Positions 1-35,608 of a DNA stretch of 35,608 nucleotides are shown one piece after another. The notes below the pieces were generated by a model. The model did not search any database and was not told the DNA's origin. It worked only from the letters and a program-made list of their open reading frames with translations. The stretch covers positions 1 through 35,608 of the forward strand of contig JBCCQQ010000063.1 of NCBI GenBank assembly GCA_039024555.1. Reading direction: 5' to 3'. Both the position numbers and the translations under genes were made by a program. The stretch comes from Cyanobacteria bacterium P01_D01_bin.156. Lineage in GTDB: Bacteria > Cyanobacteriota > Cyanobacteriia > Phormidesmidales > Phormidesmidaceae. Each line of letters starts with the position of its first letter. Positions within the stretch are counted from its first letter, which is position 1.

Positions 1-119
1 ACGTTCATAGAACTCCATAATAAAACTGGCTGATTGGTATGATTTCAGCTAGTTTCGGACATTCCTTGCCAGTTGGCTACAGGGATGTTCTTTTTCTAGA
101 TACTCTCATCTAGTAGAGA

Positions 120-698
120 TTAACTTCGCACTGTCCAGTTATCTAAATTAATTTTAGATTTCCAATTCTCAAATATATTGGAAATCTCTTTCTCTGGAAA
201 AGCCTTTACCCAGTTTTCTTGATGTAGCGCACTTGATGCTACCTGTGAAGTCAAAATTGTAAAGTCATCAGTTCCTTTCATCCCGAAGACGATTTCATGT
301 AATCTTTCATTGCAAGATGTAGAGTGATATCCGCGAGACGCAGCAACATGTGCATTGCAAAGTTTGATATATTCTCTTGACCATCTCATTAATGAGAGAG
401 CTTCATCATCTAGAACAGACCATGAAGCTTCACTCAATGAATTATTAGATACACAATATTTAGCTACCCATCTAAGACTTTGCTCAAGAGCTTTATTCCA
501 AAGCTGTGATTCATACATTCTTCTATTGGTAGACCACTCAGCCGAAATAAAGATAAAATTACGGCAAGTATTGTCGTATATCTTCAAAAGATGAGTAGTT
601 GCCATTTCTTTGCTTTGCTGCAAAAGAGGCTGAGACTCATGATGCTTATCAAGTACATTAGCCTCAATTTCACGAATTTTAGCGGGAATGCGATTCAT
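120..698 (-). CDS. AT-rich hypothetical protein (~192 aa), possibly a truncated foreign gene
   Basis: ORF track gives 120..776, but the upstream part overlaps the neighbouring gene. The first ATG clear of that overlap is at 698 (MNRIPAK). Visibly more AT-rich than the rest of the window; no recognised motif. Confidence 0.45.
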   Translation of the reverse strand: MNRIPAKIREIEANVLDKHHESQPLLQQSKEMATTHLLKIYDNTCRNFIFISAEWSTNRRMYESQLWNKALEQSLRWVAKYCVSNNSLSEASWSVLDDEALSLMRWSREYIKLCNAHVAASRGYHSTSCNERLHEIVFGMKGTDDFTILTSQVASSALHQENWVKAFPEKEISNIFENWKSKINLDNWTVRS

Positions 699-736
699 AT
701 CAAGTACGGCAACAGCTAAGTTTTGAGGTCGACTAC

Positions 737-2389
737 CTACACCTGAGCCAAATGTCGATGTACAAACTGTACGCAAATCGATCCTTCACCTACACCTGAA
801 GCCACCCGCTTCACCGACCCATGGCGTACATCTCCCACCGCAAAGATTCCTGGCACACTGGTCTCCAACAAAAACCGATCTCGCTCTAGTGGCCAGGATG
901 CCTCATTGGGAATATCCGGCCCACTGTAAATAAAGCCTCGCTCATCTCTATTTACCACCCCATCAAGCCAGCCCGTACTGGGTGTCGCCCCAATGAAAAT
1001 AAACAGCGCGTTGGTCTTAAAGGTCTTTACCTTGTCTGCCTGAGAATCTTTTACCAAAATCTCCTCTAGTCGGTCGCCCCCCTTTGCCTCAATCACACTG
1101 TGAAACGGCAACACCTCAATATTGTCAGTCTCAGCAATTTGGTCGATTAAATACTGCGACATGCTTTTTGTTAACGACTCTCCTCGCACCAGCATTCGTA
1201 CATTGCGGGCATATTTCGAGAAGTACATAGCGGCCTGGCCTGCAGAGTTGGCCCCACCAACCACGTACACATCTTCATCCTGACAGGCTGCAGCTTCGGT
1301 TTGGGCGGCACCATAATATACGCCAGCCCCAGTAAATTGTTCTACACCGGGCACTGTCAACCGTCGCCAGGAGACTCCCATGGCCAAAATTAAAGCATGA
1401 CAGCTAACCTCACTACCGTCCGACAGGGTAACAATTCGATAATTATCTTCCAACCGAATACCGGTTGCTTCCTGCGGGGTTAAAATCTCCACCCCAAACC
1501 GTTTTGCTTGGGTAACGGCGCGTCTTGCTAAATCGCCACCGCTCAGCCCCACGGGAAACCCTAGGTAGTTTTCAATGCGGGAACTGGTTCCTGCCTGGCC
1601 ACCCGGTGCTTCTCGCTCAATCATTACCGTACGCAACCCCTCTGATGCACCATATACAGCAGCGGCTAACCCTGCTGGGCCACCGCCAACAATCATCAGA
1701 TCGTAAAACGGGTTTGTTGCTTCGGTTTGCATTCCCACCTGCTGGGCCAGGTCGGCGGTGCTGGGCTTCACTAATTTCTCGCCACTGGGTAACACCACCA
1801 GTGGTAAACAGGGGTTATCCTTTTCCCCAGCGTAGGTTACCAACTGTCGTGCTTCTGGGTTTGACTCAATGTCTAACCAGCGATAGGGCACCTGGTTTCG
1901 TGAGAGAAAATCTCGCAGGGCATGGGATTTAGGCGACCAGCGATCGCTAATCACTTTTACCCCCTGAAATGCTGGCTTATAAGTCGCTTGCCAATCCTGA
2001 ATTAGGTCATCTAGTACTGGATAGAGCTTCTCTTCTGGTGGGTCCCAAGGTTTTAGCAGATAGTAATCTAGCTGAGCAGTATTAATGGCATCGATGGCTG
2101 CATTGGTATCCGCATAGGCCGTTAGTAATGCTCGCTTTGCCTGGGAAAAAATATCTGAGGCTTTATCCAAAAATTCAACGCCGCTCATTCCTGGCATTCG
2201 CTGGTCTGCTAAAAATAGAGCCACTGTATTGCCCCGAAGCTTGAGCTGTTGTGTAGCCTCTAGTGCTGTTGCCCCAGAGTCAGCGCGGACGATACGAAAG
2301 CGGTCACCGTACTGCTTTCTCAGGTCGCGGGCAATGGCTTGCAAGACAGCTGGATCGTCATCAATGGTGAGAATAACGGGCTTATCCAT
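737..2389 (-). CDS. Response-regulator receiver domain fused to a thioredoxin-reductase-like FAD/NAD(P)H oxidoreductase
   Basis: N-terminal REC motifs ILTIDDD, FLADQRMP, LLTAY, LLKPW. FAD-binding IVGGGPAGL, NAD(P)-binding VVGGANSAG, C-terminal ETSVPGIFAVGDV. Confidence 0.93.
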   Translation of the reverse strand: MDKPVILTIDDDPAVLQAIARDLRKQYGDRFRIVRADSGATALEATQQLKLRGNTVALFLADQRMPGMSGVEFLDKASDIFSQAKRALLTAYADTNAAIDAINTAQLDYYLLKPWDPPEEKLYPVLDDLIQDWQATYKPAFQGVKVISDRWSPKSHALRDFLSRNQVPYRWLDIESNPEARQLVTYAGEKDNPCLPLVVLPSGEKLVKPSTADLAQQVGMQTEATNPFYDLMIVGGGPAGLAAAVYGASEGLRTVMIEREAPGGQAGTSSRIENYLGFPVGLSGGDLARRAVTQAKRFGVEILTPQEATGIRLEDNYRIVTLSDGSEVSCHALILAMGVSWRRLTVPGVEQFTGAGVYYGAAQTEAAACQDEDVYVVGGANSAGQAAMYFSKYARNVRMLVRGESLTKSMSQYLIDQIAETDNIEVLPFHSVIEAKGGDRLEEILVKDSQADKVKTFKTNALFIFIGATPSTGWLDGVVNRDERGFIYSGPDIPNEASWPLERDRFLLETSVPGIFAVGDVRHGSVKRVASGVGEGSICVQFVHRHLAQV

Positions 2390-2475
2390 GGGGCAATAGG
2401 TAACGTGTTCTCTGCATTCTTACAAATTCTGAGCCATCTTTGTATAGGGATGACTAGACTTAATTCATATACAAA

Positions 2476-3297
2476 ATGAGTGGCTACTTTATGGCCATTT
2501 TCAACCCCAGACCCATGAATGCGAGCAAACGGTTTGAAACGCAGGGCTACATTATTCTAAAAAAGCTCTTTGAGAAGGTGGAAATAGACAAAATCAGCTT
2601 TATTGTCGAGCGCATCTATGACCAGTGGCGACAGGAAAATTACCCTGCGTTAATCGCGCAACAGCTGGTTAATATGCATTCGCTTACCCATCCCAAATAC
2701 TTTTGCCACAGTTCTGAAAGGGTTGAGTTTTTTAATCTGATTGCATCTGCAAAGCTCACCAACGCTCTGGAACAAATATTTAGTAAGGGAATTTATTTTC
2801 ACAATACGCAGTTATTTTTTAATCCTTACAGCACCCAAAAACAACCCTACTGGCATCGTGATTTGCAATACAGTCCTATCGAGGACAGTGTGCAGGCAGC
2901 TGAACAGCCTCGTATGACTAGCCTTCATGCACGGATTCCCCTATTGGCTGAAAAAGGAATCGAGCTGATTCCGGATAGCCATACTCGTTGGGATACTGAA
3001 CTAGAACACAATGTGCGCTTTGAATTCAATGGTCACAGAAACTGTGAACCTTTACCGGGTTCGGTTTTGATTCAGCTGGAACCCGGTGATGTGTTGATAT
3101 TTAGTGCTCAGATGATTCATCGGGGTAACTACCACCTCAATCCTAAACGTAGAGCCTTAGATCTGTGTTTAGGCAAGCCCCATCGTTTGGTCTCAAGTTT
3201 CTTGGATATTACTGGACTCCCTAGCGATACAGAGATGGAACATATTCACCAGAGGCAGTGGTATACCCTAGCCAAAACCATTGCCTCCAACGTTTAA
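2476..3297 (+). CDS. Phytanoyl-CoA dioxygenase (PhyH) family Fe(II)/2-oxoglutarate dioxygenase
   Basis: FETQGYIIL N-terminus, WHRD (HxD), LEPGDVLIF..MIHRG distal His and RRA. The true start may be ATG 2491 or 2515. Confidence 0.85.
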   Translation: MSGYFMAIFNPRPMNASKRFETQGYIILKKLFEKVEIDKISFIVERIYDQWRQENYPALIAQQLVNMHSLTHPKYFCHSSERVEFFNLIASAKLTNALEQIFSKGIYFHNTQLFFNPYSTQKQPYWHRDLQYSPIEDSVQAAEQPRMTSLHARIPLLAEKGIELIPDSHTRWDTELEHNVRFEFNGHRNCEPLPGSVLIQLEPGDVLIFSAQMIHRGNYHLNPKRRALDLCLGKPHRLVSSFLDITGLPSDTEMEHIHQRQWYTLAKTIASNV

Positions 3298-3999
3298 ATG
3301 TCCCAGCCCTTCTCTCAATACGACAAACGTCATTACCCAACGGTCAATGCCGTAACAGGTTACCAACAGTGGGCATCTACCTACGACCAAACCGTGTACG
3401 ACGAGCTAGATCTGCCCTTATTAAATCGTCTACAGACAGTTGACTGGCCTCAAATAAAATATGCTGTCGATTTAGGCTGTGGCACCGGTCGAATAGGCCA
3501 ATGGTTAGCACAACAAGGCTTAGAACACATTGATGGTGTGGATTGTTCTCATGCCATGGCAGAAATAGCTATGTCAAAACAAAGTTACAATCAAATCTCG
3601 GTTACAGACATGGCTCAAACGCCTTTTTTGGAGAGCAGTTACAATCTTGTTATCACAAGCCTTGCCCTCTGCCATGTTTCTGATCTTTCAGGGTTCTATC
3701 AAGAAGCCGCCCATTTGTTAGGTAACCAAGGAATCTGTATTGTTGTTGACTACCATCCATTCTTTTTACTAAACGGAATTCCCACTCATTTTGAGTCTAT
3801 ATCAGGGGAATCCATTGCGATTGACAATAGTGTTCACCTACACAGCGATCACATCCAGAACGCTCATCAGGTTAAATTCAAACTTTTAGAAATGCACGAA
3901 CGCCTTGTGGATGTTGAATGGATTCAACAACAGCCAACCATGGTGAAATACCAACACCAACCCATTAGCTTTTGTATGGTCTGGCAAAAACACGCCTAG
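3298..3999 (+). CDS. Class I SAM-dependent methyltransferase
   Basis: Motif I VDLGCGTG, GVDCSHAM, GY..WA..YD N-terminus. Starts immediately after the upstream stop (TAAATG). Confidence 0.9.
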   Translation: MSQPFSQYDKRHYPTVNAVTGYQQWASTYDQTVYDELDLPLLNRLQTVDWPQIKYAVDLGCGTGRIGQWLAQQGLEHIDGVDCSHAMAEIAMSKQSYNQISVTDMAQTPFLESSYNLVITSLALCHVSDLSGFYQEAAHLLGNQGICIVVDYHPFFLLNGIPTHFESISGESIAIDNSVHLHSDHIQNAHQVKFKLLEMHERLVDVEWIQQQPTMVKYQHQPISFCMVWQKHA

Positions 4000-4036
4000 A
4001 ACAAGCCCATAGTGGTTAAAACCCTTGATTACACAG

Positions 4037-4597
4037 TTACGCTTTAACCGGTAATCCTTCCCAAAGTCGCTCCGGCAATTGGGCAACAGCTCGCTGAAAT
4101 GGTGCAGGGTCACCCAAACCACGGGATAAGATTAAGGCCCCTTGGATGGTGATGATGGCATCTTCGCTGCGCTGCTGTGCTTTTTCTGGTTCCAGACCTG
4201 CTTCTACTAAAACGGATGCGATCGCATACATTAACATCTGCAATCGCTCCTTAATAGCCTCGTGAAACATATCCCGCGATGTATCCAATGTCAGAGAAGC
4301 CAGTAAACATGGCTGTTCACCTGCTTCGTAAAGCGTAGAGATGCGATCGCACATAGCTTGCAATTTTGCCAAAGGCTCCCCCTCTCCCTGTAGCGGGGCC
4401 ACAATATTGACCGCTATCCATTCACCAGAATAAGCCAACGTTTCCTTCACCATCTCTGCCTTTCCGCCGGGGAAGTGATGGTACAAACTTGCCTTACCTA
4501 AGCCCGTCGCCTCAGAAATTTTCGACAGGCTAACCCCGTCATACCCATGGTGACGAAAAAGTCGAAACAATACCGGCAAATAAGTTTCACGCGCCAC
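4037..4597 (-). CDS. TetR/AcrR family transcriptional regulator
   Basis: HTH signature LFRHHGYDGVSLSKISEATGLGKASLYHHFPGGK. Likely start GTG 4597 (ORF track gives TTG 4618). Confidence 0.93.
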   Translation of the reverse strand: MARETYLPVLFRLFRHHGYDGVSLSKISEATGLGKASLYHHFPGGKAEMVKETLAYSGEWIAVNIVAPLQGEGEPLAKLQAMCDRISTLYEAGEQPCLLASLTLDTSRDMFHEAIKERLQMLMYAIASVLVEAGLEPEKAQQRSEDAIITIQGALILSRGLGDPAPFQRAVAQLPERLWEGLPVKA

Positions 4598-4643
4598 AAA
4601 TAAACAATCCAACTTCAAAACAATTATCTGCTTGATAGCAGTA

Positions 4644-4697
4644 TTGACATTGTACCGAACGAACGGTACAAATTATCTAGACCGAACGAACGGTACA
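4644..4697 (+). promoter_or_regulatory. Sigma70-type promoter of gst overlapped by two TetR-type operators
   Basis: TTGACA at 4644-4649 and TACAAA 17 bp later at 4667-4672. Palindrome TTGTACCG-AACGAA-CGGTACAA at 4650-4671 and second copy TAGACCG-AACGAA-CGGTACA at 4678-4697. Confidence 0.8.
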
Positions 4698-4732
4698 GTC
4701 AATTTAATCAACTACCAAATCGGAGCCAACCC

Positions 4733-5347
4733 ATGCCCACACTTTATGGCCATCCCATGTCCGGCAACAGTTATAAGGTAAAACTCTTGCTGAGTCTTTT
4801 AGGCATTGACTATGAATGGGTCACCGTAGACCTGCTCAAAGGAGAGCATAAGCAACCCAAGTTTCTCAGCCTGAATTCCTTTGGCCAAGTCCCCGTTCTC
4901 GTGGATGGTGATGTAGTTGTAGCGGATGCTCAGGGAGCCTTGTTTTATCTGGCGCATCAGCACAACGATACCTGGCTCCCTAAAGATCCTGTTGCCATGG
5001 CGAATGTCATCCGTTGGTTGTCCATCACCACTGGTGAAGTGCGCCAGGGTCCAGAATCAGCAAGGCTTTACCATCTGTTTGGAGCTAAAGCTATCAACAT
5101 TGAGCGCGCTACGGAAAAGGCCACATTTATTCTCGATCAGCTGAATCAACACCTGAGTGCACATACCTGGCTTGTGGGGGAGACTCCGACCATCGCGGAT
5201 GTGGCCGTTTTTCCCTATGTAGCACTAGCACCGGATGGCAAAATTGCTCTCTCTCCCTATCCAAACGTATTAGCCTGGGTTGAAAGAATTAAGCATCTGC
5301 CTGGATTTATCGGAATGCGTAGCATCGAAGCCCCAATTGCAGACTAA
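4733..5347 (+). CDS. Glutathione S-transferase family protein
   Basis: SGNSYKV N-terminus, LNSFGQVPVLVDG, WLVGETPTIADVAVFPY, YPNVLAWVERI. Confidence 0.95.
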   Translation: MPTLYGHPMSGNSYKVKLLLSLLGIDYEWVTVDLLKGEHKQPKFLSLNSFGQVPVLVDGDVVVADAQGALFYLAHQHNDTWLPKDPVAMANVIRWLSITTGEVRQGPESARLYHLFGAKAINIERATEKATFILDQLNQHLSAHTWLVGETPTIADVAVFPYVALAPDGKIALSPYPNVLAWVERIKHLPGFIGMRSIEAPIAD

Positions 5348-5352
5348 AAAAA

Positions 5353-5388
5353 TAGATGGGGACTGTACGCTAATCTTATCCCCATCTA
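5353..5388 (+). terminator. Inverted repeat after gst (terminator or mRNA-stabilising stem)
   Basis: TAGATGGGGA (5353-5362) / TCCCCATCTA (5379-5388): perfect 10-bp arms, 16-nt loop, no strong U tract. Confidence 0.5.
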
Positions 5389-5487
5389 ATCTGCTATTCA
5401 AAACTGTTAACAGCGTAGAAAAATCTACTCTCCTTTAAACAGTTTCATTTTTCATATTCCCAGCAAAATCTCACCCTAAACAAAACT

Positions 5488-6102
5488 ATGGCTAGCAAAT
5501 TTGCCGACATCGCCTTTACCTCTGCAGTAAAAGCGGCCCAAACTGAGCGTGGTTCTCGGGAAACCTATGAACGCTATACAGCTAAAGCCCCAGCCAACGA
5601 CACCATTACCCCAGAGCTAGCCGACTTTATTGCCCAACTCGATGGTAGCTATCTGGGGACTGTCAGTTCCAATGGCTATCCATATATCCAGTTTCGCGGT
5701 GGCCCGCCTGGCTTTCTCAAAGTGTTAGATAACAAAACCATTGGGTTTGCTGATTTTTCTGGCAATGTTCAATACATTACCGTTGGCAATCTGTCCGAAA
5801 ATGACAAAGCTTTTCTGTTTCTAATGGACTATCGCCACCGCCGTCGCTACAAACTTTGGGGACATGCCCGCTACGTAGAGAACGATCCGGACCTCATTGA
5901 ACAACTTCGCATGCCAGATTATCCGGCCACCATTGAACGGGCCGTATTATTTACGGTAGAAGCCTTTAGCCAAAACTGTCCCCAACATATTCCTGTGCGC
6001 TATTCTGAGACAGAACTACAGACTGCCATTGCAGCTGCAACCGCTCCTTTGCAGGCTAGAATCCGTGAATTAGAGAACAGCACCAAAACCAATGGTAGAT
6101 GA
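5488..6102 (+). CDS. Pyridoxamine 5'-phosphate oxidase-like FMN-binding protein
   Basis: F.DIAFT.AVKAAQ..RGSR, GYPYIQFRGGPPGFLKVLD, FADFSGN.QYITVGNL, FLFLMDY, NCPQHIP. Confidence 0.92.
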   Translation: MASKFADIAFTSAVKAAQTERGSRETYERYTAKAPANDTITPELADFIAQLDGSYLGTVSSNGYPYIQFRGGPPGFLKVLDNKTIGFADFSGNVQYITVGNLSENDKAFLFLMDYRHRRRYKLWGHARYVENDPDLIEQLRMPDYPATIERAVLFTVEAFSQNCPQHIPVRYSETELQTAIAAATAPLQARIRELENSTKTNGR

Positions 6103-6153
6103 ATCTGTTATTCAATTATTGTTGCAATTAGCAAACATCTCCTATCTGACACC

Positions 6154-6402
6154 ATGGAACCCTATATTCCCCCTGCCTGTAGCTTTACCGACTATCTAGA
6201 AGCTGCCGCTGTGCGGCATCAGGTATCCCATATCGTCTATCGAGATGATGCCAACCAGCGCCAAGAGGTACAGGCCAAAATTGTTGATATCTATGCAGCT
6301 AATGGAGCCGACTGGTGCAAACTCGATAACGGGACTATCCTTCGCCTAGATCACATTAGACAATTTAATGACCAGAAGAATGAGGGCACCTGCAAAATTT
6401 AA
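6154..6402 (+). CDS. rof: Rof/YaeO family (Rho-binding antiterminator-like) small protein
   Basis: Y.P..C...D.LE.A...H, QAK..D and LRLD.I..F match the E. coli YaeO pattern as I recall it; 82 aa is the family size. Confidence 0.78.
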   Translation: MEPYIPPACSFTDYLEAAAVRHQVSHIVYRDDANQRQEVQAKIVDIYAANGADWCKLDNGTILRLDHIRQFNDQKNEGTCKI

Positions 6403-6433
6403 TACGGATGTAAGCTGATGATGCGCCGGTTGC

Positions 6434-7201
6434 TTATCCTAAAAACTGTTGCACCATGCCCATCATCACAACCCCAGTGGCAACACCAACAGAACCATTG
6501 CCTTTGATTGCGCTAAGGTTTAACTCAGGCAACAATTCATGGATAACAACAAATACCATAGCACCAGCCGCTGCGGCCATGCCTATGGGGGCGATTACTG
6601 CTCCAATCTCTACCAATGCCACCCCTACCCAGCTGCCTAAAGGCTCTAACCAGCCAGACATGGTTGCCAAAGCTACAGCACTACCCGCACCGTACCCTAG
6701 CTGACGTAGAGCCAAGGCCACCATTAACCCTTCAGGCAAATTTTGCAAAGCTACACCTATGGCAATAGTGATGCTATGGGTTGTCTGTGTACCCAACCCC
6801 ACAGCCAATCCTTCGGGAAAGTGATGTAAGGCAATGGCGAGGACAAACAGCCATATAGAACGGGATTGAGACTGCTGTTCTAAGGTGGGTTCTGGCCAGA
6901 GGTTTTCTACACCATACATTAGGGCCGCACCGCCTGCAGCAGCGATCGATAGAAACATTATTCTTGTTGGCCAGCTTAGGTCGTGTTCCATTAATCTGAC
7001 GGCGGGCAACAGGAGTGAAAAGGCTGCTGCCGAGAGCATAATGCCACTGCCTACACTGAGTAGCAGTGTTTTCCAACGGTTACTGAGCTGGGACGTAAAT
7101 ATCACAGGCAATGCCCCAAGCCCTGTACCCGTACTAGCCAATAAACTAGCTACCATCCCATCGGAAGCGATGGTAGACCAAGATTGAGAAAGGTGCTCCA
7201 T
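6434..7201 (-). CDS. zupT: ZIP family (ZupT/GufA) divalent metal transporter
   Basis: Multi-TM protein with AIALHHFPEGLAVG, ALQNLPEGL and AAGAMVFVVIHELLPE. Confidence 0.9.
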   Translation of the reverse strand: MEHLSQSWSTIASDGMVASLLASTGTGLGALPVIFTSQLSNRWKTLLLSVGSGIMLSAAAFSLLLPAVRLMEHDLSWPTRIMFLSIAAAGGAALMYGVENLWPEPTLEQQSQSRSIWLFVLAIALHHFPEGLAVGLGTQTTHSITIAIGVALQNLPEGLMVALALRQLGYGAGSAVALATMSGWLEPLGSWVGVALVEIGAVIAPIGMAAAAGAMVFVVIHELLPELNLSAIKGNGSVGVATGVVMMGMVQQFLG

Positions 7202-7232
7202 AGAAAACTTCCAAACTCATGGCCTTATATTA

Positions 7233-7257
7233 ACTCAAACTCATTATGAGTATGAGT
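7233..7257. promoter_or_regulatory. 12-1-12 near-perfect palindrome upstream of the ZIP gene; candidate metalloregulator operator
   Basis: ACTCAAACTCAT-T-ATGAGTATGAGT (one mismatch), 31 bp upstream of the start codon. Confidence 0.5.
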
Positions 7258-7473
7258 GAGATCGATCACTTAACTTGGCATCTAGAATCAAAGTAGGAAA
7301 GTATAAATTTTGGCTAAATCTCACGATGTCATACGCAAAAAGTTCTAATCTTTAAAGACGGCATCTTATCTGTAAAAAGACTGTGAATAGGTCGGTTCAT
7401 CCGTAAAAAAACCCACGCAGGTTGGAAGAATGCTCGCCTATTGTAAAAGCGTACTGAGTAACATTTATTACCC

Positions 7474-7761
7474 ATGAACGCATCTACAGCCGCTTCTCAG
7501 ATCACGATTCGCTTACCTAAGCGACTAGATAGCTTTGTCTCACCATTTTTCGCACAAGATCTTAAGAAAAAGCTTCGTCCCGGTGTCACAGTCACTATCG
7601 ATATGGCTAGAACTCAGTTTATTGAGCCTGCAACAGCATCCATCTTTTGGGATGGCATTCTGCAGTGTCATCGTCAGGGTGCCAAGATGATTGCGAAGGG
7701 AATGAATCAGCAAGTTAGCTTAGTTCTAGAGAGATCCGGGTTGTTACCCCATTTGCAATAA
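7474..7761 (+). CDS. STAS-domain protein (anti-sigma-factor antagonist-like)
   Basis: 95 aa; LPKRLD, VTIDMARTQFI, M..QVSLVLERSGL pattern. The canonical DSSG phosphoserine motif reads EPAT here. Confidence 0.75.
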   Translation: MNASTAASQITIRLPKRLDSFVSPFFAQDLKKKLRPGVTVTIDMARTQFIEPATASIFWDGILQCHRQGAKMIAKGMNQQVSLVLERSGLLPHLQ

Positions 7762-7890
7762 GTTCATGGTGCGGAGACCACCCGCAAAGAAAAGGCGATT
7801 CATAGTCCTCTACTTAGATGAATTATTAAAAGATTGTTCTAGTTTGAAAAGAGAACAATATCTTGCGAAGGAGCTGTGTCAGCACTATGC

Positions 7891-7940
7891 AACATCAAAG
7901 ACGTAAGAGCTTGACGTCAAGCTCTTACGTCTTTGATGTT
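7891..7940. repeat. Perfect 50-bp loopless palindrome
   Basis: AACATCAAAGACGTAAGAGCTTGAC|GTCAAGCTCTTACGTCTTTGATGTT, checked base by base. Confidence 0.95.
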
Positions 7941-8037
7941 TTACGTGTCTGATGTAGTCGGGTGGATTCCTAGATGATGTAACGCTTTGAGTACATTGAA
8001 ATGAGCGCTCTCTAGCATTAGGCACGACAAACGATAT

Positions 8038-8043
8038 TATAGT
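8038..8043 (+). promoter_or_regulatory. Probable -10 element of rnpB
   Basis: TATAGT about 6 nt upstream of the predicted P1 5' strand; no clear -35. Confidence 0.5.
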
Positions 8044-8048
8044 TAGTC

Positions 8049-8482
8049 GGAAAGAGTTGGTGTTGCGGTTGCGGGCTAAGGGCTTAGCAAAGCTAAGCCC
8101 TTAGCTTGAGGAAAGTCCGGGCTCCTGAAAGGTCAGGCTTGCTGGGTAACGCCCAGTGCGGGTGACCGTGAGGATAGTGCCACAGAAACATACCGCCGAC
8201 GGGAAGGAAGAACGAGCAACGACGAATTTAGATTCTGACTTCTGACTTCTAACTTCTACGGGTAAGGGTGCAAAGGTGCGGTAAGAGCGCACCAGCAGCA
8301 TCGAGAGGTGCTGGCTCGGTAAACCCCGGCCAGGAGCAAGGTCGCAGGGGAGTTGGTTGACCTTTTTCCAGCCCCGCTTTTGGTGTACCGCTAGAGGCAT
8401 CTGGTAACAGCTGTCCCAGATAGATAACCGCCCGTTGATTTCATCAACGAGAACAGAACCCGGCTTATGGCTAACTCTTTCC
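8049..8482 (+). ncRNA. rnpB: RNase P RNA, bacterial type A
   Basis: Universal GAGGAAAGTCCGGGC (8108) and AACAGAACCCGGCTTA (8452). Internal AGTGCCACAGAAA, AGGGTGCAAAGGTGCGGTAAGAGCGCACC and GGTAAACCCC. P1 pairs GGAAAGAGTTGG with CTAACTCTTTCC. Confidence 0.98.
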
Positions 8483-8528
8483 ATTTATTTAGATCAGTGA
8501 GTGGTGCTTGGTGAGTAGCGGACGAGGT

Positions 8529-9269
8529 ATGGACAGTGGTAATTGGGCAAACGTTGAAAACTCCCAGCGGCATCAAGAACTAGTTACATTTGCAGCAAGC
8601 TTGGGACTAGGGAATCAAGAGGCTATACGCTGGGAATTGCTACACCAAGCACTGGTGGATATTTCGCGCTCGGCTGATCACAATAATGAGGTGCTAGAGT
8701 TCTTGGGTGATGCGGCTCTGAGATTGGCGGCAGCGGAGTTTTTGCAAGAAACTCAGGCGCAGATGGCGGTGGGGGAAATGGCCGCTGTGCGATCGCAGCT
8801 AGTTAGTGACCGGACCCTAGCGATTTTGGCCCGCGATTATAAATTTGATCGCTATTTGAAAATTTCTTCAAGTGCCGCTGGGGATCGAGCCGGGCATAGC
8901 TCTCGACTAGCCGATGCCTTTGAAGCTGTGCTAGGAGCTCTGTATCTAAGCACTCGGGACCTGAGTCTGATTCGTCCATGGTTAGACCCCCATTTTGAAC
9001 GATTAACTCACACAATTCAAAACGATCCAGCCCGCCAGAATTACAAAGCGGCCCTGCAAGAACTGACCCAGGCCCACAGTAAACAGCTACCGACTTACGC
9101 GGTCTCAGAAATTAGCCAACACCACGGCGATCCAGAGCGGTTTTATGCTCAGGTGAAATACCAGGGAAAACTGTGGGGAGACGGTAAAGGTCCGTCGATT
9201 AAACAAGCGGAACAGCGTGCTGCCCAGCAGGCCTACCAGCAGTTGGAACCATTACTCGCTCAGGGTTAA
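8529..9269 (+). CDS. rnc: Ribonuclease III
   Basis: Signature NEVLEFLGDA, LADAFEAVLGALYL, dsRBD NYKAALQE...GKGPSIKQAEQRAA. ATG 8529 follows GAGG; the ORF track extends to 8508. Confidence 0.95.
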   Translation: MDSGNWANVENSQRHQELVTFAASLGLGNQEAIRWELLHQALVDISRSADHNNEVLEFLGDAALRLAAAEFLQETQAQMAVGEMAAVRSQLVSDRTLAILARDYKFDRYLKISSSAAGDRAGHSSRLADAFEAVLGALYLSTRDLSLIRPWLDPHFERLTHTIQNDPARQNYKAALQELTQAHSKQLPTYAVSEISQHHGDPERFYAQVKYQGKLWGDGKGPSIKQAEQRAAQQAYQQLEPLLAQG

Positions 9270-9311
9270 GCTTCAGCTGAGATCCCTGGGGCACGGATTT
9301 AGGAAAAAAAA

Positions 9312-10325
9312 ATGGAGCCAGCCACCGGGCAAATTAATTTAGCGTTAATGGGAGTGGGGCGTTGGGGAACCCATTTACTACGCAATTTTTTAGCGCATCC
9401 CCAAATCCAGGTAAAAGCCGTTGTTGATCCACGCCCAGAACAACGGGCGGCTATTGCTGCAAAATTTGGACTCAATGAATCCGTAGCACTGCTTGATCAC
9501 TGGCAGGATGCATTGGAAATCGACGGGTTAACAGCCATAGCAGTAGCCACTCCCGCCACCACCCACCAAGAAATTGTAACTGCGGCGCTTCAAAAACAGC
9601 TCCATGTACTGTGCGAAAAACCGCTGACCTTGACAGCGAAGACATCGGCGGAGCTATGTAAGCTGGCTCAGCAGCAACATCGTCAGCTATTTATTGATCA
9701 CACCTATTTATTCCACCCTGCCGTTAGGGAAGGGCACAAGCATCTGCCTCAGCTAGGCAGCCCCCGCTATGGATATGCTGCTCGCACTAACCTAGGCCCC
9801 ATCCGTTACGATGTCAATGCTCTTTGGGATTTAGCAATCCATGATATTGCCATTTTTAATGACTGGTTAGACAGTACGCCTATCCGGGTACAGGCCCACG
9901 GACTACAGTGGCTACAGCGTTCCCAGTCATCCCTAGCAGATATGGTCTGGTGCCGCCTGCAGTATGCCACTGGGTTTGAAGCCACCATTCATGTTTCCTG
10001 GGCCAATACCCATAAGCAACGACAGGTCGTCACGGTGTGCGATCGCGGAAGTCTTATCTTTGACGAAATGTGTCCCGATTCTCCCCTCACCCTCAAGCTA
10101 GGACACCCCAACCCTGAGACATTTCAACCTCAAAACCTCGAAACACTACCCCTGGCAGTGCCTGATCAAGAACCCCTTGCCACCATGTGTCAGTGCTTTG
10201 TGGATAGCGTTCTCAAAAATTGTCCCTCTCCTATTTCATCAGGCATGATGGGCACCCAACTTGTTGCCATTTTAGAAGCTCTATCTAGTTCCCTCGCCCA
10301 AGGGGGTATTTGGTTAGATGTCTAG
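9312..10325 (+). CDS. Gfo/Idh/MocA family NAD(P)-dependent oxidoreductase
   Basis: GVGRWG, VATP..TH, HVLCEKP, WDLAIHD. Confidence 0.93.
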   Translation: MEPATGQINLALMGVGRWGTHLLRNFLAHPQIQVKAVVDPRPEQRAAIAAKFGLNESVALLDHWQDALEIDGLTAIAVATPATTHQEIVTAALQKQLHVLCEKPLTLTAKTSAELCKLAQQQHRQLFIDHTYLFHPAVREGHKHLPQLGSPRYGYAARTNLGPIRYDVNALWDLAIHDIAIFNDWLDSTPIRVQAHGLQWLQRSQSSLADMVWCRLQYATGFEATIHVSWANTHKQRQVVTVCDRGSLIFDEMCPDSPLTLKLGHPNPETFQPQNLETLPLAVPDQEPLATMCQCFVDSVLKNCPSPISSGMMGTQLVAILEALSSSLAQGGIWLDV

Positions 10326-10418
10326 CCGCTGGGGCTGTTCATTGCCCATGCGAAAAGCCCTGAACCGTAAATCAGCTTAGCCTACGTAAAAGATTCTGAC
10401 TAATAAGCGTTTAACAAT

Positions 10419-10442
10419 CGCCTATGGCTTGAGCTATAGGTG
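10419..10442. terminator. Hairpin between convergent genes
   Basis: CGCCTATGGC-TTGA-GCTATAGGTG with G-U pairs. Confidence 0.4.
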
Positions 10443-10453
10443 CCTCACCATAT

Positions 10454-12436
10454 TTACCCCTCAACTCTCTGAGCCACAAGGACCTGTTTAGTACCTGCAA
10501 TCTGCTCAGGTGTCGCTGTATCTACATCGGGTTTAGCCAACAGTGGCAAGCATAAGGTCACTGCTGTGCCTCGACCTACACCATCACTTTGGAGGCTGAT
10601 GCTACCCCCCATCAGCTTCATAAAATTCTTTGAAATGGCCAGGCCCAAACCAGTTCCTTCATAGCTGCGGGTATGGCTACCATCGACCATCACAAATGGA
10701 TGAAATAGCTTTTGTTGATCCTTAGGATCAATACCAATGCCGGTATCGCAGATCGTTACACTGACCCGAGGAGCAGGAATAGCGGCAGTACCATCATCAC
10801 CTTCCCCTGCTTGCACCACATCCATGGTGGCGGTAATACTCCCTTCATGGGTAAATTTGATGGCGTTGTAAACAATATTAAGCAGTACCTGTTTTAGCTT
10901 GTCAGCGTCTCCCTGTACCCAGGTATTTTGAAATTCTTCAGGACGATGCAGCGTAAGCCCCTTTTGCTGCACCTGCAATGCTTGCATATCGAGCACATCC
11001 CTTACAATCTCCCCCAGATCAACGGTTTCTAGATCCAGGTTGACGGTGCCCGACTCAATTTTGGCAATATCTAAGATGTCATTGATAATTTTCAACAAAT
11101 GGATAGCCGCGTTATCTGCCCGTTCCAAAAATTCCAGCTCTTCTGCCCGGTCATCGCAGGAACCATCGCGCACTAAACGGATACAGCCAATAATAGCGTT
11201 AAGCGGAGTGCGGAGTTCGTGGGAGGTATTAGCCAAGAATTCATTTTTAAGCTGATTAGCCATCTGGGCATTTTCCCACGCTTGACGCAGCTCTTGGGCC
11301 CCCCCCTCTAATCGCCTCAGCATTCGCTCTAGCACCTTACCCAGGTAATCCAACTCCCAAATATTTTGACTGGTGGGAGCAGCTTTGACCTCTGAAGATA
11401 AGTCTTGAACCTGCTGAGTATAGCGGATTAACCGTTCCACAGGTAACGATAGGCTACGAGCCACATAGAGTGCCAGCAGCGCATTTGCCCCCAACAGTCC
11501 CAAGGTCAGTAACAGTAAAATGGAACGAATTTCTCCCAGGGCGTGAAGCGCTTGATCGATGGGAGTGACGGCTAGCACATTCCAGGTTTGGGTCTGTTCC
11601 ATAGAGACCGATAGTCTGGCACCGCTATACCCAGCCAGCCATTCATCCCCCCCCTGCAAAAAACTAAACAGGTGTAACGTATCTGAATTGCCCACTCGAA
11701 TACTGCTGATGATGCTATCAAATCGATCGGCTCCTTGAAGATCGTCTATGGGCTGGCCAATTAATTCCGAATTTGGGTGAGTGACGACAATACCGTTGGG
11801 GTCAATAATCACCGTATTACCGACGAGGGATCTAGGATTGGTATCTTCTAGCTGGGTAAATCCCAACTGTGCTGATAAGGTATAACGCAGAGTCCCATCT
11901 GGCGTGTAGATGGGAGTAGCTACGGTGAGATCTAACAGCGAAGGACGCAGACCCGGCTCAGTGGCGGTTTCGGGTATTACTTCCCGTGGGCTATCTAAAG
12001 CGACCAAATAAAAATCTGGATTACCCACAGGGTCTTGATGCCATGGCAGCTGTAGCGGCGTGGGCAGTAGAGGAGTACTGCAGGTAGTCGAAATAACGGT
12101 GCCAGTTTCTGCTTCGGTTAGTTCTAAACAGCCTACGGTATGAGAGGCAATTCTTGTATAGCGACTCAGGGCTTCAGAAACAGCATTAGCATCACCTGCC
12201 TTCAACGCTTGACTATCGGCTAGCAAGAGCATTTCAGCCTCTACCGCTCTTACCCCCGTCTCTAGACCTATGGCTTTATTAATAGCGCTGCTCGTCAAAT
12301 TTTGCCGTGCTGTCTCTAACAAGCTGCTACGGGCCTTGCGTAGGGTAATCGCCTGGCCCATGAGTAACACTGGTGTACTCAGCAGCAAGATACGCAGTAT
12401 CAATAACCGGCGAAATGAAAGAGGACGCTTAGCCAT
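10454..12436 (-). CDS. Membrane sensor histidine kinase (Cache-like sensor, HAMP-like linker, HisKA, HATPase)
   Basis: Two TM segments. H box EFLANTSHELRTPL, N box KLKQVLLNIVYNAIKFT, G1 DTGIGI, F box LFHPF, G2 GTGLGLAI. Confidence 0.96.
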   Translation of the reverse strand: MAKRPLSFRRLLILRILLLSTPVLLMGQAITLRKARSSLLETARQNLTSSAINKAIGLETGVRAVEAEMLLLADSQALKAGDANAVSEALSRYTRIASHTVGCLELTEAETGTVISTTCSTPLLPTPLQLPWHQDPVGNPDFYLVALDSPREVIPETATEPGLRPSLLDLTVATPIYTPDGTLRYTLSAQLGFTQLEDTNPRSLVGNTVIIDPNGIVVTHPNSELIGQPIDDLQGADRFDSIISSIRVGNSDTLHLFSFLQGGDEWLAGYSGARLSVSMEQTQTWNVLAVTPIDQALHALGEIRSILLLLTLGLLGANALLALYVARSLSLPVERLIRYTQQVQDLSSEVKAAPTSQNIWELDYLGKVLERMLRRLEGGAQELRQAWENAQMANQLKNEFLANTSHELRTPLNAIIGCIRLVRDGSCDDRAEELEFLERADNAAIHLLKIINDILDIAKIESGTVNLDLETVDLGEIVRDVLDMQALQVQQKGLTLHRPEEFQNTWVQGDADKLKQVLLNIVYNAIKFTHEGSITATMDVVQAGEGDDGTAAIPAPRVSVTICDTGIGIDPKDQQKLFHPFVMVDGSHTRSYEGTGLGLAISKNFMKLMGGSISLQSDGVGRGTAVTLCLPLLAKPDVDTATPEQIAGTKQVLVAQRVEG

Positions 12437-12935
12437 AAACTGCTAACAACTTACGAGAACTGTGGTTGATTTCAACAGGAAACGCACAGACGAATAACGA
12501 GACAATGTAGAGAATAACGGACAAACGTGCTTATGGTGCAGTCTAGCTAATTCTTGATGCCAAACACTATTTTGTCTGAGTGGAGAATCGATGTTAAGAC
12601 GTGACTAATTCACGGCGTAACCTTACCTGCAAAATCTCGTTTGACAGCGGGTCGTGTCATCCGACAAATCAGCAACGGCTCAACACACTCTTTTGATGTT
12701 ATCTCCATGGGTAAATCACCTTCACCGATATCTATTATCAAAATGACCTTGTTTTGATCATTATGTAATGACTGATACCGGTGTTAACACCCATCTAGTT
12801 TATCGATTGGTTTGCCCCACTTACCGGTTACACCCCTAAAAGTTGAAACATCACTTACATAGATGAAGCCTTTTCAAAGGTAGCTTAATTGTCTGTAAGC
12901 ACCTATCCGGGGGTGTTTCCTCCTAACTTCAGAAC

Positions 12936-13661
12936 ATGACATCCCTCGAACTTCACACTGGAACAGGTTTCCTATCTCGTCCCTACGTCACCACTGTTTT
13001 GGCAATGAGTGCCGATGGCAAACTTAGCGATAGTTATCGTACAGCCGCCAGGTTCCCATCAATGGCGGATAAACAACATTTAGAACAGTGTCTAGCTACA
13101 GCTGATGCGACTTTATTTGGGGCAGCGACCCTCCGAGCCTATGGCACAACAGCCTTGATAAAGGACGCTGCTCTTTTAGAAAAACGGGGTCAGCAGTCTC
13201 TCCAGCCCATTCATATTGTTTGTTCTTTGTCGGGCCAGTTAGACTCTGCCATGCCCTTTTTTTATCAGCCAGTTGCTCGCTGGTTACTAACCACTAGTAC
13301 AGGCGCTATGCCCTGGCAGGAAAAACAGCCGTTTGAACGGGTATGGATAGCACCTACTCAAAGCACCTTTGGCAAAACGGACGTGCGGTTTGATTGGCCA
13401 GCGATATTTACTGAACTCAAAACCCTGGGTATTCACCGTCTGCTGGTAATGGGCGGTGGTCAGCTTGTGGCAGCCCTGATGGCCCATGATCTGATCGATG
13501 AACTGTGGCTAACGATTTGTCCCTTGGTTATAGGTGGTTCCCAGGCACCTACACCCTGCGATGGTCTGGGGTTCTCGCTCAAGGATGCGCCTCGGTTTTC
13601 TTTGATGGCTCATCACAGCATTGGTGACGAGGTCTTTCTTAACTACCACCGGCAGCGATAG
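12936..13661 (+). CDS. RibD C-terminal (DHFR-like) reductase domain protein
   Basis: RPYVT.VLAMSADGK, ADATLFGAATLR, LLVMGGGQL, DLIDELWLTICPLVIGG; no deaminase domain. Confidence 0.92.
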   Translation: MTSLELHTGTGFLSRPYVTTVLAMSADGKLSDSYRTAARFPSMADKQHLEQCLATADATLFGAATLRAYGTTALIKDAALLEKRGQQSLQPIHIVCSLSGQLDSAMPFFYQPVARWLLTTSTGAMPWQEKQPFERVWIAPTQSTFGKTDVRFDWPAIFTELKTLGIHRLLVMGGGQLVAALMAHDLIDELWLTICPLVIGGSQAPTPCDGLGFSLKDAPRFSLMAHHSIGDEVFLNYHRQR

Positions 13662-13758
13662 AGAAAAACCGTCCCTATTCCCACGTGCCAGTTTAAACGC
13701 GCTACATTACCGTAGTGGACCAATAGGCTAAGTGATGGGCGTAACCACAACTGAGGCA

Positions 13759-14928
13759 ATGACCGACTACTCGCTGCGGTGGGTCAACCGCATGGCAGAT
13801 TTGCCCATTACCGATTGGGATAGTATGGCCCAGCCGCTCAAGACTCCCTTTTTAGAGTGGTTTTGGTTAAATTCTATGGAGACATCTGGTAGCACACAAG
13901 CTCAGACGGGCTGGCTGCCAAACCATTTAACCGTGTGGTGTCAGGATCGGCTGGTGGCGGCAGCACCGCTGTATCTTAAAGGTCATAGTCGTGGCGAGTT
14001 TGTGTTTGACCACCAGTGGGCCGATTTAGCAGAACAGCTAGGCATTGAGTACTATCCCAAAATGCTCGGGATGTCTCCATTTACGCCAGCAGAGGGGTAT
14101 CGGTTTTTAGTTGCCGATGGTGAAGATGAGGCAACTTTAACTCAAGTTATGGTGGCGGCTATTGATCAGTTTTGTTTGCAAAATCAGATCTCTGGCTGCC
14201 ATTTTCTGTACGCAGATCCGGCCTGGCGAGAACAGTTGGAATCCCTAGGCTTCTATCCCTGGCTGCACCACAGCTACATTTGGAAAAATGAAGGCTACAG
14301 CACCTTTGATGACTATCTAGCTCGGTTTAATGCTAATCAGCGACGCAATATTAAACGAGAGCGTAAGTCGATTACAAAAGCGGGACTGCACTTTGAGGTC
14401 CACAGTGGAGAGGGTCTTTCAGATACTCTATGTAATTCGGTATATGACTTCTACAGCGATACCTGCGATAAGTTTGGCTGGTGGGGCAGTAAGTATCTTA
14501 CCCGGCAGTTTTTTCAACAGCTGCATCCGGAATATTGCGATCGCACTGTAGTTTTTGCAGCCTATAGCGACGACAGCAATGACCCGGTAGGCATGTCGTT
14601 TTGTCTAACCAAAGGCGACCGCTTGTACGGTCGCTACTGGGGAGCGTTTGAAGACTACAACCATCTCCACTTCAATGCCTGTTACTACGAGCCCATTGAC
14701 TGGGCCATTGCCAATGGCATTCAGCTATTTGATCCGGGAGCGGGTGGTCGACATAAAAAGAGAAGAGGTTTTCCTGCCGCTCCTAACCATAGTCTGCATA
14801 AGTTTTATCATCCAACCCTAGCCCAGGTTTTAGATAACTACATTGGCCGCATTAATACGGCTGAACAACAGGAAATTGATGCGATTAATGCAGATCTTCC
14901 CCTCAAACCCCTGACAGCTACAGAGTAG
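13759..14928 (+). CDS. FemAB-like GNAT family protein (DUF482)
   Basis: APLYLKGHSRGEFVFDHQWA, YYPK, PFTP..G.R, RRNIKRER, LYGRYWG, LHFNACYY, GAGG.HK..RGF. Start ATG 13759, or 13732/13735. Confidence 0.9.
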   Translation: MTDYSLRWVNRMADLPITDWDSMAQPLKTPFLEWFWLNSMETSGSTQAQTGWLPNHLTVWCQDRLVAAAPLYLKGHSRGEFVFDHQWADLAEQLGIEYYPKMLGMSPFTPAEGYRFLVADGEDEATLTQVMVAAIDQFCLQNQISGCHFLYADPAWREQLESLGFYPWLHHSYIWKNEGYSTFDDYLARFNANQRRNIKRERKSITKAGLHFEVHSGEGLSDTLCNSVYDFYSDTCDKFGWWGSKYLTRQFFQQLHPEYCDRTVVFAAYSDDSNDPVGMSFCLTKGDRLYGRYWGAFEDYNHLHFNACYYEPIDWAIANGIQLFDPGAGGRHKKRRGFPAAPNHSLHKFYHPTLAQVLDNYIGRINTAEQQEIDAINADLPLKPLTATE

Positions 14929-15031
14929 TAAAAGCCTGCACCGCTAGAAAAATCTGATAAAGCAGGAGAACCTTAAAATCCTTGAAGTCACAGGGTAAAA
15001 TGTGTGCTCACTTTATGCGCTTGCGATCGCT

Positions 15032-15439
15032 ATGACCATCAGCCCAAATATCCGCCCTACCGCTGCCGACCTTAAAACTCTAGACGATAAACTCTCCAAA
15101 CGTTTTATCAAGCTAGATCCCGATGGTTACTTTCTCATTTATTTAGATACAGCCCAGGGACTGATCTGTGCAAAGCACTTTACCAACATAATTAATGACA
15201 AGGGTGTGGCCTGCGATCCAGAAACGGGTAAACCTTTAATTGCTAAAAAAGAAGCTCCCCCCCGTCAGGAAACGCGCATTTATCAAGGGCGTACGGCCAA
15301 AGAGCTTTGTATAAAAATTTTCGAAGACAAAAATAATCCCTGCCCCATCAGCTATCCTGACCATGCCGCCTATTTGGGTCGCGAATTTGTCAGAGCCGAA
15401 TTTGCCCTAGTTAATGGTGAGCCATATGTGCAGGATTAA
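15032..15439 (+). CDS. DUF4346 domain protein
   Basis: LDPDGYFLIY, GRTAKEL, DHAAYLGRE..RAE.AL..G..YVQD. ATG 15032 preferred over GTG 15002. Confidence 0.88.
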   Translation: MTISPNIRPTAADLKTLDDKLSKRFIKLDPDGYFLIYLDTAQGLICAKHFTNIINDKGVACDPETGKPLIAKKEAPPRQETRIYQGRTAKELCIKIFEDKNNPCPISYPDHAAYLGREFVRAEFALVNGEPYVQD

Positions 15440-16425
15440 ACCTTGCCCCCAATCACCTCTCTCACTCGGTAAATAGGTCGCTTTTGGGATTCGTGATACG
15501 TGCGCATCATCAGCTCGGCCAACAGACCCACACTCAATAGCTGAATTCCTGAGATAAATAACACCACCGCCAACAACAGTAGGGGACGGTTACCGATATC
15601 TGCATTGAGAATAAATTTGATAAACGCTAGATAAATACTCAACACCAGTCCACTAAATATGGAAATTGCTCCAAATGGACCAAATACATGCATGGGGCGG
15701 GTCAAAAACGTTTTCATAAAGTAGATGGTCAGTAGGTCTAGAGCTACCCGAAATGTGCGTCCTAAACCATATTTACTTTGACCAAACTGTCGAGCATGGT
15801 GACGCACCGGCACCTCACTAATGCGGGCTCCTTCAATGTAGGCCAGGGCTGGTAAAAACCGATGTAGTTCACCATAGAGGTTCATATCTTTAACCACATC
15901 AGCACTGTAGGCTTTGAGAGAACAGCCATAGTCATGGAGCCTAACTCCGGTGACCCGCGCAATCAGCCAGTTAGCAATTTTGGACGGTAACAGTCGCGTC
16001 ACTGCATTATCCTGGCGATGTTTACGCCAGCCACTCACTAGGTCATAGCCTTCATGCAACTTGTGGTAGACCGTAGCGATATCTTCCGGTTCATTTTGTA
16101 AATCCCCATCCAGGGTGACAATCACCTGCCCTCTAGCATAATTAAAGCCCGCCGCCATAGCTGGCGTTTGCCCATAATTGCGTCGCAGTAAAATTACTCG
16201 CAGATCATGGCGATCTTTAGCGACCTCTTTGAGTAAATCCCCAGAACCATCGGTTGAACCGTCATCTACACAAATAAGCTCATAGGGCAATTGCATTGAC
16301 TGAGCGACACGGGTAATTTTCTCCACCAGCAACGGAATACTCTCGTACTCGTTATAAATTGGCACGACCACAGACAGCTCATAAAGACTACCGCACTGGG
16401 AAAATGAGCTAGGAGAAATTGTCAT
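15436..16425 (-). CDS. GT2 glycosyltransferase, ArnC/GtrB/DPM1-like with C-terminal TM helices
   Basis: LSVVVPIYNE, VDDGSTDGS, RNYGQT, TLDGDLQN, HDYGCSLKAY, GELHRFLP. ATG 16425 preferred over 16470. Confidence 0.93.
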   Translation of the reverse strand: MTISPSSFSQCGSLYELSVVVPIYNEYESIPLLVEKITRVAQSMQLPYELICVDDGSTDGSGDLLKEVAKDRHDLRVILLRRNYGQTPAMAAGFNYARGQVIVTLDGDLQNEPEDIATVYHKLHEGYDLVSGWRKHRQDNAVTRLLPSKIANWLIARVTGVRLHDYGCSLKAYSADVVKDMNLYGELHRFLPALAYIEGARISEVPVRHHARQFGQSKYGLGRTFRVALDLLTIYFMKTFLTRPMHVFGPFGAISIFSGLVLSIYLAFIKFILNADIGNRPLLLLAVVLFISGIQLLSVGLLAELMMRTYHESQKRPIYRVREVIGGKV

Positions 16426-16633
16426 GGTCGAGGGCGTAGTTAGCAGGGCAATAATAGTCAAACATATCACCCTGAAACGTTGCTTAATACGACCAATCTT
16501 TTAAGCAGGTCATCACTACAGTAGATCGTAACGTTCATTTTCTGGACTATGATCAACCTGATATGAGATTGACAGGCTATTTCAAACTTGTGAAAGACTC
16601 AATTATTGTTTTGGAATCCAATAATTAGCACGA

Positions 16634-17362
16634 CTATTTTTTCTTCTTTGTCTTGATGTAAATCCCTTTGTCTTTTCTACGCATCTCAAACAAATCAATC
16701 GCCTCGAACATGCTACTAAGCTTGGCATACCCATAGTTACGCGATTCAAAGGAGGCCTGATTAGCAATATGAGCTCCTACTACAGATAACCTAGACCAGC
16801 CATCCTCATCTTGAGTATTAGCAACGGCCCCCCTCAATAGATTCATCAATTTCGTATCTTGTTTCAGCTCTTGAGAGGTTTTACGAACATTTGTGAATGC
16901 TTTTGATGCGTCCACATCAGCGGACTGGTCAATCGTTTCGAGATACAAAAATATTGAACAAGCCGATATAAACGGTGTAGGCGTTTTCTTTTCTCCAAAG
17001 CCATAGACCTTTAAGCCACTGGTTAAAAGTCTCATTACCAGAGGCGTAAAGTCACAATCACTAGAGACCAAAGCAAATGCATCTAGCGATTGGGTATACA
17101 ACAAATCCATAGCATCAATAATCAGAGCAGCATCCGTCGCATTTTTACCTTTAGTGTAGTCAAACTGTTGTACAGGCTGAATCGCATAATCATGTAGGCA
17201 ATTTTCCCATGATTGAAGCGCCGCATTTTTCCAGTTGCCATAGGCTCTACGAATGTTAGCTACTCCGTATTTAGCAATTTCAGCTAAAATCGCATCAATT
17301 TTTGCGGCAGGTGCATTGTCCGCATCAATCAGCAGCGCAATTTTTGATTCTGATTGCCTCAT
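16634..17362 (-). CDS. NYN (PIN-fold) domain protein with C-terminal OST-HTH/LOTUS domain; predicted RNase
   Basis: IALLIDADN, RRAYGNW, GKNATD..LIIDAMDLL, LVSSDCDF; C-terminal EDGWSRLS.VG...F..RNYGYAKLS. Confidence 0.92.
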   Translation of the reverse strand: MRQSESKIALLIDADNAPAAKIDAILAEIAKYGVANIRRAYGNWKNAALQSWENCLHDYAIQPVQQFDYTKGKNATDAALIIDAMDLLYTQSLDAFALVSSDCDFTPLVMRLLTSGLKVYGFGEKKTPTPFISACSIFLYLETIDQSADVDASKAFTNVRKTSQELKQDTKLMNLLRGAVANTQDEDGWSRLSVVGAHIANQASFESRNYGYAKLSSMFEAIDLFEMRRKDKGIYIKTKKKK

Positions 17363-17413
17363 AGCAGACAGATATACAGCTTAGTAACTTACATAAATGT
17401 ATACCCGTCTGCT
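17363..17413 (-). promoter_or_regulatory. 16-bp RNA stem-loop directly 5' of the NYN start codon
   Basis: On the mRNA: AGCAGACGGGUAUACA-(19 nt)-UGUAUAUCUGUCUGCU-AUG, giving 14 Watson-Crick plus 2 G-U pairs. Confidence 0.6.
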
Positions 17414-17492
17414 GACTTGATAATCCCGAAAAAATTAGATTAATTTTTTTGATCAACCATATGCTTCTTGAGACCTCAACCTCAATATGGTT

Positions 17493-17762
17493 CTAAAATA
17501 CCTGATTCCATTCATACACTTCGTACTCGGTCCAAATGCCATTTTGCCAATAGGGATCATGTTCCACCAGCTGTCGTACAGCAGCTTCATCGGTGGCTTC
17601 ATAGGTACCAAATACTTTAGTGTTGTCGGTAGTCGGACCTAAGGATAATAGGACACCCTGCTCTTTTTGAGATTGCAACCCGGCAAGATGATCCGCACGG
17701 TAGGGTGTCCGCTTTTCCAAAGCATTCTCGCAATAGCTTCCCCACATAACAAACTTCGCCAT
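17493..17762 (-). CDS. YciI family protein
   Basis: 89 aa; KRTPYRADHL, LSLGPT, DPYWQNGIW. Confidence 0.92.
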   Translation of the reverse strand: MAKFVMWGSYCENALEKRTPYRADHLAGLQSQKEQGVLLSLGPTTDNTKVFGTYEATDEAAVRQLVEHDPYWQNGIWTEYEVYEWNQVF

Positions 17763-17798
17763 CGGTATTCCCCCATCAATTTTCCATTAGCCAGAATA

Positions 17799-18455
17799 CT
17801 AGACCGACGCATCAGCCGCTGCATCTAAACTGGCTCCCAATTTATCGGCAATCCCCTCAACCCAATTTTCATCCTGTTTGGTATAGCTACGGGGGGCATT
17901 CGCACCCAAAATCAACACCCCCTTTTCCCCCATGGGCTGGCAGATAATTCCTTGGGTGTTTTCGGGTAGATAGTTAAACTCCACCTTGCCAGGATACAAA
18001 TTTAAGTTCACCAAATAGACTGGCTTTTTTTTCGAGAGCACCCGCTCCAAAATGGGACCAACGGTCACCGCTTGATTAGGGCCAAGAACTCCCCGGCGCA
18101 TCAATACCTGGCCATCGTAATAAGCGACCAATGAGCGTGTAACCGTATTGGTGAGTAGCAAATGGGAGGCCCAGGCGAGCTCCGTTGCCGTATTTTCTGA
18201 CAGGCCTTCTGCCAGATCAAAGCCTTCTTCGCCTTCTAAGATGACGGCCTCTGGTGGCACTGGTTGAATCTGCCGCCAAAGCAGGGTAGTCAAAATCAAA
18301 ATGGCACTTAAAAATACCCCCACCACATCGGCCCGTGCTTGCGAGTCGGTGACCACAGGTGTGAGCAAACGATTGAGCATGAGCATTGTGCCGCCCACAG
18401 TTCCCACAATCAAAGGCAGTCGTCTGAGCCACTGATTTTCGTCTGCTTTAACCAT
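17799..18455 (-). CDS. Cofactor assembly of complex C subunit B (CCB2/CCB4 family, DUF2930)
   Basis: LRRLPL..G, NRL, QARAD, ELAWASHLLLTNT, VYLVNL.LYPG..EF.YLPENTQ. ATG 18455 with GGAG upstream. Confidence 0.87.
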   Translation of the reverse strand: MVKADENQWLRRLPLIVGTVGGTMLMLNRLLTPVVTDSQARADVVGVFLSAILILTTLLWRQIQPVPPEAVILEGEEGFDLAEGLSENTATELAWASHLLLTNTVTRSLVAYYDGQVLMRRGVLGPNQAVTVGPILERVLSKKKPVYLVNLNLYPGKVEFNYLPENTQGIICQPMGEKGVLILGANAPRSYTKQDENWVEGIADKLGASLDAAADASV

Positions 18456-18600
18456 GTAGTCTCCTAAGTTCTCCCAATGTATGCCAGGCCATGCCCACCG
18501 TACCATTGCCCTGACATACCTAAAAATCCGCTAATAATGATGTCTTTTATGAAATTCCTGATGTATCGTTAGCGATTAAATTCATCCACATTCTTTTGCT

Positions 18601-19941
18601 GTGAATTGGCTTTTACCTTTAGCCTTTATTTCCGCTCTCATTGGCCCTCGTCCTTGGCAGCCCGTTACTAGCCTTAATATGGCAACAGTCGATATTAGAC
18701 CCACGTGGGAATCTCCCTGGCTGCAGAGTCGTTTAGCCACAGATCCGGCTGCTGAAAAGATTCTCCAAAATTATGTGGCCGATCTAGTCAGCCTGGGGTT
18801 TTCAGCAGGCCAGCAAAGTGTTGCCATTGATGTGGGACGCTATCCAGTCGCCCAACATCAAGCCTCTCGCCGTCTGCCTGCAGCTTCGTTAACCAAGGTA
18901 GCAACTACATTGGCGGCCTTAGAAACCCACAGCATTAATCATCAGTTTGAAACCTGGGTTGGTTGGCGTGGCACCATTACCAATGGTGTGCTCCAGGGAG
19001 ATTTGATCGTCAAAGGGGCCTATGACCCACTGTTTGTCTGGGAGGAGGGAATCGCCCTTGGCAATACGCTGCAGCAACTGGGCATTCAGACCGTCACCGG
19101 TAAACTAATCGTGATCGATCGGTTTGTGATGAATTTCAACACCGATCCGCTGGAGTCTGGTCAATTACTTAAACAGGCTATCAATGCAGCCATCTGGGGA
19201 TGGGAAGTTAAAAAGCAGTATGCCACCCTACCTCCAGGCACTCCAAAACCTACGGTGCAAATTCAGGGGCCGGTAGAGCTAGCTTCGGCAGCTCCTACCA
19301 TTGATCAGGCCTCGGGCTGGCTAGTACGTCACAAATCCTTACCCCTGGCCATCATTCTCAAGGCGATGAATATCTACAGCAACAATGTCATGTCGGAGAT
19401 GGTGGCCAACATAGCAGGCGGTCCGGCCAACGTGGTTAAAATCGCCGAACAAATAGGTGTCCCCCCTGGCGAAATTAGCCTAATTAATGGTTCTGGTCTG
19501 GGAGAAGATAACCAACTGTCAGCTCGGGCTGTAATTATCTTAATGCGGGCGATTCAGACCAAACTGCAAACTCAAAACTTGAACTTTGCAGATCTTTTTC
19601 CAGTATCGGGTACAGATGTCGGCACCCTAATTGACCGTACCATCCCTCAACATGCTTCAGTTAAAACCGGTAGCCTAGCCGTTGTGAGTGCCTTAGCCGG
19701 AGCTTTTCCCACGGAAAAGAAAGAACTGGTTTGGTTTGCCATTGTGAACTATGGTTCAGGTTTAGAAACCCTGCGCAATCGCCAGGATCGTTTACTGACA
19801 GCGCTTGAAAATCAGTGGGAAAAAACCAGTCAGGTGCCCCAACAGATTAAGGCCACTCTTCAATTCAACAAAGATCCCTATCGCTTGGGTGATCCAAAAC
19901 GTAACGAACTTATTCAATCCCCGACGGCACAATTTCAGTAA
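18601..19941 (+). CDS. dacB: D-Ala-D-Ala carboxypeptidase/endopeptidase (PBP4, peptidase S13)
   Basis: SxxK (ASLTK), SxN (YSNN), NGSGL, KTGS; N-terminal signal-like segment. Confidence 0.92.
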   Translation: MNWLLPLAFISALIGPRPWQPVTSLNMATVDIRPTWESPWLQSRLATDPAAEKILQNYVADLVSLGFSAGQQSVAIDVGRYPVAQHQASRRLPAASLTKVATTLAALETHSINHQFETWVGWRGTITNGVLQGDLIVKGAYDPLFVWEEGIALGNTLQQLGIQTVTGKLIVIDRFVMNFNTDPLESGQLLKQAINAAIWGWEVKKQYATLPPGTPKPTVQIQGPVELASAAPTIDQASGWLVRHKSLPLAIILKAMNIYSNNVMSEMVANIAGGPANVVKIAEQIGVPPGEISLINGSGLGEDNQLSARAVIILMRAIQTKLQTQNLNFADLFPVSGTDVGTLIDRTIPQHASVKTGSLAVVSALAGAFPTEKKELVWFAIVNYGSGLETLRNRQDRLLTALENQWEKTSQVPQQIKATLQFNKDPYRLGDPKRNELIQSPTAQFQ

Positions 19942-21064
19942 CAACCTCATTCCCGGTAACTACTACGGTTTGTCGGTCCAGATTACCAACAGCGCGATCA
20001 CCATTGACCGTGGCCGCTGGCTCTTGCTGCCTGTAGCTCACATTGCCTCGACCATCCACATCCTGGGTTTGGATATTCCAGGTAAGCTGCTCTGCCAATA
20101 ACGATGAACCTCGATTTTGAGCAGCTGCCTGCACACGACCGTTAAGCACCAAAATCTGAGTGTTGAGATCTAAGCGACCCTGGTTAGCATTGGCGATTAA
20201 TTTCCGCTTAGGGTGCTGAATCTTAACCGGTTTATCGATGACCACATTACCATCAGCGACATTCCAAACAGCAATGTCGCTATTAGTTTGTAGCGGAATA
20301 TCAAGAGCGTTTAACTGCACTTGTTGTTGCAATGTGGCCTGCTGTTTTATTAGGTCAAATTCTCCTTGATTACCTACCAAGCGACTGATGACTGTGTCAT
20401 CCTCTTGGGCTACATAGCGCTCCATTTGCAAGGGTTTATCCGTTGTCAGCTTGTCTTCCTCAAGCAACAACACCATTTTTTCAGTTTTGAATCCAATCCA
20501 AGGCTCTTGAGTCGTATTGGCAACTACGCCCTTGAACAACTCCAAGCGTTTACTTTTGTTAAAGAGCCTAGCCTCTTGAGCTGTAGCCGTTAGCTGAGGA
20601 TGTTCTCCGAGAATGCTATCTCGGACCATGAGCAAATCATCCTCAGGAGTCCACTCCAAACTTTCCCCTTTGAGGATAATGTCCTCATCCGGACTGGTCG
20701 CTACAATATTTCCCTGCAGAAAGATAGATTTACCATCTTCTCGAATTTCTCCCTGATCGGCTTTAACCTTATAGATAACTTTGCCATCCTGAAACAGCTC
20801 ACCCTCTGGTGACGTAAGACTGGCCAAACGCCTATCTGGACTGTAGGTGGCTGCTTTTGCTTCCACTCGCCAAAGCAGCTCGCCATTTTCATCAGGCTGC
20901 TCCAAGGTGACGTCCTTCAGAGTAAGTTCTGGTTCGGTCTGTTCGGTACTTTCTTGATTCTGAAGACTTTCTAGCGTGTCGCTCGACGATTGACAGGTCC
21001 GCACAGCCACAATAATTACAGTGATTAATACTGCAATTATTGTGAACCGGTACCACTTACTCAT
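19910..21064 (-). CDS. lptC: LPS export periplasmic protein LptC (long cyanobacterial form)
   Basis: N-terminal membrane anchor, TLEQ.DENG.LLW.V.A motif, repeated beta-jellyroll-like segments. Confidence 0.85.
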   Translation of the reverse strand: MSKWYRFTIIAVLITVIIVAVRTCQSSSDTLESLQNQESTEQTEPELTLKDVTLEQPDENGELLWRVEAKAATYSPDRRLASLTSPEGELFQDGKVIYKVKADQGEIREDGKSIFLQGNIVATSPDEDIILKGESLEWTPEDDLLMVRDSILGEHPQLTATAQEARLFNKSKRLELFKGVVANTTQEPWIGFKTEKMVLLLEEDKLTTDKPLQMERYVAQEDDTVISRLVGNQGEFDLIKQQATLQQQVQLNALDIPLQTNSDIAVWNVADGNVVIDKPVKIQHPKRKLIANANQGRLDLNTQILVLNGRVQAAAQNRGSSLLAEQLTWNIQTQDVDGRGNVSYRQQEPAATVNGDRAVGNLDRQTVVVTGNEVVTEIVPSGIE

Positions 21065-21125
21065 ATGGTGTAACTGACTTTACTAGCAATAGATTCCGCC
21101 AGTCTATCCTAACGGATTCTTGCCT

Positions 21126-21767
21126 TTAAACCTGTTGGTCGCTGGTGACTTCTTCCTCTTCCATAACGGGGCTTAAACTCGTCAAAGGACGATAGGTATA
21201 TCCATGACTGTGGCTGCGGGCAGTTTTCTTAATGTCGTCCTTAACGGTATCTAAATCGATGTAACGGTCAGACACATTAATAAGGCTGTCGCTGGTCATG
21301 GAGCGTAGGCTAACAACTTCTACTCTGACACCCCGATAGCTGGCAGCATCAACTGCATAGGCCAAATCTCCATCGCCACTGACTAAGATAGCTGTGTCGT
21401 AGCACCCTACTAGGGCCATCATATCAACTGCAATTTCCACATCCAGGTTGGCCTTTTTCGAACCATCAGGAAGCTGCACTAAGTCTTTAGCAATAACGCG
21501 ATAACCATTACGACGCATCCATAACAGAAAGCCCTGCTGCTTTTCGTTGGTTCGGTCCACACCGGTATAGAAAAATGCGCGAAATAGTCGAGAGCCTGCG
21601 GTTAAACGACAGAGTAACTTGGTGTAATCGATTTCAATACCAAGCTGAAGCGCCGCATAAAATAAGTTTGAGCCATCAATAAAAATTGCAACTCTACCGC
21701 GATTTTCTAATACTTGCTCCGGGGTGAATCCGGGATCATGGCTAAGGGTATTACGGTGATTCAACAT
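21126..21767 (-). CDS. lalA: LabA/DUF88 NYN-domain protein, LalA-like
   Basis: RVAIFIDGSNLFY, KKANLDVEIAVDM, ILVSGDGD. The lalA orthology is from memory of the family. Confidence 0.85.
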   Translation of the reverse strand: MLNHRNTLSHDPGFTPEQVLENRGRVAIFIDGSNLFYAALQLGIEIDYTKLLCRLTAGSRLFRAFFYTGVDRTNEKQQGFLLWMRRNGYRVIAKDLVQLPDGSKKANLDVEIAVDMMALVGCYDTAILVSGDGDLAYAVDAASYRGVRVEVVSLRSMTSDSLINVSDRYIDLDTVKDDIKKTARSHSHGYTYRPLTSLSPVMEEEEVTSDQQV

Positions 21768-22216
21768 AACTTAATCCTGTCCGTTTATTATGATTTACGT
21801 TCCAAACACGTGGCTAAAATCGACCTTAAATAATTCCTCAGTCCTCTTAGGTAATTGAGGAGAATTTATCAAACGTTTACAAGGGCATCAGCAGTGGGAA
21901 ACCGCAATTTAATTGAGCTGCCACGCACACTTTTTATAGTGTTCTAAATTTGCTGGTCAACCTGCTGAAAAAACCTACATGATGTCAGTTTTATGGGATT
22001 GGTCTAATCATACATGAGGCTTTTAGAGATGAAAGCAATGACGCTGTAACTTAATTTCTTCTCAAGAAGTAGAAAATAAATGTGAGCGAAAAATTGGGGC
22101 GTATTTTTTGCAAAACTGAAGAGAATTTAAACTCTTCTGAATATCTATCTATAGCCATCAACAAGTAAGTTAACAAGGATTTATTTTGCTATATAAAATC
22201 ACATGTCTTGAAACGC

Positions 22217-22238
22217 TGATAAAAGCTGATTATTATCA
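22217..22238. promoter_or_regulatory. Candidate Fur-family box upstream of exbB
   Basis: TGATAAAAGCTGATTATTATCA, containing a perfect ATTATCA half-site and TGATAA/TTATCA inverted ends, 57 bp before the start. Confidence 0.4.
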
Positions 22239-22295
22239 CGAATAACTTTATGTAAGTGTCAACGTCGCCAATACGCAATTAAAGGGACGAAATTT

Positions 22296-22946
22296 GTGGG
22301 ATTTTTGAAAATATTGACCGCTGGTGGTGTGGTGGTGTGGCCTTTATTGATGGCCTCCATCGGAGTGGTGGCATTAATTTTGGAGCGTGGCTTATTTTGG
22401 TGGCAAATTTATCAACGCCAGGACCAAGTCATTAAGACGTTTCTGGTGGATTATGACCAGCAACCAAAAGCAGCAATCCAACGGTTAAATCAAGAGCAGT
22501 CCTTGCCAATGGTGCGCATTTTTTTGGCGGCACTGTCCTTGGAGCAAGCAACCCCAGATGAGTTTAAGTTGGCGATGGAAAGTGCTGCCCAAGCTGAAAT
22601 TCCTAGGTTGAAGCGCTTTAGCACCGTATTTGAGACGGTGGTGGGGGTAGCTCCCCTGCTTGGTCTGCTGGGAACAATTCTTGGGTTGATCAGTGCTTTG
22701 TCGTCGTTACAAATTGGTGATGTGGGTACGGCTAAGGCTGCAGGGGTGACAGCGGGTATCGGAGAGGCGCTGGTGTCAACCGCCATCGGTCTGGTGGTGG
22801 CTATGGTAACGCTGCTGTTTGCCAATGTTTTTCAGGGGTTATATCGGCGACAGCGCGCTGCGATCGCAGACTACGGCGGTCAGTTAGAAATTGCCTATCG
22901 GCGCTACTACCGTACATTTGCCAACCGCCAGGGATTACCCCATTAA
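22296..22946 (+). CDS. exbB: MotA/TolQ/ExbB proton channel family protein
   Basis: GG.V.WPL, ILER, APLLGLLGT..GLI, GI.EALVSTA.GL.VA. Confidence 0.92.
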   Translation: MGFLKILTAGGVVVWPLLMASIGVVALILERGLFWWQIYQRQDQVIKTFLVDYDQQPKAAIQRLNQEQSLPMVRIFLAALSLEQATPDEFKLAMESAAQAEIPRLKRFSTVFETVVGVAPLLGLLGTILGLISALSSLQIGDVGTAKAAGVTAGIGEALVSTAIGLVVAMVTLLFANVFQGLYRRQRAAIADYGGQLEIAYRRYYRTFANRQGLPH

Positions 22947-22956
22947 AATTTGACCA

Positions 22957-22984
22957 TTGCCTATGGTTAAACGAGCCATAGCAA
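22957..22984 (+). terminator. Hairpin just after exbB
   Basis: TTGC-CTATGGTT-AAACG-AGCCATAG-CAA, 10 nt after the stop. Confidence 0.4.
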
Positions 22985-23220
22985 GTATGGCCAGCCAGGG
23001 CTGCACCCCATTGGAAGGTCTCGACAAATCACTTACCTTATTTTTTAGTACCCAGTAAATTAGTTAGTGAATTTGCTTATTTAGCACTTTTACAAGCGGG
23101 ATACACAGAATAATCTAGAAAAGGTTAAAGATAAACGTATCATCGACCAAATAACGTCTAAAGACGTAAGTTGATGAAGGTGTCACCACAGCAACATTAG
23201 GTTCTTGTATCGAAGGTTTT

Positions 23221-24042
23221 ATGGGCGATCGTCGTTGGGTCAAAATCGGAGTGTATGTTGGCGCATTTTGCCTAGCCATGGTGGTTACTGTAATTCTGGC
23301 CACTACTTATAAAGTAGTCTTTGGGCCGCCTCAGGTAGTTGTTGCCTCGCCATCCACCGCTGTAGCAGCCGAAGAGGTCACCCAGCCTATCAATTCCGTA
23401 AACGCTCCCCCTCCTAAACTTGAGGGTGGGTTTATCTACACTGCCAACAACGGTGGTCCCACCTATACTCCCAATGAGCGGGTAGCCCTGGCAGACCCAA
23501 CTAACTATGGTGAACGCTACACCGTTGATGCCTATGGGCAGCCTCTTTCTAACGACTACATTGCGGTGCTGCACGAAACGGTATGGAGTGCCAGCAGCGC
23601 CATTAATACCTTTCAGACATACCACCCTCGCGATGAGGATCAGGCCAGCTACCATACCCTCATTGACCGCGACGGTACAGTGATTTACATTGTCCCACCG
23701 GACAAACGGGCCTATGGTGCTGGAAATTCAGTATTTGATGGTCCCAACGGATCGGAAACCGTGGTGACCAATACAAAGTTTGCCTCATCGGTGAATAACT
23801 TTGCTTATCATATTTCCTTAGTTACCCCGTCAGATGGGCAAAATAATGCGTCTTCCCACAGTGGATATACTGACGCTCAATACCAGTCTTTAGCCTGGCT
23901 CATGGCTCGTACGACCATCCCTGATCAGCGGATTACGACCCATGCCCTAGTGGATCGCTCCGGTTCTCGCCAAGATCCCCGTAGTTTTAACTGGCCCCAT
24001 TTCTTGGAGTATTTGCACCAGTATCCGGGGCGACAGGCGTAG
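23221..24042 (+). CDS. N-acetylmuramoyl-L-alanine amidase (Amidase_2/PGRP-like), membrane-anchored
   Basis: N-terminal TM; VLHET, ASYH..I.RDG, RAYGAG, YTDAQY.SL, ITTH, R.DP..F.W. Confidence 0.9.
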   Translation: MGDRRWVKIGVYVGAFCLAMVVTVILATTYKVVFGPPQVVVASPSTAVAAEEVTQPINSVNAPPPKLEGGFIYTANNGGPTYTPNERVALADPTNYGERYTVDAYGQPLSNDYIAVLHETVWSASSAINTFQTYHPRDEDQASYHTLIDRDGTVIYIVPPDKRAYGAGNSVFDGPNGSETVVTNTKFASSVNNFAYHISLVTPSDGQNNASSHSGYTDAQYQSLAWLMARTTIPDQRITTHALVDRSGSRQDPRSFNWPHFLEYLHQYPGRQA

Positions 24043-24060
24043 AGTGGGCAGAGCTTTTTT

Positions 24061-24131
24061 GAGTTCGGAGGTTAGGGTTCGGAAGGAGGAAATCCTTCCC
24101 CTTCTGAATTCCGACTTCCTACTTTCGAATT
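24061..24131. repeat. Degenerate STRR-type heptamer inverted repeat between convergent genes
   Basis: GAGTTCG GAGGTTA GGGTTCG GAAGG ... CCTTC ... TTCTGAA TTCCGAC TTCCTAC TTTCGAA. Confidence 0.6.
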
Positions 24132-24144
24132 GACTAGTTAGGAT

Positions 24145-25113
24145 CTAACCTTCGGCGGCTCCTACTTGCACCTTATCTAACCACAGCTCCAAATTGAGAT
24201 CGTAGTAACCTTCCTGACCCGATGGATAATCGCCCTCCTCAATAGCATTAATAATGTTGGGTAGGGCCGCGATATAGTCTTTACCACGTGCTACAGGATG
24301 TAGAGTCCATGCATTGGGGTTGGATAGTGTGGCACGCCAAGCATTGGTACGTTCGAGCTCGCGGGAAATCATGACTTCCCAAGAATCCATTTTGCCGCGG
24401 CCAGTCAAGTAATTTAGCCAGGTGAGTACCCGTGCTGGTAACTGTTTTAGCCACTCATTTTTATAGTCCATCCACAGCACAGGAATCGGTAAAAAAGCAT
24501 CAAAGTTCTGCTTTTTGAGCAAATAGGCGCGGCTACCAAAAAACTTAAATCGATAAAATCCGTCATCCCGTTCGTAAGGCACCCGCTGGTGTAGCGTACC
24601 GTCGGCCCGCGGCGGTCCCGATAGGGGACGAATGAATAACACATCTGGCCGTTTTTCCATCAGTTCGATCCCTTCGGTAATCCAACTATGGCCTTGTTTT
24701 TGGTACTGCAGCATATCGCTGTCAAAATGCACCACATAGTCACCGACGGTTTCTTCAAGGGAGAAGATGGTTCCTAAAATGGGGTAGCCCTTCCAATTGT
24801 GGGTAGGTTTGGGCACCGAACCAAAGTGTTTTTTATACACTCGCTGGCGATAAACATCGTCGTAGTTCATATCCACGAGACGATCTACCACACCCATATC
24901 CATCAACCGAGTACAGTTCTCTCGCAGTTGTTCCAGGGTGCCAATGCCAGGACGATTAACCTTATCTCCGGTTAAAGGCGCCGTATCTAGAAACAGGACC
25001 TTTTCCACAAAGGAATAATGGCTAGTACGTACCAAATGGGGAATTGTCTCCATCATGAAGGGAATATCGGTGCGGGCCACCATGATAGAGAGTGAACAAC
25101 GTGCAGGAGTCAT
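24145..25113 (-). CDS. GT-A fold (GT2-like) glycosyltransferase, uncharacterised
   Basis: GDYVVHFDSDML DxD motif; last gene of the glycan locus. ATG 25113 avoids overlap with the upstream gene. Confidence 0.7.
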   Translation of the reverse strand: MTPARCSLSIMVARTDIPFMMETIPHLVRTSHYSFVEKVLFLDTAPLTGDKVNRPGIGTLEQLRENCTRLMDMGVVDRLVDMNYDDVYRQRVYKKHFGSVPKPTHNWKGYPILGTIFSLEETVGDYVVHFDSDMLQYQKQGHSWITEGIELMEKRPDVLFIRPLSGPPRADGTLHQRVPYERDDGFYRFKFFGSRAYLLKKQNFDAFLPIPVLWMDYKNEWLKQLPARVLTWLNYLTGRGKMDSWEVMISRELERTNAWRATLSNPNAWTLHPVARGKDYIAALPNIINAIEEGDYPSGQEGYYDLNLELWLDKVQVGAAEG

Positions 25114-25219
25114 AGGGCTAGGGTGGGCATGACCCACTGGAGAATTAGCGAATGGGCAATGGGAAACGAGCGCATGGCATAGGTTGGGTTTTGGTAAGTT
25201 CACCCCAACCCTGTAATTA

Positions 25220-26146
25220 TCAATTTTTCTGTTGTGCCAACCGCCCAAGCATCGTTTTTAATCGATGTATCGGTTGAGATGCAACCTTCTCTGATGCATT
25301 GGCAGTAGGCTGAGCATCTGGGTCATCCAGATATCGATAATATTCCCAAACATCGCGATAAGGGCCCCCTGGACCCATGGGCGTACCGGCCCAGTGTAAG
25401 TAGCGCAACCGGGTCTCACCGTCATACAGAACGTGATCTCGGGCAATAAAATGTTTCATGCCCCCCCAGCTGCCGGGTTCTCTGGGGTTGACCTGGGTAA
25501 TGTTCAACGGGTTATCAATGCTGTTGAGCACCAAATAGTTCATGATGGGTTGATCTGTGGTACCCCCAGAAAAGTCAAAGTAATCACGATTTTGGGCACA
25601 TTCTTCTAATCGAGCACACATTTGTTCTAAGGTAATGGTGCCTTTTTTGGAACCCCAGAGACCGCTATTGAATAATGAGTTAACAATATCTGCAGGGAAA
25701 ATACCCCGTTCAATAACACTGGGGGAAAAAACATCTCGCAGTTTTCGCCCCTTAAAATGGTAGTCGCAACAAATAAAGTCAGCTTGGTCCAGATAAGACA
25801 ATATATTTGAAATGGGCTCAAAAAAGAGAATATCGGTATCCACATAAAGAAACTCATCTAGTGGCCCAAACCAAGCAGCGAGTTTACGCATTTTGTTGGG
25901 CAATGCTAGAAAATCTCGGGGAAAAATATCGCTAATTTTTTGTGTAAAGGTGTTTAGAAACGTCAGGTCAGGAAACAACTGCACCTGGTACAAGGCATTG
26001 AGCTTTTGGAATAGCCCTTGATAGTCATCGTTAAACGGAATCATGTACACGGGTACATGGGGATCGTGACGTCGAATGCTGGCTAAAAGTGCGATCGCAT
26101 TTTCCGCTACCTTACGATTGGCAACAATATAAACACCACGAACCAT
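25220..26146 (-). CDS. GT8-like sugar transferase (Npun_R2821/R2822-type family)
   Basis: RG.Y..AN, GPLDEFLYVDTD (DxD), FNSGL, DQPIMNY, LRYLHW. Confidence 0.8.
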   Translation of the reverse strand: MVRGVYIVANRKVAENAIALLASIRRHDPHVPVYMIPFNDDYQGLFQKLNALYQVQLFPDLTFLNTFTQKISDIFPRDFLALPNKMRKLAAWFGPLDEFLYVDTDILFFEPISNILSYLDQADFICCDYHFKGRKLRDVFSPSVIERGIFPADIVNSLFNSGLWGSKKGTITLEQMCARLEECAQNRDYFDFSGGTTDQPIMNYLVLNSIDNPLNITQVNPREPGSWGGMKHFIARDHVLYDGETRLRYLHWAGTPMGPGGPYRDVWEYYRYLDDPDAQPTANASEKVASQPIHRLKTMLGRLAQQKN

Positions 26147-26175
26147 AGTGACGTCTCCTTACAGTCAATAAAGTA

Positions 26176-27039
26176 CTAGACATGAACAGGGTGTGTAGCA
26201 GCACCATAGCCATAGGTAGGGTGCAAATTCTCTTGAATGAACGCATCCATATGCTTAATTGCTGCGGCAGATAGTTCCTGTTTGTATCCTCCTACGATGC
26301 CTTTTCGAGTCTTGAGTTGATGGGTCTGGGGTTGGTTCACCATCGTTTTTAGAACCCCTGCCCGGACCCTGTCAGACCCATTAATTTCGATTGAACGCAT
26401 ATTCTTAAATGAGCCAAATTCAATAGCTGATTGAATCACTTGAGGGGGGATAGTTACCCCCAGAAATGTTAGTACCTTTTCAAGTTCTCCATAGGTATTC
26501 GCTTTCATATCTTCGTAGCGAATTGTCATAAAGTCAGACGGTATATGGCGATGCTGATACCAGTTGTTATAGTCATTGACATAGACTGCCAGCTCGGGGC
26601 TATTTAGGATAAAGGCATTAATATCGGCATAGGTTTCATAGAGCTTTTTATGCTGGTGATATCTCGAGACTAGGGCATCCCGAGGGTCACGTACCAACAA
26701 AATCACCTTTTGCCGCTCGTAGGAGCCAAACTGGCCGTATTTCTCATGAATCGCTTTTATAGACGGTAGGTTCGGATTACGTTCAGAAAATGAAAAGAGA
26801 TAGTGTAAATTGACGTCTTCCACATTGTGGGCCAGCTGCATGGCTCGGCCTAGCATAATGCGCAGCCATGTGCGACCACAGTTAGTGGGTGAAATAAGCA
26901 GATAATCCGCTGTTTGGCGCTCACGAACATGCTTTTGTTTTTCAGTTTCATAGCTGCGTCGAACCTTACGCCGGACACGCTCCAACCATAGGTATGTCGG
27001 TTTATGAAACTGAAAAATAATTTTCTCAAGATGTTTCAT
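26176..27039 (-). CDS. PAPS-dependent sulfotransferase domain protein
   Basis: PSB-loop-like LISPTNCGRTWLR, 3'-PB LVRDPRDALVS, RYEDM, RKG.VGGYK. Start 27039 or 27063. Confidence 0.85.
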   Translation of the reverse strand: MKHLEKIIFQFHKPTYLWLERVRRKVRRSYETEKQKHVRERQTADYLLISPTNCGRTWLRIMLGRAMQLAHNVEDVNLHYLFSFSERNPNLPSIKAIHEKYGQFGSYERQKVILLVRDPRDALVSRYHQHKKLYETYADINAFILNSPELAVYVNDYNNWYQHRHIPSDFMTIRYEDMKANTYGELEKVLTFLGVTIPPQVIQSAIEFGSFKNMRSIEINGSDRVRAGVLKTMVNQPQTHQLKTRKGIVGGYKQELSAAAIKHMDAFIQENLHPTYGYGAATHPVHV

Positions 27040-27073
27040 ATCGTTGGCTTTAATACATAGCAAGGTAAAGGCG

Positions 27074-28087
27074 TTATCCTTTCAAGGCCGTTTTCACACG
27101 CGATCGCAACCGCTTTAGTAACTCTTTCACAAGGGGAGCTTTTGCCCCAATTGACTTGGGGTGTCCCTGGAATAACGGCCGCTGCTCAGGGAAATGCAGA
27201 TAGCGATAGTATAAAAACAAATCACGATAGGGAAAATCAAGGTTTTCACCACCGCAAAGGCGGGTAAACACCTTAGAGCTAATACCAATGTAGTGAAGAT
27301 AGGTTAACCGTTTTCCCCGATCCATCAGGTAATGTCCTTGTTGCTCAAAATGAGCTGAGGTGGCACAGCATCCCGTCCTCTTGTCTGGGGGTAAATGTTT
27401 CGCCAAGTTGAGAATATTTAATCCCAGCTTTAGCACCATATAATTCACAATGGCTTGGTCAGGACCGTTAATGTATAAAACATCTGCTTCGGTTTGAAGC
27501 TGAGTTAACAGCCACTCTAGCTGGTCATTGCTAAAGATGCCGCGCTTAGAAGCGTACATTCCCGCACAAAAGATTTTATCCAGCTGCTCATCAGAAAATA
27601 TTGTTTTCAGCTGGGGACTATGGACATTAAATACATGGGTCAGGTCCTTATATTGAAAGTCATAGACCACCCAATCGACTGCTTCTAAGGGAGCCAGTAA
27701 GGTTTCAATATTATTGAGAACCAGGGTGTCGGCATCTAAATATATATAGCGATCAAAAGGCCCATCAAAAGCACAAAAGCGACGATGCATACCCATCCGA
27801 TTAACACCGGATACCCCCCGTAAATTCCACACATCATAGGCCGTAGGATGCTGTTGCCAGATATTGGTGGCAAACTGTTCCCAACGGGTTAAGGCTACAT
27901 CATCGCTAAATAGGGTAACATTGTGGGGGCGATTTTGAATTTCTTCTGTCACTCTTTCAATTCTGTCGTCGTAGGGGATAACGCAGACTGGAAAATTAGG
28001 AGAGACGTTTGTTTCAATACTGTTGAGCAGAGCGACTAACTGGTCGTAAACAACATCGTTGGCCAGAGTATAGATGCCGCGTTTCAT
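27074..28087 (-). CDS. GT8-like sugar transferase (Npun_R2821/R2822-type family)
   Basis: RGIYTLAND, GPFDRYIYLDAD (DxD), FCAGMY, DQAIVNY, LTYLHYIG; clear paralogue of 25220..26146. Confidence 0.8.
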   Translation of the reverse strand: MKRGIYTLANDVVYDQLVALLNSIETNVSPNFPVCVIPYDDRIERVTEEIQNRPHNVTLFSDDVALTRWEQFATNIWQQHPTAYDVWNLRGVSGVNRMGMHRRFCAFDGPFDRYIYLDADTLVLNNIETLLAPLEAVDWVVYDFQYKDLTHVFNVHSPQLKTIFSDEQLDKIFCAGMYASKRGIFSNDQLEWLLTQLQTEADVLYINGPDQAIVNYMVLKLGLNILNLAKHLPPDKRTGCCATSAHFEQQGHYLMDRGKRLTYLHYIGISSKVFTRLCGGENLDFPYRDLFLYYRYLHFPEQRPLFQGHPKSIGAKAPLVKELLKRLRSRVKTALKG

Positions 28088-28162
28088 AGGACTTAAGAAG
28101 GATTAATAAAATAAATAAAGCTCTATAAATGCTTGTCAGAAAACATCATCTAAGCATCAACA

Positions 28163-30235
28163 CTAAGATGTCGACTGGACGGGACTCGGTGATGGTGGAA
28201 TACTAACCGGCTTGGCAATAGATTCAAGATTTTCCACCACCTTGAGTAAATCAACAGCAATATTTTGGGCATGGGCCATCAGCTCTGCTTGCTCGTAAGG
28301 ATCATCAACATCTTCTTGAATAAGCGCCAGCAAACCAATCATGGAATTCAGCTGCGATCGCAGCTCATAGGACGACTGACCAATAGCCTTACGATAGGTG
28401 GGCAAAATTGTTGATGCCAGACTGCTATTACCACTTTCCCGCACGCTCTTGGATAACTGCATAGCGTGGAGTCGAGCATAGGCCCCTCGTTTTTCTAATA
28501 ATTCCATATGGGTACCCACCTCCACCACCTTGCCACGGTCGAGCACCGCAATTTGATCCGCATCGTAAATAGTCGATAACCGGTGGGCAATCACCAGGGT
28601 GGTACGACCTCGACTTAAATCATCAATGGCGTTTTGCACCAAACGCTCCGACACCGTATCCAAAGCACTGGTAGCCTCATCCAAAATCAGAATATCTGGA
28701 TCCTGTAGCAGGGCACGGGCAATGGCTAAACGCTGCCGTTGTCCCCCCGATAACAACACGCCCCTATCGCCAATCATTGTGTCAAATCCTTGGGGCAGAC
28801 GCTGAATAAACTCATAGGCATTGGCTTGTTTTGCTGCTTGAATCAACTCTTCTTCCGTGGCTTCTGGACGACCATAGAGCAGATTTATACGTACCGATGC
28901 ATTGAATAAAAAAGTCTCTTGGCTAACAATTCCCAAATTTGAACGATAACTATGAAGATCAATGGTTTTAAGATCTACTCCATCTAGCTCAATGGAGCCC
29001 TCCATGGGATCATAAAAGCGGGGCAGCAAATCTACTAACGTGGATTTACCGGCTCCAGATGCCCCCACTAAGGCGAGGGTCTCTCCTTTTGGCAAAAACA
29101 AATCAATTCCGCATAGTACCTCGTTGTCATGCCCAGGGTAACTAAATCGGATCTGTCTAAAGTGAATGCCCTTTTGTAAAGAACGGTAGAGATTTGCCCC
29201 GCGGGGCATAAAAGGTTTATCGTCCCGTCGCAGTAGAGCCGTCACAATTTCTACGCTAGCAGCCGTATTGGCTAACGTACTGCGATGACTGTTGAGCTGA
29301 CCGATATACGGCAGCATGCGAAACAAAATAATTAAGTAGGTAAGCAGCGATGCTGAAAATAGTTCTAGCTGATTGCTAAAGGCAACTCGTCCTAAAACCG
29401 CAATCACCATCAAGGCCAGAATATTAATGATTTCGTTGAAAGGGCCAATACCCGCAAAAATCAGCTGGGAATTAAATTGAGCACTTTCTCGCTCAACAAT
29501 CATTTGATCTAGCACTTGATATTCTTGATCCTCATTAGCGGTCGCTTTGACCAAGCGAATCCCAGAAAGGACCTCAAAAACTCGAGATGAATAGGCTTTA
29601 GAAATCTTTGAAAGTTCTTTTCCAAGATTTTTAGAACGCTTAACAACGATCTGATTGAGTAACGTAACTGACCCTAATGCGGTCAATGAAATAACTGTTA
29701 ACTGCCATGAGGTAAGAACTAGGAACACCACAAAGACTGCAATGGTGATCAGCACAATGACAATGCGTGTCAGATTACGAATGGCAATGGTGGTGCGGTT
29801 AACCTCCACATTGAGCTGATTGATCAAATCCCCAATTTTAGTCTGGGCAAAGTATCCCAGATCCACATCTAGCAGTAGTCGTAGACCCTGACGACGCAAC
29901 GACATTGCCAGTTTACGATTAAGGGTCCCCGCTGTTAAAGCACTGGCATAGCTCGACAGGCTTTTGAGAATAATCACCACTACCACTGCAGTCGCCATAA
30001 CGTGAAGACGCGCCCCCTCTGGCAGTCCATCAAAAAGACTCGTGAATTTCTGCAAAATAGGTGGCAGCGAGCTGCTGTAGTTCGCACCCTGCCCCAATAA
30101 CTCCAACAAAATCGGCAGAATTAATAGAGTACTCACACCGTTAAATAGCGCTCCTGAAAACCCCAGCAAAACCGTAAGCGATAAAAGAACCGGATATTTT
30201 AGTAGTGACTGAACGAGTAAACGGGTGGAAGACAT
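28163..30235 (-). CDS. ABC exporter (MsbA/HepA/PglK-like TMD+NBD) with C-terminal HisKA-like extension
   Basis: Multi-TM N-terminus; Walker A GASGAGKS, signature LSGGQRQR, Walker B ILILDE, IAHRL. Extra ~95 aa tail contains SYELRSQLNSMIG. Confidence 0.93.
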   Translation of the reverse strand: MSSTRLLVQSLLKYPVLLSLTVLLGFSGALFNGVSTLLILPILLELLGQGANYSSSLPPILQKFTSLFDGLPEGARLHVMATAVVVVIILKSLSSYASALTAGTLNRKLAMSLRRQGLRLLLDVDLGYFAQTKIGDLINQLNVEVNRTTIAIRNLTRIVIVLITIAVFVVFLVLTSWQLTVISLTALGSVTLLNQIVVKRSKNLGKELSKISKAYSSRVFEVLSGIRLVKATANEDQEYQVLDQMIVERESAQFNSQLIFAGIGPFNEIINILALMVIAVLGRVAFSNQLELFSASLLTYLIILFRMLPYIGQLNSHRSTLANTAASVEIVTALLRRDDKPFMPRGANLYRSLQKGIHFRQIRFSYPGHDNEVLCGIDLFLPKGETLALVGASGAGKSTLVDLLPRFYDPMEGSIELDGVDLKTIDLHSYRSNLGIVSQETFLFNASVRINLLYGRPEATEEELIQAAKQANAYEFIQRLPQGFDTMIGDRGVLLSGGQRQRLAIARALLQDPDILILDEATSALDTVSERLVQNAIDDLSRGRTTLVIAHRLSTIYDADQIAVLDRGKVVEVGTHMELLEKRGAYARLHAMQLSKSVRESGNSSLASTILPTYRKAIGQSSYELRSQLNSMIGLLALIQEDVDDPYEQAELMAHAQNIAVDLLKVVENLESIAKPVSIPPSPSPVQSTS

Positions 30236-30324
30236 ATTGTATGAAGCAGGTGGAGCTTATAGAGGCAATCAATGAACAAGCAGCTACGGCAAATGGAGCA
30301 CGTTTTCTTGGCAAAGGCTTTTAA

Positions 30325-31566
30325 TTAAAGATGTTCCCCTCTTTTACTGATGAATTTTCTAGGGCTAAGGGATTTGTTGAGTGACTGTTGTAAACACTGG
30401 TGAATCAGTGGCTCTAATCTTTTTGCCATAGCATCAACGCTATAGTGAGCTATGCACCGCTGCCTTGCCAGCTGCCCACGCTTTTCTGCTTGATCTAGAT
30501 CCCTAAAGATGGTTTGCAACATGTCAGCCAGTTGCTGTGGAGCATGGGGAGCTATCAGGTAGCCTGCATCCCCCAGAATTTTTGGGATATCACCTACCCG
30601 AGTAGACAAAACTGGCTTCGCCATAGCCATGCCATCCGTTAGTTTGATAGGAAACTGAGCCCGAGCAGTTGACGTATCCCGCTGGGGTACAACCACGACA
30701 TGCGCTGCAGCTACCACTTCGGCCATCTCCTCCAGGGGAAATCGGGGTAGCTTGATTAACCATTGAGGCCAACGAGCCATGAGCTCATCCTCATAGCCAT
30801 CAGGTTTACGACCACCAACAATAACTAAACGTAAGTCCGGTTGATTTAGCCGGTCCAAGGCTATCAATACATCCTCTAACCCCTTGTGAGGTCTAGCGGT
30901 CCCTGGAAACATCAGCACCCGATAATTCGATAGTCCATACTTTTGGCGACTGGCCACTGGGTCAAACCGAACTGGGTCAAAAATGCGAGTGTCTTTACTA
31001 TTGGGCAAATAATGACCACCAAATTTTTGCTGCAAAAACTGATTGTTAACGGTGACCATATCGGCTTTGGGGACCCAGTGCTCACCTAGCGAAATATAGT
31101 AATGGTGATCAATATCTCGTAAATCTCCGTCTGTTCTCAAAAAGTCTCGAATAAATTCCTTGGGGGATGGTCGGTAGTCGTAGCTATCACCACCGAACCA
31201 GCTCAGTTCCCAATCGTCGATATCCAGAAAAACAGGACAGCGAGCATATAGCTTTTTAAGGAGGGCTATGCCCAAGCTAGTGGGCCGAGGTTTAATGGCG
31301 TAGATTAAATCACCTTGTATGCGATTGAGTAGCTGAGTAGCAGTACTCACAAAACCAGGTAATTTTTTCCCAGGTACTGGAATTACCGGCAGGTTTTCGG
31401 GCGGAGGCGGATAAATTTCTTCTCCAAACTGACATCCCACAACTTCTACCCTGTAGCCCAACCGCTGCAAAATCTGACTAACCAGATAGACGCGGGTCAT
31501 ACCACCGCCAGAAACATCTGGAGCAATGACCGACACCTTGAGCGCTGAAGCCTTGGATGAGTTCAC
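30325..31566 (-). CDS. GT4 (GT-B fold) glycosyltransferase
   Basis: GGGMTR, FPGTARPHKGLE, FPIKL.DGMAMAKPVLSTRVGDIP; GTG start with GGAGG upstream. Confidence 0.92.
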   Translation of the reverse strand: MNSSKASALKVSVIAPDVSGGGMTRVYLVSQILQRLGYRVEVVGCQFGEEIYPPPPENLPVIPVPGKKLPGFVSTATQLLNRIQGDLIYAIKPRPTSLGIALLKKLYARCPVFLDIDDWELSWFGGDSYDYRPSPKEFIRDFLRTDGDLRDIDHHYYISLGEHWVPKADMVTVNNQFLQQKFGGHYLPNSKDTRIFDPVRFDPVASRQKYGLSNYRVLMFPGTARPHKGLEDVLIALDRLNQPDLRLVIVGGRKPDGYEDELMARWPQWLIKLPRFPLEEMAEVVAAAHVVVVPQRDTSTARAQFPIKLTDGMAMAKPVLSTRVGDIPKILGDAGYLIAPHAPQQLADMLQTIFRDLDQAEKRGQLARQRCIAHYSVDAMAKRLEPLIHQCLQQSLNKSLSPRKFISKRGEHL

Positions 31567-31891
31567 CGTTGTTTTCTATATCCTCCAATAATTACGCAAA
31601 ACCCGTTGCTCCTATTCAGACGGCTTTAACTGCTAACAGCCCATGACACGAAGCCAGTTCCCAGATGTGCATCGGCCTAAAGGCAGGATCTTTCTAAGAT
31701 GGTTTATGGGTTAAAAGCATAAGCTCAGGCAGCTCTGCTTAACGCTTGATGCAGCAAAATAGTGAGCTCAACCATTCCATCAAGTTTTCCCGATTAACTT
31801 GCATCCTATCTCAGGCAATGACCTCAGCTTGATGTAGTAATTTCGTCTTTGTTTAAGATTTACACTATTTAGTCTGGTTGAATGTGTGTTG

Positions 31892-32797
31892 CTAATCGTT
31901 GGTAGATGGTGCTGTCTCGGATGCGAATGGTGGCAATTCCAGAACTAGGTTACCCAAATTACCTTTGCGAAAGTCGTTTAAAAGTTGATGGGCAGCACGT
32001 TCTGAATCATTATTGTGGCGCTGTGCCAGGATAGCTAGCACACTTTCTCCGGTGTACGTTTCCCCGGAATCTGACGTAAGCGATAGGTCGTAGCGGGTGG
32101 CGAGTTGATCGGTTGGCGCGATCGCATCACCAGACTGAGCCAAGGCCAACAGCAAATCCACAAATGAGGCTGCCACCCGTTGCGTATCGTAGGCCGCATT
32201 ACCAATGTCATCACAGATTGCCAGCTTTAGCGCTGCCGCCTGATCGTTCAGTTTTAATGGAATAATACCTGGTGCATCTAATAGTTCAATCTCATTAGAA
32301 ATCCTTACCCACCGCAGCTGACGAGTTACCCCAGCTCGTCTTTCACTGACCACCACCTTGCGCTTCAGCAATCGATTAATTAACGCTGATTTACCCACAT
32401 TTGGAAAACCAATCACCACGGCTCGTACCGGACGTGGCTTCATTCCTCGACTTTTACGGCGGTTATTCATCGCCTTGCCTGCATCCTGGGCTGCCCGCAG
32501 TAAATTTTGCACCCCTTTACCCTGCTTCGCATTGGTAAAGTAAGCCGCCTGTCCTTGGGCCTTAAACCAAGTTTGCCAAGCTTGCCGCGCTTCCGGGGAA
32601 ATCATATCCACCCGGTTCAAGACTAAAACCCTAGCCTTTTCACCAATCCAACCATCCACCTCAGGATGGTGAGTTGCCAACGGAATCCGTGCATCCCGCA
32701 CTTCTAGGACCACATCCACCCGCTTCAGCTGCTCCTTTAAAGAACGCTCCGCCTTGGCAATATGGCCGGGATACCACTGAATAGAGGGCGAAGACAT
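31892..32797 (-). CDS. rbgA: Ribosome biogenesis GTPase YlqF/RbgA
   Basis: IQWYPGH, EVRDARIP, NRVD, GFPNVGKS, GVTR, LLDAPG. ATG 32797; the ORF-track extension to 32911 is translated repeat. Confidence 0.95.
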   Translation of the reverse strand: MSSPSIQWYPGHIAKAERSLKEQLKRVDVVLEVRDARIPLATHHPEVDGWIGEKARVLVLNRVDMISPEARQAWQTWFKAQGQAAYFTNAKQGKGVQNLLRAAQDAGKAMNNRRKSRGMKPRPVRAVVIGFPNVGKSALINRLLKRKVVVSERRAGVTRQLRWVRISNEIELLDAPGIIPLKLNDQAAALKLAICDDIGNAAYDTQRVAASFVDLLLALAQSGDAIAPTDQLATRYDLSLTSDSGETYTGESVLAILAQRHNNDSERAAHQLLNDFRKGNLGNLVLELPPFASETAPSTND

Positions 32798-32840
32798 AGG
32801 GAAGCAAGGGATAGGTCGGCAACCTATTCTAGCGGTCTGC

Positions 32841-32875
32841 GGGGAATGGGGAATGGGGAATGGGGAATGGGGATT
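32841..32875. repeat. STRR-type heptamer tandem repeat (GGGGAAT)x4 + GGGGATT
   Basis: Read directly; similar to cyanobacterial STRR1 CCCCA(A/G)T on the other strand. Confidence 0.92.
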
Positions 32876-32914
32876 GAACTTAGAATTTTCTGATTTTTTT
32901 TCTGATTCCACCCC

Positions 32915-32962
32915 CTACTCCCTAGCGCAGCGAACTCACTACTCCCTAGCGCAGCGGACTCA
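32915..32962. repeat. 24-bp tandem duplication
   Basis: CTACTCCCTAGCGCAGCG(A/G)ACTCA x2, one mismatch. Confidence 0.9.
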
Positions 32963-32969
32963 CCTCCCC

Positions 32970-33368
32970 CTACGGCACCACCATCACCGGACAAGGTGCC
33001 AAGTTAATTACTCGATTGCTAACACTTTCTGACTGACCTTCTGGCGTTAGGCCAATGCCCCGACAGCCCATGACAATCAAATCCGCAGCCATCTCATCCG
33101 CCACATCACAGATTACAAATGCAGGATTACCCTCACGCTCAATGGCTTCCGTATCAATACCTTGATTGGTAAAAACCATCTTCGCCTTTTCCAATAGCTG
33201 CGCCACTGCCTCCGGTGAGGTTTGCTGAGGATGAGCATTGTTGGATGGTTCAACGACCGATAGCAAAATCAAATGACTCTGATGGTATTTCACTAATTCA
33301 GCCGCTTTAAATGCCGCCTGTTGCGCTTCTTGACTGGCATCTATCGAAAAGAGAACGTTCTTAAACAT
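32970..33368 (-). CDS. Universal stress protein (UspA family)
   Basis: MFKNVLFSID.S, GNPAFVICDVA, ADLIVMGCRG, SVSNRVINLAPCPVMVV. Confidence 0.95.
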   Translation of the reverse strand: MFKNVLFSIDASQEAQQAAFKAAELVKYHQSHLILLSVVEPSNNAHPQQTSPEAVAQLLEKAKMVFTNQGIDTEAIEREGNPAFVICDVADEMAADLIVMGCRGIGLTPEGQSESVSNRVINLAPCPVMVVP

Positions 33369-33545
33369 GGTGTGGGAAAACCCTAGACTTCGATCAAAAA
33401 TCCGAGCCGCGATAAGCGATAATACCTATTGAGTAAAGAAAATGTATCAACGCTTTACAACTAGGGTAATCAAGCTTGTCCTAGCTTTGAAGTGGGGCGT
33501 ACGTAACGTTACAAAACTGCATTAGGAGATAAGGAGGATAGTTCT

Positions 33546-34751
33546 GTGGCTAAGAAATCCGTAACTGATTTGTCCGCGGCTGATCTGTCAGGCAAGCGCG
33601 TGCTGATGCGGGCAGACTTCAATGTGCCCCTTGACGACCAGGGAAAAATCACTGACGACACTCGGATTCGGGCCGCTCTGCCTACCATCCAAGCATTGAC
33701 TAGCAAGGGCGCTAAGGTTATCCTTTGCAGCCACTTCGGTCGTCCAAAGGGCAAGGTTGTTGACGCCATGCGTTTGACTCCCGTTGCCGTACGCCTATCT
33801 GAACTATTAGGCCAGAACGTAATCAAATGTGACGACTGCATCGGCGATGACGTTAAAGCTGCTGTAGACGGCATGACTGATGGTCAAGTTGCGCTGCTAG
33901 AGAACGTACGTTTCTACGACGGCGAAACTAGCAACGATCCTGAGTTCGCTAAGAACTTAGCTTCTGTCGCTGAAATCTATGTCAACGATGCCTTTGGTAC
34001 TGCCCACCGCGCCCACGCATCCACTGCTGGCGTAACTGAGTACCTCAGCCCCTCCGTTAGCGGCCTGCTAATCGAGAAAGAACTTCAGTATCTACAAAGC
34101 GCCGTTGACAGCCCCCAGCGTCCTTTTGCTGCGATTGTTGGTGGCTCCAAGGTTTCCTCCAAGATTGGCGTTATCGAGACTTTACTTGAGAAAGTCGACA
34201 AGCTGTTCATCGGCGGCGGCATGATCTTTACTTTCTACAAGGCTCGCGGTCTTGCTGTAGGTAAGTCTCTGGTTGAGGAAGACAAGCTAGAGCTAGCTAA
34301 GGCACTAGAAGTTAAGGCCAAAGAGAAGGGTGTTGAGCTGTTGCTCCCCACTGATGTTGTTGTTGCCGACAACTTTGCTCCCGATGCCAATGCTCAGACT
34401 GTTAGCGTTGAAGCTATCCCTGATGGTTGGATGGGTTTAGATATTGGTCCTGACTCCATCAAGGTATTCCAGGCAGCTCTTGCTGATTGTAAGGGTGTTA
34501 TCTGGAATGGCCCCATGGGTGTATTTGAATTTGAAAAATTTGCTGCCGGTACCGAAGCTGTGGCTAACACCCTGGCTGATATTACTTCAACAGGCTGCAT
34601 GTCCATCATCGGTGGTGGTGACTCTGTTGCCGCTGTTGAGAAGGTGGGCGTTGCTGAGAAGATGAGCCACATTTCTACTGGTGGTGGTGCTAGCCTTGAG
34701 CTGCTAGAAGGTAAGACACTTCCTGGTATTGCTGCTCTAGATGACAAGTAG
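33546..34751 (+). CDS. pgk: Phosphoglycerate kinase
   Basis: [68 protein letters not shown]. Confidence 0.99.
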
Positions 34752-34795
34752 ACCTCATCCTAAACCCTTCTCCTTTTGGGGAGAAGGACCTTGAT

Positions 34796-34831
34796 AAAAG
34801 TCCCTGCCTTCGGGTAGGGACTTTTTATTTT
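34796..34831 (+). terminator. Rho-independent terminator of pgk
   Basis: AAAAGTCCCTGCC-TTCG-GGTAGGGACTTTTTATTTT with a cUUCGg loop; preceded by a second hairpin CCTTCTCC/GGAGAAGG (34766-34787). Confidence 0.88.
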
Positions 34832-34876
34832 GAGCTAACCTATGGGTAGGTCGTGTTTATTAGGCAGAGCAAACCT

Positions 34877-35473
34877 ATGGGTATCTTGGAAGTCGCTTCA
34901 TTTAATCACCCAATAGATATAGAGTTGCCTACCATGGCGACTGAGCAAGATTTTATTGATTTCTGTCTTGCTAATCGTGAGCTCCGCATCGAACGTACTG
35001 CCCAGGGAAAAATCATTGTGACTCCACCCGCTTTTTCAGATACAGGTGCTTCGAATTTTAAGCTGGCTGTAGAGGTGGGTAAATGGGTCGATAAAGATGG
35101 CACTGGAATCGGGTTTGATTCCTCCAGTGGTTTTACACTCCCTAATGGGGCCACACGTTCTCCTGATATTGCATGGATTCGGTTAGAACGATGGAATGCC
35201 CTAACGTCGGAACAACAAAAGTCTTTTGCGCCTATTTGTCCAGATTTTGTTATCGAGCTAAGGTCGGCCAGCGATACGTTGAAAAGTCTGCAAGAAAAAA
35301 TGCAGGAGTATTTAGATAATGGTCTACGCCTAGGCTTTTTGATTGACCGTAACAACAAAACCGTTTACATCTATCGCCCAGACCAACCTGTTGAGGCCTT
35401 GGAAACCTCTGATGTAGTTAAAGCAGATCCAGAATTACCAGGATTATCCTTAATGATAACAAAAATCTGGTGA
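34877..35473 (+). CDS. Uma2 family (DUF820) PD-(D/E)xK endonuclease-like protein
   Basis: FDSSSGF.LPNGATRSPD.AWI, PICPDFVIELRS, KMQEYLDNG.RLG.LID. Start 34877, or 34853/34933. Confidence 0.93.
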   Translation: MGILEVASFNHPIDIELPTMATEQDFIDFCLANRELRIERTAQGKIIVTPPAFSDTGASNFKLAVEVGKWVDKDGTGIGFDSSSGFTLPNGATRSPDIAWIRLERWNALTSEQQKSFAPICPDFVIELRSASDTLKSLQEKMQEYLDNGLRLGFLIDRNNKTVYIYRPDQPVEALETSDVVKADPELPGLSLMITKIW

Positions 35474-35608
35474 TGTACATATAGCCATCCGTCTTGATTC
35501 TTGAGGGTAGATCGGTATGATCTGAGAATCTATATCTATCAGCGCATCGCCTGTCGCTTATCGTTATGAGTTCGGAGACTTCATCAGCCCCTAAAACTGC
35601 CGCTATCG

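Follow-up and report, generated by a model that had tools for sequence, protein, structure and literature searches.

Why should an ABC exporter encoded among glycosyltransferase genes end in a piece of a histidine kinase, and what would such a piece do there? The question is raised by a 690-aa ORF in the window, that is, the whole stretch of 35,608 bp that was analysed. A sequence-only reading had described the C-terminus as a pseudo-histidine-kinase DHp domain, with Tyr replacing the phosphoacceptor His, and had offered three functions for it: a dimer clamp, a docking site for a response regulator, or a phospho-Tyr site. Of these, receiver docking fits best with what is described below.

The exporter, its tail and its gene cluster

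The ORF has the transmembrane and nucleotide-binding domains of a type IV ABC exporter, with intact Walker A (391), LSGGQ (495), Walker B (515) and H-loop (549) motifs (Table 1). It shares with HepA, MsbA and PglK the TMD-NBD half-transporter organization, the intact motifs and the surrounding glycosyltransferase genes; however, it scored below all three curated cut-offs (561 of 725 bits for the HepA equivalog NF045513, 429 of 602 for MsbA and 217 of 1000 for PglK). Leptothoe and Adonisia proteins were its closest named relatives. The protein continues for 142 residues after the H-loop, whereas nine paralogues of this genome in which the H-loop could be read end after 48–54 residues. The linker that follows the nucleotide-binding domain is variable, with entropies of 3.1–3.9 bits in the columns 16 to 8 residues before the Tyr (106 tails).

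Table 1. Features of the exporter locus and of the Cache-domain kinase, in positions of the window
Feature	Position	Strand	Basis
HepA-like type IV ABC half-exporter with C-terminal pseudo-DHp (P0001)	28163..30235	-	690 aa; best NCBIfam match HepA_fam_ABC, 560.8 bits, below the 725 cut-off
Transmembrane domain	29321..30058	-	residues 60-305; Pfam PF00664, E 2.3e-23
Nucleotide-binding domain	28457..29167	-	about residues 357-593; PF00005, E 2.6e-33; catalytic motifs intact
Variable Ser-rich linker	28397..28456	-	about residues 594-613; column entropy among 106 tails
Pseudo-DHp helical hairpin	28202..28396	-	about residues 614-678; CikB/HepN DHp class; kink Pro lost
Tyr623 codon (TAT) at the phospho-His position	28367..28369	-	codon read and translation
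GT4 glycosyltransferase, conserved upstream partner of the exporter	30325..31566	-	PF00534/PF13692
Npun_R2821/R2822-family protein, weak GT8-like match	27074..28087	-	NF045582, 419 bits, above the cut-off of 250; PF01501, E 0.012
Sulfotransferase	26176..27063	-	PF00685, E 9e-30
Second Npun_R2821/R2822-family protein	25220..26146	-	NF045582, 306 bits
ORF at cluster end	24145..25248	-	81-86% identical in 6/6 close-relative loci
Cache-domain membrane histidine kinase, DHp of the tail's class; network member, outside the operon	10454..12436	-	domain and DHp matches

The tail quoted in the sequence-only reading was present letter for letter in the ORF, and the codon at the phosphoacceptor position indeed encodes Tyr. 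The HisKA search proposed there gave a divided result: searched alone against Pfam HisKA (PF00512), this protein's own tail matched weakly at residues 622–675 (E 0.005–0.012; 16 bits, under the 26.9 cut-off), whereas 21 of 23 orthologous tails matched at E ≤ 1, the best at 3e-8. Alignment with the DHp of the window's own Cache-domain kinase showed 37% identity with one gap (pairwise E 7e-12), and the three best feature matches in the ESM Atlas were HisKA clusters (0.97). With a tail profile, kinase DHp chains ranked top among PDB sequences, the best being the 60-residue kinase chain 7n0e_A (E 7e-6), which we take to be a chain of the GacS-RetS complex. No HATPase_c was found by Pfam in the 690 aa, and the stop lies 15 residues past the end of the HisKA match. 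Thus, the profile matches and the reciprocal matches to kinase DHp in PDB and genomes place the tail among HisKA/DHp domains, while neither a phospho-acceptor His nor the catalytic domain of an active histidine kinase is present. Judged by sequence, the exporter ends in the DHp hairpin of a histidine kinase and has no kinase domain, as had been proposed.

The glycan setting assigned to the exporter was also supported, as a GT4 orthologue was found upstream on the same strand in 86 of the 96 loci with enough flank, with other glycan genes around. Downstream genes among the loci included GT4, GT10, epimerase and Npun_R2821-family genes. From the upstream GT4 and the GT4, GT10 and epimerase neighbours, we infer that the cargo is a glycan made by the flanking glycosyltransferases. 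In the window, the sulfotransferase gene is located between the two Npun_R2821-family genes; none was seen in the 6 mapped close-relative loci, and the upstream GT shares only about 50% identity with its counterparts there, which together suggest a recent cassette swap changing the glycan. The ORF at the cluster end had no Pfam or NCBIfam match. Elsewhere in the window, the ORF at 737–2389 carries a receiver domain fused to another protein, the match covering the receiver only; from its motifs, we assume the fusion partner to be thioredoxin-reductase-like.

Origin, variation and absence of the tail

In a quick tree built from a short alignment (60 columns, one mis-anchored row dropped), 37 tails formed one clade (SH-aLRT 93) within a group of CikB, HepN and Cache-kinase DHp domains (89). 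The CikB profile scored best for 120 of 125 tails. Searching this genome with the tail profile retrieved a GAF kinase first (E 2e-20), the Cache kinase second and, third, a short kinase whose catalytic domain is degenerate; its other kinases scored far lower. The GAF kinase is CikB-like, with 46% identity to S. elongatus CikB over 435 aa, and the short kinase falls with proteins that share a cluster with a named HepN. Both tree and profile assign the tail to this class, and on these comparisons it is derived from the DHp class of CikB, HepN and the Cache-HAMP kinase. It shares with CikB (S. elongatus) and HepN (Nostoc/Anabaena) the acidic inter-helix loop as well; however, both of these keep the His and the Pro, and CikB has GAF and HATPase domains, whereas the tail has neither. 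HepK was considered as donor and rejected, as P0243, presumably a HepK-like kinase from its size and His position, matched only weakly and in helix 1 only (E 4e-6), the best matches being CikB-like kinases.

Other hairpins of the same DHp class were met during the searches. Four small stand-alone proteins (P0050, P0055, P0066 and P0095) consist of two tandem hairpins, most without the His, and are possible soluble decoys for a receiver of DivK/DevR type. The GAF protein P0101 also carries His-less hairpins. In G029, about 1.3 kb from the CikB-like DHp, lies a 466-codon frame that the tail profile matched strongly (G029:C1:1252232-1252408). Family f26 and related sequences contain another exporter paralogue, which has a long insert and a pseudo-DHp tail (G220:C9:340158-340325; P0105, P0107).

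The expectation that the tail is kept in cyanobacterial orthologues held, with 126 distinct tailed sequences from 23 families, a count that gives no estimate of prevalence as the loci were chosen by their match to the tail. The tail is conserved about as well as the transmembrane domain (median identity to this protein of 43% and 46%, respectively, in 84 orthologues outside family f1). Among 106 tails, counted from the His position, Ser-1 (98%), Arg+3 (100%), Asn+7 (92%) and Gly+11 (96%) were conserved as strongly as the core leucines (entropy 0–0.5 bits), and Leu+15 was found in 90%. Glu+1 was present in 81%, position +4 was Thr (49%), Ser (27%, including this protein) or Asn (15%), and the kink Pro at +5 was lost in all tails. 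Position +12 was variable (Ser 40, Leu 19 and Phe 18%), whereas in CikB it is Phe in 90%; on sequence grounds this argues against the CikB interface having been retained in full.

The residue at the His position itself was Tyr in 97, His in 26, Phe in 2 and Arg in 1 of the 126 tails, with one row (G433) counted as His after correcting the script's anchoring by eye. When the His label was mapped onto a tree of 74 exporter cores, it changed 10 times, at least 7 of these gains or losses being forced by well-supported branches. The Tyr and His codons differ by one base, and the two residues are swapped even between the near-identical exporters G032 and G059. Given this distribution, phosphorylation at the Tyr623 site is unlikely to be required, and the phospho-Tyr site that had been suggested was rejected on the exchange of Tyr, His and Phe.

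The hairpin is doubled in each of the 33 tails of family f7, the proteins of which group with Nostoc-type entries, and in all 5 of f26; the two families are not sisters on the exporter-core tree. AlphaFold2 folded the tandem tail (38 such tails) into one four-helix bundle (pLDDT 92, pTM 0.86). Fold searches with this model returned generic four-helix bundles as best matches and no DHp chain, a result that is uninformative for DHp as the PDB DHp chains are half-bundles.

On the other hand, the tail is not essential in every orthologue. A check of 37 genomes, 35 of which were picked for having no clear tail match and 2 as positive controls, revealed five syntenic orthologues that stop 46–67 residues past the H-loop with no tail, and a diverged exporter in G101 with the tail present. 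At a further locus (L168, G264) the tail is strongly degenerate and the upstream GT4 is missing within 2.6 kb; decay may be in progress there.

A stand-alone receiver as candidate partner

The closest known likeness of the tail is to DivL of Caulobacter crescentus. DivL, which signals to the kinase CckA, retains the kink Pro along with its PAS and catalytic domains, whereas the exporter shows no PAS-DHp-CA architecture, having a hairpin only, fused to an ABC transporter. Since the tail profile matched DivL only weakly (E 0.15), the tail, with its source in a cyanobacterial kinase class, arose independently of it. The two have in common the Tyr at the His site together with Arg+3, leaving no autokinase activity possible (PMC4211667, in the part drawn on), and, as proposed here, a single-domain DivK-type receiver as partner. 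According to the same text, R553 (+3), T557 (+7) and Y562 (+12) of DivL are needed for binding DivK~P, while Y550H has no effect. Counted from His243, T250, L254 and A255 of EnvZ are, by our numbering, positions +7, +11 and +12. These three residues set its partner specificity, as reported in the part of PMC2991266 drawn on.

This genome has 104 receiver matches. One of them is a 132-aa stand-alone receiver (G000:C10:21509-21925), named DivK or response regulator by annotation, which we tentatively equate with the published DevR, as it fits the features of that protein (about 135 aa, Asp53). In this genome, and at nearly all of 30 listed loci (L194:5507-8715, L197-L226), its divergently oriented neighbour is a gene for a DNA gyrase/topoisomerase A subunit.

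Presence of this receiver and of the DHp class agreed in 78 of 80 genomes (65 with both, 13 with neither). The exceptions were G182, which has CikB by full-length search, and G248, in which no receiver was found even by profile. In a second, overlapping set, where the class was defined by a CikB orthologue (18 genomes) or by class kinases from the 80-genome search (3), agreement was 39 of 40; 30 of these genomes had been selected with the first result in view, and related genomes are not independent of one another, while the 10 added with no prior knowledge agreed with CikB in 10/10. Joint absence was also seen inside genera (g11, three with both and two with neither; g62, one with both and three with neither). 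Control regulators agreed with the class in 36 (OmpR-type), 27 (REC-phosphatase, two partial matches being counted as present), 25 (REC-coiled-coil) and 23 (NarL-type) of the 40.

With respect to the tail, the receiver was present in 39/39 tail-bearing genomes vs 27/41 others. Five genomes of genus g41 keep both tail and receiver with neither CikB nor the OmpR-type regulator. Tail-less exporters were found in G248, the sole CikB genome without the receiver, and in G182, which has the most altered receiver helix; three tail-less genomes (G294, G268 and G077) keep a normal receiver. A putative compensatory change in family f23 was treated as an anecdote, the helix-1 identity of G202 (0.67) being regarded as no lower than that of the rest of the protein (0.69).

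RpaA was rejected as a dedicated partner, being present in 5/5 genomes without the DHp class, and the same applies to three regulators that we call NblR-like, NrrA-like and NarL-type. CikB has been proposed to regulate RpaA (PMC5400509, in the part drawn on), which counts against the receiver-docking reading.

Covariation within this genome was also examined. Of 11 hybrid kinases parsed, 10 have Asn+7/Gly+11, and their own receivers carry Asn (7), Ser (2) or Ala (1), never Ile or Leu, at the fourth position of helix 1, defined as the fourth after the acidic pair; kinases with Thr or Ala at +7 pair with Ile/Leu receivers in 5/5. These counts omit one unparsed receiver, two Asn+7/Asn+11 kinase pairs (Val), and a receiver-GGDEF-EAL gene next to HepN. 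The DivK-like receiver has Asn at this position in 47/47 sequences, whereas RpaA and three other rival regulators have Ile. Because the Asn+7/Gly+11 face is common to many hybrid kinases, the covariation points to a receiver type rather than to one protein. The HepN-like kinase lies directly upstream of the receiver-GGDEF-EAL gene, whose receiver has the Asn signature (L078:358-3388); this protein is a candidate alternative partner of the tail and a possible link of the network to c-di-GMP.

Envelope polysaccharides have already been tied to an output-less receiver. HepK phosphorylates DevR, the function of which is described as unclear for lack of an output domain; hepN regulates hepA and hepB; and HepK together with HepN controls envelope polysaccharide genes (bioRxiv 10.64898/2026.04.08.717354, in the part drawn on). 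The HepK-like P0243 has the same face as the tail (Asn+7, Gly+11 and Leu+15), although it is not its donor.

Receiver docking and its alternatives

We tentatively favor, at a little below even chances, a DivL-like docking tail through which a DivK/DevR-type receiver switches glycan export directly. The tails of two subunits would likely pair into a four-helix bundle under the ATPase domains, or each tandem tail would form its own; the bundle is a prediction, modelled for the natural tandem copy only. The phosphorylated receiver would likely dock on this bundle, and docking would change ATPase coupling and so switch export. The binding itself, a preference for the phosphorylated form as with DivL, and the direction of control are what we infer. 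Against this reading stand the five syntenic orthologues with no tail. As three of them keep the receiver, the tail cannot be the receiver's only target and export cannot always depend on the tail. The receiver's presence in 27 of the 41 tail-less genomes, and an OmpR-type regulator that tracks the class nearly as well, also weigh against it.

The direction may be the opposite: at the membrane, the tail would serve the phosphorylated receiver as a sink, anchor or phosphatase, and the CikB/HepN network would thereby be informed of the state of the exporter. All of the receiver co-occurrence applies equally to this alternative, and E-x-x-T/N, a phosphatase-type motif, is partly kept at Glu+1 and Thr or Asn +4. 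We consider it unlikely, as +4 is Ser in over a quarter of the tails, including this one, the kink Pro is gone throughout, and DivL with its Tyr has no phosphatase activity (PMC4211667, in the part drawn on).

A somewhat less likely proposal is that the tail and the DHp of a kinase (CikB, HepN or the Cache kinase) assemble into mixed four-helix bundles, which would make the exporter a co-sensor or inhibitor of that kinase. The GacS DHp with RetS is a precedent, the hydrophobic core pattern is common to tail and kinases, the best PDB sequence match is a kinase chain, and both the Cache kinase and a HepN-like protein persist in g41. However, CikB is missing from the five tail-bearing genomes of that genus, and tandem tails are predicted to fill their own core within one chain, which would block mixing.

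That the tail docks another receiver, such as the OmpR-type regulator (G000:C17:22643-23440), RpaA, or the receiver domain of a hybrid protein, is improbable in our view. The OmpR-type regulator occurs only in genomes with the DHp class (17/17), and 8 other regulators were profiled of about 100 receiver matches. Nevertheless, six genomes that have both the tail and the stand-alone receiver lack this regulator (G150, G154, G204, G300, G380 and G280), and it has Ile at the covarying position, while RpaA persists where the class is missing.

Equally improbable is a purely structural clamp on the two ATPase domains. This part of the sequence-only reading survives to the extent that the core leucines are conserved and that a homodimeric exporter would join two hairpins; as a pure clamp it is weakened by polar helix-1 residues conserved like the core, by the orthologues with no tail, and by the duplication in two families, which would undo a clamp between subunits. 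Phosphate relay through the site, by phospho-Tyr here and phospho-His in some lineages, is very improbable: although 125 of 126 tails have Tyr, His or Phe and the 26 with His retain the Glu or Arg beside it, repeated one-base Tyr/His swaps and two cases of Phe would not be tolerated at a genuine phospho-site.

Returning to receiver docking, the exporter-DHp fusion has apparently not been described in print: no ABC-HisKA fusion was found in the literature searched. In that literature nothing was found on Npun_R2821-R2825, only one table lists alr0582-0585, with no mention of alr0583, and no DevR target was named in the sources drawn on. The literature covered also included PMC12448279, PMC4365693, PMC3141674, PMC2211374 and PMC4046671. 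What is new here is the donor kinase class of the tail and a specific candidate partner.

With slightly greater reserve, we suggest that CikB, HepN, the Cache kinase and HepK converge on DevR, and that the exporter is its missing effector, a receiver-bound decoy switching the export of envelope glycan on or off. A candidate target of DevR is thereby named, and the partners are small, a 70-residue tail and a 132-residue receiver. If this is true, the output of a two-component system would be transport and not transcription, and the DivL principle would extend from kinases to transporters. CikB and HepN would gain a likely cognate receiver, and cyanobacteria of more than 20 families would have a post-translational switch for the export of surface glycans.
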